A stretch of DNA of 64,000 bases from Schizochytrium sp. TIO01 (taxonomy: Eukaryota; Protista; Bigyra: Labyrinthulomycetes). The notes under the pieces are model-generated. The model had not been told where the DNA came from. It saw only the letters and a program-made list of their open reading frames with translations, and ran no database searches. Each line of letters begins with the position of its first letter. Position 1 is the stretch's first letter. Positions 1 to 64,000 of this stretch are shown one piece after another. The DNA is taken from positions 124,001 through 188,000 of the forward strand of contig SMSO01000032.1 of the NCBI GenBank assembly GCA_004764695.1, given 5' to 3'. A program made the translations under genes and the position numbers.

Positions 1-1775
1 CGAGCTGGTTGAGAATCAATTTCCTTTCGGTCCTCTCAAAATCAACTTTAACGCGGGCAGGCATTCATTCATTTATTCAATGAGGACAAAGCGAGCTAGG
101 AATTGCAATTGTTGATGATCATCACAGATATCAGATGTCTAAGATGCAGGAGAGAAACCCGAGCTTCAGAGTAGTAGTCAAGTGAGTCCATAGGATTGCA
201 GGAAAGGCAGACTGCAATCGACAGATACCATTCGTCAAGGTCGCCCCCCAAAAGATTAGTCTTTCATGGTGCAACGCACGAGAAAGCTCATGCTGGGCAT
301 GAACAGGAGTCACAGATCAAGCTGTTTTTGCAAACCAAGGAATAGTGATACCGACCCATTGTACGAGAAAAACGGTTCAGGTGTTGTTTAGGTCTGATGG
401 GCTGCCCAAGCCACAGTGAGCCCCATAATGACAAGACGTAAAGAGCTGAATATGGCAGTAAAGATGAAGTTCATGAACGCAGCAAAGCGCTCATCAGCAT
501 CAGGTTAAACGCAGGGCACTGTCGGCAATCTCTAACGCTTTGGTGACCTCTAGACAGGGCCATAATCGATGTTGTGAATATACCGCGACGAATTTATGAA
601 TAGATTCTATGTAGGCGTTCTAACAGACCTTTCAACCTGAAGCTACCCTGCGACTAATCCACGAAACTATAGTCTTCGCAAGTTATGTCAAGAAAGAGTC
701 AAACAATAAGTCAGAGTCCTCAGCGTCGTAGCCTCGGGCTGCTGTAATGACAGGGCAAGGTTCACGAAAAAGAGTGAACCATAGCCCAACCTCGTAGTTA
801 TCCTGGGCCGTTGAAGCGTTTTGTTGGATTGCAAGCTTTGACATCTCGATGAAATGAGTTATCTTTTCTTTCGGACTCATTTCCCCAATAGATTTACAGT
901 GCTTTACGCTCAGCAAGATACTCGAACTTATGCAAAGCAAGGTGATGTCACAGGATATTATGATGTGATGACTTCCTTCTTCATGGCAGAGTTTTGCATA
1001 TCTGCAACCTCTATCACTGGAGCGGACATGTGTTATGAGGGCTCTGTACTTTAAACTTATGATGCCGCGGAACTACTCCTTGTATCCATCATTTATGAAT
1101 GGCTGCCTTCATTCTCAAACTAGCTTGGCTTTGGAGTCATTTCGATCTCACCTCGAACACTAATATAATCACTACACATAGTAATATTACCTAGGTACTA
1201 ATAGCTCCACACTAGAATAGCGCTTACGAAGTATTTGTTGATGACAACTTATATTAGAGCAGGCCGGACTTTGGTGGTGCCATTCTTTCCCACAGGACCC
1301 GGTGTGTCCGTAAAAGTCAACACCGTAACAGTATGTAAGTAGCTAGGTAAGTACTATAAGTACTTCGAAAGGCAGACCAAGTTCGATGTGCTGAAATCGT
1401 AAGCCGAATGGTGAAGATTGTTTGTTCTTTGCTGCAAATGGCTACCTACCTCGTTAGGTAACGCTGCAGTTTGGCTGTATCTCCTTCAAGTCTCGGATGA
1501 GTGAATGAATGAATGAATGCCGTCATGATGGTATTGACTGAAGGTAGGTACTATCATTTCCTTTCACCTTTGCTGCCCCTGGAAGGTGTAGTAACTAAGT
1601 CCAAGAAAATAATACCTATCATCGTTACCTTTTCTTCAATGGCTGATCAAAGCCAGCAAACCCAAATCGAGCGGCATCTCATCGTATTGTTGTTTACATA
1701 CGTACCCCTAGATTTCTATATTCCTTCACGAAGCTTGAGTTGAGATCAAATACAAGAGTGGAAAGAGTGTGCACC

Positions 1776-2624
1776 ATGGCGCTTGATCCTCAGCAAAAGG
1801 GCTGTTGTCCTCCGGGATCTCTGGGAGCTGCTCTGGCTGCGGATCCGAAGAGCCTCCGCGGAGAGAATGTTGAACTACATAGCCCATCGCAAGGTAAAGT
1901 TGTAGCCTATGTAAGCAAGCCACCTGCGGATGCTCCCAGCAAGCCTGGCCAATGCTTGCTGGTTTTACATGACGTATTCGGTGTGGACTCTGGTCGTACA
2001 AAGCAAATATGCGATAGCTATGCTACCAAAGGTTATACCGTCATTTTACCTGATCTTACGCGGGACGGAAGCTTTGAGCCTCCTGAAAGTTTTGGACTCG
2101 GAGTTTTCAAGACGATCTTTAAGGCCATCTCACATCTCTACAACAACACTCGTGGACCAGTCCTAGCCAGGCTCGACGAGGCGGTTCTCCCATATCTGTA
2201 CAATGAGCTAGGAGCCAAGCAAATTGCTTTGATGTGCTTCTGTTGGGGTGCTTTTCCCATGAATCATCTTTTGGGTAAACACCTGCCTGAAATTAAATGT
2301 GCAATTGGATTCCACCCATCTCTCCAACTTTCTTCTTTGTACTTTGAGAACCTCGACTCGATTCTTGAAAGTATTCAAGTACCTATTGCATATTTGTCTG
2401 CGGAAAACGACCCCGCAACGATTAGACCTGAAGGCGTTGCGCATAAAATTATGCAAAAGAAACCATTTGCTGAGGAATGCATTTTTAAGGAATACAAGGG
2501 CGTACGTCATGGCTGGGTTAATCGTGGAGATCTTAAAGACCCTACTGTTTTAGAGGCTTACACAGACTCAATCAAACTCAGTGACGAATTTCTTGAGAAA
2601 CACTTGCTTTCTAGCGCTCTTTAA
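1776..2624 (+). CDS. Dienelactone hydrolase family protein (alpha/beta hydrolase, CMBL/AIM2-like)
   Basis: ORF 1740-2624, first ATG at 1776. N-terminal CCPPGS, LHDVFG, nucleophile elbow CFCWG, acid in AEND and HGW histidine match the DLH Cys-Asp-His triad. Confidence 0.9.
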   Translation: MALDPQQKGCCPPGSLGAALAADPKSLRGENVELHSPSQGKVVAYVSKPPADAPSKPGQCLLVLHDVFGVDSGRTKQICDSYATKGYTVILPDLTRDGSFEPPESFGLGVFKTIFKAISHLYNNTRGPVLARLDEAVLPYLYNELGAKQIALMCFCWGAFPMNHLLGKHLPEIKCAIGFHPSLQLSSLYFENLDSILESIQVPIAYLSAENDPATIRPEGVAHKIMQKKPFAEECIFKEYKGVRHGWVNRGDLKDPTVLEAYTDSIKLSDEFLEKHLLSSAL

Positions 2625-3286
2625 AGCGATAGTCATTTTCACCTAAATAGGAGGACTCTCTTTTCTTCATTTCTCAAATTACATTTTAAAATTAAATAAA
2701 ATCATGCAAGAAAATCTCTACGTGATTCGAATGATTGCTTTGTTGAGTATTGATCCTATGTTATGCTATATCAGGGATGATTCTATTGATTAACCCCCCT
2801 ATCCATGACTGATCTGGCAAGTTTTAATTACTGGACGTCAAGCATTTACAGCATCCAGTAACTTATTGCAGAGTCATAAAGCCAAAAGAATACTATGGAG
2901 CTTGCCATGTAAATATGCACTTCCCCTTCGGAAATACGAGAATAAGTTCAAATGTCCTTTACATTGTATGACGTTGTACTCTGTGAGGACACTGTTGCAT
3001 CGAAAGAAAAGCCACGTATCACTAGTTCTTCCATAATATTTCATAGTATATGCCATACGTATTTTTATCAAGAAACTCAATTTGTGATCAGGCAACAATG
3101 AAGTGAACAAAAGAGGTAAAATCAATGTCATAAATTTAGGTGAGTCTTCAAAAAATATTCGTTGGTGATCAGCCTTTACATACACAGTCCCATCATGTTC
3201 ATTGGGATCGACTGCTTGACGACGTGACAAGCATATCCATGGAGGTTTTTCTTGGTTGATAGTTTTCCTTTCAAAACCCCAATTGA

Positions 3287-6103
3287 TTAGCCTGTCGCAT
3301 GTAAAAGCAAATCGCGCACAACAGTAAAGTTGGCATGGAGCTCTTGTCGCTCTCTAGGGTTCATTTGATTTTGCTTTTGACGCCGCACTGCTGCGAGACA
3401 GTGCAGGACGCCCTCTGAGGAGGCACGTTGCAAGAGGTCAGCAAGCAATTGCTCGTGTCCAGAAGCCTCGAGCGTAAGAACGCACTCTGCAGCAAGTTTG
3501 TCAATGAAAGTCAACGGGACACCAAAATGTGGAGTAATCCGTACTGCGGCCACAAGAAGAAGCAAAATGTCAAGAACTTCGGAATTTCCACGCATACTAC
3601 GCAGAGAACGAAGATATAACATTTGCTTAAGAAGGGCACGTGTAAACGCCACGCCTTGGGACGCGAGCATCGAAACGGTTGCATTGGAGCGCTGCCATAT
3701 TTTTTCAATGCCAGTCTCGTTGGCCATCTCCAGGTCCTCATCCATGCCAGCACCAGAGATGCCGGTCCCATTGTTAGAGGTTTCGGCTCCAAATGAGGCT
3801 GCGTGTGCCCATACGTGTTCTACGTTGGTGGGAGCCCGGTCATCAAGACGACCGTAAGCATCACGCTTATACCACGGCGCGTGTCCTGAAAGCATGTAGT
3901 CCATTGATGCTTGTCCAAGGTGTCCAAAAGAGTCGTCCCAGTCATTAGGAGGTGGGCGTACTCTAGATTTGCGATGATAGTCTCTCCCTTCGTACGGTGC
4001 TCGTTCTTGCTTACCGACAAGAAATTCTCGATGATGACGATCCAGCCAGTTATCAAAATCCCCGTGAGCAATGTCTTCGGTGCCTGCCGAAGTCATAGAA
4101 CTGGCTGATACTGTCGAGGTGGTGGATCTTGCCGATGATAAGGGGCCTCCAACGGGAGGTGCGTGTCTTCCACTAACAGAATCCGAAGTAGTACTTGCTC
4201 CTCCCGTTCCATTGTGAATACCATTGTTGCCAGCACCAGATGAAGATGATGAGGATGATTGCTGACCCAAGATGTTTGTTTGATTTTGGTGCGAAAGCTG
4301 GTTTGACCTATGCGAGGAGGCCGAGCCCGCACTTGCCGTACTTGCGTTGCTTGAGGTTGATGATCGCATAGAGGTGTTCGTCGTGTTTGTTGTGTTTGTC
4401 ATAGCACTGACGATGGATAGGTTCGAAGTGCTGCTGCTGCTGCTGACCTGGCGCATGCCTGTACGCAAGGCGTTTGAGCTTGTGGTATTTCCACCACCGT
4501 TATTCCCGTTGCTGCTGGCCGATGCCCCATCGCCCGTAGGAAACAGCGGAGGGCGTGAATTCCACACGCCCATACGATCCTGCAAGGCTTGTTGCTGCTG
4601 CTGTTGATGTTGACCAAGGTTAGAAGCATAAGTTGATGCAAATGCAAGACCCTGGGATGCCTCCATCATTTCGTTAGCAACGGCTTCGTCATCAGCCTGC
4701 TGCAGCATGCCGAAAATACTCTGCACCATGCCACGAAGAGGGCGGCTGCGTTCATCTTTAACACCTGACCTTAAATGTGCTCTGCGTGAGCTGCGCCACC
4801 GTTTGCCATCCCAGACGAGCTCTTTGCATGTCCTGCGACGTTTCATGTCCACTTCACCAGCTCCAGCCATGTCAGCCCGCGAGCGTTTGCGATGGTGTTT
4901 GGAGGAGGCCCCTACTTCGCCAGCGTCTGCTGAGGTCATGCCCATAGACCCCTGCACGACGCCACCAAGTTTGGCCGCCACTTTTGATGATTTGCGTTGC
5001 TGCTGTTGTGTCTTATTGAGGTACCGTGTACCATTATTATTTCCAGTTATTCCGTTGTTATACTCGTCGTCGTCCTCATTGCTGTTGTTATTACTGTTAT
5101 GAGAATTCATGCTTCCGCGTAGGGCGGATCGCGATGCTGAGGCTCCTGTGGCGCCTCTATCACCGACCAATTCGCTGTTGTTTTTTGCGCAGTTACCCTC
5201 ATCGTTGCTACTGTCGTCGTCGTCGTACGAGGATGACGGTGATGCGGAAGATGAAGCAAAGTCAGAGCTTTCCTGTGAGTCCGCATCGGTGTCAAGGACC
5301 ATGTTGGACCTGTTTTCATAGGCTAGCGCCGAGGGCCACGCGTTCACCAAATCTGCGTCTGTAATTGTGGCGTCAATGCGGGCTCCGGCAGCATTTGTCG
5401 TCGGCACATATCCCGCCTCCTGGACCTCTTGAACATACTCCTGGCATACTTTGAGAATCTGCTCTGCAGCCTGCCGCCGTGTCGATACTTGACAGTTCGG
5501 GTCTCCATGGCTCACGAGCGCCACGGGATCCACCTCTGCGCCAAAGCACCACCTTCCATAAACAAATTCTCCATTGATCCACTTGCGTCTCATTCTGAAG
5601 ACTAGGTGGATTCCAAGACTGCTTCGCGCCTTGCGTAAAGCATCTGTTGCGTGCAGTGCAAACCAATTAACCGCTCCTGGTTTGGGCATCCATTCTGTTG
5701 CCACAGAGGCACATTCCCTACGATAAACCTTGCAAAAATAATAAAGATACGCCGTTGCCAGTTCACTTCTCAACGTGCAGCAATTTGATGTGCTCGCATT
5801 CAGAGCTGACGCCGACGAGTCCAATCGTACAAATTCGGAGCTCAAAAACGCAAGCAGCGGATGTCTCCTCACCAGTTCCGACTCATCCTCGCTGTCCAAG
5901 TCCATGTCATCATCTTCCATACGCTCCTCGCCTCCAGAAGAGGTCGTCTCATGACCTCTAAGACTAGAACTCAAGCCTGATCTCTCTGCCACTGTCGCCG
6001 CAGACCACGAAGCGCCAGTCCCGCTGCCGGTTCCACCACCGTTCCCAGAGGGTTCCCGTCGCCGTCGCCGCGGAGTGCCCCCTGCGCGCGCGCGCAGAGG
6101 CAT
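3287..6103 (-). CDS. Hypothetical 938-aa protein with ordered N- and C-terminal regions and a Ser/Asn/Gln/Gly low-complexity centre, possibly nuclear
   Basis: Uninterrupted 2.8-kb ORF from ATG. Basic clusters KHHRKRSR, KRRR and KRWRSSRR. No family recognised. Confidence 0.8.
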   Translation of the reverse strand: MPLRARAGGTPRRRRREPSGNGGGTGSGTGASWSAATVAERSGLSSSLRGHETTSSGGEERMEDDDMDLDSEDESELVRRHPLLAFLSSEFVRLDSSASALNASTSNCCTLRSELATAYLYYFCKVYRRECASVATEWMPKPGAVNWFALHATDALRKARSSLGIHLVFRMRRKWINGEFVYGRWCFGAEVDPVALVSHGDPNCQVSTRRQAAEQILKVCQEYVQEVQEAGYVPTTNAAGARIDATITDADLVNAWPSALAYENRSNMVLDTDADSQESSDFASSSASPSSSYDDDDSSNDEGNCAKNNSELVGDRGATGASASRSALRGSMNSHNSNNNSNEDDDEYNNGITGNNNGTRYLNKTQQQQRKSSKVAAKLGGVVQGSMGMTSADAGEVGASSKHHRKRSRADMAGAGEVDMKRRRTCKELVWDGKRWRSSRRAHLRSGVKDERSRPLRGMVQSIFGMLQQADDEAVANEMMEASQGLAFASTYASNLGQHQQQQQQALQDRMGVWNSRPPLFPTGDGASASSNGNNGGGNTTSSNALRTGMRQVSSSSSTSNLSIVSAMTNTTNTTNTSMRSSTSSNASTASAGSASSHRSNQLSHQNQTNILGQQSSSSSSSGAGNNGIHNGTGGASTTSDSVSGRHAPPVGGPLSSARSTTSTVSASSMTSAGTEDIAHGDFDNWLDRHHREFLVGKQERAPYEGRDYHRKSRVRPPPNDWDDSFGHLGQASMDYMLSGHAPWYKRDAYGRLDDRAPTNVEHVWAHAASFGAETSNNGTGISGAGMDEDLEMANETGIEKIWQRSNATVSMLASQGVAFTRALLKQMLYLRSLRSMRGNSEVLDILLLLVAAVRITPHFGVPLTFIDKLAAECVLTLEASGHEQLLADLLQRASSEGVLHCLAAVRRQKQNQMNPRERQELHANFTVVRDLLLHATG

Positions 6104-9100
6104 TGCGACAAGGTGGAGGGCGCGCGCGTCCTCCTACCGCCGCCAGAGCCTACCTGCTGCGTTTCCGCAGGCCGCCAAGTCGCTGCGGCGAGCCCAGAGC
6201 GAGGCAGGCGGATGCCTATTCGAATGCCGAATCGAAGACAGACAGACAGACAGACACACGAGAAATGAAGAAAAAGGAGACAGAAAGAAAGACAGAAAGG
6301 GACAGGGAGCGCTTGCGGAGGGCTGCCCCGCAGACCGGGGGAAGACCACGCAAGGGGGGACCACGGGCCAGGCTGCGAGACGCACCCGCGTCGCGCAGAG
6401 AAGAGAAGACAGATGGAAAGACAGGGCCGAAGGAGGACTGACTGACTGAGCGAGAGAAAGGAGGAGAAAGAGGGACACTAAGACCTCCTAATGGTCATCT
6501 ACCACAACAGGTGCTACTGTTAAGGGTAAGAGGCACATAGGAGGGGGCAGAGAAAAGGGAAAGGATGCGCGAGTACGAGGGTTAGCACTGCTAGGCAAAA
6601 CGGCTAAGAGGCTCAGGTGTTGAGGTGAAAGAATTTTAAAAAGGAATAAATTGTTTAGTATAGTTACGTAGTTAAGAAATAGAAAGTTTATTTGTGCCAT
6701 AGTTCGTTTGGTTCTTTGAAAGAATTGTTTCTCAATTCGTAAACATACTTATTTTCTTCACTTTCTTTTCGAGGAGTGTATTATTCTATAGGTAGTAGGT
6801 GTGAGGTACCTATACCTACTATCCCGTGTAAATGTTTTCGATGATGACGACTCATCCACTCAGGAAAATGATCAGAGTTGAGAGCGATGTACTCTCCTCG
6901 TTCGCATACCGACCGATCGATTGCTTGATCGATTCGTTTATTCATTCATTCGTTCATACATGCACACGATAGCTTTGGAAAGGGGTGGATGCAGTAGTAC
7001 TAAGTAAATAAAATAACTAGATTTATAGTGCAGGAGCGCTCTCCTTTTTGGTTTTAATCATTTTTTCAATCGAGTTCTTTCTGGCGTACCTTTTGCTTGT
7101 TTGTTCCTTTCCCTCTGTTTTGCCCACGCATGCATTGATAGGAAGAGCTCTAAATAATATCTGAAAGGCTTTGGCTTGTGTTTCCTTTTTAGTCGGGTTT
7201 TAGAATTATCCAGGTGTTTATAGTGTTTCGTCTTCGCATTTTGCTTAAGCTTTCCCGAGTTTTGTCGCATCTGCGCAGACCGCACGTATTCTGCTTACTT
7301 CGACGGGACGTTTCCACGCTCGTGTGCAGTATGCCATTGCACCGGGTCGCCTGGATCTTGCAGCCATAATAGTTGTTTTGAGCCCAATAATGATTTAACT
7401 CCTTTGGCACCTTAGATTTGCAAGATAAGTTTCCTGGTTTATTTTTTTATTTCTACTTAATTTTTTTATTAAATCAAAGTTATAATAAGCTTTAAAAGGA
7501 GAGACAAGCGCGAAAAGTCGATCAAAAAGTTGAAGTTCTGATATGAGATGAATGGATGGAGATGAAATATAGAAAGAGATGAGGAGGTGGATTCTAGTTT
7601 GAGAAAATAAATTGGCAGAAAATCGACACAAAGTATGAAAAATTGTTTGTCTCATGAGTAGAAAACTAGACGCTGGTAGTTTGCAATGAAACGCACCTTT
7701 AGCAGCGCATAGCAAGTTTCGGTTGCTGCGATTACTTTGGGTTGCTTGCTTGCTTGGTTGCTTGGTTCAATTATTTGTACCTGTTTAGTAGTTTTTAGTA
7801 GCAGCAAGCAAGATGATGATTTCTTTGTGCATAAGCATCGGCAGGTATGTCCTCATTCATGTAGGTAGACAAAGAGTGCTCAAGACTAGCAGTTACGATG
7901 TTTTGCATGTACATCTACAATCGCGAAGTGAGAAACCAAAGAACGGTAGATGCATGTCCATAAATATACCAGCTGTGCTAACTTCAGAAATGAGCACGTG
8001 TGCTCGAAGAAGTAATGATGTCTTTCGACGCCGGATATATGAGGTCAAGCTTGAAATATACCGATAAGGATGGGCAAGATGTTTTCCACGCACATTAAAA
8101 TATTGTCTTCTCCTCATCTTTTGAAGAGCACCCGCCATCAAAGTTTGCCGTTGCGAAGATGCTGAGATATATGTCTTCGCGCATAGCCTGCATCTAGAGG
8201 CCGAGCAGAGTTCTTCATTCAGACTGTCTGTACATTTTGTGCCACTGCCGTTCAGGGCAGTAACGATTCTAGGTACTGGCCCGGCGGTTGAAGTAGACCA
8301 GTATTTTGCCGATAGGCTTTCCTGTATTTGCCGTCGAGTTACCATTCGTAGCATCGATGCCAACAGCCCACGACTCAACCATAACCGCTCGGCAGCATGG
8401 CTCGAGCTCTTATGATTGCTCAAAGCAAAGATTCGCATCAAACTTTATGCTGCCAAAGCAAGCATCTCCAGCAGCACGAATGCATCAGTCTGACTACTGA
8501 GTGTTTGCTCTTGGTGCTGATTTCCTTTAAAACCCCAGTTTTCCTGCACAACAGAAAGAAACCTCGTTATGCTTTTGATTTGTTTTCTTTTCTTTTTAGC
8601 CGTCTCCTTCATGCGACGAAACTGGCATTCCATGCAATGGTTGCCTCTCTTCAAGCTGCAGTTCTGCACGTATTCAAGGGGACCACCGGTGGTTATCAAA
8701 CCAAATGTTGCAAGATCTAACAGCAGTTACCTACGAGCTATGCGGGAATTTAGCGAGGAATCAAAGCGCTATAGCTAGTACCAGACCTTGCTACGTCTTA
8801 TATATATTGCCTCATGCTAAAGTCTGACCTGTTATGTATTACAGGAGCTACTCTACTTACTAGAGACCCTAGATCGACTAGGTAGGTAAGCGGCACCATT
8901 ATGCTTTTATAAAGGAATAATAAATGTTTGCTTTTTTTAATAGTTTTTTATTATAATTAAAAAATTAAAAATTAAATAAACTCAGAAATGATTGCGCTGG
9001 GAGGATAACTTTTTGAGAATGAACTCTTTTTATGTATAGACTTTGTTGAATAGCTCTAATAATTACAGTTCCACAGTGACTTTTCTTCTTCTAATAGAAG

Positions 9101-10594
9101 TTAGAATTAGTCTGAGAGAAAGAATTCACTTGAAAGGGATCAATACCCCCGATAAGAAGGCGTAGCCATAGCATATTGGAGATGAGGAAAAGGGTAGTAG
9201 AAGCCTCGTCGGGTACATACTTCAAGCTGGTAGAATCCCGTACGTACTACCTAGGTACCTACGCGTTTACTTTGGCATGCGTTTTCGATATCCAGTCGGA
9301 AAGACTCCGTCTGCACCTTGAGGAAAAGATGCCCATTCTCCTGGTCTTCTAAAACGAAGCGTTCGGTTCTACTGGTAAACTTAAATAGACTGTAATACGT
9401 TGGCTGAAGCAAAATGGGTCCAGCCTAAAAAGACAAAATCCGAGTATCCCGCGTAGTGCATAGTAGTCCTTGTTTATTCATATCCTGGCTGACAATCGTG
9501 CCGCCTGGTCCTGTTTCACGCTGGTCTTGGTAGGCCGCACACGCATGAACTGTGATCGAGTATACCCTCTTTCAACAGCGTGCGTAGTGCTGCTAGCTAG
9601 CTATTACTCAGTTATGCACTCAGTTATGCTGCGAGGGTATTCTTACCCGTCTATCTTAGACGCGTAGAGGAGGTTCAAAGTTCAAGACTCGATTGGAATC
9701 AGGGGCAACTTGGGACTCCTCCCAAGTACGCCATAACAATCTTCCCCCAGATGGCCGATAGACAACCTGCGGCCAGTAGTTGATATGCAGCACGCTATGC
9801 AATTAACGCTTTCATTGGGAACGCTTGAATATGGATGTGATCTTTCTTACTTTTCCAAGGCCTAAACGATCCAAATCATCAAAATTTTCAATGTAATTAT
9901 CTGATCAAAGAAAACATGAATATAGCATACTTTTTAGCTACTGACCCGACAGAACATAGGATCGGAAAACTGTTATCTCCGCACAAGTGACGGCAGGAAA
10001 GCAATGGAAAAGATAACGCAGTCATCTATTTCGTAGGTGATTAGAGGTTTTGGACAAGATATGTGAGAGATGATGCCTAGATTCTGGCGAACCAACCATA
10101 AGGTGTTCTTAAACCTCATTTTACCTGGGGAAAACTCAACTCAAAGCTTGGGATCACAAAGTTCAATAGTTGAAAGGAAAACAATCCGCATGCACTAGAA
10201 CGGATCCTTAAAGAGAAATGAACAACACAAGGGAAAATTAATTTGATTTCTAGGACTTTCATCTAAAAACCTGGGTGACATACAATCGTTTGATCCGGAA
10301 ATCCCCAAAATTCGTATACTCAGTACTGTGTGAAGAATCTGCAAGACTCTATTTCAATCTCCTCTCTCACCTGGACATTCGTAAAAAAAAAAATGATAGG
10401 TAACAGGTCAAGTAAAACACACATATCTTATGATTTCAGTATGAGGTTGAATGATATAGCATCAAGAGGGTTTGACATGCTAAAGGATTCACCAGAGAAG
10501 AAAACAACAACACAAACGCATGTACTGAATAATAGAAAAAATGTTTGAGTTTGACATAAAGAGAGAATGAGGAAAAAATGAGAAATTCGCAAGA

Positions 10595-11044
10595 CTAATA
10601 CACAGGTCCAATGTCGGTGAGCGGCCACAAACGGAAAAAAACACGGCCCTTAATCAGGCCCATCGGCACGGCTCCGTAAGAACGCGAGTCGGTGGAATTC
10701 CTTGGGTTATCACCTTCAAGCCAGACGCGGCCCTTTGGAATCTTCACTACACGATCCCGCTCATACGGGTATCGTTTTGCTACGCGAACACGCTCGCCTG
10801 GCATACCCTTGACACGTTTACAAACTGTCTGCCGCGGGTTTGTGGGTGACTGGGCAATCACAATATCACCTTTGTTGATTTTCAGGAGCTGCGGCGAGAT
10901 GCGGTCTACCAAGACGATGTCTCCAGCGCTTGAAAATGTAGGCAACATTGAGGGACCTACGCACATAGTCACCTCGAAGACATACGTGTTCACGAAGTAC
11001 AAGAACGAGCCAAATTTGACCAGCTTCCACGAATTATTGATCAT
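10595..11044 (-). CDS. IMP1: Mitochondrial inner membrane peptidase subunit 1 (peptidase S26)
   Basis: GPSMLPT (catalytic Ser), VCKRV (catalytic Lys), EGDN..NSTDSR.YG.VP motifs. First ATG at 11044; an upstream exon cannot be excluded. Confidence 0.9.
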   Translation of the reverse strand: MINNSWKLVKFGSFLYFVNTYVFEVTMCVGPSMLPTFSSAGDIVLVDRISPQLLKINKGDIVIAQSPTNPRQTVCKRVKGMPGERVRVAKRYPYERDRVVKIPKGRVWLEGDNPRNSTDSRSYGAVPMGLIKGRVFFRLWPLTDIGPVY

Positions 11045-11776
11045 GGTGCTGCGCAAAATTTCATGTACTGATAATCTATGTGAATAAATCAATGCAAATG
11101 ATCGAACACCAGAAATGCCGCTGCTCCAGTGCTTCTCCCGCCAGCTAATGGGTTTGTTTTTTTAATACAGCCCCTTGAGATACCCAAGTTCTACGTGAAT
11201 CTAGCTGTGGAACTATCACGTGCTTTATCTGCTGTCAGGGAGCTTTCGCGGTCTCGCCTCGCTTCTATCCCAAGTGCGCGATGACGATGATTACCACGAT
11301 AGGCCCAAGGCCACTAGCTAACTCGCTCCCAGCACCAGAACACCTAACAAAAGACAGGACAAATGAAGTCTCTGAGCTCCACGAGCGCAGCAGGCACTCT
11401 AGGTGGCTCCACGATTGGGCAATGATGAGGCAGGCAAACTATCTCGCTTGCAAAGGCTTCATTCGACAGCCCGGAAAAAGAGAGAAATAATGAGAAATCG
11501 TTCATTGTCATCTTCAGCAATTAATGGCTTTACTAGAGGGGCGATGCGGCCGTGTATTAAATAGGCTCAACGGGTCGCTCCTTATATTGTGTGATAGGGC
11601 CTAGTTAGTTATGATGATGCTATTTTAGCTTGAGCAATTGCGGAATTGCGAAGACGTGTGAACCAAGTAGAGAGCAGCTTAGAACGTAGAAAAGGCCGTG
11701 TAGAAACTTTGGTGTGGTGGTCGCCCGCATTGGGGTCTTGGCATCGTCTATAGACCTATAGGAATTGTTTGCCTGT

Positions 11777-14359
11777 ATGGGCAACGAGGCAGCCTCCCTG
11801 CAAGGGCGTGCGAACCTCGTCCCTTGTGCAAGACGGTTTACGCTTTGTGAGTTTTGGGCCTGCAACGCATGCAAAAGAAACTACCTGTGCAAAATACGGG
11901 GACCAGGTTTCAAGATAGGCGTTGCACGCATGTCTGCCTGCCTGAAGAGTGAAGAGAAGTTTAAGCGCTAACGAACATTTGAATTGAACCACACGTTACA
12001 TAGATCTGAAACGGGATGTAGAAGCTGTCATATCCCGTCACAACGACTGTGGCTCTCCATTGGCCATTGATATTGCTAAATTTGCGTTTATTACAGAAAT
12101 CCCTGAACATGTATGTTAAATATAGATTTATTAAAACGCACGGTCACACTAACATAAAACGGCAAACATGAGATACAGGATGTAAAAGCTGCCTTTGATA
12201 CATTTGACACAAAGTCGCAAAGCCTTCTCGATGCATGCGAACTATTGGCCATGATCATACTCGTGTCAAGTATAGAGCTAACAGAGAAACTCAAACTAAT
12301 CTACAGACTTTTTGACTTCGGTCGTCGGGATTCACTCACCTTAGACGAAATGGTCATTTTACTTCATTCAGTTGCAACAGGAGCAAACAAACTAGACCCC
12401 GCGGTACCATGCCCTGAGCTGGAGGTCCTGGAAATACTTGTAAAACGTACTTTCCGCCGCGTTGGTAAAACAATCGACGAAGAAATTACACCGGGGGAAT
12501 TAGAGATATTTTGTCAGTTAAACTCTCAAGTAGCGAATGTAGTTAGCTATATTACAGGGGCAGCACAGCTCGGCCGGATTCCTGAAGGTCAGAGATGGCA
12601 TGACCATAGCTTTGATGACTTGGAGAGAGTTCTTTACGGTGAAGCACCGAGTCAACACCCTGCTCACCTTACGTTGCGACCTTTCGGAGTACATAGTAAC
12701 TTCACCTGGCGTGAACCTCCTCCCAATTATGTTGTCATTGTACCCGCTGATATAACTGTTTCACGAGTTTGTCCAGGATATGCAAGCTCCCATGCGTTCT
12801 GTGAAGCAATTTCAATTCTTTCTGTACAGCCCATTGCACTACGCAAGCTCTTTGTCATAACTGGACAGGAAACAGCAGGGCGATTTACGTTGCGCTTTTT
12901 TCATAGAGGGGAGTGGGCTCATGTTTCAGTTGACGAGCGCATCGTATGCTCCAAGGCGAAATTTTGCGCCTCGTGTGGATCATTCGATAGACCTTTCACT
13001 GGGTTTTGCCATGCAACAGATCATGCAGGTGAAATTTGGATGCACCTTATCGAGAAAGCACTCGCTAAACTTGTTGGGTCCTACGCCCATTTAGCGTCTT
13101 ACACAGTATTGGATCTGCTTGAAATAATGACTGGGGGTGCATCTAGTATTGAGATTATGCAAAAAAATCCTATTGAATCGTACAAGATTTTGCATAGAGC
13201 TGACCTTCACGGTGCTCTGGGTCTCCGTCGCCGAATGCCTGAATCCATGCAAGATCGGCTTGCATCAAGTGAGCGAATAAAAAGCAAAGGGATAGTCCCC
13301 GGCATTGTTTATGCTGTACACGGAGTGCGACCTGGGTTTGTGGACTTGCGGCACCCAGCACAGTCGCGAAAGATATCCTACGTGGCGCCAAGCCTAGACC
13401 AGCCCATCAGGCAGACAGAACGAGTTAATGATGCTACCGCGAAATCTGAAAGCGAGTCAAAGAACACTAATAAAAGCGAGACCGAATCTGCAAAAGAGAG
13501 TGAAAATAAGAACGCAGGTTCGACAGATGTCCCTTCACCCATAGCGGAAAACAAAAGCAGCCAGGAAACGAGCGGGAAAGGTCAAGCCTCACTTGGGATT
13601 GAACCTTCAATAGATTACCAGATATTTACAATGCCGCTTGATGATGTTATGGAGATTTTCCATGAAGTCATTGCGTGTCATGTATTTGAGCCTGAAAGGT
13701 GGGTCTCACGTAGCGCCAGAATGTTTATGGTTGCAAGTGGGGGGCTAACGAGCTCAGCCTGGGCTCAAAATGATCAGCATTGTCTTGAAATTCTTGAGGA
13801 AAACGCAACCATAGCTATCAATGTCTATCAAGGGGCACCTACTCGGGGCACCACGTCTATTGCCATACTTGCACATGACTATGGCAGTGCCCATGAGGGC
13901 CCTGCAATTCCTGCTACTATAATACGTAGAAATATGCTACAGAATCATGTCGTTGTCGTGGATCCCGACAAACATTCGGCAACTCTGGAAGTAAATCTGT
14001 TGCGAGGAAAGTACGTCATTGTTGTCCTTGACGAGCGCATTGGTACACGAGTAGAGTATGCTATGCTTGTTCATTATAAACGAACTCCAGACGATACAAA
14101 GGGCGAAGGTTTCTCATTTTGGCCGTCTTGTGATGTGGACTGGCAAGACGTTGATTCTGCACGTGATGAAGCGCTTTCAATGGGTGCCACTGATAAGCTT
14201 AGTCCTGCCCAAATTCGTGAGCTTTACATCATCAAAGGATCCTCGAATAGTTTTGCCTCCGATGACTCAAATGCCAAACCTTTGGTCTATCTCTTACCTC
14301 ATTTGCATGCTCTTGCAGCCGCGCACACCCAATTCCTTGCTGCCAAATCCCTCTCATGA
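11777..14359 (+). CDS. Myristoylated EF-hand (calcineurin B/NCS-like) plus inactive calpain-like CysPc and domain III protein; exons 11777-11846, 12004-12110, 12179-14359 (785 aa)
   Basis: Introns 11847-12003 (GTGAGT, GCTAAC, TAG) and 12111-12178 (GTATGT, ACTAAC, CAG) join in frame: MGNEAAS...AFDTFDTKSQSLLDACEL...KLKLIYRLFDFGRRDSLTLDEM. Calpain motifs GRFTLRFFHRGEW..VSVDERI, EIWMHLIEKALAKLVGSY, GG...W.QNDQH.L. Confidence 0.8.
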
Positions 14360-14901
14360 TGATTATCACTTGTTAAGGTTTCTTCCAGTATATGTAACAT
14401 AATAAGTCTCTTTCAATACTTCAACTCGAGGCTTTGAGTTGTCCTTATCAATTAAGAAATCATTGTATCATTTGGAACAGCTTTCTGTCAAGTTACAATA
14501 CAGCACAAAGGCTTGCTTTATGCAAGGCTTGCGTGCGGTAAGGATTCACTGGCATCACCTCACATTCACATGAGTCTAAAAGATGTATGAGCTAGGTATA
14601 ATCGAGACTGACCAGTAGAAGCTTGATGAAGATCCACTACTGAGTTCTCCCCAGCTAGAGAATGTGATAGTTTTCTCGCTCTGTGAAGCTACAATGGTGG
14701 GCATTTCTCTTGTTCAAGCATAATCCTCGCACCATCTCTCCGTAGTAGTACCAGTTACCACTTACTACTTCTAGTGTAGTATAGCGGATGTTATAATGCT
14801 GGCTTCTCGAGAATCAAGAAGAAAGCAATCTCCAAACTAGAACACACTCCACGACCCCGCTTGTTCAACACCTTCGTGCAGTCTCTTCTCTGATATTTGC
14901 A

Positions 14902-15525
14902 ATGGAATTTACACAAGCGCAAGCGACTGGTGCTACTGCTGTTGCTGCGACTAACGGCCAAAGTTGCGATGCGGCATCCATGAAGCTCGGGCCGGAGTCT
15001 CGACGAGCGGAAACGACGCTTGTTGAGCTCGAAAAAGTACTTGCGGAGAACGCTTCGTCAACCCAAAGTCGAGAACTTCTCCGCGAGTGTGAGGCTGCAA
15101 TTAAGGGCGCTGAAATTGAGGTCAGAACCTCAGACATGGACCAAGATGCGAGGTCAAAGGCGCGAATTTGGCTCAGGGCACTCAAAACTAGGTTGCAAAG
15201 TGCGCAGAAACAAGCGCTTCTTGGAGGTGCTGGTGCAACTTCGGGCGCTGGGAATGCTGCAGGCGTCAAGGCTTTTAAGGACCGACAGGTCGGTGTCACT
15301 GAACGCATGGAAGGACAGGCCCAAACGCTGCAGGACTCCTTAAAAACTCTGCGCGAAACGGAAGATCAGGCCGCGGGCATCATGTTTTCGCTCGCTAAGC
15401 AGAAGGAAACCATTCAATCGGCTTCGAACAAGGTCCGGCAGGTTGATGATGACTTATCGTACTCCAACAAGCTCCTGAATAATATGAAGGCATGGTGGCG
15501 TATTGGATCTATTCAAGAAAAATGA
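14902..15525 (+). CDS. Vti1-like Qb-SNARE (Habc region plus SNARE helix) with no C-terminal TM helix
   Basis: Helical N-terminal domain ending in QALL, then SNARE heptads ETEDQAAGIMFSLAKQKETIQSASNKVRQVDDDLSYSNKLLNNM with zero-layer Gln. Start may be the later Met (MKLGP). Confidence 0.75.
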   Translation: MEFTQAQATGATAVAATNGQSCDAASMKLGPESRRAETTLVELEKVLAENASSTQSRELLRECEAAIKGAEIEVRTSDMDQDARSKARIWLRALKTRLQSAQKQALLGGAGATSGAGNAAGVKAFKDRQVGVTERMEGQAQTLQDSLKTLRETEDQAAGIMFSLAKQKETIQSASNKVRQVDDDLSYSNKLLNNMKAWWRIGSIQEK

Positions 15526-15845
15526 TCTGACACGCTGCTCTCCATCAGAAAACCCTTCATACTGATCATCACTCTTCGGCCAGACAGCCTTTCCAAGGTC
15601 AGGTGGTAGGGAGAAAGAAGTGAGGCAAAGTGTATACAAAATATGTTTCATGGCATTTACAATGTTAAAGATCATGCCTGTACATTTACGTTATGACTAC
15701 CACTACTACGGAAGAGCGCTACGAGTTATTTTTTCGACCGCAAATTGATCGAGGCATCTCTGCCAACGTTCTCTTTTGCGTACGACAAGAATGCTCCACG
15801 GTAATTAAATTTATATTTTTTTTGTTTTTCGTGAAATATTCAATC

Positions 15846-16583
15846 TTACATGACTTTGAAAAGCGCTTCATAAGTAGGATCGAGAACCACGATACGAACA
15901 ATGACGCTGTCACAAAGCTCAGTCTCCCTAAGTGCCGTAGAGACCGCTTCCACAGACTCTTGAATGGAAAAGCCTCGAGCGCCACTCCCTAGCAAAGGCA
16001 GGTCAATAGTCATTAGATTAGAGATGCTCGTTTTAGCCGATAATTCCAGGGCTGTGTTGATCCCGCTACAAAATGCAGACTTCAATAAGTCTTGAGCACC
16101 TTCTTCGTTCACAAAAGGCACAGCGACATGAACGATTGCGTCAAATCCCAAACCTCTCTTTCCAAGAGTGCCTGGTGCGCTTGTGTGTATAGCCGTCCCT
16201 AGTGGTATGAACTTCTCATCCTTCATTTTTGCTTGGAGGATGTTTTTCAGCTCCTGGCCACCCTCTTGATGGACGCGGCCGTCGATAACCTGCGTGGGAT
16301 ACAACATATTGGGCCCTGCTTCCATACCGCCCCATACAGAGGTCATCCCTTGCTCACCCACTGGCAGAGGTCCTCCACGTGGGAAATATGCGCATTTTGT
16401 ACCCTGAAGGAACTCATTTGCAGGGTTCACAAGCACTCGCAGATGCTCACAATAAGCGCTAGATTCTTGGTTCGTTCTAGCTGCTCCAGCACGAAGGAAG
16501 TTCCCCCTAGGTGCTTTGCTGACCACATCCTGTACGTGCCAAATTTCTACGTGTGGAGCAAGACTACGAAGGTATCTCCACAT
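15846..16583 (-). CDS. Macrodomain (Appr-1-p / ADP-ribose binding or hydrolase) protein
   Basis: VLVNPAN, VIDGRVHQEGG, GTAIHTSAP, AIVHVAVP and LPLLGSGARGF motifs. First ATG at 16583 (ORF track starts at a non-ATG codon, 16784). Confidence 0.85.
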   Translation of the reverse strand: MWRYLRSLAPHVEIWHVQDVVSKAPRGNFLRAGAARTNQESSAYCEHLRVLVNPANEFLQGTKCAYFPRGGPLPVGEQGMTSVWGGMEAGPNMLYPTQVIDGRVHQEGGQELKNILQAKMKDEKFIPLGTAIHTSAPGTLGKRGLGFDAIVHVAVPFVNEEGAQDLLKSAFCSGINTALELSAKTSISNLMTIDLPLLGSGARGFSIQESVEAVSTALRETELCDSVIVRIVVLDPTYEALFKVM

Positions 16584-18843
16584 GATTCTGATGCTTATTC
16601 GCGGGTTGCTCAGATTCGCTTTCCAATGCACACCGACAGAGCCGTTCCCAGCGTAGTTGCTGTTCAACTTTAACAACAACGCAAACTTTACTTTCAAACC
16701 CTTGAGCCTTTGACTCTTGAGCTCTTCAAGCTGACCACTGTTTTCGTTTCTTGATTCCTGGCGCCTTTGCGCAAATTGTGCCACGCCGCAGATTGGATGA
16801 TAGTTTTCGTTTTACTAATGCTAGTTAGAAACAGCAGTAGAAGTACCTTCACTAAGGTTTTAACTGGGTGAACAGAACCCCAACACCTTTTGCTCTGTAA
16901 AACGCTGTCGTAAACCCCTGACAAGATGAGCTTAAGCGCCCGATGTGATATCCGAGCGACGCGATCCAAAGGATATGTAGCTGAGCTCGTCTCGCCTCCT
17001 TTCCCGAGAGCCTCTTAAACGAAAGTACCTTACCCTGCAGAGAAACTGTAGTAGTATGAGTAATATTGAAAGTTAAAAGTTGCTACTTTTGGGCAATTTG
17101 TGGCACGAGCCGACCTAGTAGCCCAGCCTACCGTTGCCCCCGGCACGAACGCTCTCGGCAAGAGACACCCGGATTCTCAAAACGGCGCCGGTCTTGACAC
17201 GACTGGTCGAGTGCCGCAGTTGCTGCTTCTTAAATCCTGAATATCCCCAAACCTAAATGTGCAAAATGAATGGCTATATCGTCTCAGAAACAAAAACCAC
17301 GAGAAGGCAACGATCTCTCGAAATCATATAAAGCCAAAGCTGCTGCTGAGGTTTAAAGCCAAGTAAACAAAGGACACCCTCCAATCTATGGAAGCAAAAT
17401 GCAAGCGCGAATGCACGCACAGAGGAACGTAGACCCTCTGAAGGAGGGAGAAATCAATCAAAGAAAAACAATGGAAAGAAATCAGCTCGATCGAATAAAC
17501 CAATCAAGAACAGAATAACCAACAAAATCGCACTTCGAAGAACTTGAGTTACCAAGTGCAAGCGGACTCACTTCTGTTATCGAGTGCCTAGAGTGCTCGC
17601 TACAGTCTTTTGTGGCGGCCCGGCCTTGGTCAGTGGCAGCCGCAGCGGTATCCGAGCCTTGCGTCCGCACAGGCTCGAGGTAGATGACCAGCTGGCGCGA
17701 AACTAGGTCTGCAAGAAAATATTTTGTTTTGCACAAGAAGCGAGAACTCATAAAAACAGTTCTTAGGGAGGTACCTGCTCAGTTAGAAGAGCTTCAGAGA
17801 AGAAGAAGAAGAGCTTCGAGACCTGAAGAACTTCACAGAGGTCGAGGAGGAAGGAACTTGAATTTACTACGTAGTAGAAAATAGAAGAAGAACAAGAAAA
17901 AGAAGCACAAGTAACCTGGGTACTACCTAGGTACCGCGCATAGGTAATAGTGAGTTCGATTCTAACTGCAGTGACCAGAACCACCAAAAGCAAAACAACA
18001 ACTTCTAAAAGCAAAGTAAAGCAAAGCAAAATAAGCTGACCACGAACTTGAACTCCGAACCAGAGTCTCGGACAGCCCAGAACCAGTGGAACTAAACTCC
18101 CAAAACGAGGCAGACCAGGACATCAAACACGTCTGCCTCCAGTTGAGGAGGCCTCACTTCGACGAAAGCGTGCAAGCACAGGATCTTGGCTTCTCAGCGA
18201 GGATAGGCGAGGAATCTGCTCGAAACAAGCGGTCTTGGCTGCAAACTACAGATTATATAGTAGGTACATACTCCGTTCGCTCACTGACATTGGCTGGTGA
18301 GATTGAAAGACCGGTGGAGGCTATTATTCCAAGGGAGATTCGAGGTGCTACAGAAGTATAAAACATTCCAAAGACGCACTGGCTGTTGGGGAAAAGCTGC
18401 ACAGCCGTCGGGGCATTACCGTGTCGTAGAGACTTTCCACAAGAGCTTGCTTACATCCACTGCGCGTCATTCGCTTCCTTTAAGCCGGAGTCGCCGTCGT
18501 CCAACTGCCTTGAAAGCTCTATTTGGTTTGCAGACCACACAAAGCCCAACTTTGAACGCAGAGCCGCAGACTTTTGAGACGGCAATAACCGGTCAAGGAG
18601 GACTCGATCGAGGAGGACTCGAGAGCTCGCGGAGAGCAGAGGAGACTATAGGTGGGTGGTGAAGCGAGCTGCTTGCGGTTTGCGTCGCCGCCAGCGCAAT
18701 CGGTTCTTGGCACCCGGTCTCCGTATATTCCAATTCGCAAACCTCGTTTGGCGCAGGGTTCTCAATTCTCGATCGTGATCCAACTTCTCCTAATCGCGAA
18801 TTGGCAAAGAGCAAACTGCAAATAGATCTTCTTTGCAAGCGCC

Positions 18844-20262
18844 ATGGATTCTAACGAGCGCAGCAATCAAAATGGGATTGATCCGTGGGTCCAATCTCCA
18901 CGCAGCGAGCGCGATGCTCTGCAACTCATGTCACAAACACTGCACCAAGCATCACCTTCGCTCAATGTAGCTCGTAGACTCTCGCGCTCATGGACTGGTG
19001 ACTCCAGATCCGACCCAGGCGGACTTCGGGATAGTCTGCTTGAGCGAGGTGACACCGACATCGTGGAGGAGAATAAGTCAACCCTGGCGCAGGCTACATT
19101 TAACGGTGTCAATGTACTAGCGGGTGTTGGTGTTCTTTCGTTGCCTTTTGCATTTCGTCAGACTGGCTGGGCTCTTGGCCTTGGCTTTCTCATGTATCTC
19201 TGCGCAGTCACAAACTACACAGGCAAGCTGATTGGACGATGCATGAGCAAAAATGGGCAAATTCGTACATACGGAGATATTGGCTACGCTGCATTTGGGC
19301 GGGCAGGCCGCCGCTTTATCACCGTCATTTTCTGTCTCGAGCTGTTGGCCGCACTCTCAATGTTTGTAACACTCATGGGTGACAACCTGCACAAATTGAT
19401 TGGCACTGGTAACAAAGATCTTCTTTATACCATCTGCGCGGTCATTGTGCTGCCTACATGCTGGACGTCGCGTCTTGACTTGCTCTCGCATCTTAGCATT
19501 CTGGGTATCTTGAGTACATTGCTTCTTCTTGTGGCTGTAGTTGAGGTGGGCTTTTCAACGCCCAAGGGCCTTGAAGAAGGCGGTAGCTTTCGGGATGTAC
19601 ACTGGAGTGAGTTCAGGGCTGTTGAAGACCTTGCTCGCTTCCCGTATGCGATTGGCTTGCAAACAGTTGGCTTTGCTGGCCATGCTGTCTTTCCGTCTAT
19701 TTATGACTCGTTGCAGGACAAAAAGGTTTACCCGCGAGTCATTAATCAAACGTATGTGTGCGCTTCTCTGATCTACTGCACCATGGCCCTCTTAGGTTTC
19801 ATTCTTTTTACAACTCATACACAAGAAGAGTTGACCCTGAATCTCGTAGATGTTCGCGCAGGGGACCCGATGGTTATTCTTACAGTGGTGGGTGTCATTG
19901 TCAACCCTTTCACCAAATTCGCGTTGACACTCAACCCGCTTACTGCGATTGCTGAGCAAAAGGTTTTTGCAAACTCCACTAATGTTCCCCGCTGGAAGCA
20001 TTTGGTACTCCGTACATTCTTGGCGCTCTGCGCTTTGGGCCTTGCGGTAGGGCTGCCCTCGTTCGCCAGTATCTGCGCTTTTGTTGGTGCTTTCTGTTCG
20101 ATGGTAGTCTCCCTCATCTTCCCCGTTATGTGCTATCTGCGTCTTTTTGATCTTGGTCGTGCCAAGAAGGTATGGTTGTGGACTCTCATCATTATTAACA
20201 CTATCCTTTGCATCATCGGTACTGTGGCTGTGTTTTTCCCTCCCGCTCCGGACCCACAATAA
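18844..20262 (+). CDS. Vacuolar amino acid transporter, AAAP/Aa_trans family (AVT1-like)
   Basis: STLAQATFNGVNVLAGVGVLSLPFAF, YTGKLI, TYGDIG.AAFG, FAGHAVFPSIY and NPFTKFAL motifs; about 11 hydrophobic segments; N-terminal RDSLL dileucine-like signal. Confidence 0.92.
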   Translation: MDSNERSNQNGIDPWVQSPRSERDALQLMSQTLHQASPSLNVARRLSRSWTGDSRSDPGGLRDSLLERGDTDIVEENKSTLAQATFNGVNVLAGVGVLSLPFAFRQTGWALGLGFLMYLCAVTNYTGKLIGRCMSKNGQIRTYGDIGYAAFGRAGRRFITVIFCLELLAALSMFVTLMGDNLHKLIGTGNKDLLYTICAVIVLPTCWTSRLDLLSHLSILGILSTLLLLVAVVEVGFSTPKGLEEGGSFRDVHWSEFRAVEDLARFPYAIGLQTVGFAGHAVFPSIYDSLQDKKVYPRVINQTYVCASLIYCTMALLGFILFTTHTQEELTLNLVDVRAGDPMVILTVVGVIVNPFTKFALTLNPLTAIAEQKVFANSTNVPRWKHLVLRTFLALCALGLAVGLPSFASICAFVGAFCSMVVSLIFPVMCYLRLFDLGRAKKVWLWTLIIINTILCIIGTVAVFFPPAPDPQ

Positions 20263-20949
20263 TCATGAGCATTGGATATGTTATTCACAACACAGCGATG
20301 CTAAGCTACCCAACATTGGCAATGCTCAATCCTCTTTTGGAGTGAGGCATTTACCCTCCCTTTTGTAGAAGTAAATATGCAAACACTAAACCACATCTAT
20401 CAACTAATTGTTTAGACCCCTTTGAATGACTACGTAGCCAATGCATCTATGTTGAACTTTTCGTGCCTTGATGTTGCTTTCCATGCGATCATCGATAACC
20501 TATAAGCTTGCAACGGCAAAAATAGAATCAGATAAGCTACCTGTTAGCTGCATGCACATATGTGCACACGAAAGAAAACATTCCTATGGTTTGAGTCGGA
20601 TTTCATAGTTCAACTTTGTAGAATTTTGTTCGTCTCAGAGGTTTCGTCGATTCTGCTGCTCAAGATGCTATCGCCTTGATTTTCTGAACAACAATGAATT
20701 TACTTACTCATAGTATTTAGTTACCACTCCCTAGTCTTAACAATACTAGAACTCGCTAGCCGTATAGAATGATGAATGAAATAGCAAAACGCAAAGCAGA
20801 AAGACGAAGCACAAGCACGTTCTTGGCGCTTCCGAGCTTTCGTGCAAAGTTCTCTTCTCGCACGGCCTTGTGAGGTCATTGGTGTATCTCGACTGAGTAC
20901 TCAGCCAGTGAAGTGTGGAGAGTGGGTAGTTTACCGAGCCATTAGAAGC

Positions 20950-21653
20950 ATGTCCTCACCTGCGAATCCTGCTGCGCTGCAGCTGTACAGGACCATCCTC
21001 CGCCTCCACAGACAGAAACTGCCGCACAGACTCCGTGAGCTTGGTGATTCCTACGTCAAGTAAGTTTATGGCCTTAGGTCTTATCATTTTCAAATGAGAC
21101 ACTGGTAGCAGAGATCCGATGCAGAACTTTTATTGTGAAGATGGTCTTGAAAATCGCCAACAGGATATGCCGAAAATTAATGCATTGATGAATATAAAGA
21201 GTGCAGTTTTGACGATTGCTAACTATATACTTGATGGGAATGTTTCATTTTGATTCGTAGGAAAGAGTTCAAGGACCACAAGGTTGCAAAGCCAGAGTTT
21301 GTGCAGATGTTCATGACGGAGTGGCAAAAGTATGCTCAAAGCCTTGCTGCCCAGCGCAGTGATGGCGATACTCGGGTACGTTTAATATATTATATGTCAC
21401 AAATTCTCAAATCACCACGCAAATCGACATATCTACAATGAATTGGAGTAGTCTGAAATGTGATGCAGCAATGATCTCATTTTAATATCTATGGATGACT
21501 GACCTAATTGATCCCCGTACAAATTTGTAAAACCGCATCACCAACCTACAGTTCGGCTTAGATCTCGACGAGGAGACCATCGCCAACATGAACGCAGACC
21601 AGCGTGCCAGCCTCGAGCGCCTGCGCCAGGAGGCCACCAACTTCAAGCGGTGA
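20950..21653 (+). CDS. SDHAF3: Succinate dehydrogenase assembly factor 3 (ACN9/Sdh7, LYR family); exons 20950-21059, 21261-21375, 21552-21653 (108 aa)
   Basis: Introns GTAAGT..TAG and GTACGT..CAG splice in frame to give LYRTILRLHRQKLPHRLRELGDSYVKKEFKDHK...FMTEWQKYAQSL...FGLDLDEETIANMNADQRASLERLRQEA, the ACN9 signature. Confidence 0.88.
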
Positions 21654-23139
21654 TTTACTTTCTTTTGGCTGTTCTTGCTGCGCTCGGGTCGCTTTTGGCC
21701 ATTCCACCTTATTATTAGTCCTCGTACAAATGTACTTAACCAAAAAGAATCAGCTGTCTGTCTCCTGCTTCCCTCTCTCTCCACTGGGCCAATTTTCCGA
21801 GCTCCCTCACAAGATTTCCTTTTACTGCTCCAGTGTATTAAATAGTAATGCATGGTCAATTTTTATCTCCTTTGTCAGAGGGACTTTGCGGATATGCCCT
21901 TTGAAGCCCCACTGGGCGCCACCTCCCTCCCAGCAAGAGGAAGCATGAAACCTTGGAGTAGTAGGTACCTAGTTGTCTCCCTGCGGGAACTTTGGTAGCT
22001 GTGCCCTGTAAACTATAATCGCTAGATGCTCTGAACACCCGAAAGACCGTCAAAGAGAGCAGAGTCTTCCCTGCCTTCATGCACGCAGGAATACTTCTCG
22101 CCTGCGACCGTCTTCTATTCTTGCTGCGTCTTGACCGTTTCCAGGATCCTCGATCTTCCGTAATTCTTGCACTCTTCAACCCTTTCGATACTCCTTCTCT
22201 GGTAGTGCTACCATTAAACATAACTGTGGTGCTAGTGCTACGTTGAGAAATATAAACGAAAGAAAGCTTCAGTTTTTATGCAGAGGGCTTTAAAGCTATC
22301 ATCATTGGAGATATATGGCTTCTTTTGCCCTCTTTATGGGTAAGAGAAAGTGACGACGATTGTTTACTGTTGTTTGGAGATTACGCTTTATACTATGGGA
22401 GAAGGTCGCCGCTTCAACAGATAGATATCTTGATAAAGTGAAAGTTTACTGGAATAACTCACTTGCGGGAGGGTATAGCTCACTTGCAGTGGAGGTTATA
22501 AGTGGCTTTTTAAATATATGTGCTGTTTGCTTCCTTTCCTTTCAATGAGGAAAAGAGTTTCGAAGAAAGAGACAAAAAGACGCTATAAAGATCGATCTCG
22601 ACGGTATCGCCTTCTAGGACGCGCACGTGGCGCCGGCGCGGCGTGAAGCGGAGATTGCTCGGCCAAGGGGATAGAGTTTAGCTCTCTGAGCTTGGGTTGG
22701 CAAAGAAAGGCTGTCTCTACTGTGCAGAAGCGTTGTTTGAGGCTTTGCAAGGCGGCCATTGTGACATTCTGCGACACCTTTTCACGCCGAGCACCCGCCA
22801 TTTAGACATCCAAAGCTTAGTGCGTAGGCCAAGCCGCGCTACGCGGCGGAAAAATCGCTTTGCTGCTAAGCTTTGCTTTTTGACATCAAGGAAACAAGTG
22901 TATTTGAATACACCAGCGTTGAGAAGGGTGCCAGAGTCGACTCAGGAGACAAGGAAAGGGCCGTAGTAGTGCCTGCCTAGTCGATACCCTAGCACACGGA
23001 GACAATCTCAACGTTGCAGACCACAACTTATTGGAGACGAATTTACAATACGTGCTGAAAATCTTCGTGATCTGCGAACGTTGAAAACACAAGGCGCAGG
23101 ATTTTGAAAGAAGCCGAGATTTATATTGGACTCAACAGA

Positions 23140-24993
23140 ATGAGCGTTTCTCCGTTGGCTCTTCTTCAGGAGGAATTTCGTGACGAGGAGGTTTCGGCAA
23201 AGCGGCGGGCTGCGGAAAAGCTCGACATAGTTGCCAAAGCACTCGGGCCTGAACGTACACGCGCGGAGCTGGTCCCGTGGCTACAGAATAACTTGCAACA
23301 GGAAGACGAGATTCTGTACATTTTTGCTCGCAAGTGCGGCGAGTTACGCAACCTCGTAGGAGGCGCAGACAAGGCCGAGTGTTTGCTGCCATTCGTAGAG
23401 GGCCTACTTAACGTAGAAGAAACTTTTGTTCGTGATGCAGCTAGCGAGTGTGGCAGGGCAATCATTGGAGACCTGAAGAATCCTACTTCCAAGTCGAAGG
23501 CTCTTGAGTCCATTTTGCGCCTGGGAAAGGCCGAATGGTTCACTTCGCGCATGTCCGCGTGTGCACTCTGCGGTGCTATAATGAAAGCCGGTCTAGAGGG
23601 CGAGGAGAAAGCTCAACTCAAGGAGTTTTATTTTACCTTATGTAAGGATGAGACGCCCATGGTACGTCGTTGCGCAGCCAAGGAATTGCCAAGCATGATC
23701 GAGGCCATGAACCCGGCCGATGTGATTACCGAGGTGCTTCCAATCTATTCTAAGCTAGTGACCGATCCCCAAGACTCTGTTTCGATGAACTGGATCTCCA
23801 ACATTGGCATTCTTGTTGAAAAACTAGGACCTGAACTGAGCGAGGAGCAATGCCTGCCTCTCATTAAGCAGTATTGCGTGGACAGATCATGGCGCGTGCG
23901 CTACACAGTGGCTCAATCCATGGAGAAGCTCTGCAAGGGCTTTTCTCCGGCCGTGGTAAACGAGGTGCTTCTCCCTCTGTTTTGTGAGCTGTTGCGCGAC
24001 CCTGAAGGAGAGGTGCGCAATGTTGCTTCAGAAAATATTGTTACCTTTGCTGTGTCTGTGCCTCCTGATGAATTCTGCGCTGAAGTCATCCCGGTTATGG
24101 CAGGCCTCATTGAGATGGATATGCAACGCTCTGTTCGTATCAACATTAGCAAGGCCACAGTGGACGCTCGCCTTCTCAAGGCACTCCAGCGTAATCACGT
24201 TACAGAGCATTTGGTCCGCTTGTGGGAACACTTTCTGAAGGACTCAAACAGTGTTTGCGCCCCTGAAATGCGTTTGGTGGTCTTGGACAATCTTTCTTCG
24301 ATCATTGATACACTTGGTCCAGAAACTGTTGCCAAGGACTGGGGTCCGATGTTGTGGAGCCTCTTTGAATCCTCTAAACTTCACAACAGTGGTGATGGCA
24401 CTGGCGTTGGGTCGCTCATGCAACAGGGCATGGGCGGCATGCCCAGCAGCGAGGAGATCGAGTACCCCCACTGGCGTATGCGCAAGGCCATTCTCAATGT
24501 TATTGGTAACCTTGCTGGCAGTGGTGCAGGTGACCCTGCTGTAGAAAAGCTTGTCCTGGATATCTGGTCTGCCAGTCTTGCTGATGAGGTCTTTGAGGTG
24601 CGCATGACTGCTGCATCACTACTAGCAAGCTTTTGTGAGCCTGGTAGTAAGGTTGGAGCTAACACTGTCACATCTCTTTTTGTCCCACGGCTGCTTGACT
24701 TTTTTAAGCAGGGGAAATCTCGTTTTGCACACAGAATCATCTTTGCAAATGCTGTGGCGAAGCTGGCCTTGTTCCCTGGCCTTGCGGAGCCTTGTATGAG
24801 CAACTTGGAAAAGTGCCTTGATGACAAGGTGCCAAATGTGCGCCTTGCCACGCTTTCGGCACTCTGCCAGGTGAAGGATGCAGCGGTGAAGGATCGCATC
24901 TCCAGAAAGGTTACTGCACTCATGTCTGATCCTGATTCAGATGTTGCCATTGAGGCAAAGCGTTGTGCTGCATGTTTCGCATCTTCCTCATAA
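23140..24993 (+). CDS. Protein phosphatase 2A scaffold (A/PR65) subunit, HEAT repeats
   Basis: ALGPERTRAELVPWL, EETFVRDAA, WFTSRMSAC, DETPMVRR.AA, DRSWRVRY, LLRDPEGEVR, HWRMR and DKVPNVR match PR65 HEAT repeats. First ATG at 23140. Confidence 0.9.
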   Translation: MSVSPLALLQEEFRDEEVSAKRRAAEKLDIVAKALGPERTRAELVPWLQNNLQQEDEILYIFARKCGELRNLVGGADKAECLLPFVEGLLNVEETFVRDAASECGRAIIGDLKNPTSKSKALESILRLGKAEWFTSRMSACALCGAIMKAGLEGEEKAQLKEFYFTLCKDETPMVRRCAAKELPSMIEAMNPADVITEVLPIYSKLVTDPQDSVSMNWISNIGILVEKLGPELSEEQCLPLIKQYCVDRSWRVRYTVAQSMEKLCKGFSPAVVNEVLLPLFCELLRDPEGEVRNVASENIVTFAVSVPPDEFCAEVIPVMAGLIEMDMQRSVRINISKATVDARLLKALQRNHVTEHLVRLWEHFLKDSNSVCAPEMRLVVLDNLSSIIDTLGPETVAKDWGPMLWSLFESSKLHNSGDGTGVGSLMQQGMGGMPSSEEIEYPHWRMRKAILNVIGNLAGSGAGDPAVEKLVLDIWSASLADEVFEVRMTAASLLASFCEPGSKVGANTVTSLFVPRLLDFFKQGKSRFAHRIIFANAVAKLALFPGLAEPCMSNLEKCLDDKVPNVRLATLSALCQVKDAAVKDRISRKVTALMSDPDSDVAIEAKRCAACFASSS

Positions 24994-27900
24994 TTGGTTT
25001 TGCTGGCTTATTCTCACAAACCCGTCCCTTCATAAACTGCACCAGATGTTACTGGCTGTACTGATTAGAAGACGAGGGCAGAAAGAAGGTTGTGCTAGGG
25101 TAGTAACAACGACTTGTCTTGACTTTCAAAATAGGTTGGTACGAACTGTCTTCGATTTATTCACTCGCATCTTCATTCATATTTCGTAATCCTGTGCATC
25201 TTGTTATTTTCCTTAGCTCATCAACCCTCAACCTTCAAACAAGCAAACAAACCTACTAGCTATTCACGAACGCGGAGTAGGCTAAATAATCCTTGTTCGT
25301 TGCTTTAGCAACCGACCAACATTCCACCCCTTTGTTTTTGTTAAAAGTGATGACAAATATACCAATGGACGGAAAGCAAAACAAAAACAAAAAAATAAAT
25401 CGCTGCATACGAGCTCGAGTGGCGAGCTGTTTCTTCAACAACAAAGGAAACAACCTTTACAAAATAGCCGGCGCACTAAGGGTGTGTTAAGCAATACATG
25501 GCATCAGCAATTTTGCGATTGCTCAAACGCCACCATCCGATCGATCCTTCGTATTAAAAAAAAGGGGGGGGGGGATAACTCTTTCTAAAAATAAATCGTG
25601 TATTTGCGGCTGCGCAGCCCAGGGTAAGTGGTGCGCTGGTCTTTCGCACAGGCGTCTTCCCTCATCTCTTACTTTATGTCGAGGTGGTGGCTTCTTTCTT
25701 TTTTGGTTTCCGATTTTTTGTGAGCAAAGTTTCAAGCTAGCGAACACACCAATCAATATCTCTACATTTTTACTAATTCCTGCGCAATGCAACAAGTGTG
25801 CATCGATTGGTTCCTCCCCCAACAAAACTCATTATACTCCGCATGCATGACTAATGCTGGGGTTCTCCTATGCTAGAGCATTCTTTGCCTTCAACTGGGG
25901 TAACTTTATCGCCTGTTGGCATGCACAGCCTGGATTCCCACAGTGCGTCGACTTTCCTTTCACGAACAAGCCTGAACACATATCACTTTCTGCGCCTAAC
26001 AACTTCACTATAAAAAGAAATTTAAGAAAAAAATAAGTACAATCGTAGTAGAACTACAATTCAAATGCTTAGAGCCCAGGTTCGGTCCCTCAATAATGGT
26101 AGCAGAACTCCAACACTCACACTATCTTATGTGTATAGAAGACAGCTGGCCCCTTTATGAGTTCATCTTTTTGTTGATGTCTTACTTCGAGAAATACGAT
26201 ATCTGATTCAACAATTCGATCTTGTTTCTTCATCCCGTGCTCTTAAAAAGGAAGGATTGTTATACTACATTGATAAATAAATAAACATTACTCGCATAAA
26301 TGCGGCGTTGGCTGTGGTTGCAGTTGCAAAAGGGAATAACAAGTTTGAGAACCACACCAGATCAACCTTGACATAGTTTTGTATTAAATGGCCTTGTTGG
26401 CACTTACCAGGGCGAAGTTTTTTTATAAAGTTTCCGTTAAAAAAAACTAGATATGTACAAACAAAGGATTTCGACTTTCTGGTTCTTTACTTTTCCTATT
26501 TCCCAAGAAGACATATATCTTTGATCCGACGCCATATCTCTGATTCGTACCAAAGTAAAGCTTTTTCCGCTCTTTAGTTCTAAACAAAAAGAAAAATAAA
26601 TAAACGTAAGTTTTCGAAGAGAGTATTACATCAACCTTACAGAGTATGTTCGCTCTCTGTCAGGCTACACTGTCAGGCTGCACTGCAAAGAGTCACAGTT
26701 CAGACTAAAAGGACAAAACAAGCAATCATAGTTCAGCAGAGCAGCTAATCGTTGCTTGCTTTTTGTAGCTTCGATGAGACATATGAAAGCGAGAAAAGAA
26801 CATTAGAATCCTCAACTGTTGTATTGGTCTAGAGATACCCAGCAATTTTAAATTTAAAAATAAAAATTAAACGAAAAAATATCCGCGTTTACGATTTTAA
26901 AAGCTCGCAATGCATATATAGGACTCGGACCTACATTAGATCATAATTGTGTCTTTTTCCTAGGAATCTGAACTTGACAAACTTTCATTTAATATCTCAA
27001 CCCTAGTCGCGGTCACTCATGCCGATGCTTAGCAGGATGTGGAACGCTGCATTTGTTTGTCAACCTCTAGTTCAAAAAATTGTAAACATATCTTTTTGGA
27101 AGGGTTGATTCATGAGGCTGGTTTAGAATTTTTTGTTCTGGAGTGTGAACCTACATGCCAAACAAACAATGGAAACTTCCCGTTCCACAGAACCTTTTCT
27201 TGATCGCACGGCTCTATACTTAATTGGTCTACCTTATTCTAGTTGAAAGGGTGCAACTAGTGTATACTGCTACTTCTACAAAGGCAGGTTGACACGCGAC
27301 GGATCGAGCTGAGCTCTTTGTGCCCGAGATTTCCGAATTTACAAGTAAGCTTACGCTAGCGTATCACCTTGCTCTTACTGTACGAAACGCTGCACCTCAC
27401 AGATACGTTGTCATGTCAAACATATGTAGCTACTTCAGGTCGGCCCATTGTCGATGATCGCACGATTAAAATCTTTGCTCGGAAGTGCCGGTTCTAAAAT
27501 TCGCCGTATTTGCCCTAATTTGTTCACCCGACTAATAAAGTCTTAGCTTTAACCGTAAACATATTTTTATTTTAAGCCATCAATACTCCTCTTTCGAAAG
27601 CCCTCCTTGACCTTCAGAGAGGCCTTCTTCCGAGCTCAGGGAGTGCGCTAAAACTTAAAAAATCCGCTTGCCAAGTTGCAACTTGGCGTTGTATTATAAT
27701 GCTGCGATAACTTCTTTTTTAGTTGTAGTCCCATATACTTCCCATAAATTCATTATGTAGATACTCGCGGCTGTGGTTAGCCGAAAAAAAATGCTCTTTT
27801 AGGTAGTTGATGTTCCTAATGCCGTTCATAATAGTAGAACGTGTTCTTCAAACCTCGTGACCGCGAATAAGCGGCGCTGCTTTGATCAGGAAGGCTCAAA

Positions 27901-30800
27901 GAGCCGAGAAAACTTAAAGGTCACAACTTCTCTTCTTCATCAAATTTTCAAAACATGTTAGCAAGATACGTAGGGATCTTAGTAGCATACGTAGATACTA
28001 CCCTCTCGAAAACAGAGCTTCAGAAAGAAGCTAAGAAAGAACTTGAACCACCAAAGAAAAGAACGATATCATCACACACCAGAAGAAAGGACTATGCTCA
28101 AAGTGCATGATTGAAATCCTCCATGATGAGGAAGTGACCATCATACCGCCTAATTTCCTAGCTTTCGAGTATTGCAGTAGTTGCCATGACAAATTGTCAA
28201 TCTACATTCGTAGCTCGCATGCCGTGGGTTCAATCTCTTGACATCTTGATAGCGCGAAGAAGGGTGCCAACTGGAGCTCAGAATAAGTAATTCAGAAGTG
28301 CGCACTTCCAGGCGGGTCTGCATGGCTTCCAGGCGGGCGTTTTCACTTCTTCCAGCACGCCATCGACAGCGACATCTTTCCAAGGCCAAGAGCAGTGAGA
28401 CGAACCTCGCTTTAAATTTACTACATAATACTCCGTGTCAGCTCTGTGAATCGCTGCTCATAAATCACAACTCCAGGGCTTGAGTATAGGCGAGCAGCCC
28501 GTTTTAGCACGACTACTACAATTGTTTTGACGACAGTCTAAGATGAAGTCGCTCCCCGTGCGCAATGTGCAAATAAATGCCTGGCTATTGATGTGAAGAA
28601 CGAGGAAAACTTGGAAAACTTGATAGCAGTCCAAGTATCTGACTTTGAGCCTTTAAGGGGGCCTTTCCAAATCAGGTACCTACATATTAGTAGCAACCTA
28701 TTCAAAGCAAACCAAGGTTCTTGAATGTTAATGAGCTTCCTTCTTGCTTTCCTTCAAGTTTGTACTAGTACTTAGATAGTAGGTAGCACTCGCTTAAAGG
28801 TGAATGATTACTTCCTTCTCATGTTTCCCTTCTTTTTGAACAAGCGCGAACTTTTCGGACATTGCTCGGGCGCCCGTGCTAAGCAGGATTTCTTTCGCCG
28901 CTCCAGCGGGACACAGACAGAGAACGATAAGGCTATGCCGAGGCCGAGCCTGTGGCTCTACGAGCAAGTCTTCGCGATGCACAAGCGTGACTTCGTGAGC
29001 TCGGCATTCGATTTTTGTGGTTACAGTCCTCGTGGTTAACGATGAAAATGCGCGAGAAATTCAAACGGAATTCGAAACCTCAAACTGCATTTCATCTCCC
29101 AATTAAACGCAGTCCGCAGTCGTTGTCTTCGCCGCGGCGTCCAGAGCGACGGAGTTGCAGGCTGGATGCGGCGCAGCGAGCATGGCGGCGAGCGTGGCGG
29201 CGGTCGGGGAATTATTGGCGCTCTTGGCAGTGCAGGCCTGGGCTTTTAGGGTATTCTTGTGCCCTCTCGGGACACTGCCCTCACGCACGGTCCCGACTTC
29301 GCTCCGCAGACGCGGCAGCCGGCATCCTCGAGGTCGATCCACAGCACCGCCTCGAGCTCTTCGCAAGCAGGCTGGGCAAGAAAGACTTTGACGTCGCGGC
29401 GTCTTCAGGTTTAGGATTTCCATTGTGCCACAATTCGCAATTTGAAATTCAAAATCACTCGAATCATTCAAATTTCAAATTTCGTTTTCAAGGCTACAAA
29501 GAAAAAAAGAAAAAAAAGTTTCCAAAATCCACATAACGAAGGAAGATTTCAAATCTTCAAATACCCTATTAGCGAACCTTGCCGCACGACGGCGACAGCA
29601 ACAACGACAACGAGGACGGCAACGACAACGGCGAGACCAGCAATGGCGTCTCGAGCTCCCCTCCCGGTGCCCCTATTTGCTCTTCTCTGTGTGCCGCTGC
29701 CGACAAATGCTCTGGACGTCATCCTGATGCTACGTCGGGTTTCAAATTCAAAGTCCTCCGGCTCACTGTTCTCGCTTCCTTCAATATTAATCTCTGTGGC
29801 CTCCAAAAATTAGGACCTAGAAGCCAAGGTCGATTACGCTACATCGAGCTTGAAGATCGAACCCATTGAGCGACCACTGATACGCTGCGCCAGTCAACTG
29901 GCGGAATCCAGAGCGCTTGTATTCAGAAGCTTGAGCAGGCTATTGTGATCCTCCTCTTTTCATGCTCTTGGCCTCTGTCCATTCTTCGTTCTTTTCAGAT
30001 TCTTTGGAAAGAGGATATGAGTTTTTTCCCCCTTTTCCACGATTTTAATATATATTTTTTATAATTAAGACGGACTTATTAAAAACATCATCGTCGATTG
30101 TTTTTAAAAACTTAATTAAAATACCCGTCTGTTCTCACTGAAAAGATGAATCGCACTTTCGCCGCGCATTAAGAAACCTTGGTCATTTTCCAAACGATTG
30201 AAAATCACGCTCACAAAGTGCACCAAGCCACGTCTATTCCCCGTTGACCCTTGCTCGATCCGCCTTCTCCCACCCACTCCCTTCAGCCTCTGCCTGGCCG
30301 GCCTCTCTCAATCCACGTCTCTTCTCCTGCCCAATGCGGGACCCTCGATCCATCGACCTCCCTCCCTCTCCACTCAACGCCTCCATTCCTATTACCCTCC
30401 TATCCTATTCCATAGCAGTCGAGGCTCTCTCTCTCTGGGCTTCTTTGTTTTGTTTCCTTTCCCTCTCTTACTTTCTTTCCCTGTGCTCACTTCTTCTTTA
30501 GGAGCTGCATAGCTGTTTCTCTATGGGGGCGTTTAGTTAGTTCATCATGGACCGACAAAGAATATGGATAAATGGAGAGATGAAGGAGTAATGATATATC
30601 TGATTTGAGCACCGTCTTGATCTCCTTCTGGTTTCGGATCATCCATATCCCTATCGCGGCGGCGCTGCTGGACGGCGATTGGTTTGTCTTCATAACAACT
30701 TGGCCGCACGCGAGCGGATCTGGGCCTGTTGCGCATACTTTGGTTGACTGAGAGAAGGACCGGTTCCTCTGTACGAGAGACGGATTCTTGAGCAAACAAG

Positions 30801-33731
30801 ATGCCAGTGGGTATCGTCGTGGTAGGCGCCACGGGCGCTCTGCCCATGAAGCGCATGTTCCCTGCGCTCTTTAGACTTTTCTGCACTGAAGTTGTTCGCG
30901 ATGTCACCATCGTCTGCACTTCTGAAGAGGAACACACGGACGAGTCTTTCCGCAAGGAGATCAGACCTGCTCTTGGTGCTGGAGACCTTGAGGGATTCCT
31001 CCTGCGATGCTCCTACGTGCAGGGCGACGCTTTTCAACCCGAGGTTGCTGAGATCATTGCCAAGAAGCTCGAAGGCCAGTCTCGAATTATGGTGTACATG
31101 AACCCTCAGGTCGAGATTGAGGACATCGAGGTTGATCCCCTCGCCGCCAAGCTCAAGCCCATGTGCAAGAAGGCTGGTGGATGGCTCCGCTGCGTTATCG
31201 AGAAACCTCTTCACTACGACGGAAGATCTTCGAAGGATCTTACTCGTAAGCTTCACAAGGCTTTTGGAGGTGAAGAGAACGTTTTCCGTCTTGACCATTT
31301 CATTGGAAAAGAAATGGTGCAGAATATCGCGGCCGTGCGTTTTGCCAACCGCTTCCTCGAACCCGCATGGAACTGCAGCAACATCAATGCCGTAGTCATC
31401 AGCTGTCGCGAAACCCAACTCATCTCTCCGGGCTCTAGCGCATCAATTTTTGATGAGCAGGGTATCGTTCGCGACCTTATCATCGACCACCTAATGCACA
31501 TTATGGCCCTTGTGGCAATGGAGACTCCCGTTGACCTTGCTGATGGGAAAAGTGTCAGCGATGAGGTAGCAAAGGTCCTCCGCTGCGTTGAGCCCGCCAA
31601 ACTTGAGGATACTGTACTTGGACAGTACAAGGGCTACTGCGACACAGAGGGCGTCAACGAGGAATCCATGACACCAACCTTTGCACTCTGCGTCTTGTAC
31701 ATCAACAATCCGCGTTGGCACGGAGTGCCCTTCATTCTCAAGGCAGGAAAGGGCCTGTACGAGCGTCGTACTGATGTTCGTGTGCAATTCAAGCCACCCC
31801 ACAACAAGCTCTTCCCGCCCAGTCGTGGCGGAGGACCCCTTAACGAACTGGTCATCCGAATTCAACCCAATAGTGACATCTACATGAAGATGATGCGCAA
31901 GGTGCCTGGTCTCAAGCTCAACGTTGCCGTGACCAAGCTCGATCTTCTCGGTAACGACCCGTCTGTTCTGTTGGACAGCGTCGACCGCCCGATGATGCGC
32001 AACGTCACCAGCCAGACTAACCTCCAGAACATGGCCGACAGATACAACTCACCGCTTACCCAAGGGCTCCTCGACGGCACCAATACTAATGCCGGTCTCA
32101 AGGAGTTTCCGCTTCTTAACGCATACTCTCCCGACTCATATGAGCGCCTCATCTATGATGTTGTGCAAAACGACAAGTCCTCGTTCATCCGTGAGGACGA
32201 GATCAACGCTATCTGGGACATCTTTGATCCGCTCATGCGTGACATTGAAGGCGGCGACGACTTTGATGGCGTCGAAGTCAACAAATATGTCATTGGCAGC
32301 CGTGGCCCTTCTGCCGCTTACTCACTGATGTCAACCGTTGGGTTTGTTGGCTACAAGCTTGAGTCTGAGCTTCTTGGTTTCAAGCCCAAATCTGTCTTCC
32401 AGGAGCTCACCTCTCAATTTAGTCTCACTGGATCTCAGATGGAGGAAATTGCTGCTCACTTTTTTCGTGAGATGCGCCGTGGTCTCCAGGGACTCCCCTC
32501 CACCATCAAGATGCTTCCTTCATACGTAACGGAGATCCCCACTAGCCGCGAGAAGGGTGTCTACTTTGCCCTCGACCTGGGTGGCACCAACTTTCGTGTC
32601 TCCCGATTTAGTTTTGATGGCCACGGTGTAGCCTGCATCACCGATGAGCGAAAGTACACTGTGCCTGATGAGATGATGACTGGTACTGCCGAGCAGCTCT
32701 TTGACTTCTTAGCAGAGTGCATCGCTTCGCTTGATACCGGCGCTGAAGATAAGGCTCATGGCCTCTATTACGGATTCACCTTCTCCTTCCCTGTTGAGCA
32801 GGACGCCATCGACCGCGGTACTCTGATTAGCTGGACAAAGGGTTTCACCACCTCTGGTGTTGAGGGCAAGGATGTTGTCGATCTCTTGCGTGATGCCTTC
32901 AAGCGCCGTGGCTTTGAGGGTGACATTACCGCTCTCGTCAACGATACCGTGGGTACACTCATTAGTGCTGCTTACACTGACCCCCGCACAATGATTGGCA
33001 TCATTCTCGGTACTGGTACCAATGCTGCATACCGTGAGAAGGTTGAGAACATTCTTAAGCTGCCTAAGGAGGTCCGCGATCGTGGCGGTGAGATGATCAT
33101 TAACACCGAGTGGGGTAACTTTGGTTCGAATGGAAAGATGCTCCCTACCACCGAGATTGATGAGGAGATCGACAGGAACTCCCGTAACCAGGGCAAGCAG
33201 TTCCTCGAGAAAATGATTTCTGGTATGTACCTTGGTGAAATGGTGCGTCTCTGCCTTGTGCGCATGTATGACGCCGGTGAGATCTGGCAAGGACCGGAGG
33301 CTGTGGTACCTGCGCACCTCAAGACCACCAACTCTTTCCCCAGCCGTTACCTCTCCGACATTGAGTACGACATGTCCGAGCAGCTCACTATTGTCCGCCG
33401 GATTGAAGATAGCTATGGCGTACAGGGGTCGCAGCTTGAGGACCGCATCAAGCTCAAGGAGGTGTGTGGTATGATTATTCAGCGCGCTGCTAAACTTACA
33501 GCATGTGCTATCGCTGCTTGTATTCGCCAAATTGGCACCAACGACCCTGAGCTTGTGGTCGGCATTGACGGTTCTGTTTTTGAGCACCACCCGTCATTCC
33601 GTCAGCGTCTTGCCACTGGCCTTGGTGAGCTTGCTGTTCAGGCCAATGTAATTCTTGCCAAGGACGGATCTGGTCAAGGTGCTGCGCTCATTTCTCACGG
33701 TGCCCTTGTGGCTCGTGGAAAGGCAAACTAA
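30801..33731 (+). CDS. Glucose-6-phosphate dehydrogenase-hexokinase fusion protein (976 aa)
   Basis: G6PD half: GATGAL, IEKP, RLDHFIGKE, GIVRD..DHL, LGQY, RWHGVPFILKAGK, ELVIRIQP, PDSYERLI. Hexokinase half: LDLGGTNFRV, GFTFSFP, WTKGF, VNDTVGTL, ILGTGTN, NTEWGNF, EKMISGMYLGE, DGSVF, DGSGQGAAL. No stop or frameshift between them. Confidence 0.95.
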   Translation: MPVGIVVVGATGALPMKRMFPALFRLFCTEVVRDVTIVCTSEEEHTDESFRKEIRPALGAGDLEGFLLRCSYVQGDAFQPEVAEIIAKKLEGQSRIMVYMNPQVEIEDIEVDPLAAKLKPMCKKAGGWLRCVIEKPLHYDGRSSKDLTRKLHKAFGGEENVFRLDHFIGKEMVQNIAAVRFANRFLEPAWNCSNINAVVISCRETQLISPGSSASIFDEQGIVRDLIIDHLMHIMALVAMETPVDLADGKSVSDEVAKVLRCVEPAKLEDTVLGQYKGYCDTEGVNEESMTPTFALCVLYINNPRWHGVPFILKAGKGLYERRTDVRVQFKPPHNKLFPPSRGGGPLNELVIRIQPNSDIYMKMMRKVPGLKLNVAVTKLDLLGNDPSVLLDSVDRPMMRNVTSQTNLQNMADRYNSPLTQGLLDGTNTNAGLKEFPLLNAYSPDSYERLIYDVVQNDKSSFIREDEINAIWDIFDPLMRDIEGGDDFDGVEVNKYVIGSRGPSAAYSLMSTVGFVGYKLESELLGFKPKSVFQELTSQFSLTGSQMEEIAAHFFREMRRGLQGLPSTIKMLPSYVTEIPTSREKGVYFALDLGGTNFRVSRFSFDGHGVACITDERKYTVPDEMMTGTAEQLFDFLAECIASLDTGAEDKAHGLYYGFTFSFPVEQDAIDRGTLISWTKGFTTSGVEGKDVVDLLRDAFKRRGFEGDITALVNDTVGTLISAAYTDPRTMIGIILGTGTNAAYREKVENILKLPKEVRDRGGEMIINTEWGNFGSNGKMLPTTEIDEEIDRNSRNQGKQFLEKMISGMYLGEMVRLCLVRMYDAGEIWQGPEAVVPAHLKTTNSFPSRYLSDIEYDMSEQLTIVRRIEDSYGVQGSQLEDRIKLKEVCGMIIQRAAKLTACAIAACIRQIGTNDPELVVGIDGSVFEHHPSFRQRLATGLGELAVQANVILAKDGSGQGAALISHGALVARGKAN

Positions 33732-35837
33732 TTTACATCTTTACTTACCTTTTTTTAAAACCTTTCTTTTATACAATTGAATTATTCCTAAAATTAAAAA
33801 CCTAATATTTTGATATATTCAATCCAGTTTTCTATAATTCTTGTTTCGTTTAGTTGGTTTAAATCTATAATCTATGTATCAGGACTATATGTTCCGAAGC
33901 ATCGTCCAGACCCCAGAGTGTTTCCATCACTGCTTGTAAGAATAACGAATCCCGCTACTGCTCACTCGTCACTGGAGCCTAACGCACCCCTGGCCAGTTT
34001 TCACTTGCATCATTACCTGGCACGCTCTGATCTTCAGGCAGTTCTAGATTGAGAAGAAAGAAACATAGTAGACGAAAAAAGAAGCATTGGTAGTAGGACC
34101 TCTCAAGAGTGCTTTTTCCTTTCTTTTTCCATTAATTTCTTTTCACTTTGAGATTCGAATGCTCGAATTAAATTCGACCATATTCATCTTCACAAGTAAC
34201 CTCCCTCAAGCCCCCTACGATGATTTTAGGATGGACGATGCGTCTCAAGCAATGATCCCAACTGTGAGCTACTAGTTATCACTCGCCATCGCTTTGAAGA
34301 GGTGTTTTCGCACCTTTTTTGTTTTAAAGAACCCCAAAGAACCGTAGTCGAACTAATGAGCATGGCTGTGGGTATTATTTAGGTTACAAGGGCAATATTA
34401 ATACCAGTGTTTCATTCTCAGCTGTGGTCGCCTGGCATCCTCATATGGGGAAACATTGGCAAGAAAGTGAGGAAAAGATCAGCTGTGGAATATTGCCGGA
34501 AAGCTCTACTTCGGCATCAGTTGCTTGCAAAATAACCGGCACAAGCATATAAAACCACAACAAAGGCATTTTTTTCTTTTAGATTTCAAAGTGACCAGAG
34601 AGGTATAAACCTCAATGAGACAATCTCTGATATGCTCAAAATCCATATTCCTTTCATCAGGTTAGAGAACTCATAAATTTGGTGCAGTTGTTCGTTCTTG
34701 CACCTGACCCCCATTTGACATATTTATACCGCTGCAGCTAACCATGTTCACCACAGAGTTACTTTACAATATACTTATCTCTGCAAGATCAGATCAAGGG
34801 CTGTGATTTCGACGTGAAAACACAAAATGGAATTGGTAATGACGCAAGTTGATCTGATCTAGCTTCATATGTTGCAACTCGACCACATTCATAAAGTGTC
34901 TTCGATTTATCTGACCAAACCTTCACGTTCTTTCATCTTCTCCACAATCGAATCACTCAAAGTGCGCAATTCTCAAAACAATTGAAAACTACAAAATGCA
35001 AAAATCTTCCACTAATAACGCCATTCCTACACCTTGCAACCAAACTCAATCTGAAATGCTTTATCCGCCCCAGTGCTGTCATGCCGCCTGTACGCTGACC
35101 TCTTGCAGCCCATTGCATCCTTGTATTTTCATTACGCTCTCTCCTTTGGCATGCTCGATTCCAATGTAGTACAAGCTCTACTTCTCCTGCATTCTCGCGC
35201 TCTCAATTATCTGACACCTGCTGTAACGTACCAACCTACCATACTCAACATTCACATGGAAACAATGTTCGGTTTCGTAACCTCTCATCTCCGTTACATC
35301 TTCAATAAGTGCTGATTCAAGACGCAAGGAGTTTATCCATAATTTGCCTCCCTGCGACACGCATTAAATTGGTGTTTAGGTTGATCACAGTCTTTGAAGT
35401 GCAACGACATGGCAGGGATCCACCAAATCGACGCAAGTGCCAAACGAAAGTGCCAAACGTAGCGTCGTCTCTTGGCTGGAGGTTGAACAAGTAGCTCTGA
35501 CCTAACGATCAGTAGTACCCAACTACTTGCACTCCTACTGAAGGCGCTAGCCACTGCTAACACATGGAAATGAACACCCATAGACATTAATTCAATTAAT
35601 TAGTATCAATCATTTGCTCTCCGAAGCAGCGACAAACGCAAATCTCTTGCTCTCCGCCGTTGCTCTTCGGGGGCGACTGTGCGCGGTTCCTGTCTTGCAA
35701 GACCTTTGCACGAGTGTGCAGGATAGGTGCGCGTGCGAGGGAGGTCGCTGTACCTGCTCGTTGTGTTACTGTGTGTGGCTTGCCACATAGGCGGAGTCTT
35801 GGAGACTATTGGATAGATCAGGCAGTGAGCAAGCACG

Positions 35838-37988
35838 ATGGCGGAGGTTGGTACCGCTGTTTCGGGGCGCTATGCGCACTTGGAGGCAAGCTTTGGAGCT
35901 GATCTTTTTGATCAGGTGCGCTCCTGTCGCGTATTGGTAGTGGGTTCTGGTGGTATTGGCGTCGAGATCCTCAAAAACCTCGTTATGTCCGGATTTTCTG
36001 ATATCGAGATTGTGGATCTTGACACTATCGATGTGTCGAACCTTAATCGCCAGTTTCTCTTTCGCAGCAAACACGTGGGGATGTCGAAAAGTCAGGTAGC
36101 GCGTGAAGTCGCCCTGCAGTTCAACCCCGACGCCAAAATTGTGGCTCATCATGGAAACGTCAAGGAGGAGCGCTTCGGAGTCAAATTCATCAGCAACTTT
36201 GACATCATTCTCAATGCGCTCGACAACGTCTCTGCTCGCCAGCATGTAAACCGCCTATGCCTTGCTGCAGGAAAGCCTCTTATTGACGCCGGAACGCAAG
36301 GATATCTTGGTCAGACCACTGTGCATGTCGGCAAGGAAACAGCGTGCTTCGACTGCGAGCCTAAGACTGAGAACAAGCGCACATTTGCTATCTGCACTAT
36401 CCGCAGCACACCAGATAAACCCGTGCACTGCATTGTTTGGGCTAAGGAACTTTTTAAACTCATGTTTGGCCATGCAGAAGAATCCATGCTTAGTGGCACT
36501 GAACCGGATGCTACTTCAGATAATACCGAAGGAGAGGCTGCTACGGAAGCCAAGGAAGAAGATGCTTCTTCCGCCGCTGCTGAGGCAAATGCGGACCAGG
36601 AAAGGGAACAGGAGATTCGTTCCCAGATTGTTGATGCCGTTGCAGCGAGGCCAGAGAACTTGGATGATAAAGACGCCCTCCGTGCCTATGCTCGCTCCGT
36701 CTTTGATGCTGTCTTCGACCACGAAATCCGTTTTAAATTGCAGCTCCGTAATGGATACAAGGGAGCCAACAAAAAGCCTTCACCTCTCACTTTTGACGAT
36801 GCTATGGCATCTGATGAATCGCCATCTTCAGGTTCTCCGAGCGGTCTTCGCGATCAGAGAATTTTGAGTCTGCACGAATGTACAGACTTGTTTGTGGATA
36901 CTATCATGACCCTGATGGGCCCGGAGCGCCGTAACACCCTTGGCGACATGGTCTTCGACAAGGATGATGCTCTAACTTTGCAATTTGTGACGGCTGCCTC
37001 AAACTTGCGAAGCCATTGCTTCAACATTGAGCGCAAGAGTCTTTGGGATACCAAGGGCATAGCCGGAAACATCATTCATGCTATCGCTACAACTAATGCA
37101 ATTGTGGCTGGTCTGCAGACTCTCGAGGCAATCAAGATTCTCGCTGCGCTCAAGCGAGTCTCCATCAAAAATTCTACCTGGACTGCCCCATCTGAGGAGG
37201 AGATGAAAGCTGATCCACCAAAGCTCACTCGCAACAGCACAGCCGTGTGGGTGGCCCGCGAGCCTGTGGGTCGTGGTTTTTTGCTTCAAGCTACTCAGCT
37301 GCCTGCACCCAACCCCAAATGCTTCTCTTGTGGTGATGCTCTCGTGATTCTTGCGGTGGATACCACGAAGTTCCTTTTTGGAGATCTCATTGATCGTGTG
37401 TTAAAGGGTCGTCTTGGAGTAAACCTGCCTAGTGTGATGTTTGGAACTTCGGAGTTATATGTAGAGGGAGATGGTCTCGATGAGGACGAAGTCGAGTTTT
37501 TCATGCAAAACAAACCCAAAGTTTTGATTGACAGTCCCGCAGGAGGTATCAAGGATGGTTCTATTCTTGAGATTGAGGACTTTTCGCAAAACATGAAATT
37601 TAAGATGCTTATTCAACAAAAGGTCTTTGATGCCGAGAAGAACCCGGACTTATTCGAAGTAGGAGGCGACGAGCCTGTCGTCGCCGAAGAGGACGATATT
37701 GCCCCAACAGAGGAAACAGCAGAGGTCTCTCAGGAGAGCACCTCCTCAGTTCAGACTACAGAAGTGAAAGCTGTGCTAAAGAGTGGCGATGGCAATGATG
37801 AGGTCATTGCAGTGGCCAGTGCAATCACAGAGTCGGCTCCCACAGATACCAAGAAACGCGCTCGTGAAGATAAAGACCATGGTTCGGAGAGCTCAAAACG
37901 ATCCAAGACGGATGACGAAGTTCCCGGCGCAGCCGTTGTAGTGGGCGGTGCTGATGACGACGATGACGATGTAGTTTTCATTGAATAA
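35838..37988 (+). CDS. UBA2: SUMO-activating enzyme subunit 2
   Basis: VVGSGGIG, DLDTIDVSNLNRQFLF, ALDN..AR, CFDC, CTIRSTP (catalytic Cys), AGNIIHAIATTNA, PNPKCFSC, basic NLS and acidic SIM-like tail DDDDDVVFIE. Confidence 0.95.
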   Translation: MAEVGTAVSGRYAHLEASFGADLFDQVRSCRVLVVGSGGIGVEILKNLVMSGFSDIEIVDLDTIDVSNLNRQFLFRSKHVGMSKSQVAREVALQFNPDAKIVAHHGNVKEERFGVKFISNFDIILNALDNVSARQHVNRLCLAAGKPLIDAGTQGYLGQTTVHVGKETACFDCEPKTENKRTFAICTIRSTPDKPVHCIVWAKELFKLMFGHAEESMLSGTEPDATSDNTEGEAATEAKEEDASSAAAEANADQEREQEIRSQIVDAVAARPENLDDKDALRAYARSVFDAVFDHEIRFKLQLRNGYKGANKKPSPLTFDDAMASDESPSSGSPSGLRDQRILSLHECTDLFVDTIMTLMGPERRNTLGDMVFDKDDALTLQFVTAASNLRSHCFNIERKSLWDTKGIAGNIIHAIATTNAIVAGLQTLEAIKILAALKRVSIKNSTWTAPSEEEMKADPPKLTRNSTAVWVAREPVGRGFLLQATQLPAPNPKCFSCGDALVILAVDTTKFLFGDLIDRVLKGRLGVNLPSVMFGTSELYVEGDGLDEDEVEFFMQNKPKVLIDSPAGGIKDGSILEIEDFSQNMKFKMLIQQKVFDAEKNPDLFEVGGDEPVVAEEDDIAPTEETAEVSQESTSSVQTTEVKAVLKSGDGNDEVIAVASAITESAPTDTKKRAREDKDHGSESSKRSKTDDEVPGAAVVVGGADDDDDDVVFIE

Positions 37989-38008
37989 ACAGTTTTCTTT
38001 TTGTCATT

Positions 38009-40204
38009 TTAATCTTTTTCTGTACCGTCAACAGCAGCAGCAGCAGCAGCAGCAAGTGCCTCTCGCTTCGTCTCAATCTGCGAGGCAGACATTCCAGGAT
38101 CACCTGTGGCACCAAGTGACCGTAACTTTTCAAGCTGTGATTGAGCCATTTGTGCACGAAGCACGGCCACTTGCTCCTCAAGAGCATCAATGTGCATTTG
38201 CATCGCCGCCTCCTTACGCTTGCTACGCTTCTTTCGTTTCCCACGTTGAACGACTCGAGAGGGAGACACAACAGAAGACACCTGACTTGGAGAGAGCGGT
38301 CCTATGGCACTGCCGTGGCGGTGACTTCTTGGAGTCAACGAACTTGTTTGTACATCGAGGCGTCGCGGAGATCTTGAACCTAATGTGCCTTGACCGCGCC
38401 CACTGGATGTTCCAGGAGAGCCTCCTAAACCAGTTCTCGGGGAATGTGACCTTCCCGTCAAGTGTGGCGTATGCGGAGAGTGCGCTTCCCCATTATCTCT
38501 GCTCAGCGTAGAGGTGGTTTGCGCAGGGTATCCTGATTCTACTGGGTTTGATTTGAGGAGTTTGTACACCGAGGAGAGGCGATGAGGAGGGCATGATAGG
38601 ATTGTGCGCATGAATGGGTCTTCCTGAGCTTGTAACCTTGTTTCTACTTCTCGGACTAAGCGGTCTGTGTCACGACGAACACCATCTTCGACAACATCGC
38701 CATGCTTTGCTTGATTGGCGGCACGCGCCAGAACGGCATCCACATGTGATGGGTTGCGACTAGCGTACGCAATCCACCACTTTGAGTTTTCATAGTCTAA
38801 GGGATCATTCTCCCTGAATGCATTTCCTAAGCCTAGTGAATCATGGTTATCCATACTCTGCCAAGGAGGCCTTTGTGCCTGCAATTTGCGAATATCTCTT
38901 TCCTCGTGGCCCACCTGAACTCGCCACCACTCTTTCCCCACCTGTGCGTTATCTAAAGCTGCCAGATGTGCGTTCCTTGCTTCCGTATAAACACTCTGGT
39001 CTCGGGAAAGTGGCCATGGTGTGTGTTTTGATGTCTTGCGCTGGCGTCGTATGTTGATGGCACTTGTGCTGTCGTCTCCTTCATTGGGAGTTTGATTTTC
39101 ATTTCCATTGCCTTCATTTTCAGCCAAATTTTGGTCATCCGCAATCTTTCCATCATAAGATGAGAGCGGGAGCTTTAGCTGCTCAAGTCGTGCGCAGAGT
39201 TTATTAGTACGGTTCAAAATACGTGCACGTTCGCGCTCATGAGAACGCATTACTGTGTCACGTGAACTAAAATGCGCCCAGCGAATTTGAATTTCACGGT
39301 GCCCTTCCATGAGAGCTTGAAACTTTTCATGCGTGCTGAAACGCCCATTGTCAAGCATTCGGTCATGTGCCTCTCGCGTGAGTTCATCGTATAGCTTGTG
39401 AAGCATCTTGAGGTCGCTGTCATTTGTTCTCCCATCCAGATTGCTCGCATCCTCCGCATCCTCTTTTTCAATTCCCATTTCAGTCTCGCCGGGTTGTTTT
39501 ATCAGCCCACCGTCATTTTCCTCATCTTCCTCACCATGAGGTGATTCATATGACTCTTCCAGGACATCTGTGGACAGTCGTAAGCCTTTGTCAGCAAGTT
39601 TTTTGCGTACGGCTCGCGCCTCCGTTCGTTGCAAACGCCTTTGACGTTGTGACCGCCACGCTCGTTGAATAACTCTAGACGATTTGTTTTTGCGACGCTC
39701 TTCCCATGCCAAGAGCTTCTCAGGTTTCACTTGGCGCATCATGGCAAGCTCCAACTGACGTCTTTGAATACGCTCATGGCGTGCTGCACGCTCTCGTTCG
39801 GCGGCCTGCCCTGGTCTCTCCTGAAGCACTAATCGTACTTGGTAACCCCTATCTGACTCGCCAATGTCTTGCCATTGCTGAGCAGCTTCCTCGCCACCTT
39901 TGCGCGCATCTACACGAGCGTGTCCAACTCCTGCGACACGAATTCTAAGCTCCCGTTTCTCAGATGTGTCATTTTCGTCGCGATCATTTGCAATTTCGTC
40001 ATTCCATGCTAGATGCCGCGTTAATTTCCAGCGAAGGTCGCCCACAGGTTCTCGCACAGGGTCCACGGCATCAACATCTTCGCGGGCTCGTGAAAGTCCT
40101 CCTTCATGCCCACGAACCCCTACGCTGACCAGAGAAAGTCTCACGCGAGGCGGCTCTGCTCCAGCGAAGCCCCTGGCCTGGACGCCCACCACGTACCAGT
40201 CCAT
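38009..40204 (-). CDS. IQ-motif protein similar to the C-terminal half of IQCB1/NPHP5 (ciliary transition zone)
   Basis: RRQLELAMMRQVKPEKL..KSSRVIQRAWR and LSRDQSVYTEARNAHLAAL..EWWR resemble, from memory, IQCB1 segments LQLSMLEIVHPGQV..KSALIIQKHWR and LSRSRPVAAKAKQAHLTTL..PWWK. First ATG at 40204. Confidence 0.7.
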   Translation of the reverse strand: MDWYVVGVQARGFAGAEPPRVRLSLVSVGVRGHEGGLSRAREDVDAVDPVREPVGDLRWKLTRHLAWNDEIANDRDENDTSEKRELRIRVAGVGHARVDARKGGEEAAQQWQDIGESDRGYQVRLVLQERPGQAAERERAARHERIQRRQLELAMMRQVKPEKLLAWEERRKNKSSRVIQRAWRSQRQRRLQRTEARAVRKKLADKGLRLSTDVLEESYESPHGEEDEENDGGLIKQPGETEMGIEKEDAEDASNLDGRTNDSDLKMLHKLYDELTREAHDRMLDNGRFSTHEKFQALMEGHREIQIRWAHFSSRDTVMRSHERERARILNRTNKLCARLEQLKLPLSSYDGKIADDQNLAENEGNGNENQTPNEGDDSTSAINIRRQRKTSKHTPWPLSRDQSVYTEARNAHLAALDNAQVGKEWWRVQVGHEERDIRKLQAQRPPWQSMDNHDSLGLGNAFRENDPLDYENSKWWIAYASRNPSHVDAVLARAANQAKHGDVVEDGVRRDTDRLVREVETRLQAQEDPFMRTILSCPPHRLSSVYKLLKSNPVESGYPAQTTSTLSRDNGEAHSPHTPHLTGRSHSPRTGLGGSPGTSSGRGQGTLGSRSPRRLDVQTSSLTPRSHRHGSAIGPLSPSQVSSVVSPSRVVQRGKRKKRSKRKEAAMQMHIDALEEQVAVLRAQMAQSQLEKLRSLGATGDPGMSASQIETKREALAAAAAAAVDGTEKD

Positions 40205-41672
40205 CACAACGAAGAACCAACCACTGCCCTGCGTATAAACACAAGCGTCAACGCCAGGCAAAACTGGGATACAGAATTAGAGCTCGTAGAGACCGCCACG
40301 CGCACAACGCAGCGTCGAGGCGGTCTATGGGTTTGATGTCAGTATTGCCTTCTCTGTTATTCTGATGCAAAAGCACTTTTTATTCTCTACTCTGTAGTAC
40401 TAGGTAGGCAATAGGGTAGGAGTGTCTACGATTATGTAATAGTTACAACGTTCAACGGGAAACGAAAAGAAGTTTGAGGGTGTTTTAATAATCCTCAAGA
40501 ACGGCCAACAGGAAATCAACTCTTCGTGTGATTGATATTGAGATACAGCATTGGCTATTGAAAGAGTTTATATAAGGGCTGTTTGACGAGCGGGTCTTGC
40601 AGAGCCTTCCTTTACTGACCAGGTTGATTAGTGAAAACTTGCGCTTGTGAGAATTTAGGAAATGGTGTTGAATGTTGAAGGCAAAATGGATGAGAACAAG
40701 CAAATGCAACTATGCGAAATATTGTAAACCAAGTATAAGAAACATGATTATAATGATACAAAACAAAGAAAAGAATTACCAGCGCACCATTGCATACTAT
40801 CGAAAGCTCAATTCTCTCGAAATCTTGTGCAAACACTCCAAATACGTTTTCTGTCTCCCCGGCTTGTTTATGACTTTCCATAAATTTATCCCTTCCTCCT
40901 CTGCAAGCATAATCTTAAATCAATGCTTACCCCTGAGGTTATGCTGCTCAAAAGAAGAGTCATGTCCCGAAATTTGACAACCTAAAGCCTTTACATCATT
41001 TCCAAACCTGCTGAAGTTCCACCCTAATTTCAACCCCGCTTGTCTTTCCTTCAAGCTCGATAAATTCCTGTGAAACAACATCATCTGTTATTTACCTAGT
41101 CCTGTTCAATGTAGCAATCTCTTTCCTGACCTGCTCCAAGTCGATCCCAATTGCGTTGTTGTCGCTGCTTTTTTGCCTTAGTTTTGACTATTTACCTTTA
41201 GTAAAGTCCTACTGTAAAACAGCGCTGCACCAAAATGTAAAACGGGAGCTGAGGAGCCCAAGTATTGTGGTTAAGACTATCTATAGATAGACTAAGACCG
41301 GTTTCATGATGACAAAGACCAAAAGCGACTGAGATAATCAAGAAACGAGAAAACCTTCGTTGTCGCTGCAATCCTATCTCGATCCTCTAGGAGGATTCCG
41401 AGAGGCCTTGGCGGGCACGGCAGCAGCTTTCGCTGCCTGCGTGTCTCGCGCTCCTCGTCCTCGCGGCGTCCGTTTCGAACGCTGCGCTCGTAGCGGTCTG
41501 CGTAGACGACGGTTGGATGCCAAAGGCTATATTTTTTTCTGCCTTCGTATACGCTGATTGCTCTCACAGTCTCTCAGCGAGTTGACAAAACTTTCTGCGA
41601 TTGAGCAAGACATTGAGTGACAATATTCTCTCGTGTGAAACCTGGCCCTTCAAATAAGGCTAGATTTACACA

Positions 41673-44387
41673 ATGACATCAACATCGGAAGGAGTGCGTG
41701 TGGCAGCCTTGCTTGGTGAGCTTGTGGACAGGCTCGTGCCAAATGCCTCAAAAGTTTCTGGATCTCGCGAAGAGCTTTTGAGATACAGTGCTCGAATTGC
41801 GGCAAGTCGCTTGGGCTCTTCGACATCCTCTTCTGCTGGCAAAGAGCAATCTTCACCAAACCTGGCACCTGCAGAAGGCAAGTCCCGGCTTCACGAGGAA
41901 CTTCTTCGCGTCGTTCGACGCCTTGACGTAGCTCGAAGGGATCGGCAAGTTGCCGAACAGTGCGATGAGCTACTAATGCTTCTCCTGCGCAAGCAAAGCG
42001 CACTAAAACGCCCTGACTGCATTGTCAAGTTGCTCTGCGACCTCAGTGGTACAGGAGCGAAGAGAGATCAAGGGCTGGTCACTGCACTCACACCACTCAT
42101 GGCACACGCAAATCGCGGCGAGGATACCATGCCAATTGACACACTCGTACAACCCTCGGGACGCTGGGTCGAGCCAGCACAACGCAAAAAGCTGGACAGT
42201 GGCCCTGCTGAAAACGCCAGAGGTGAGTCAAAGGAGGCTCATGCACTCGCAGCGAGAGTTAAGGCACGCGAGATGGAATCTCTTCTTGTGAGAGACGTGC
42301 TCTTCGTTTTCCAGGGTATCGATGGCCACCTTATCAAATTTAGCCCTCCGAACGATGCGTACACAATTTCGCCCTTGGTGAAACTTCCTCAGGCACAGCG
42401 CAAACTTGCCCAAAAACTTTGTGAGCTGGGATGGCTCTATCGGCACCTCTCAGATTATGTTCGTCGCACCGTACACGAGGAGTCGCTGGGTCTAGTCTCA
42501 CAAAGCTTCTCCAGTGCTTTACAGAGCGAGTTGACAGAGTTCTTTCGTCTTATTGCAATTTTAGAATCTCAGTTGCCATCTTCTGGCAATGGTTCCGCAC
42601 CTGGACTCACACTGCGACAGTTATTTGTATGGTCACAAGAGCCTGTGCGCAGACTTCGACTCATGGCGGAAATGGCAGATAGTGCTAGGGGACTCTATGG
42701 AGGAGCCCTGGCCTCCGCCATCCATATGTATTCTATGCATGGAGACCCTTTTGTGTCAACCTTTGTGGATTCTATTATGCAAAAGGTTTCAGCTCCCATC
42801 TTTGAGAATATTCGTCTTTGGGTTGTGCACGGTGAGCTCGCTGATGTGTGTAATGAGTTCTTTGTTTCCGCAGACCTTTCTGTGCCAGATGATAGGCTAT
42901 GGTTTGACAAGTACAAAATGAATGCAACAATGATTCCAGGTTTTATTGGACGATCTCTTGCACGCAAAATTCTCCTTATCGGCAAATCTATCAATTTTAT
43001 TCGGTTCTGCTGCCGCGGCTCCCTCGAAGATCAGCAGGATAGCGTTGCGGAGGTCGGGGCGGATTTTGCACGTTTGACAATGGGCGAGAGTGATCCTGAC
43101 GATACGACGCCTGCAGCAGCCTTAGGCATGGGTTCTGCAGAGGAAAGTGTTACGGACCGTCAAACTGTGGCGCTTCTGAGAATGGTAGACCGTGCAGCAG
43201 ATGCCACAAACAAACGCTTGCGTACAATCCTCTTTGACCAGTTTAACCTGTTGCGCCATTGTCGTGCCTTGAAACAATACCTCATGTTAGGCCAGGGTGA
43301 TACTATTCAGTACCTTATGGATTTACTTAGCCCACAGCTTACACTGCCTGCTTCTCAGGTGTACCGACACAGCTTGGTTGCTCAGCTAGAAACTGCTATC
43401 CGTGCCACCAATGCACATTTAGACTCGGATGATGTGCTTGAACGTCTTGATGTGCGACTCATGGAAGCTTCTCCTGGCGATAGTGGATGGGACGTTTTTG
43501 TGCTTGACTACCACCTGGATACTCCTCTTAACTGTGTGATTACTGCGAATGCAATGAGCCGCTACTATGAGATCTTCACCTTTTTGTGGCGTCTGAAGCG
43601 GGTTGAGTACTCCCTTTCGTCAGCGTGGAAACGAGAGATGACAACTGAGCACGTAGTGCGTGAGCTGCACGGTGTCAAGTCAACTTTGCACAAATTCCAT
43701 GTTCTTCGTAACGAAATGATCCACTTTACTTCTAACTTGCACAGTTACATCATGTTTGAAGTACTTGAAACTTCATGGGATGCGCTCGAGAAAAATTTAC
43801 AAGCCGCTGTGGATCTTGATCAAGTGGTCGAAGCACATGACGTATATCTTAATAGCATTCTCGATAAAGCTCTGATTGGGCTCCAGGCGCATGGTGAGGG
43901 GCGCGGTGAGTATGGGCTTGGAGCAACAGGCGGTTCTGACCCTGGTGATGTGTCACCAGCATCTCCCCAACCACAGACTGACGCAAAGGCACTGCGTCAT
44001 GGCATGCAAAGCTTATTTGATCTCATTCTTCGGTTCTGCAGCGTTCAAAAGCGCCTTTATACCAGTGTACTGGAGCAGGTCCACAAACTTCAGCGAACTC
44101 GCTTTCACATTGTGGAGCGCACTCAAAAGTCAAAATGGGGTATTGACAAAGACTCGGCAGAGGCTGCTAAGGCAGCATCTGATCGCAGTGCATATGTGGA
44201 CCCAGCAGAAATCGAAGCTGCACAGCGTAAGCTTGCCAAAGAATACGATGACCATGTGCGTGTTCTCGCACGAGAATATCGTGCGAGCTTGATGGCCTTC
44301 TTGGAATGCCTCAAACCAGCAGTCTCGGAGAATCTCAAGTTCTTGCGATTCCGGCTTGACTTTAACCAGTTCTATGACTCTGCGTGA
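41673..44387 (+). CDS. TUBGCP3: Gamma-tubulin complex component 3 (Spc98)
   Basis: LVRDVLFVFQGIDG, LCELGWLY, GLVSQSF, HGDP, EFFV, KILLIGKSINFIR, LGQGD, GWDVF.LDY, FLWRLKRVE and FLRFRLDFNQFY are GCP3 GRIP motifs. Confidence 0.93.
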   Translation: MTSTSEGVRVAALLGELVDRLVPNASKVSGSREELLRYSARIAASRLGSSTSSSAGKEQSSPNLAPAEGKSRLHEELLRVVRRLDVARRDRQVAEQCDELLMLLLRKQSALKRPDCIVKLLCDLSGTGAKRDQGLVTALTPLMAHANRGEDTMPIDTLVQPSGRWVEPAQRKKLDSGPAENARGESKEAHALAARVKAREMESLLVRDVLFVFQGIDGHLIKFSPPNDAYTISPLVKLPQAQRKLAQKLCELGWLYRHLSDYVRRTVHEESLGLVSQSFSSALQSELTEFFRLIAILESQLPSSGNGSAPGLTLRQLFVWSQEPVRRLRLMAEMADSARGLYGGALASAIHMYSMHGDPFVSTFVDSIMQKVSAPIFENIRLWVVHGELADVCNEFFVSADLSVPDDRLWFDKYKMNATMIPGFIGRSLARKILLIGKSINFIRFCCRGSLEDQQDSVAEVGADFARLTMGESDPDDTTPAAALGMGSAEESVTDRQTVALLRMVDRAADATNKRLRTILFDQFNLLRHCRALKQYLMLGQGDTIQYLMDLLSPQLTLPASQVYRHSLVAQLETAIRATNAHLDSDDVLERLDVRLMEASPGDSGWDVFVLDYHLDTPLNCVITANAMSRYYEIFTFLWRLKRVEYSLSSAWKREMTTEHVVRELHGVKSTLHKFHVLRNEMIHFTSNLHSYIMFEVLETSWDALEKNLQAAVDLDQVVEAHDVYLNSILDKALIGLQAHGEGRGEYGLGATGGSDPGDVSPASPQPQTDAKALRHGMQSLFDLILRFCSVQKRLYTSVLEQVHKLQRTRFHIVERTQKSKWGIDKDSAEAAKAASDRSAYVDPAEIEAAQRKLAKEYDDHVRVLAREYRASLMAFLECLKPAVSENLKFLRFRLDFNQFYDSA

Positions 44388-44610
44388 GTAAACCCTCATG
44401 ATTCTCAAATCAATACAACGGCATGGAAGAAGCGTCACAGGGAAGTAAGCCTTCCGAGCCCACTAAACCAGTATGCATCAAGTAAAGTAGAGAGAAGGGA
44501 CCCGGGAACACTAGATTATCAATGTGGCGAGGCCATGAATGTTAATAATACTAAATAATAATAATAATAATAATGCTAAAAGGGTACTTCACTCTTGCGC
44601 TGTCAACCAA

Positions 44611-45525
44611 TTAAAGCGGGGACAATACACCGCAAGCTTTGCCTTTAAAAGATGGTTTTTGTGTGCTCAAAAGAATTACAAGTCGAGCAATCTGCAACAG
44701 ATTGCCTCGAAACGGGCCAAAAGTGATCAGTTCGTTGCCAAGAGCCAAAGTTGTAATATAGGCTGAAAGACCACAAGGAAAGCCTTCATCAGAAAGTCTG
44801 GCAAAGACTTGCAGGGCAACAGTCGAATTTTGCATAGTCCAATTCTGAAGAATTCGTAATTGTGAGACGGATTGTCCATTCGGAAACCAACTTGGCTGCA
44901 ATCGTAGAAGAGAGCTTTTGGCTAAATGTGCTTGAATAATCTCCCGATTGCATCGCATACATGCCATGAGAAGCGACGTGAGACCCATTCGATTTTGAAA
45001 TGTACAATTGATGCGTGGGTGAGAAAGTAAGGCAAATGCACAACTTCGATGATTCTCAAATGATGCGAGCATCAGGGGCGTCCAACCTTGTTCGTTGGCT
45101 TGGTTGACCTCGAGTGAATCGTGTTGAACTAAACTTTCTACAATTTGGGCATGACCGCGTGAGCAAGCCAGCATAAGTGCTGTGGCGCCACCCACTGTGC
45201 TGCTAATGTTTACATCGATACTTGTTTGCTGAAGCAGACATTGAATACTGGCAAGCTGACCTTTATCTGCAGCATGCATGAGCGCAGTCCAGCCGAGGTT
45301 GTCTTGTTTGTTAATGAGGTCAGGGTGGCTTTGGCAGAGTCGCTGTAGAGTACCAAGATAGCCTCGCTGGGATGCCACAATTAGAGCTTGCAGGGTATCG
45401 TCGATGCCCATAAGTCCAAGCGAAGCACGTTTGTGTCTCTCAGAAGCCCAACGTGTTAGCGCAGAAACCATATCTGACGCATGTGCTTCATTTCTCCGCG
45501 GCGATGTCGAGACAGTTGCAAGCAT
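44611..45525 (-). CDS. Ankyrin repeat protein (about 5 repeats)
   Basis: GWTALMHAADKG, GATALMLACSRGH, GWTPLMLASFENH, GLTSLLMACMR. First ATG at 45525. Confidence 0.85.
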   Translation of the reverse strand: MLATVSTSPRRNEAHASDMVSALTRWASERHKRASLGLMGIDDTLQALIVASQRGYLGTLQRLCQSHPDLINKQDNLGWTALMHAADKGQLASIQCLLQQTSIDVNISSTVGGATALMLACSRGHAQIVESLVQHDSLEVNQANEQGWTPLMLASFENHRSCAFALLSHPRINCTFQNRMGLTSLLMACMRCNREIIQAHLAKSSLLRLQPSWFPNGQSVSQLRILQNWTMQNSTVALQVFARLSDEGFPCGLSAYITTLALGNELITFGPFRGNLLQIARLVILLSTQKPSFKGKACGVLSPL

Positions 45526-47323
45526 GGCCCGCAAATCCCAGACTAAGGTTTTCTTATATCAAGCGAGCCAAACCAACACGATGTCCTTGATCTTGTGTAA
45601 CCAAGATATTAATGGAGTCTGCGTAAGCTAGGCTTCTTTGGGCCACCTTCAAGTTACAACTATGAGTTTTCACCAAGAGCAAAGGGGTAGTAGTGCTCTA
45701 CACTGTTTCACCAATGCAGATCAACTTTCCAGTTCTTAGTACGTTTAAAGGATCTCGCTGTCCCTTTTCCCTCTTGAGATACTCGCTGATTTGGTTTTCT
45801 TCTTCACGCGAGAGTGCTTCGGTTATCGTCAACTTATCAACGCGAGAAAGTGCGCCTCGTTTCTATGGACTTTTCCTCGTCGGCCGCTGGAGGTGGTCGA
45901 TCTGACGATCCAGGGTCCAAACCGCCAGGAAAACTTGCAAAGTCTCGCGACAACGTGTTCTGGGCGACGCGTGGTCTTCCTCAACTTCATGTACTGCCCG
46001 AGGCTAGCTAGCTCTCCCGCTGCTCAGTTACTTGAGAAGCACAGCTCTCCAATCTTGAAGAATTCCGAGTTCTCGTCTACAGAATCCTTGTTTTTCTCCC
46101 CGCAACTACGTTCCCTGTGTTACCACTCCTTAAGTACCTGCTAAGAGTAGGTTTTACACGACCAGGCCAGCGAGAAGACATTTCCTTTCGCTAACAGCGC
46201 TTCGTTGAGCACGCGGAAACGGTCACGGAGATACCATACTTCTGCCGACGTTAGGAACCGAGTCGAGGTGTCGGTGGGGATGTCAAGGATGTCAGGGCTA
46301 GCGTGCGAACGCGCCTCAGGTTGTGCCTCGAGGGTCCCAGTATGGCAATTCTTTACTTTCTTTACCCACCCCCAAAATTACACATTAAAAAGACTAAAGA
46401 GGAAACGGTGATGGAAAGAAACCACTCAGTCAAAGGCCGCGACTAAAAGAAAGAACTTTGCGAGTTGCCGTTGCGATCAATGCCGATGAGAATGGCCATC
46501 GCTTTACAAGCTTCCATTGTAGAAGATTCACTCGTGACATCAGATTATTAAACGAGCTTACCAAGACATGAGAGCATCGTGTCATTGACCAAGGGGGCGG
46601 TTGGGCTGGAGTTGTTCTTTTGCATCATGCTACAGATTTGGGTTTCTTCTCCTGCAGCCGTTGCGTTTTGAGCCAAACCAACGCCAGAGTCGGGGCCTCT
46701 CGCCTCCACTGGCAAGATTAAACGACCTTGTCACTACCTCTTGTCAGTTGACTGAAAAGTCAGTGTATCGTGAGGCACTCTGCTGCTGCCACACTGAGTT
46801 CTATAGACGCAGTGGCGATGTGAGGATAGCTTCGTGGCCATCAGAGCGAGGTCATTAGTGACCTTGACGAAGCGAAGCTTCAGACTGAGATCTTTGGGAT
46901 GTTCAACAACTCAGAAGAGTGCTGCATAGACTTGCCACACTAGGTCCTCTGGGAGTAGCTTGCTTGACTTCATGATGGCAATGGTTGACGTTGCACTGTC
47001 AATATTGAATTGTAAACAAGCAAACAAAAGCTTGGGAATCCGTTCGATGAACTTGTTCGATGGGAAAAGAACTCTTACGGGCAAGGGGCTATAGATACAA
47101 CTTTGGATATAGTATGAAATGGGTGCTGGCAGGCAATACCCAAACTCTTCATCCTTGCATTGGCAGACACGGTGCGGTGGGTAGCTGAACGCCGACTGTC
47201 TCCATTTGGAGGCGACCAGCTGCTGCGATTGATTGGTCCACCCGTTGTTGGTAAAGGGCCAACAAAGCTTTGGCGCGGGTTCCTAGTGTAACGAGCCTTT
47301 TAGCCACAACAGCAAGCTTCAAG

Positions 47324-48910
47324 ATGAACCTTAATGAGACATGGGGTGAGACGCTCCGTATGGACGTCATGACGAGGGGTCAACGAATCAGGTTTCTTCT
47401 TGCCTCGGCTCTCAGCTTGGGTGTATGCTTTCTTGTATCATACACTGCCCCTAACGCGTACTACGAAAAAGAACCCTTTGCTGGCATTGGTGAGAACTAT
47501 GATTTGCGCGCGTTTTCCTGGAGGCACGGCTGGATCTTTGGGAATAAATACTCAAATGACTTTGGGCTCTACTTCACTCCAACTGCACAGACTTACTTGC
47601 AAGATCGTATGTTTGTAAGGGATGTGCGTTTTCATCTTGAACTTTATGGAACTTCTTATGAGGGCGAAGAGAAGCTGTTGGCTAACGAATCTGTGACTCG
47701 TAGCGTCAGCTGCGAGTTGGCAGAAAAAGTGCATGAATGCAGTGACGTCTATGTATTTTGGGAAAACTTTGTCTCCTTCGAGTCGTATCGCTGGGTGATT
47801 ACTTTGTTAGGAGCAGATACAGCAGAAACTGATTGGCTCGACGCAGTGACTTTCATGTTCAGATCGGAAGGTGTAAATTTTGCTGTATGGCAGGTGCGTA
47901 TCAACTACTTGTGCTTTGGAATTTCAGTGGTTGCTTTGATTTATTGGTTTGTTGTATGCCGCTTCGAGAAGTCGCGATTCGTGGCACGAATTGCAGCTAG
48001 CAGCACATCAGAAAACGGGATTTTAGAGCTGGACGACAATGATGAAAGTGCAACGAACTCATGCTGTTGTGGCACTGGGCGAGGCTTCACGAAACTCTGT
48101 AGCTGCTGTTGCCCCGAGGCGGCTTGCCCTTATCGCACACCAACACAAAAGTGGGTTCTTGCTCTTGTAGTTGGAGCTGTTCTGTACAATCAGCCATTCT
48201 ATGGCTTCCAATATCTGCACACAGCAAACCTTCGTTATTTTTTTCTCTTTGTTTCCATCATGATGCAGTTCGGCTTTATCGCAATGCTCTTTGCCTTTTG
48301 GTTAGGAGCCTATGAGTCTATGTATAGTCAAGGTCCCTACCATGCTCTTTTCTATGCTCCAAAAATCGCCTTTGCAGTTATGTTTTGGCTAGCAACTGGT
48401 ATAGTATATGCAATTACAGCATTCACACGCAACTATTCCTATACATACGATTGGACTGAAGACAGCCATCTTTTGGCTGCAACCTATGTGATGTGTATCT
48501 CCCTCGGGCTGGTTTACCTCTGCTGCATCTTTTTCGTATGTGTTCGTGCAGGTGGACGTCTGTTGAGCCAGCGAAGCAATGTGGAAACGAGCACTGATTA
48601 CATCGCCAACACACGCGTTGTTTACTTTGTACACTTTTGGCACATTTGTGTGACATGTGTCGGGATTTTCTTGGGACTCGTTAATTTTGAGGATGTCAGA
48701 TTCACAAATGATTATTACTTTTTCCAATTTTTCTTCACATTCTATATTTGGGAGATTATGTATCTTTATCAGCCTGTACCATCATGCGGTTTGTCTTCAA
48801 AGGAGTTAGCCATGGTCTCCTTTCACGAATCAAGCTGTGCTGCTGTTGCACCTCGTGAGACTCTGGAAATTTCATCAAGGCCAGCAGAGGCTAGTTGCAG
48901 TCAAGTGTAA
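47324..48910 (+). CDS. TMEM181/GPR178-like multi-pass membrane protein (Wntless-related C-terminal domain)
   Basis: QKWVLAL..LYNQPFY, LFAFWL and FYAPKI motifs; N-terminal TM, luminal domain and about 7 further TMs. First ATG at 47324. Confidence 0.8.
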   Translation: MNLNETWGETLRMDVMTRGQRIRFLLASALSLGVCFLVSYTAPNAYYEKEPFAGIGENYDLRAFSWRHGWIFGNKYSNDFGLYFTPTAQTYLQDRMFVRDVRFHLELYGTSYEGEEKLLANESVTRSVSCELAEKVHECSDVYVFWENFVSFESYRWVITLLGADTAETDWLDAVTFMFRSEGVNFAVWQVRINYLCFGISVVALIYWFVVCRFEKSRFVARIAASSTSENGILELDDNDESATNSCCCGTGRGFTKLCSCCCPEAACPYRTPTQKWVLALVVGAVLYNQPFYGFQYLHTANLRYFFLFVSIMMQFGFIAMLFAFWLGAYESMYSQGPYHALFYAPKIAFAVMFWLATGIVYAITAFTRNYSYTYDWTEDSHLLAATYVMCISLGLVYLCCIFFVCVRAGGRLLSQRSNVETSTDYIANTRVVYFVHFWHICVTCVGIFLGLVNFEDVRFTNDYYFFQFFFTFYIWEIMYLYQPVPSCGLSSKELAMVSFHESSCAAVAPRETLEISSRPAEASCSQV

Positions 48911-51900
48911 TGAGCATGCAGCTAAATGGCTTGAAGCATAGGTACTCTCCCACAACTCTGGACCCACAATTTCTTCCGCCTTGTCACAGACATAAGGTAT
49001 TTTAAAAAGGGAACTAACTTCTTTTTCATGAAAGTAATTTTTACAAAGAAGCAGCTATGACTGATTATGAGTTTTGTTGTTGTTAGTAAACTGTGTTTTA
49101 ATAAACAAAATCCTTTTCTTTACAAACGGCTTTTAATTAAGAATGAATCGGAAGAGCCATGCTGGGTTGTAGAGGGGAAAGTTTATATACGTCCTAAGTT
49201 TTTATCTTTTATGACTTAGTTTTGATTTCGAGAAAATATTACGGTCTCATCAGAACTCATATGATTTATCTAATGACGTTTCTTCGCATTATTTAGCTAA
49301 TAATAGTGCATTACAATCAGTAGTTCATTGTCCAGGAAAACTTTAATGAACGCTTGTCGATTGTATCATGTATCACATTACATTTGCAAGAGTGATAAGT
49401 ATCAAGTTGTTGAATAGATGACGCCATTTGATGGGAAGGGGGATGAGACTTTAACATAAACAGTTAGTTACATACCTGGAACTTGGTCCCAGAGACTCCC
49501 GCATAGGTCTTCCGAAAATATTGCTTTGAAGTTATCCTCATTATTGCGCATTAGAGAAAAGCGTCTGGGTCAAAGTAATAGGTACGCACAAAGTGTTTTG
49601 TGGGAGTCCCACGTTGATCAAAAAAAGAAAAAAAAAAACTTATCATAGATTTGATATTAATAAAAGGGGATTTTGTGTATAGGGGAAATGAGTTTTATTA
49701 GAACTTGATGCATCAAAGTATCAATAACACTTTTTTTTTTTTACTTGAAGAAGACGTCCTTTCATTAAAGAATATGAAATAAACGGGAAGAATTAGATCT
49801 CGCCAGGTTAAGATTCTAACTGTAGAAGTGTATCGATCTCAATGGTTTTGTTCGTCAATTATTGGCGCCAGCTTGACCCATAGTTGTTTGTATTATTACA
49901 TATAGTTTACATTTTATTGATAATAGTGCGCACATGTGTATGTATAATCTGCTGCTGGTGGTGATCTGCTTCTGATGTCATACCAGGAAATTGGTACTGA
50001 CAAATGGCATTACGCACACTGGACAAGAGTACAGAGTATAGGAGATATATTGTAAATCTTTGCGCCAACATTAGCAAGCTTTCACCGGCTTCGTGTGGTG
50101 GTTAATTAGTACCTTATGTTACTTTGTCGAGCCAACGCCACTTCAGACGTCCAGTTTGCATCATTGCCTAGTTAAAGAAAGACATTTGTTCCCTCTTTAA
50201 TGGGCCTAGTATGCTAGATACCACCTAACTACTTGCTAATAGATAAAAGATGTTTAAAAAGGAAGAACTTCCTTTTAAAGGAAAAAGATCAAGGAAACAA
50301 TTCCACACCATAGTCAACGTGTAAGGTATAAAGCTAGCATATTTGTAAGCAAAGGGTCCATTGTTTTCAGCTTTGAAAGTGGGTCGATTCCTAATTGAAA
50401 GAGAAGTCACAGCCCTTCAATGCTCGTAGACTACCTATTCTCAGCTTGTCTGGCACAGCACTGCATCTCTATACTGTGAAAATGTCTTCTTCGGGTGCCG
50501 CCTTCGTCGTTCCTCTCTAGATCACTTATACATATATAAGTGCGATTATAGCTGCCGCGGACTAATGGAGATACCATCATGCTTGCCCTGCCACGTTCAA
50601 TTTAATTGTCTTTACTCAATATTTTAATTAAAAAAAGCATCATCGCCGTAGGACTTCGTAGTAGCAGTAGAGATCCCCATCAAAGAAAAAGACTGTAGAG
50701 ATTAGGTCTTCTGTGGTATTTTCATCTTTCTTTTTGGTTTTTATTAAATTTTTCCAATTAAAGCAATTCAATTTTACTAAATAGAGAACATGAAATCGAA
50801 GTTTATCGGTCCCTCCCCGCTGCTCGTTCTTGCCTGACTGTGCGAGGTACGATGATACGCTTTAGGTCCTTTTTGCGGAGAACTTGACGTCAAGGCCCAA
50901 TCCCAGCTGATCACAAACCTTTTCATAGCAGCTGATGATGGTGTATCTTTACTCTTTAAATTTAATCAGCCAGGGACGTTCTCTCATGGCAAAAGTAATC
51001 CTTAGATACCTATTTGGGTGTTCATGGCTGACGGGCGATTGACGCAAAGGCTGCGCAAAGCCCCATACTTGTACTCAATATTCATTCCTGGCTGAGAAGG
51101 TCCTTACTTATTGCGATGTCACAGTTCGGGCCCTGGCTCTTCTGTAAGTAAACGAGGGTGTATTTCCAACGACACTTTCTCGTTGGCGATAATGACCTCC
51201 GTTCTATCAATCGAGAGCGCGTGCAAGTCTACAAGTCGATATGTCCGCCAACCTATTTGCAAAGCGGTCCAACGCAGATCAGGTCGGTCTTAGTTTTCGA
51301 GCTCATGAGTTCACGTCCATTTCCTTCTTCTGCTCCTCGTTTTCACCACGGTCTCCTTGTCCAGAACGTCCGGCGGTCCACAGTGGTAGCGGGCGTCTTG
51401 CTCTTCCATCCCGCCCGTGTTTTGCTCTAGTCCTGTCCCTTCGTCCTTACACCAGACCCCTTTGCGCAAAGCCTTTTCTCGCTAAAGCACTACACCTTCG
51501 TTCTTTCATTATCAAATGAGACTCAGAACCTCTGCATTGTTAGGGATTCCTAGGTGACGCGTATATATATTCTGCTGCTGCTTCTTCAGAAGCTGTTCGT
51601 TTCCACCTTCTGTTACTTGCTCAGCTTGAGGTCCTTGATTTCGATACACACTCACTCACACACTCTTCAATCCCACACATCGAGTTCTGCTTATTTCTGC
51701 ATTCGCATTCTTTCGTTCTTCGATCGATTCCCATCTTGCTGGAGTTCCTTCCTCGACTCCTCTGCGCCAGTCCACAGAACGAACCCGATGCATCGACGCT
51801 GACCTTCTCCAACCAGTTCGACCACTCCAGTCACTCGAACTGATCGCATCGATCGCCTCAATCAATCCAAGTCTCTTCAATCCATTCGCTTCGCACTGTC

Positions 51901-51927
51901 CCACTTTACCCATGAACTTTAACATCC

Positions 51928-51998
51928 ATTCATCATTCATTTATGTATTCATCATTCATTTATGAATTCATCATTCATTTATGTATTCATCATTCATT
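51928..51998 (+). repeat. 19-bp tandem repeat ATTCATCATTCATTTATG(T/A), about 3.7 copies
   Basis: Units start at 51928, 51947, 51966 and 51985 (partial). Confidence 0.9.
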
Positions 51999-54568
51999 GA
52001 TCCATTCTTTTCTTCCTTCTGTAAGCCCTGCGCCGGATTAGAGGGGTGCCTCCTCCCGGTAGCACCTCCCTACCCCAATCTCTAGCACTCGCCCTTTACC
52101 CTTCTGCGGGCGGAGCGGATTCTTGCGCCGCGCAGGAGGCCGTGGCCGCTCGCATACGCATCGGGAGCCCCGATCGTCCTGCTCGCAGCGCCCGCGTGCA
52201 GCGGCTGTCTGTGCGCGAACCTTTTCAAGTTTCCTGGCCGCCTGCTCGCTGCTGCGGAGCGCAGGTCTCGGCCCCGTGGCGTCGCCAACTCGAGCTTTAA
52301 CGCGCCGTGTTTGCGCGCTGCCTTTTAAGGGGTTTGCGGCCTCCGCTCTTTCGGCCTCCTTTAACCCCACAGTGGCGCCGGCTCATGGGAGTTCCCTCAC
52401 CTGGCACCGCCTCTCTCCCCCACACAGCGCCCCTTCAGCAGCTTGATTCCCAGAGCTGCCTGCTTTCCCTGGCGTTCCTGCGGGATCTTCTTTAGGCCGC
52501 CTTGAGAGGGCGCCCCCTCTGCGCGAGACCCCTCCGGTCGGCCGCCAAGTGTCCCCTCCGGCCGTCGCGAAAACCTCCTTGCGAGAAGAATCTCAGTCCT
52601 TTTTGGCTTTTGAATCATTTCTTTTTCTTTCTCTCTTTCTCTCTTTCTGGGCTGTGCGCTGTTTCGTCGTGGTGGTGTCTCAAGCGAGGGATGTGGAAAT
52701 AAATACTCGTGAGGAGACGCCTGAGCAGAAGCAGCAGAAGGTGCCTGTCTCTTCAGGTGCGCTGGTTTCTGTTTCATCCCAGCATTAGCTTCAGCTCGCC
52801 ATCATACTTGGCTTCATGTCCCATCCCCAATTAACGAAAACCAGGCAAACAGACAAACAAACAAAAACAAACACCATCTCACACAATACTCGCATATTCT
52901 TTTCTCTTAATTTAACTATAAATAAATTAAAATGCTTTTTTAATAAAATGTTTTTAGAAAGGCACTTTATTTTTACTTTACTTTTACTTTACTCTTAAAC
53001 TCTCAGTTACACTCAATGTAGAAAGAAACCATTTTATCATATCATCAGTATGGACGCTTTGGTTCTGAGCCTCGATCGTCCCTCCTTCTGCAATCAATTC
53101 CCTTTGCTCGCGCGCGCGTTCTGCCTGCCTGCCTGCCTGCCTCTGCAGCCTTGCGCCAAGCCCTTGCGTCGCCTCGCCTCCGCCGCCAAGTCTTGGCGCG
53201 CCAACTCTGCGGCGTCTGCTCCGGTGTTTGCGCCTCTCGAGCGCTAAAGATTTGCGCTCTTTTCGCCAATAATGAATCAACGATGATCGCCTCTTCTCAC
53301 ACAAAGCCTGCGCCTGCCTAGGAGTCCCTAACCCGCTTGCTAGCCATGTAGATAGATAGAAATTGTTTGATATGATATGATAAGATATTTATTGTTAGGT
53401 TTTTATGATTATTGGTATCATTAGTTTGCGCTTTAAAGCTCTTTATTTTTATTTATTTATTATTTTTGTGTTCTCTTGAGCGAAGCTGCAAAGAAGAAGA
53501 ATCGATCGATCAATCACTTTGGGCTGGGAAGAGCGTGGTATGCGGCGGCGGCGGCGGAAGACGAGGGAAACTGGCTGGGACGTTGGGGAGGAGAGGCAGG
53601 CGATATGAAGGAGCGACAAGGCTTTCTTTCTTCGATATAGAACACCTGCTGCTGTTTTTTTTGTTTTTTTGTTTTTTCTTGCGAAAGTTTTATGTTCTCA
53701 TTTTGCATTTATAATGTTTAATTATAATTTGTTTGTTAGTTTAATTTAATATCTCTTGGTAGTTGTTTTGGGAAGTTTTCGTTTCTTTCACGATTTGGTC
53801 ACAGAAGCCAAATAACAACAAGAAACACATTCCAACGATCAACTGCTGATCTGATTTGATCTGATTTGGTTTGATCCGATCTGATCTCCATCGTCGATTC
53901 ACGATCGTGAACTGATTCTTCATCGGCATACAGGTCCCGCTGCTTCTTAAAACCAGATGCAGTGCACGTCCATCTCCACCTCCATGAGGCCTCACCTCTC
54001 TCAAATGCGATCGTGGCGGCACATCTTCGCGTGAACCTAAAATCTCGCCAGCACCTTTCTTGAATCAAATTGATCGCAATCATCGCAAGTTTTCACCCAT
54101 TAAGGTCAACGAAATATCGCTGCTCACGCCCAACAACCTGTGCGAACCTGTGCTTGAGTGTCCATGCAGCTCCCGAGACCTGGCGCAAGCAACGTCTGCG
54201 TCTCCGCCATGAGTTGAGCAAGGTCTTCTTCTGCAATGCTTGCTTCTGCACCATCAATATCACAGTGACCCATAAATCTTGCGACCTTTAGGAGTCCTAT
54301 CTCTGTGAAGGTCTCTCAATCCATGTACGAATTCACGAGATCTCAGTTCTGAGCGATCGATGGCGCTTCATGGCATAATCTCGACGCTCCGTCGATCTCA
54401 GCTATCTTCACGAAACCGCCCGCATCACACGCGTGTATTCCACTGCCACCGCATGATGATCGTGGACATCCACGTCCTCCACCATCGTCTCTTCGCAAGC
54501 TGCAAAAAAAGCTGTAAAGCCATCGTTTGCCCTGCTTTGACATCGATAACCAGCCAACCAACCAGCCT

Positions 54569-54601
54569 CTCAACTCAACTCAACTCAACTCAACTCAACT
54601 C
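54569..54601 (+). repeat. (CTCAA)6 microsatellite
   Basis: Read directly from the sequence. Confidence 0.95.
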
Positions 54602-54872
54602 CTCTGCGATAAAGAGGCCTGCGGATGCCTGCGTGAATGGCGTGAACCACGATCTCGGCAAGGCGTGCCGCACGACCTCGTGAAGAACCGCCCAGGAAGG
54701 AAACGAAGGCTTTCTTTGGGCAGTAGTGTCATCCGTTCATTTCCTGCAACAATCGGCAGCTTTGTCGCCCTTCTCACCGCTTATTAGATGGATTCTTCCT
54801 TCTCTATTAATTCTCACCTTCTTTCGATGGCAATCATTGCCAATATTTATTGGAAACCATCATAATGACGAT

Positions 54873-54904
54873 CATTCATTCATTCATTCATTCATTCATT
54901 CATT
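54873..54904 (+). repeat. (CATT)8 microsatellite
   Basis: Read directly from the sequence. Confidence 0.95.
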
Positions 54905-56182
54905 GCCATTACACTGCTTTGCCTGTAGGAAGACCCTAAGGTGGCCTACTCGAAGAAGTAGATTGGCGTTTTATGATTGTTTTATTTTAGTTAATAATTA
55001 AAAGTCAGTGGCTTTGGCTTTTGTTTTCGCCTTTGCTTGCTTGCGCTGGTTTCGACAGCCACGATGGCGGTGGTCTCGACTCCCCGAGCAGGAACGCCCA
55101 GGAACTGGGAGGAGTCAACGTCTTTGGAGATCTGCCGCAGAGCATTCATGGGAGATACCTTTCTGTGATCCTGCGATGGAGTGAAAGAATTCGACGAATG
55201 AATGAATGAATCACTGTGAGTGAGTGAGCCATGTGAGGAGGTCCAGGCAGTCAGGGAGGAGGAGAGAATCCTGTCGAGTTTGATCCTCAGCCAGGCACGC
55301 TTTCACACTGGTCTCGCTACCAGATGGGAATAATGGGTCCTGCAGAAAGTTTCAAGTTGCCCGTGCTTGACTAGGAATTTCCCACCAGCACCAGGAGCTC
55401 CAGCAGCATCTCACCTTGAACGGGAATGCTTCATGTTCAGCTGCCTTTACATTCTTTGTTAGTTAGTCATACTCCGAATTGTATCATCATTTGCTAAGTC
55501 CTTTTGCACCCTTTCGGGTCGGGATTTGTGATAATAGAATCCAGCTGTACAAGCGAGTTCTTTGCGCAAATATGCTTTTAGATTGGGTAGGACTTTTCTC
55601 TTCTTTCGTCGAAGCTATTATAAAGCATTGGATGGTGCAATACCATGGTATTGAATAAAACACTCTAAGACTCTTGTCGAAAACACCATACATGCATGCA
55701 TGCATGTATGCATTAATGGCCACATTTGCGAATACATCAAAGTTTGAGACGGAATCCGCATAATTCCACAACGAACTGCCAAGCGTTCAATCTGAGCCCG
55801 AATCTCGCAGACCTGGCGTGGTATGTACATCATCGTTGTCTCTGCAAGCTAGCGAGCTCAGCTTCAGGATTTCACTGCAAAGCTCAAAGGTGAACTCCTC
55901 TGACTCTCCCAAAGAAACAAACACCAGAGTGAGTGCGGGGCTGCCAGTACGTATGTATTACTAGGCATTGCTGTGTAACTCTGTCGCAGGTGATATTCCT
56001 GCTTCCACTACAGCTGCCTAAGACTCAGCCTCACGGCGCCCAGAATCGTAACGACTAGGAAGTGCATCTCACCAAATGGAAGGCTCATTGGGGAACACAG
56101 CGAGGAGTGAAGGCGCCGCAGAGTGGGTCCGTCTAGAAGTCGCCGCGAATATTTATTTCAGAGTACGTTGCACAAGAAAGCT

Positions 56183-56242
56183 ATTCATTCATTCATTCAT
56201 TCATTCATTCATTCATTCATTCATTCATTCATTCATTCATTC
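56183..56242 (+). repeat. (ATTC)15 microsatellite
   Basis: Read directly from the sequence. Confidence 0.97.
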
Positions 56243-58346
56243 CTTCGATATAATCTTATTTTATTATGCAATCGCTACACTTGCAGGTTCCAGGCGAACT
56301 TAATGCTGGCCTTTTCCCTTCTCATGTGACATGCCACAGCAGCTTCAATGATCTTTGATGTCTGGTATAGTGTCCTGTGAGGCTGTGGAATCAAAGTCAA
56401 TCGGAGCACCACATAGTGGAGCTGAGGAACCCGACCAGGACTTAAGTTTCTTCATTGGATTGGTCGCTGGCTGGTCTTACGGGGAGGCATGCACCATACG
56501 AGTTGAAGCAACGAGTTCTCTGCGCCGCGCTTGAACCTCAATTGGCTCAAAGATTGAGTGGTAGTCAGCAAGTTATAGATCCAGCAATCAAAGAAGTCCC
56601 GTCAGAGCAAGTCAAGTGCTGGTAGAAAGACTTCCGGAGGTGGCTTTCGGAACAGGAGCTGGAAGTCGTAGAAGAAGTCGTCTGCTGGGTTGCTTTGCTT
56701 ACTACCTTAAAAAACAAGTTCCTAAGTCTTTACAATCAGTCCTCCGTCAATCAGCAGCTTCGTGAAGTTTACTGCTTCGCTCATCGACGTGTCGATGGCT
56801 TTCTTCAAACTTATGTGATCTCAACTACTCTACTCATGCATTCGCAAGTCTCGCCGGCCACTCGCAATCAGTCATCGGCTCACAGCATACGCTAAAAAAT
56901 TCACATCGCCGGCGTTTAGGCTTTCGAGCAGAGTTGCTTCAAAAGCGGACCTGCACGAGCGAAGTTTGTTCACGCGGGCTCTCCTCCGCAAAGGCTTTGG
57001 GCGCATCGTCGTCAACTTCGTCCCGCACACAGCTCAGAACCTGTTTGCCCTCCCCCGCTCAGGGCCCGAGGAACATGGCCTGAGCAAAATCGAACCCGGC
57101 ATGAGGATGCTTGCTTGCGCAGGGAACCTCGAGGCACTTCGTTGCGCAGGCTCTTCGCGTCAGCAAGCGCAGGCGAGTATTATTGGTTTCGAGGTCACCA
57201 GATCAATCCTGAAAGCTTTCACATCGCCAAAATTTGATACGAAGATTTTTTATCATGAAAAAATAATATCTGTTTAAAGTGAAAAAATAAACAAAGAAGA
57301 GTGCTTCCAAAAACTTAAAAACAAACTCAAAAGAACCTATTATGACAATCTTGCATTAATTTTTACCCTAAAACACTTTCTCTTTTTAAAATTAAAATGG
57401 AAAGCTATTTTCAGAATTCTTTCATAGCGTCCTTTCTCGAGGGCGAGCAAGCAAATTGATGCTCGCCAAGCTGCGAATCTTGAACATGAAAAGCTCTCGC
57501 TCGCCGCAGCTTTGGCTATAAACAATCGAGACTTCGCGATAGAGTACCTGTATTTTGCGAGCAGCGAGGATGTCTGTTTCCTGCTGATAATCCCATCGAG
57601 TAGTAGCTACTTCGGTTCGTTCGAAATTAAGTCTATCCTTTTTGTGTTGCATTCGTCACACACGGGGCGCTGCCCGGAATGACGCAAGCCCTGCTGAATG
57701 AATTCCCATCCTGTTAGAACTAAGATGTGAAGATCTTGCGGTCTCCAGTTCATAGTTTAAATAAATACGCGGACTTCTTCAAGCTTCTTGCAATGTAAAC
57801 ATGAAGCCACTGGCTGTAAGTCAAAGTTAAAGTCAAAACCTGCACGAATTCTGCTCACCTTCAATGGCATATGCATGCATCCAACTCGTCGGAGTTTTCT
57901 TCAATCTAGGTCGCCTGATTCGTGGAATATCATTGTCAATTCTACTTGCAAGTTTGTTAGTGGACTGTGCTTTTAACGAACACGCTAGTACCCAGGTACC
58001 TACTACCACACGGTCAATCTGTACAGACGGCTGCTCAATTGGCACAATTGAACAGCGTCGATCACTCCAACTCCATCAGCCACACGGCTGCCATCGTGGT
58101 TTAGTTTGCAGCAATGGCTTAACGTCGTCTTCAAGATACCCTCCATTCCATGTTGTTCAAGGCACAATCCACAATTATGGGCGCACATGAAATCTGTAAA
58201 CCCAAAAGTACATCTCCAACTTCGTCTGGATCTTCCTTGAATTCCTCAAGCTAATACATTCGCCAATTTCCGGGCTCATCAGCCAACGTGAATAAAGTCC
58301 ATGAATATCGTCCGCTGAGATCGCTCACCTCTCCAAGCAAGCAATG

Positions 58347-58418
58347 AAGCAACTCATAAAGCAACTCATAAAGCAACTCATAAAGCACCCAATAAAGAAA
58401 CCAATAAAGAAACCAATA
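58347..58418 (+). repeat. 12-bp minisatellite, 6 units
   Basis: AAGCAACTCATA x3, AAGCACCCAATA x1, AAGAAACCAATA x2. Confidence 0.92.
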
Positions 58419-59466
58419 AAGCAAGCAGCGTGTATTCTGCCTGCCTGCCATCGTAATTAATTACATATGGTCTTCATCGCGGTAGTGCTTGGTGAGTGGG
58501 AGGAGGTCCACGCGGCAGCGGAGGAGGAGGTCGCTTCTCTGAGGATCCGCCACCGCAGCTCATGAAGAACAGAACCGCGTGCTTTCTCTTACTTTACTTT
58601 CTCCACTTTTTCTTTTGGATGAAAAAATAACTAAGTTTACCATGAGTTTTATTTAACACACCAGATCATGCCTGGCAGCCTAGCTGGCTGGCTGGCTGGC
58701 TGGCTGGCCAAGCTAAGGTGGGCGGCGCGAGGCGAGGACAGACTCGTGAAGGAGAGCGGAGCAATGGATCATTTGATTCATTTCTTTGTTTGTCGTTTAC
58801 AAGTAAATCTATTGTCTGACTTGATACTTTTTAACCATGCCTTCTCACATTCACTACCGGAGAAAAAGAGAAAAGAAGGGCTATTTTCTTATTAGCTTTT
58901 AAAAAATTAACTGTAAAATTAGGTTTAGTTTCACTTTATTATAAGTTTTAATTTAATTTCCTTTAAGAATTGAAAATAAAACAAACATCTTCTGCAAAGA
59001 TATTGAAACGGAATACACAGGTAAGACCTCGCTAAGCGCACATAGCAGTACACGCCTTCTTTCCTCCTCTGTTCTTTAGGTAGAAAGACGGTGACTCCTG
59101 CGATGGCTCAGGCAGAACAGCTAAACTTAGACGCAAGAATATCCAGAAAGCGACCACTGATCGCAGCTTTGATCGACGGTGTCGGTGGAAACCTCTCCAG
59201 CAACGCCACATTGAGCACGTCCACGACCCGTCGAAGAGCATGATTTGATCGCCTCCTCCTCCTCCTCCTTCTTCGCAGAACGGAGTTGCTTAGTCTAGTT
59301 TCATGTTCACGATTGTTTATTACTTTTAACGCAGAGCAGCAGAGCCGCAGAAGTGGCTAGGAGTCGTTAGGGGGCCTTAGGCGGAAAGTGTTTTACTTGA
59401 AATGAAAAGAAAGAAAACGAAAAGCTGAAAAGGCGAGGAGGAGCGCCTCTTCTTCCTGCTAATTGG

Positions 59467-59468
<2 letters not shown>

Positions 59469-59508
<40 letters not shown>
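59469..59508 (+). repeat. (TC)20 microsatellite about 0.9 kb upstream of choline dehydrogenase
   Basis: Read directly from the sequence. Confidence 0.97.
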
Positions 59509-59510
<2 letters not shown>

Positions 59511-60382
59511 TTCCGTTTAATTCGCGTGAAAACTTGCGGTCGCAAAAATCTCAGTCGCTCGACGACGTCCCTCTTTCACGCACAGGTGAGAGGATGAGCC
59601 CGAGCGACACGTCGCCATGGCGTATGAAGAGCCTATGCTTTCTTCGGTGGCCTCGGGTCGTCATTAGATTGGGCTTTTGATCGAATGATTCATCGATTGA
59701 TTGACTGATTAATTGATTGACTAATTGATTGGCTTATTTTAGTTTGTTTGATCAATTATTTATCGAGTTGGTTTTTTAAAAAGAAAAAGAAAAAGAAAAA
59801 GTAGAAAGCAGTAAACACTTTGGATAATCATAAAACTGAACTTACAAAAGTAAGTGAAAGGGAAAAGTGAAGAAGGACTGGTTCTTCACTTCTCCGAATA
59901 TGGTCGTGACAAAGTGAAAGCTGGCAAAAGCATTCATTCTATAAAGCGGCATAACAGCGCTTTAGGAAAATAGGTCTGTGAAATAATCTCATCGTCCGAA
60001 TTGATTGTCGATCCTTGTAATCCCATCGTTATAACACATTAGATGCTGAAAATGCTCATCGATTCATTCGCACCACCGCTAGTGTTAACGCTACTTGGGA
60101 CACCATAGGAAGGAAGTTTTATGTGAGGAAAGCAAAGTAGTTTTTTCTTTTTCTTTTCTTTTTCTTTTAAAAGAATGTTTTAAAGCTGTTGTTGATGCTT
60201 GCTTGACAAGTTGGTGATCTTGGACGAGCAAACCCCAAACGCGTAATCGCGCGCCAAACCAAACCCAAACTCCGCTGTACACCTCGGCGACGTCGGTCAG
60301 GACGTTGCTTAGATCACCTTTTGCAGGACCAGTTTGATCGGGCCTCGAGCTTGACAGTCAGTCACATACACTACTCAAGACC

Positions 60383-62179
60383 ATGTCTTCGTCTGCCGCC
60401 GCCTCCGCCGGAGGCCGTAACATCGTCAAGAAGGTCACAGACTACATCGTCCTCGGCGCTGGTTCCGCAGGATGTGTCATGACCAACCGTCTCAGTGAGA
60501 GCGGCAAGCACAGCGTCGCCCTCGTTGAGGCTGGCAAGTTCGATATTGGTCGCATTGATTCATGGACCATCCAGATGCCTGCCGCTCTCACCTACAGTGT
60601 TGCCGACGAGCGCTACAACTGGAACTACTACACTACCCCACAGAAGGGTCTTGCTGGCCGCAAGATCCACCAGCCTCGTGGTAAGGTTCTCGGAGGATCC
60701 TCCAGCATTAACGCCATGGTCTACGTGCGCGGTAACGCTCTTGACTTCGAGCGCTGGAACGACGAGGAGGGCGTCGAGAACTGGGGCTACAGCGACGTTC
60801 TGCCGTACTTCAAGCGTGCTCAGACCTTCAAGAGCCTTGACAAGGAAAGCACCACCGACCCGAGCGTGTACCGTGGCTATGACGGTCCTCTTAAGGTCAC
60901 CAACTACGAGGGCCCCAAGAGCCGCACCAACGTGCTCTTCAATGTCCTTGAGGAGGCTGGTGCTGAGGCTGGCTACGCCATCACCAAGGACACCAACGGA
61001 TACCGTCAGGAGGGCTTTGGTCCCTTCGACATGACCATTGACCCTGACACCGGCAAGCGTTGCTCTGCTGCCGCTGCCTACCTCCACCCGGCTCTTGCTG
61101 ACAAGAACCGCAAGCTTGATCTCTTCACCGAGACCCAGGTCCGCCGCGTGCTCTTTGACAAGGAGTCTGGAGCCAAGCCGCGTGCCATTGGTGTTGAGTG
61201 CGAGGACACCAAGACCGGTGAGATCTTCCACCTCATGGCCGAGAAGGAGGTCATTCTCAGCATGGGTGCCGTCGGCTCTGCCCAGACCCTCATGCTCTCC
61301 GGTGTTGGTGACCGTGAGCAGCTCACCAAGCACGGTATCACCGACATCGTGTACCACAACCCCGAGGTCGGTAACAACCTCCAGGATCACCTCGAGGTCT
61401 ACCTCCAGTACCTCTGCAACCTCCCGGTCAGTCTCTACCCTGTGGCCTCCTGGACCCTCCGCCACCTTCACGAGCGTGTTGGTGTCGGTCTTGAGTGGTT
61501 CCTCCGCGGTACCGGCATCTGTGCCTCGAACCAGTTCGAGACTGGTGCCTTCATCCGCTCCGACAAGGGTATCAAGTTCCCTGATATCCAGTACCACTTC
61601 ATCCCTGGTTGCGTTTTGGGTCAGCTTGACTTCCTCCCGCACCACGGATTCCAGATCCACGTGGGTACCCTCCGCCCTACTGCCCGCGGTAGCATCACCC
61701 TTGCCAGCGGCAACCACAAGGATGCTCCTTTGATTGACCCGAACTTCCTCGGAACTCAGCAGGATATTGAGGACCTCCGTAAGGCCGTGCGTCTTGCCGA
61801 TGAGGTTATCCAGCAGCCTGCCTTCAAGGCATACAAGGGCAAGCGCCTTGCTCCTGATGCCGACATTGACACCGTCAACGTTTCCAAGGAGAGTGACGAG
61901 CTCATCGATACCTGGGTCCGTGAGTCCTCGCACAGTGCCTACCACCTTTCCTGCACATGCGCCATGGGCAAGGTCGTCGACTCCAACGGCTCCGTCTATG
62001 GTGTTGACAGCCTCCGTGTCGTCGATGCCTCCATCATGCCTCACATCACCAGTGGAAACTTGAACAGCCCCACCATCATGCTTGCCGAGAAGATCGCGGC
62101 TAACGTGACCAAAACTGAACTGGCCCCTGAGCACGAGGACTACTTTGTGCACCCCGAGTGGGAGACCAAGCAGCGGTAA
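60383..62179 (+). CDS. Choline dehydrogenase (GMC oxidoreductase, BetA/CHDH-like)
   Basis: DYIVLGAGSAGC, IQMPAAL, PRGKVLGGSSSINAMVYVRG, NGYRQEGFG, VGNNLQDHLEVY, SAYHLSCTCAMG, LRVVDASIMP, SGNLNSPTIMLAEK. Strong C-ending codon bias. Confidence 0.93.
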   Translation: MSSSAAASAGGRNIVKKVTDYIVLGAGSAGCVMTNRLSESGKHSVALVEAGKFDIGRIDSWTIQMPAALTYSVADERYNWNYYTTPQKGLAGRKIHQPRGKVLGGSSSINAMVYVRGNALDFERWNDEEGVENWGYSDVLPYFKRAQTFKSLDKESTTDPSVYRGYDGPLKVTNYEGPKSRTNVLFNVLEEAGAEAGYAITKDTNGYRQEGFGPFDMTIDPDTGKRCSAAAAYLHPALADKNRKLDLFTETQVRRVLFDKESGAKPRAIGVECEDTKTGEIFHLMAEKEVILSMGAVGSAQTLMLSGVGDREQLTKHGITDIVYHNPEVGNNLQDHLEVYLQYLCNLPVSLYPVASWTLRHLHERVGVGLEWFLRGTGICASNQFETGAFIRSDKGIKFPDIQYHFIPGCVLGQLDFLPHHGFQIHVGTLRPTARGSITLASGNHKDAPLIDPNFLGTQQDIEDLRKAVRLADEVIQQPAFKAYKGKRLAPDADIDTVNVSKESDELIDTWVRESSHSAYHLSCTCAMGKVVDSNGSVYGVDSLRVVDASIMPHITSGNLNSPTIMLAEKIAANVTKTELAPEHEDYFVHPEWETKQR

Positions 62180-62770
62180 ATTACATCCGTCTCTCAATGC
62201 CTGCACTTATCTAACAAGAGACAATAAATTACAACCTGAGCTCTTATGTATCACGGAAGCCACCTCGAGCCTTGCGAGCCATAGGTGTACCTCCTTCGTT
62301 TAGAGCGTCCTCACACGTTTTTAATTCTTCGTATGAATTAAAACCTATAAACACCTGTTTTTAGTCTTTGCTTACTTTATAACCTTTAAAAAAGAAAAAA
62401 CAAACTTGATAAACCGAATATATATCGTTTGTGGAAATACAACTTTATCTGTCATGTGTGCATTTGATTGACTTGCTTTGCCAATGTTCACCTTCAGATA
62501 TTACTTCTTTGTTAGGTACGTCAAGGAAATTACTTGAAGAAAGTTTACGCTTTGTGATATAACACCATTCCTTCTGTGGTAAACTTTCCCTATAATAGTC
62601 ATACAAAAGAGTGACTAGGTTTTGGTAGTATCTTTTGAATTTCCTCTTTCTCAAATTTGACCTGCTTTTTTATTTTAGGGGAAAATATGACAGCTACTGA
62701 AGATTGTTCGTTTGACACAAGGAAGAGTAAAAAACATGTCAACTGCAGCTATTTTAAATACTCAGATATC

Positions 62771-62792
62771 GGGGGGGGGGGGGGGGGGGGGG
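62771..62792 (+). repeat. G22 homopolymer
   Basis: Read directly; lies 4 nt past the stop codon of the minus-strand ankyrin gene. Confidence 0.9.
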
Positions 62793-62796
62793 TGGC

Positions 62797-64000
62797 TTAG
62801 GAGGCCTCCTCCATTTCGTGGCAAGTCAAACCAGCTTTGTTGATAATTTTATCATTTGCACCAGCACGACGTAACATAAAGAAAATTCGTTTCAGGTCGT
62901 ACGCCTTCGCAAAGTGCATAGCTGTCTGTCCTGTCATGTTTTGCAAATCCACATTGACACCTCGATCGAGGAGAATCTGTACATAGTCATCGTGGCCATT
63001 CTGCACAGCAACATGCAAAAGGGAATTCTGACAATCATCCACAATATTTATGTCGATCTCGCTCGGATTATCACTAACAAACTTTACAATCCCAACTTCG
63101 TCATCACTTTCACCAGGCACATAAATTTTAGTGCCACTTAGAAAGGCAAGAAAATCATCTGTGCGATGCCATCGACAGCGCGAAAAAATCGGATGAATAA
63201 CTTTTTTCCGCTTGTTTTTAAGTTTAGCCCGAAATATACTTCCGTTGGGATCATCATCCGAGATACCAAGAATCTCTCGCATGCGTAATTTCCAGCGCAT
63301 AAGGAATTGAACAGAGCCTAGTGCTGTAGAAACCTCCTTATCCCGGCGCACCTTGTCCAGCTCATATCGCAATAACCAATAAGCATACCAGCATGCTTGC
63401 TCAATCTCGGAGGGCATTCTGCGAGCAACTCCAGATGCACTGTTTAATGATGATGACGATGGCGTTGGCAGTGTAGGCACATCTTGTTCTGCATCACGAG
63501 GCTGTGCTTCAAGTTTTGAGTTTGCGATAATAATCAAGTGAGTCACATGACGCATGCGCTGCCGGTGAGCTACAACCTGGGCCTCCAAGGCTGGTGTGCT
63601 GGCACTTGAATCAAGCATCTGAATGGCGAGCTGAACATCCATAGCATCAGCGTCCCAAATAGATTTCAACCTTTGCAAAGACATATCCTCTTCCTTGAAC
63701 ACGCCATGTGTTTTCGCGAGTTTTGCGATTCCACCCTCCCCATTCTCCCAGTCAGCTGCTGAGAAAACATCAAGCTCAAAGCAAGCTGCAACGAAATCAT
63801 CATGTTGTACGGTCTCAGAGTTGGCACCACGCTTAAGGGCGTTATCATAAACCACTTCAACACGACGCTTACTAAGGCCTGGGTTAATCGCTCGAACAGC
63901 AATAGAAAACGCGGGTGCTGCTAAGATTCCATCTTGTGCCGAGTCAGCTGCTACAAATAGAGCTCCTAGTCGAGTAAGAACGCGTTCTTTAGCATTTTGC
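62797..64000 (-). CDS. C-terminal part of a protein with degenerate EF-hand-like motifs and C-terminal ankyrin repeats (5' end outside window)
   Basis: Frame stays open from 63855 to the window edge (QNAKERVLTRLGALFVAADSAQDGILAAPAF...). Ankyrin repeats NSLLHVAVQNGH and GQTAMHFAKAY. Confidence 0.8.
   Translation of the reverse strand, partial: QNAKERVLTRLGALFVAADSAQDGILAAPAFSIAVRAINPGLSKRRVEVVYDNALKRGANSETVQHDDFVAACFELDVFSAADWENGEGGIAKLAKTHGVFKEEDMSLQRLKSIWDADAMDVQLAIQMLDSSASTPALEAQVVAHRQRMRHVTHLIIIANSKLEAQPRDAEQDVPTLPTPSSSSLNSASGVARRMPSEIEQACWYAYWLLRYELDKVRRDKEVSTALGSVQFLMRWKLRMREILGISDDDPNGSIFRAKLKNKRKKVIHPIFSRCRWHRTDDFLAFLSGTKIYVPGESDDEVGIVKFVSDNPSEIDINIVDDCQNSLLHVAVQNGHDDYVQILLDRGVNVDLQNMTGQTAMHFAKAYDLKRIFFMLRRAGANDKIINKAGLTCHEMEEAS

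What the first reader, a model, noticed from the sequence alone, without database searches (positions are those of the whole stretch)
30801..33731. Single-polypeptide G6PD-hexokinase fusion: a possible glucose-to-pentose-phosphate gateway enzyme
Seen: one intronless 976-aa ORF with a full G6PD domain (about aa 1-515) followed by a full hexokinase domain (about aa 530-970), with similar biased codon usage across the junction. Established: the two enzymes act consecutively (glucose to G6P to 6-phosphogluconolactone plus NAD(P)H). The G6PD fusions I know of are with downstream PPP enzymes (6PGL in Plasmodium, Giardia and H6PD; 6PGD in a diatom), not with the upstream kinase. Inference: the fusion could channel newly phosphorylated glucose into the oxidative PPP instead of glycolysis, or couple G6P sensing to kinase control. 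Either would matter for reductant supply in an oleaginous protist. I cannot confirm that it is undescribed.
Basis: partly seen in the sequence, partly recalled or inferred. Interest (0 to 1): 0.92.

Follow-up and report, generated by a model that had tools for sequence, protein, structure and literature searches.

The report
Hexokinase fused to degenerate G6PD domain
A marine oil-producing protist (Aurantiochytrium) makes its only classical hexokinase as one protein joined to a glucose-6-phosphate-dehydrogenase-like half; the fusion is real, appears to be transcribed as one unit, is shared by related protists and was not found described in the papers searched, but the dehydrogenase half has lost the usual NADP-binding signature, so it probably binds or senses glucose-6-phosphate and does not make NADPH.

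Summary
Observation confirmed. Window 30801-33731 (+) is one uninterrupted 976-aa ORF: G6PD_N + G6PD_C (aa 6-516), a roughly 17-aa linker, then Hexokinase_1 + Hexokinase_2 (aa 534-964).

Transcript-like contigs from four public runs cover the whole ORF without joints. The identical protein is also in an MMETSP transcriptome.

The architecture, always G6PD then HK, occurs in 50 proteins in hand. Named carriers are Labyrinthulomycetes (Hondaea, Mucochytrium, Aplanochytrium) and the bicosoecid Cafeteria. Nine literature searches found no description of it.

New here:
- This is the only Hexokinase-family gene in the 64-Mb genome.
- The genome also has a separate canonical G6PD (100% identical to Aurantiochytrium sp. 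SD116 G6PD), an ER H6PD-like gene, and separate 6PGL and 6PGD.
- In the labyrinthulomycete fusions the G6P-binding and catalytic-dyad residues are conserved. The dinucleotide fingerprint, Arg72 (Glu42 here), ALPP and the GRGG loop are lost and differ between orthologues.
- Cafeteria-type fusions keep every canonical motif. A third group has lost the G6P site too. All groups keep an intact HK half.

Best reading (about 0.5): an active hexokinase carrying a G6PD-derived, non-NADP+ G6P-binding module. Channelling by an active, perhaps NAD+-using, G6PD half remains possible (about 0.27). No biochemistry exists.

The parts
30801..33731 (+). Complete intronless coding sequence of the 976-aa G6PD-like/hexokinase fusion protein, stop codon included
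   Evidence: The identical protein is P0001 in JGI, Logan and MMETSP.
30151..33822 (+). Extent of the longest transcript-like contig (X1, 3673 nt). It implies a 5' UTR of up to about 650 nt (a second run's contig starts at 30643) and a 3' UTR of about 70-90 nt. No joints were seen.
   Evidence: table 8. All four runs have zero coverage from 33902 to 35200.
30816..31325 (+). G6PD_N Rossmann-type domain (aa 6-175). It scores low for the family (98 bits, against 195 bits for the genome's canonical G6PD).
   Evidence: The AF2 model keeps the beta-alpha-beta pattern.
30825..30845 (+). Degenerate dinucleotide fingerprint GATGALP (aa 9-15). The canonical motif is GASGDLA, human residues 38-44.
   Evidence: The role of the fingerprint is taken from PMC11448927.
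30924..30926 (+). Glu42, at the position of human Arg72 / L. mesenteroides Arg46, the residue next to the 2'-phosphate of NADP+. It starts a run of three Glu (aa 42-44).
   Evidence: Alignment to human G6PD. Column 277 is R in 100% of canonical G6PDs and reads E,E,K,D,D,G,R in class B. PMC11448927.
31098..31109 (+). MNPQ (aa 100-103) in place of the canonical (L/I)A(L/I)PP motif
31200..31214 (+). EKPLH (aa 134-138), the counterpart of the EKPxG motif. Glu, Lys (human K171) and Pro are kept.
   Evidence: PMC11448927
31287..31313 (+). RLDHFIGKE (aa 163-171), the counterpart of RIDHYLGKE. Asp165 (human D200), His166 (H201) and Lys170 (K205) are kept.
   Evidence: PMC11448927
31332..31949 (+). G6PD_C core (aa 178-383), the best-conserved part of the G6PD half. 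It holds Glu204 (human E239), Asp225 (D258), His230 (H263, the general base), Lys317 (K360), Arg322 (R365) and Gln355 (Q395).
31419..31454 (+). LISPGSSASIFD (aa 207-218), which replaces the invariant FGTEGRGGYFD loop (human R246 is Ser here, Y249 is Ile)
31950..32117 (+). Lineage-specific insert of 56 aa (aa 384-439) inside G6PD_C. It is variable or absent in orthologues and is predicted disordered.
   Evidence: pLDDT is below 50 over aa 384-442.
32118..32348 (+). C-terminal part of G6PD_C (aa 440-516)
32349..32399 (+). Junction and short linker (aa 517-533). It holds the motif G(F/Y)xx(Y/H)KLxSELxG, found in most class-B members, which leads into the first helix of the hexokinase half.
   Evidence: pLDDT is below 50 over aa 521-528.
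32400..32975 (+). Hexokinase_1 domain (aa 534-725) with LDLGGTNFR (aa 591-599), Thr679-Lys680, and Asn714-Asp715 (the catalytic base)
32994..33692 (+). Hexokinase_2 domain (aa 732-964) with GTGTN (aa 737-741), Glu770, Glu803, DGS (aa 923-925) and DGSGQGAA (aa 955-962)

Best explanation
Shown: window 30801-33731 is a genuine single-exon gene of an Aurantiochytrium-type thraustochytrid, apparently transcribed as one unit. It encodes one 976-aa protein with a G6PD-derived N-terminal half joined by a roughly 17-residue linker to a complete hexokinase. The hexokinase half keeps every catalytic, glucose-binding and ATP-binding motif, and it is the only Hexokinase-family gene in the genome. Shown: the fusion is old, is shared with other Labyrinthulomycetes and with Cafeteria, and is compatible with a single origin. 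Shown by comparison: in the labyrinthulomycete branch the G6PD half keeps the glucose-6-phosphate pocket and the His/Asp dyad under strong constraint. Its coenzyme-site signatures (fingerprint, Arg72, ALPP, GRGG loop) are lost and drift between orthologues. Each of these organisms also keeps a separate canonical G6PD. Inferred: the protein works as the cell's classical ATP-dependent hexokinase, and its G6PD-derived half no longer acts as an NADP+-dependent dehydrogenase. Instead it serves as a G6P-binding module, either a product sensor or allosteric regulator or a G6P-dependent oligomerisation scaffold for the kinase. This would be functionally analogous to the non-catalytic, G6P-binding N-terminal half of vertebrate hexokinase I. 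On this reading, NADPH for lipid synthesis comes from the separate canonical G6PD and 6PGD.
For: Gene and expression: ORF and domains; contigs spanning UTR to UTR without joints in four runs; the identical protein in MMETSP. Hexokinase competence: alignment to human HK2, HK1 and GCK with all motifs present; these motifs are invariant or nearly invariant in 27 fused proteins. Sole HK-family gene: PF00349 and PF03727 each hit only this locus, and PF02685 hits nothing. Separate oxidative PPP: a canonical G6PD with every motif that is 100% identical to Aurantiochytrium sp. SD116 G6PD. Standalone orthologues exist in Hondaea, Mucochytrium and Aplanochytrium, which also carry the fusion. 6PGD and 6PGL are separate genes. 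Coenzyme-site decay: 157 columns are at least 90% invariant in 52 canonical G6PDs. Cafeteria-type fusions keep 97.8% of those cells and labyrinthulomycete fusions 68.7%. In aa 2-130 only 7 of 27 such columns are kept in at least 80% of class B, against 55 of 76 in the G6PD_C core. The fingerprint reads GATGALP, DATGELA, GAFGDTT, GASLDVA, GADLEPA, GGSSSYA or GGTSRVA in different orthologues. The Arg72 position reads E,E,K,D,D,G,R. By contrast D200, H201, E239, H263 and K360 equivalents are kept in 10 of 10, K171 in 9 of 10, and K205 and Q395 in 8 of 10. Rate reversal: the G6PD half is less conserved than the HK half in 36 of 36 class-B pairs (median -10.6 points) and more conserved in 45 of 45 class-A pairs (+15.9). 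The loss is concentrated in the Rossmann domain: 37.8% mean identity against 61.8% for the G6PD_C core and about 60% for HK. Class C (P0049, P0084, P0096) has lost the G6P-site residues as well, yet keeps the domain and an intact HK. This indicates a role for the module that does not need dehydrogenase chemistry.
Against: No biochemical data exist for any member. The window protein itself still has both glycines of the fingerprint. A Glu at the Arg72 position is what an NAD+-preferring Rossmann site would have. The catalytic dyad and Lys135 are strictly conserved, which would also fit retained catalysis. The contact roles of several lost motifs (ALPP, GRGG loop) rest on my recollection of the human and L. 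mesenteroides structures, not on a test here. No defined interface between the halves was predicted: AF2 pTM is 0.53 with a low-confidence linker. Regulation of the kinase by the module is pure inference. The genome also encodes a ROK kinase and an ADP-dependent glucokinase, so this is not necessarily the only glucose kinase.
Confidence: 0.5

Rival explanations
1. True bifunctional enzyme. The G6PD half is still an active dehydrogenase, perhaps NAD+-preferring or of relaxed specificity because of Glu42. The fusion would pass newly made G6P directly to 6-phosphogluconolactone (substrate channelling or proximity).
For: The catalytic His230/Asp165 dyad, Lys135 and all G6P-phosphate ligands are conserved across class B. 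The window protein keeps Gly9 and Gly12 of the fingerprint. An acidic residue at the Arg72 position occurs in 4 of 7 class-B members, which is the classical NAD+ signature (established knowledge of Rossmann folds). The two reactions are consecutive. Cafeteria-type relatives have a fully canonical G6PD half, so the ancestral fusion was probably bifunctional.
Against: The fingerprint is not conserved even between the two closest orthologues (GATGALP here, DATGELA in Hondaea at 79% identity). The second glycine is Leu or Ser in four other orthologues. ALPP and the GRGG loop are lost. The Rossmann domain evolves much faster than the rest of the protein. A canonical G6PD coexists in every named class-B organism. 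Class C shows that the module is kept even without a G6P site.
Confidence: 0.27
2. Purely structural module. The G6PD-derived half binds no ligand in a functionally relevant way and survives only as a dimerisation or tetramerisation scaffold, or as a localisation scaffold, for the hexokinase.
For: G6PDs are obligate dimers or tetramers through the beta+alpha domain (PMC11448927), and that domain is the best-conserved part here. Class C keeps the domain after losing both ligand sites.
Against: In class B the G6P-contacting residues and the catalytic dyad are conserved at or near 10 of 10. A mere scaffold would not require this. Several active-site-adjacent positions changed once and were then fixed (N262 to D in 10 of 10, F173 to L in 9 of 10, Y202 to F in 9 of 10). 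This suggests a maintained pocket.
Confidence: 0.13
3. Polyprotein. The fusion is translated as one chain and then cleaved into separate G6PD-like and hexokinase proteins, as has been suspected for some diatom metabolic fusions.
For: Kroth et al. 2008 mention evidence that some diatom fusion proteins may be cleaved after translation (PMC2173943). The linker region has low predicted confidence.
Against: The linker is very short and carries a motif conserved across most class-B members that runs straight into the first HK helix. No protease-site evidence was found. Cleavage would not explain why the domain order and the fusion persist through deep divergence.
Confidence: 0.06
4. Artefact. Two adjacent genes were merged by mis-assembly or by a lost stop codon in this assembly.
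For: None found.
Against: The same uninterrupted ORF is in independent assemblies and runs from 11 studies. The same architecture is seen in 50 proteins from genomes, transcriptomes and metagenomes.
Confidence: 0.01

Closest known systems
G6PD-6PGL bifunctional enzymes (Plasmodium GluPho, vertebrate H6PD, and others; Stover et al. 2011, PMC3148214)
   Same: G6PD is fused in one polypeptide to a neighbouring enzyme of hexose-phosphate metabolism. Such fusions arose repeatedly in protists.
   Different: In those enzymes the partner is the downstream lactonase and the G6PD half is catalytically active with a canonical coenzyme site. Here the partner is the upstream kinase and the coenzyme site is degenerate. 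That survey lists no fusion with hexokinase.
G6PDH/6PGDH fusion of the diatom Phaeodactylum tricornutum (protein 54663; Kroth et al. 2008, PMC2173943)
   Same: It is a stramenopile cytosolic fusion of G6PD with another enzyme of the same pathway, with a short spacer.
   Different: The partner is 6PGD. Diatoms have bacterial-type glucokinase and no hexokinase. This genome has no PF02685 glucokinase, and its only HK-family gene is the fusion.
Vertebrate 100-kDa hexokinases, especially hexokinase I (structures 1HKB, 1CZA, 1BG3)
   Same: A catalytic hexokinase domain is preceded in the same chain by a domain of similar size. In HK I that N-terminal domain is non-catalytic and binds G6P to regulate the enzyme (established knowledge). 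The HK half here aligns over its whole length with each half of HK1 and HK2.
   Different: The vertebrate N-half is a duplicated hexokinase. Here the N-half derives from G6PD, an unrelated fold. Regulation is inferred here, not shown.
Cafeteria-type (class A) G6PD-hexokinase fusions, e.g. Cafeteria roenbergensis KAA0148987.1 (P0085)
   Same: They have the same domain order and a short linker. A single clade of all fused HK halves (p-AU 0.44) and of all fused G6PD halves (p-AU 0.37) is not rejected.
   Different: Class A keeps 97.8% of the canonical invariant G6PD positions, including GASGDLAKKK, GYARS, A(L/I)PP, EKPFG and a G(T/V/I)(E/A)(G/S)R(G/A)G(Y/F)F(D/N/E) loop. Its G6PD half evolves more slowly than its HK half. 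These proteins are likely true bifunctional enzymes. They are uncharacterised and are annotated only as 'hypothetical protein' or 'G6PD'.

Membership tests
Glucose-6-phosphate dehydrogenase (EC 1.1.1.49 type, Pfam G6PD_N + G6PD_C) | Significant match to both Pfam domains | tested here: met
   G6PD_N 98.4 bits (cut-off 22.1) and G6PD_C 249.5 bits (cut-off 27). Best PDB relatives are human G6PD chains at E=4e-77.
Glucose-6-phosphate dehydrogenase (EC 1.1.1.49 type, Pfam G6PD_N + G6PD_C) | Dinucleotide-binding fingerprint GxxGDLx (human residues 38-44) | tested here: not met
   The sequence is GATGALP: Asp42 is Ala and Ala44 is Pro. The motif is also broken in different ways in the orthologues. 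Motif definition from PMC11448927.
Glucose-6-phosphate dehydrogenase (EC 1.1.1.49 type, Pfam G6PD_N + G6PD_C) | Arg at the 2'-phosphate position (human Arg72, L. mesenteroides Arg46) | tested here: not met
   Glu42 stands here. The column is Arg in 100% of 52 canonical sequences and in 1 of 7 class-B members.
Glucose-6-phosphate dehydrogenase (EC 1.1.1.49 type, Pfam G6PD_N + G6PD_C) | EKPxG motif with Lys171 and the cis-proline | tested here: inconclusive
   The sequence is EKPLH. Glu, Lys and Pro are kept, Phe is Leu and Gly is His.
Glucose-6-phosphate dehydrogenase (EC 1.1.1.49 type, Pfam G6PD_N + G6PD_C) | Substrate motif RIDHYLGKE (Asp200, His201, Lys205) and the general base His263 | tested here: met
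   RLDHFIGKE keeps Asp165, His166 and Lys170. His230 sits in RDLIIDHLMH. All are conserved in 8-10 of 10 class-B members.
Glucose-6-phosphate dehydrogenase (EC 1.1.1.49 type, Pfam G6PD_N + G6PD_C) | G6P-dependent reduction of NADP+ (enzyme activity) | not testable with these tools
   This needs the recombinant protein. No published assay of any G6PD-HK fusion was found.
Hexokinase family (EC 2.7.1.1, Pfam Hexokinase_1 + Hexokinase_2) | Both Pfam domains over their full length | tested here: met
   225 and 246 bits, covering profile positions 3-201 of 201 and 2-239 of 242. Human HK2 and HK1 match at E about 1e-180 and GCK at 1e-93.
Hexokinase family (EC 2.7.1.1, Pfam Hexokinase_1 + Hexokinase_2) | Catalytic Asp, hexose-binding residues (T/K, N, E, E) and the ATP phosphate and adenosine motifs | tested here: met
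   Present are LDLGGTNFR (aa 591-599), T679-K680, N714-D715, GTGTN (aa 737-741), E770, E803, DGS (aa 923-925) and DGSGQGAA (aa 955-962). They are invariant or nearly so in 27 fused proteins. The roles of these residues come from established HK/GCK structures.
G6PD-hexokinase fusion clade of basal heterotrophic stramenopiles (defined here) | Domain order G6PD_N-G6PD_C-HK_1-HK_2 with a short linker. The HK half groups with other fused HKs. | tested here: met
   All 50 two-half proteins have this order. The window's HK half lies in a starred clade (96-98) with class B and C. One clade of all fused halves is not rejected.
Vertebrate-type 100-kDa hexokinase (tandem HK-HK) | N-terminal regulatory half homologous to hexokinase | tested here: not met
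   The N-half is G6PD-like, not HK-like. The resemblance is functional analogy only.

The most novel reading that the evidence does not exclude
The G6PD-derived half is a pseudo-dehydrogenase that evolved into a glucose-6-phosphate sensor. It would allosterically control, or set the oligomeric state of, the cell's only classical hexokinase. This would be a convergent solution, on an unrelated fold, to the G6P-binding regulatory N-half of vertebrate hexokinase I. The family would then show the whole trajectory: bifunctional enzyme (Cafeteria type), then sensor-kinase (thraustochytrids), then ligand-blind scaffold (class C).
Probability: 0.35. Interest if true: 0.85.

Novelty: new variant of a known kind. 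Interest (0 to 1): 0.66.

Why it matters
Thraustochytrids such as Aurantiochytrium are industrial DHA and squalene producers grown on very high glucose.

- Annotation and expression studies. Engineering and transcriptome papers treat 'HK' and 'G6PD' as separate genes and read G6PD expression as NADPH supply (for example PMC12272968). This locus is annotated in relatives as either 'G6PD' or 'hexokinase'. It can therefore be miscounted as an NADPH source although its coenzyme site looks defunct.
- Control of glucose entry. If the G6PD-derived half regulates the only classical hexokinase, it is a control point for glucose entry in these organisms.
- Evolution. This would be a previously undescribed partner for G6PD fusions. 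It is also a rare case where one fusion family displays intact, half-degenerate and fully degenerate states of a domain, which is useful for studying how pseudoenzymes arise.
- Cafeteria-type members. They are candidates for a genuine hexokinase-G6PD bifunctional enzyme, a natural version of the classic coupled assay pair.

Tried and rejected
- Complex prediction on the N-half (aa 1-525) against the HK half (aa 526-976) returned 'no answer' (score 0.00, controls not run). It is not evidence either way.
- AF2 of the full length with a 27-sequence alignment gave two well-folded halves (mean pLDDT 80.9) but pTM of only 0.53 and a low-confidence linker. No defined inter-domain geometry could be claimed.
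The genomic context and source organisms of the environmental fused proteins could not be obtained.
- The organism behind P0017 (TSA GECG01002386) could not be identified from the paper library.
- Nine literature searches for any description of a natural G6PD-hexokinase fusion found only coupled-assay mentions and papers on other fusions. The library excludes most subscription journals, so 'undescribed' is provisional.
- Artefactual gene merge: rejected.
- An upstream coding exon or targeting peptide: rejected. A stop lies 3 codons upstream of the ATG, contigs show no joints, and Hondaea starts at the same residue.
- The bacterial glucokinase family is absent from the genome.
- Read laying used assembled contigs only, so internal transcription starts, relative expression and strand could not be assessed.


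Full report
**1.
- Window 30801-33731 (+) is a single ATG-initiated ORF of 976 codons.
- Pfam finds four domains in the order G6PD_N (aa 6-175), G6PD_C (aa 178-383 plus a second stretch), Hexokinase_1 (aa 534-725) and Hexokinase_2 (aa 732-964). All score far above the curated cut-offs.
- The open frame extends only three codons upstream of the ATG.
- GC content is flat across the ORF and falls right after the stop. Codon usage is similar in the two halves.
- The neighbours are unrelated housekeeping genes: a PP2A-A-like HEAT protein upstream and a SUMO-E1 (UBA2-like) gene downstream.

**2. It appears to be transcribed as one unit.**
- The exact 976-aa protein is on record in JGI, Logan and the MMETSP transcriptome collection.
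- 24 public runs from 11 studies hold the stretch. I laid four of them, from four studies.
- Run X1 has a 3673-nt contig covering 30151-33822. Run X4 has a 3161-nt contig covering 30643-33803. The contigs of X2 and X7 end at 33762 and 33756.
- There are no joints and no indels, and no run has any coverage from 33902 to 35200. In X1 and X4 the upstream gene sits on a separate contig of roughly ten-fold lower depth.
- This is the pattern of transcript assemblies, although the record only guesses that these runs are RNA.
- Contigs cannot exclude an additional internal HK-only transcript.

**3. Organism and genomic setting.**
- The window is G000:C31:124001-188000 of a 64-Mb, 37-contig genome.
- The genome's canonical G6PD is 100% identical to the G6PD of Aurantiochytrium sp. 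SD116. The fusion is 79% identical to that of Hondaea fermentalgiana. The organism is therefore an Aurantiochytrium-type thraustochytrid.
- Six-frame Pfam searches of the whole genome find Hexokinase_1 and Hexokinase_2 only at this locus. They find no bacterial-type glucokinase.
- A ROK-family kinase and an ADP-dependent glucokinase exist elsewhere.
- G6PD_C hits three genes:
  - a canonical 532-aa G6PD carrying every textbook motif (L001);
  - this fusion;
  - a 531-aa H6PD-like protein with an N-terminal hydrophobic leader and a C-terminal HDEL (L003).
- 6PGD and 6PGL are separate genes. A complete conventional oxidative PPP therefore exists without the fusion.

**4. The architecture is a lineage trait, not a singleton.**
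- Word-indexed and exhaustive HMMER searches, plus a profile search, recovered 50 proteins with both halves. The order is always G6PD then HK, with a short linker.
- Named carriers are Hondaea fermentalgiana, Mucochytrium quahogii (MMETSP transcript, 'type:complete'), Aplanochytrium stocchinoi (all Labyrinthulomycetes) and Cafeteria roenbergensis/burkhardae, a bicosoecid. The rest are environmental or unnamed.
- The oomycete, diatom, plant, animal and fungal G6PDs among the hits listed do not carry a hexokinase half.
- Database names are inconsistent: 'G6PD', 'hexokinase', 'hexokinase/glucose-6-phosphate 1-dehydrogenase' or 'hypothetical protein'.
- Nine full-text searches found no paper describing the fusion. 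The dedicated survey of G6PD fusions mentions hexokinase only as the preceding pathway step.

**5. The hexokinase half is intact.** It aligns end to end with human HK2, HK1 and glucokinase (E 1e-180 to 1e-93). It carries LDLGGTNFR, T679-K680, N714-D715, GTGTN, E770, E803, DGS and DGSGQGAA. These positions are invariant or nearly invariant in all 27 aligned fused proteins.

**6. The G6PD half is not a canonical G6PD.** Aligned to human G6PD, the window protein shows two patterns.
- Kept:
  - Glu-Lys-Pro of EKPxG;
  - Asp165, His166 and Lys170 (human D200, H201, K205);
  - Glu204, Asp225 and His230 (the general base, H263);
  - Lys317, Arg322 and Gln355.
- Changed:
  - GATGALP stands for the GxxGDLx fingerprint;
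  - Glu42-Glu-Glu stands where Arg72-Ser-Arg sits;
  - MNPQ stands for ALPP;
  - GSSASIFD stands for GRGGYFD.
- The roles of the fingerprint, Arg72, Lys171, Asp200, His201, Lys205 and His263 are taken from a 2024 structural review (PMC11448927). The roles of ALPP and the GRGG loop are from my memory and are treated only as 'invariant family motifs'.
I confirm it and extend it below.

**7. Comparative test.** I aligned the G6PD halves of fused proteins with 37 standalone G6PDs. 157 columns are at least 90% invariant in the 52 canonical sequences.
- **Class A** (Cafeteria plus environmental relatives, and P0017) keeps 97.8% of these cells.
- **Class B** (the window and 9 labyrinthulomycete orthologues) keeps 68.7%, and the losses are not random.
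  - In aa 2-130 only 7 of 27 invariant columns are kept in at least 80% of class B. In the G6PD_C core 55 of 76 are kept.
  - The G6P and catalytic positions are kept in 8-10 of 10 members.
  - The coenzyme-site positions are not just changed but differ between orthologues:
    - the fingerprint reads GATGALP, DATGELA, GAFGDTT, GASLDVA, GADLEPA, GGSSSYA or GGTSRVA;
    - the Arg72 position reads E,E,K,D,D,G,R;
    - the Arg246 position is never Arg.
  - The closest orthologue (Hondaea) has Asp at the first glycine. Two others have Leu at the second glycine.
  - Some pocket-adjacent positions changed once and then stayed fixed: N262 to D in 10 of 10, F173 to L in 9 of 10, and Y202 to F in 9 of 10.
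- **Class C** (P0049, P0084, P0096) has also lost the counterparts of Lys171, His201, Lys360 and Gln395, and no canonical Lys205 is seen. It still keeps the domain and an intact HK.

**8. Rates.**
- In all 36 class-B pairs the G6PD half is less conserved than the HK half (median -10.6 identity points). In all 45 class-A pairs it is more conserved (+15.9).
- By region, class B shows 37.8% (Rossmann), 61.8% (G6PD_C core), 43.3% (C-tail) and 58-62% (HK). Class A shows 47.9, 64.4, 62.1 and 42.6%.
- So in the labyrinthulomycete branch constraint was relaxed on the coenzyme domain and the tail, but not on the substrate-binding/dimerisation core.
- Each named class-B organism also has a standalone canonical G6PD: Hondaea 82%, Mucochytrium 60% and Aplanochytrium 55% identical to the window genome's copy.

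**9. Phylogeny (quick IQ-TREE, LG+C20).**
- G6PD halves: class A is one starred clade inside canonical eukaryotic G6PDs. Class B is a long-branch clade.
- HK halves: class A is a clade (support 99). Class B and class C together form a clade (96-98), with class C nested in two places. A few apparently standalone HKs (P0091, P0093, P0103) also sit inside it.
- Holding all fused halves as one clade is not rejected, for HK (delta lnL 2.05, p-AU 0.44) or for G6PD (delta lnL 3.63, p-AU 0.37).
- Together with the identical domain order and junction, one ancient fusion is the simplest reading, but it is not proven.

**10. Structure.**
- AF2 with 27 sequences gives mean pLDDT 80.9 with both halves well folded.
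- The 56-aa insert (aa 384-442) and the linker (aa 521-528) have low confidence, and pTM is 0.53.
- The insert is specific to the Aurantiochytrium/Hondaea/P0003 subgroup and is variable.
- The linker carries a motif found in most class-B members, G(F/Y)xx(Y/H)KLxSELxG, which leads into the first HK helix.

**11. Interpretation.**
- Shown: the gene, its transcript-like coverage, its phyletic spread, an intact kinase half that is the sole HK-family gene, a conserved G6P pocket, and a decayed and drifting coenzyme site beside a separate canonical G6PD.
- Inferred (about 0.5): the protein is the cell's classical hexokinase. Its N-half is a G6P-binding, non-NADP+ module that acts as a sensor, regulator or ligand-dependent scaffold, analogous to the N-half of vertebrate HK I.
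- Main rival (about 0.27): the N-half is still an active, perhaps NAD+-using, dehydrogenase and the fusion channels G6P. This is probably true for class A and cannot be excluded here, because the window protein keeps both fingerprint glycines and the catalytic dyad.
- Minor rivals: a pure scaffold (about 0.13), a cleaved polyprotein (about 0.06) and an artefact (about 0.01).

**12. Novelty and score.**
- Fusions of G6PD with pathway neighbours, and hexokinases with a regulatory second half, are both known kinds.
- A G6PD-hexokinase fusion, and its apparent conversion into a pseudo-dehydrogenase module, was not found described in the literature I could search.
- I rate it a new variant of a known kind, with interest 0.66.

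**Limits.** There is no biochemistry. The RNA status of the runs is guessed. The trees are quick searches with long branches. The literature library omits most subscription journals.

Noticed in passing
L003:1441-3036 (-) = G000:C24, about 2245900-2247500: A third G6PD-family gene encodes a 531-aa H6PD-like protein. It has an N-terminal hydrophobic leader, GSTGNLA, a divergent substrate motif (LVDHYMGK) and a C-terminal HDEL, and it has no lactonase domain. It is likely an ER-luminal hexose-6-phosphate dehydrogenase. An earlier scan note, s1-839391, describes the same thing.
   Followed up: partly
L001:868-2466 (+) = G000:C30, about 3496700-3498300: This is the canonical cytosolic-type G6PD (532 aa, all motifs present). 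It is 100% identical to the UniRef entry for Aurantiochytrium sp. SD116 G6PD, which identifies the genome as an Aurantiochytrium of that type.
   Followed up: yes
L007 (G000:C24:1381642-1382589) and L008 (G000:C35:1523727-1524995): The genome holds a ROK-family sugar kinase (386-aa frame) and an ADP-dependent glucokinase (519-aa frame). These are possible alternative routes of glucose phosphorylation beside the fusion.
   Followed up: no
proteins P0049, P0084, P0096 (not in the window): These 'class C' fused proteins have a G6PD-like half that has lost both the coenzyme-site and the G6P-site residues, while the hexokinase half is intact. They nest in two places inside the labyrinthulomycete HK clade, which suggests repeated further decay of the domain.
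   Followed up: partly
proteins P0091, P0093, P0103 (not in the window): These are apparently complete standalone hexokinases (464-477 aa, starting with Met) that fall inside the class B/C fused-HK clade. They may reflect fission or loss of the G6PD-like half, or gene models started at an internal Met.
   Followed up: no
protein P0231 (CAE7915165.1, 'G6PD [Symbiodinium sp. KB8]'): This protein sits in the same 90%-identity cluster as the Cafeteria roenbergensis fusion proteins. It is probably Cafeteria contamination in that Symbiodinium assembly, not a dinoflagellate gene.
   Followed up: no
window 38009-40261 (-): A 750-aa ORF with no Pfam match at E<=0.001, lying downstream of the UBA2-like gene (35838-37988 +).
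   Followed up: no
window 30725 and 30077, 30531, 30590: Differences between strains lie in the 5' UTR and upstream region. C>T at 30725 appears in three of four runs, and three further changes appear only in run X7. No differences were reported inside the coding sequence.
   Followed up: no
proteins P0267, P0287, P0293 (oomycetes): These oomycete G6PD entries are joined to unrelated domains (PF08123, PF02390, ankyrin/ArfGAP/PH) and labelled 'Multifunctional fusion protein'. They look like merged gene models and are unrelated to the HK fusion.
   Followed up: no
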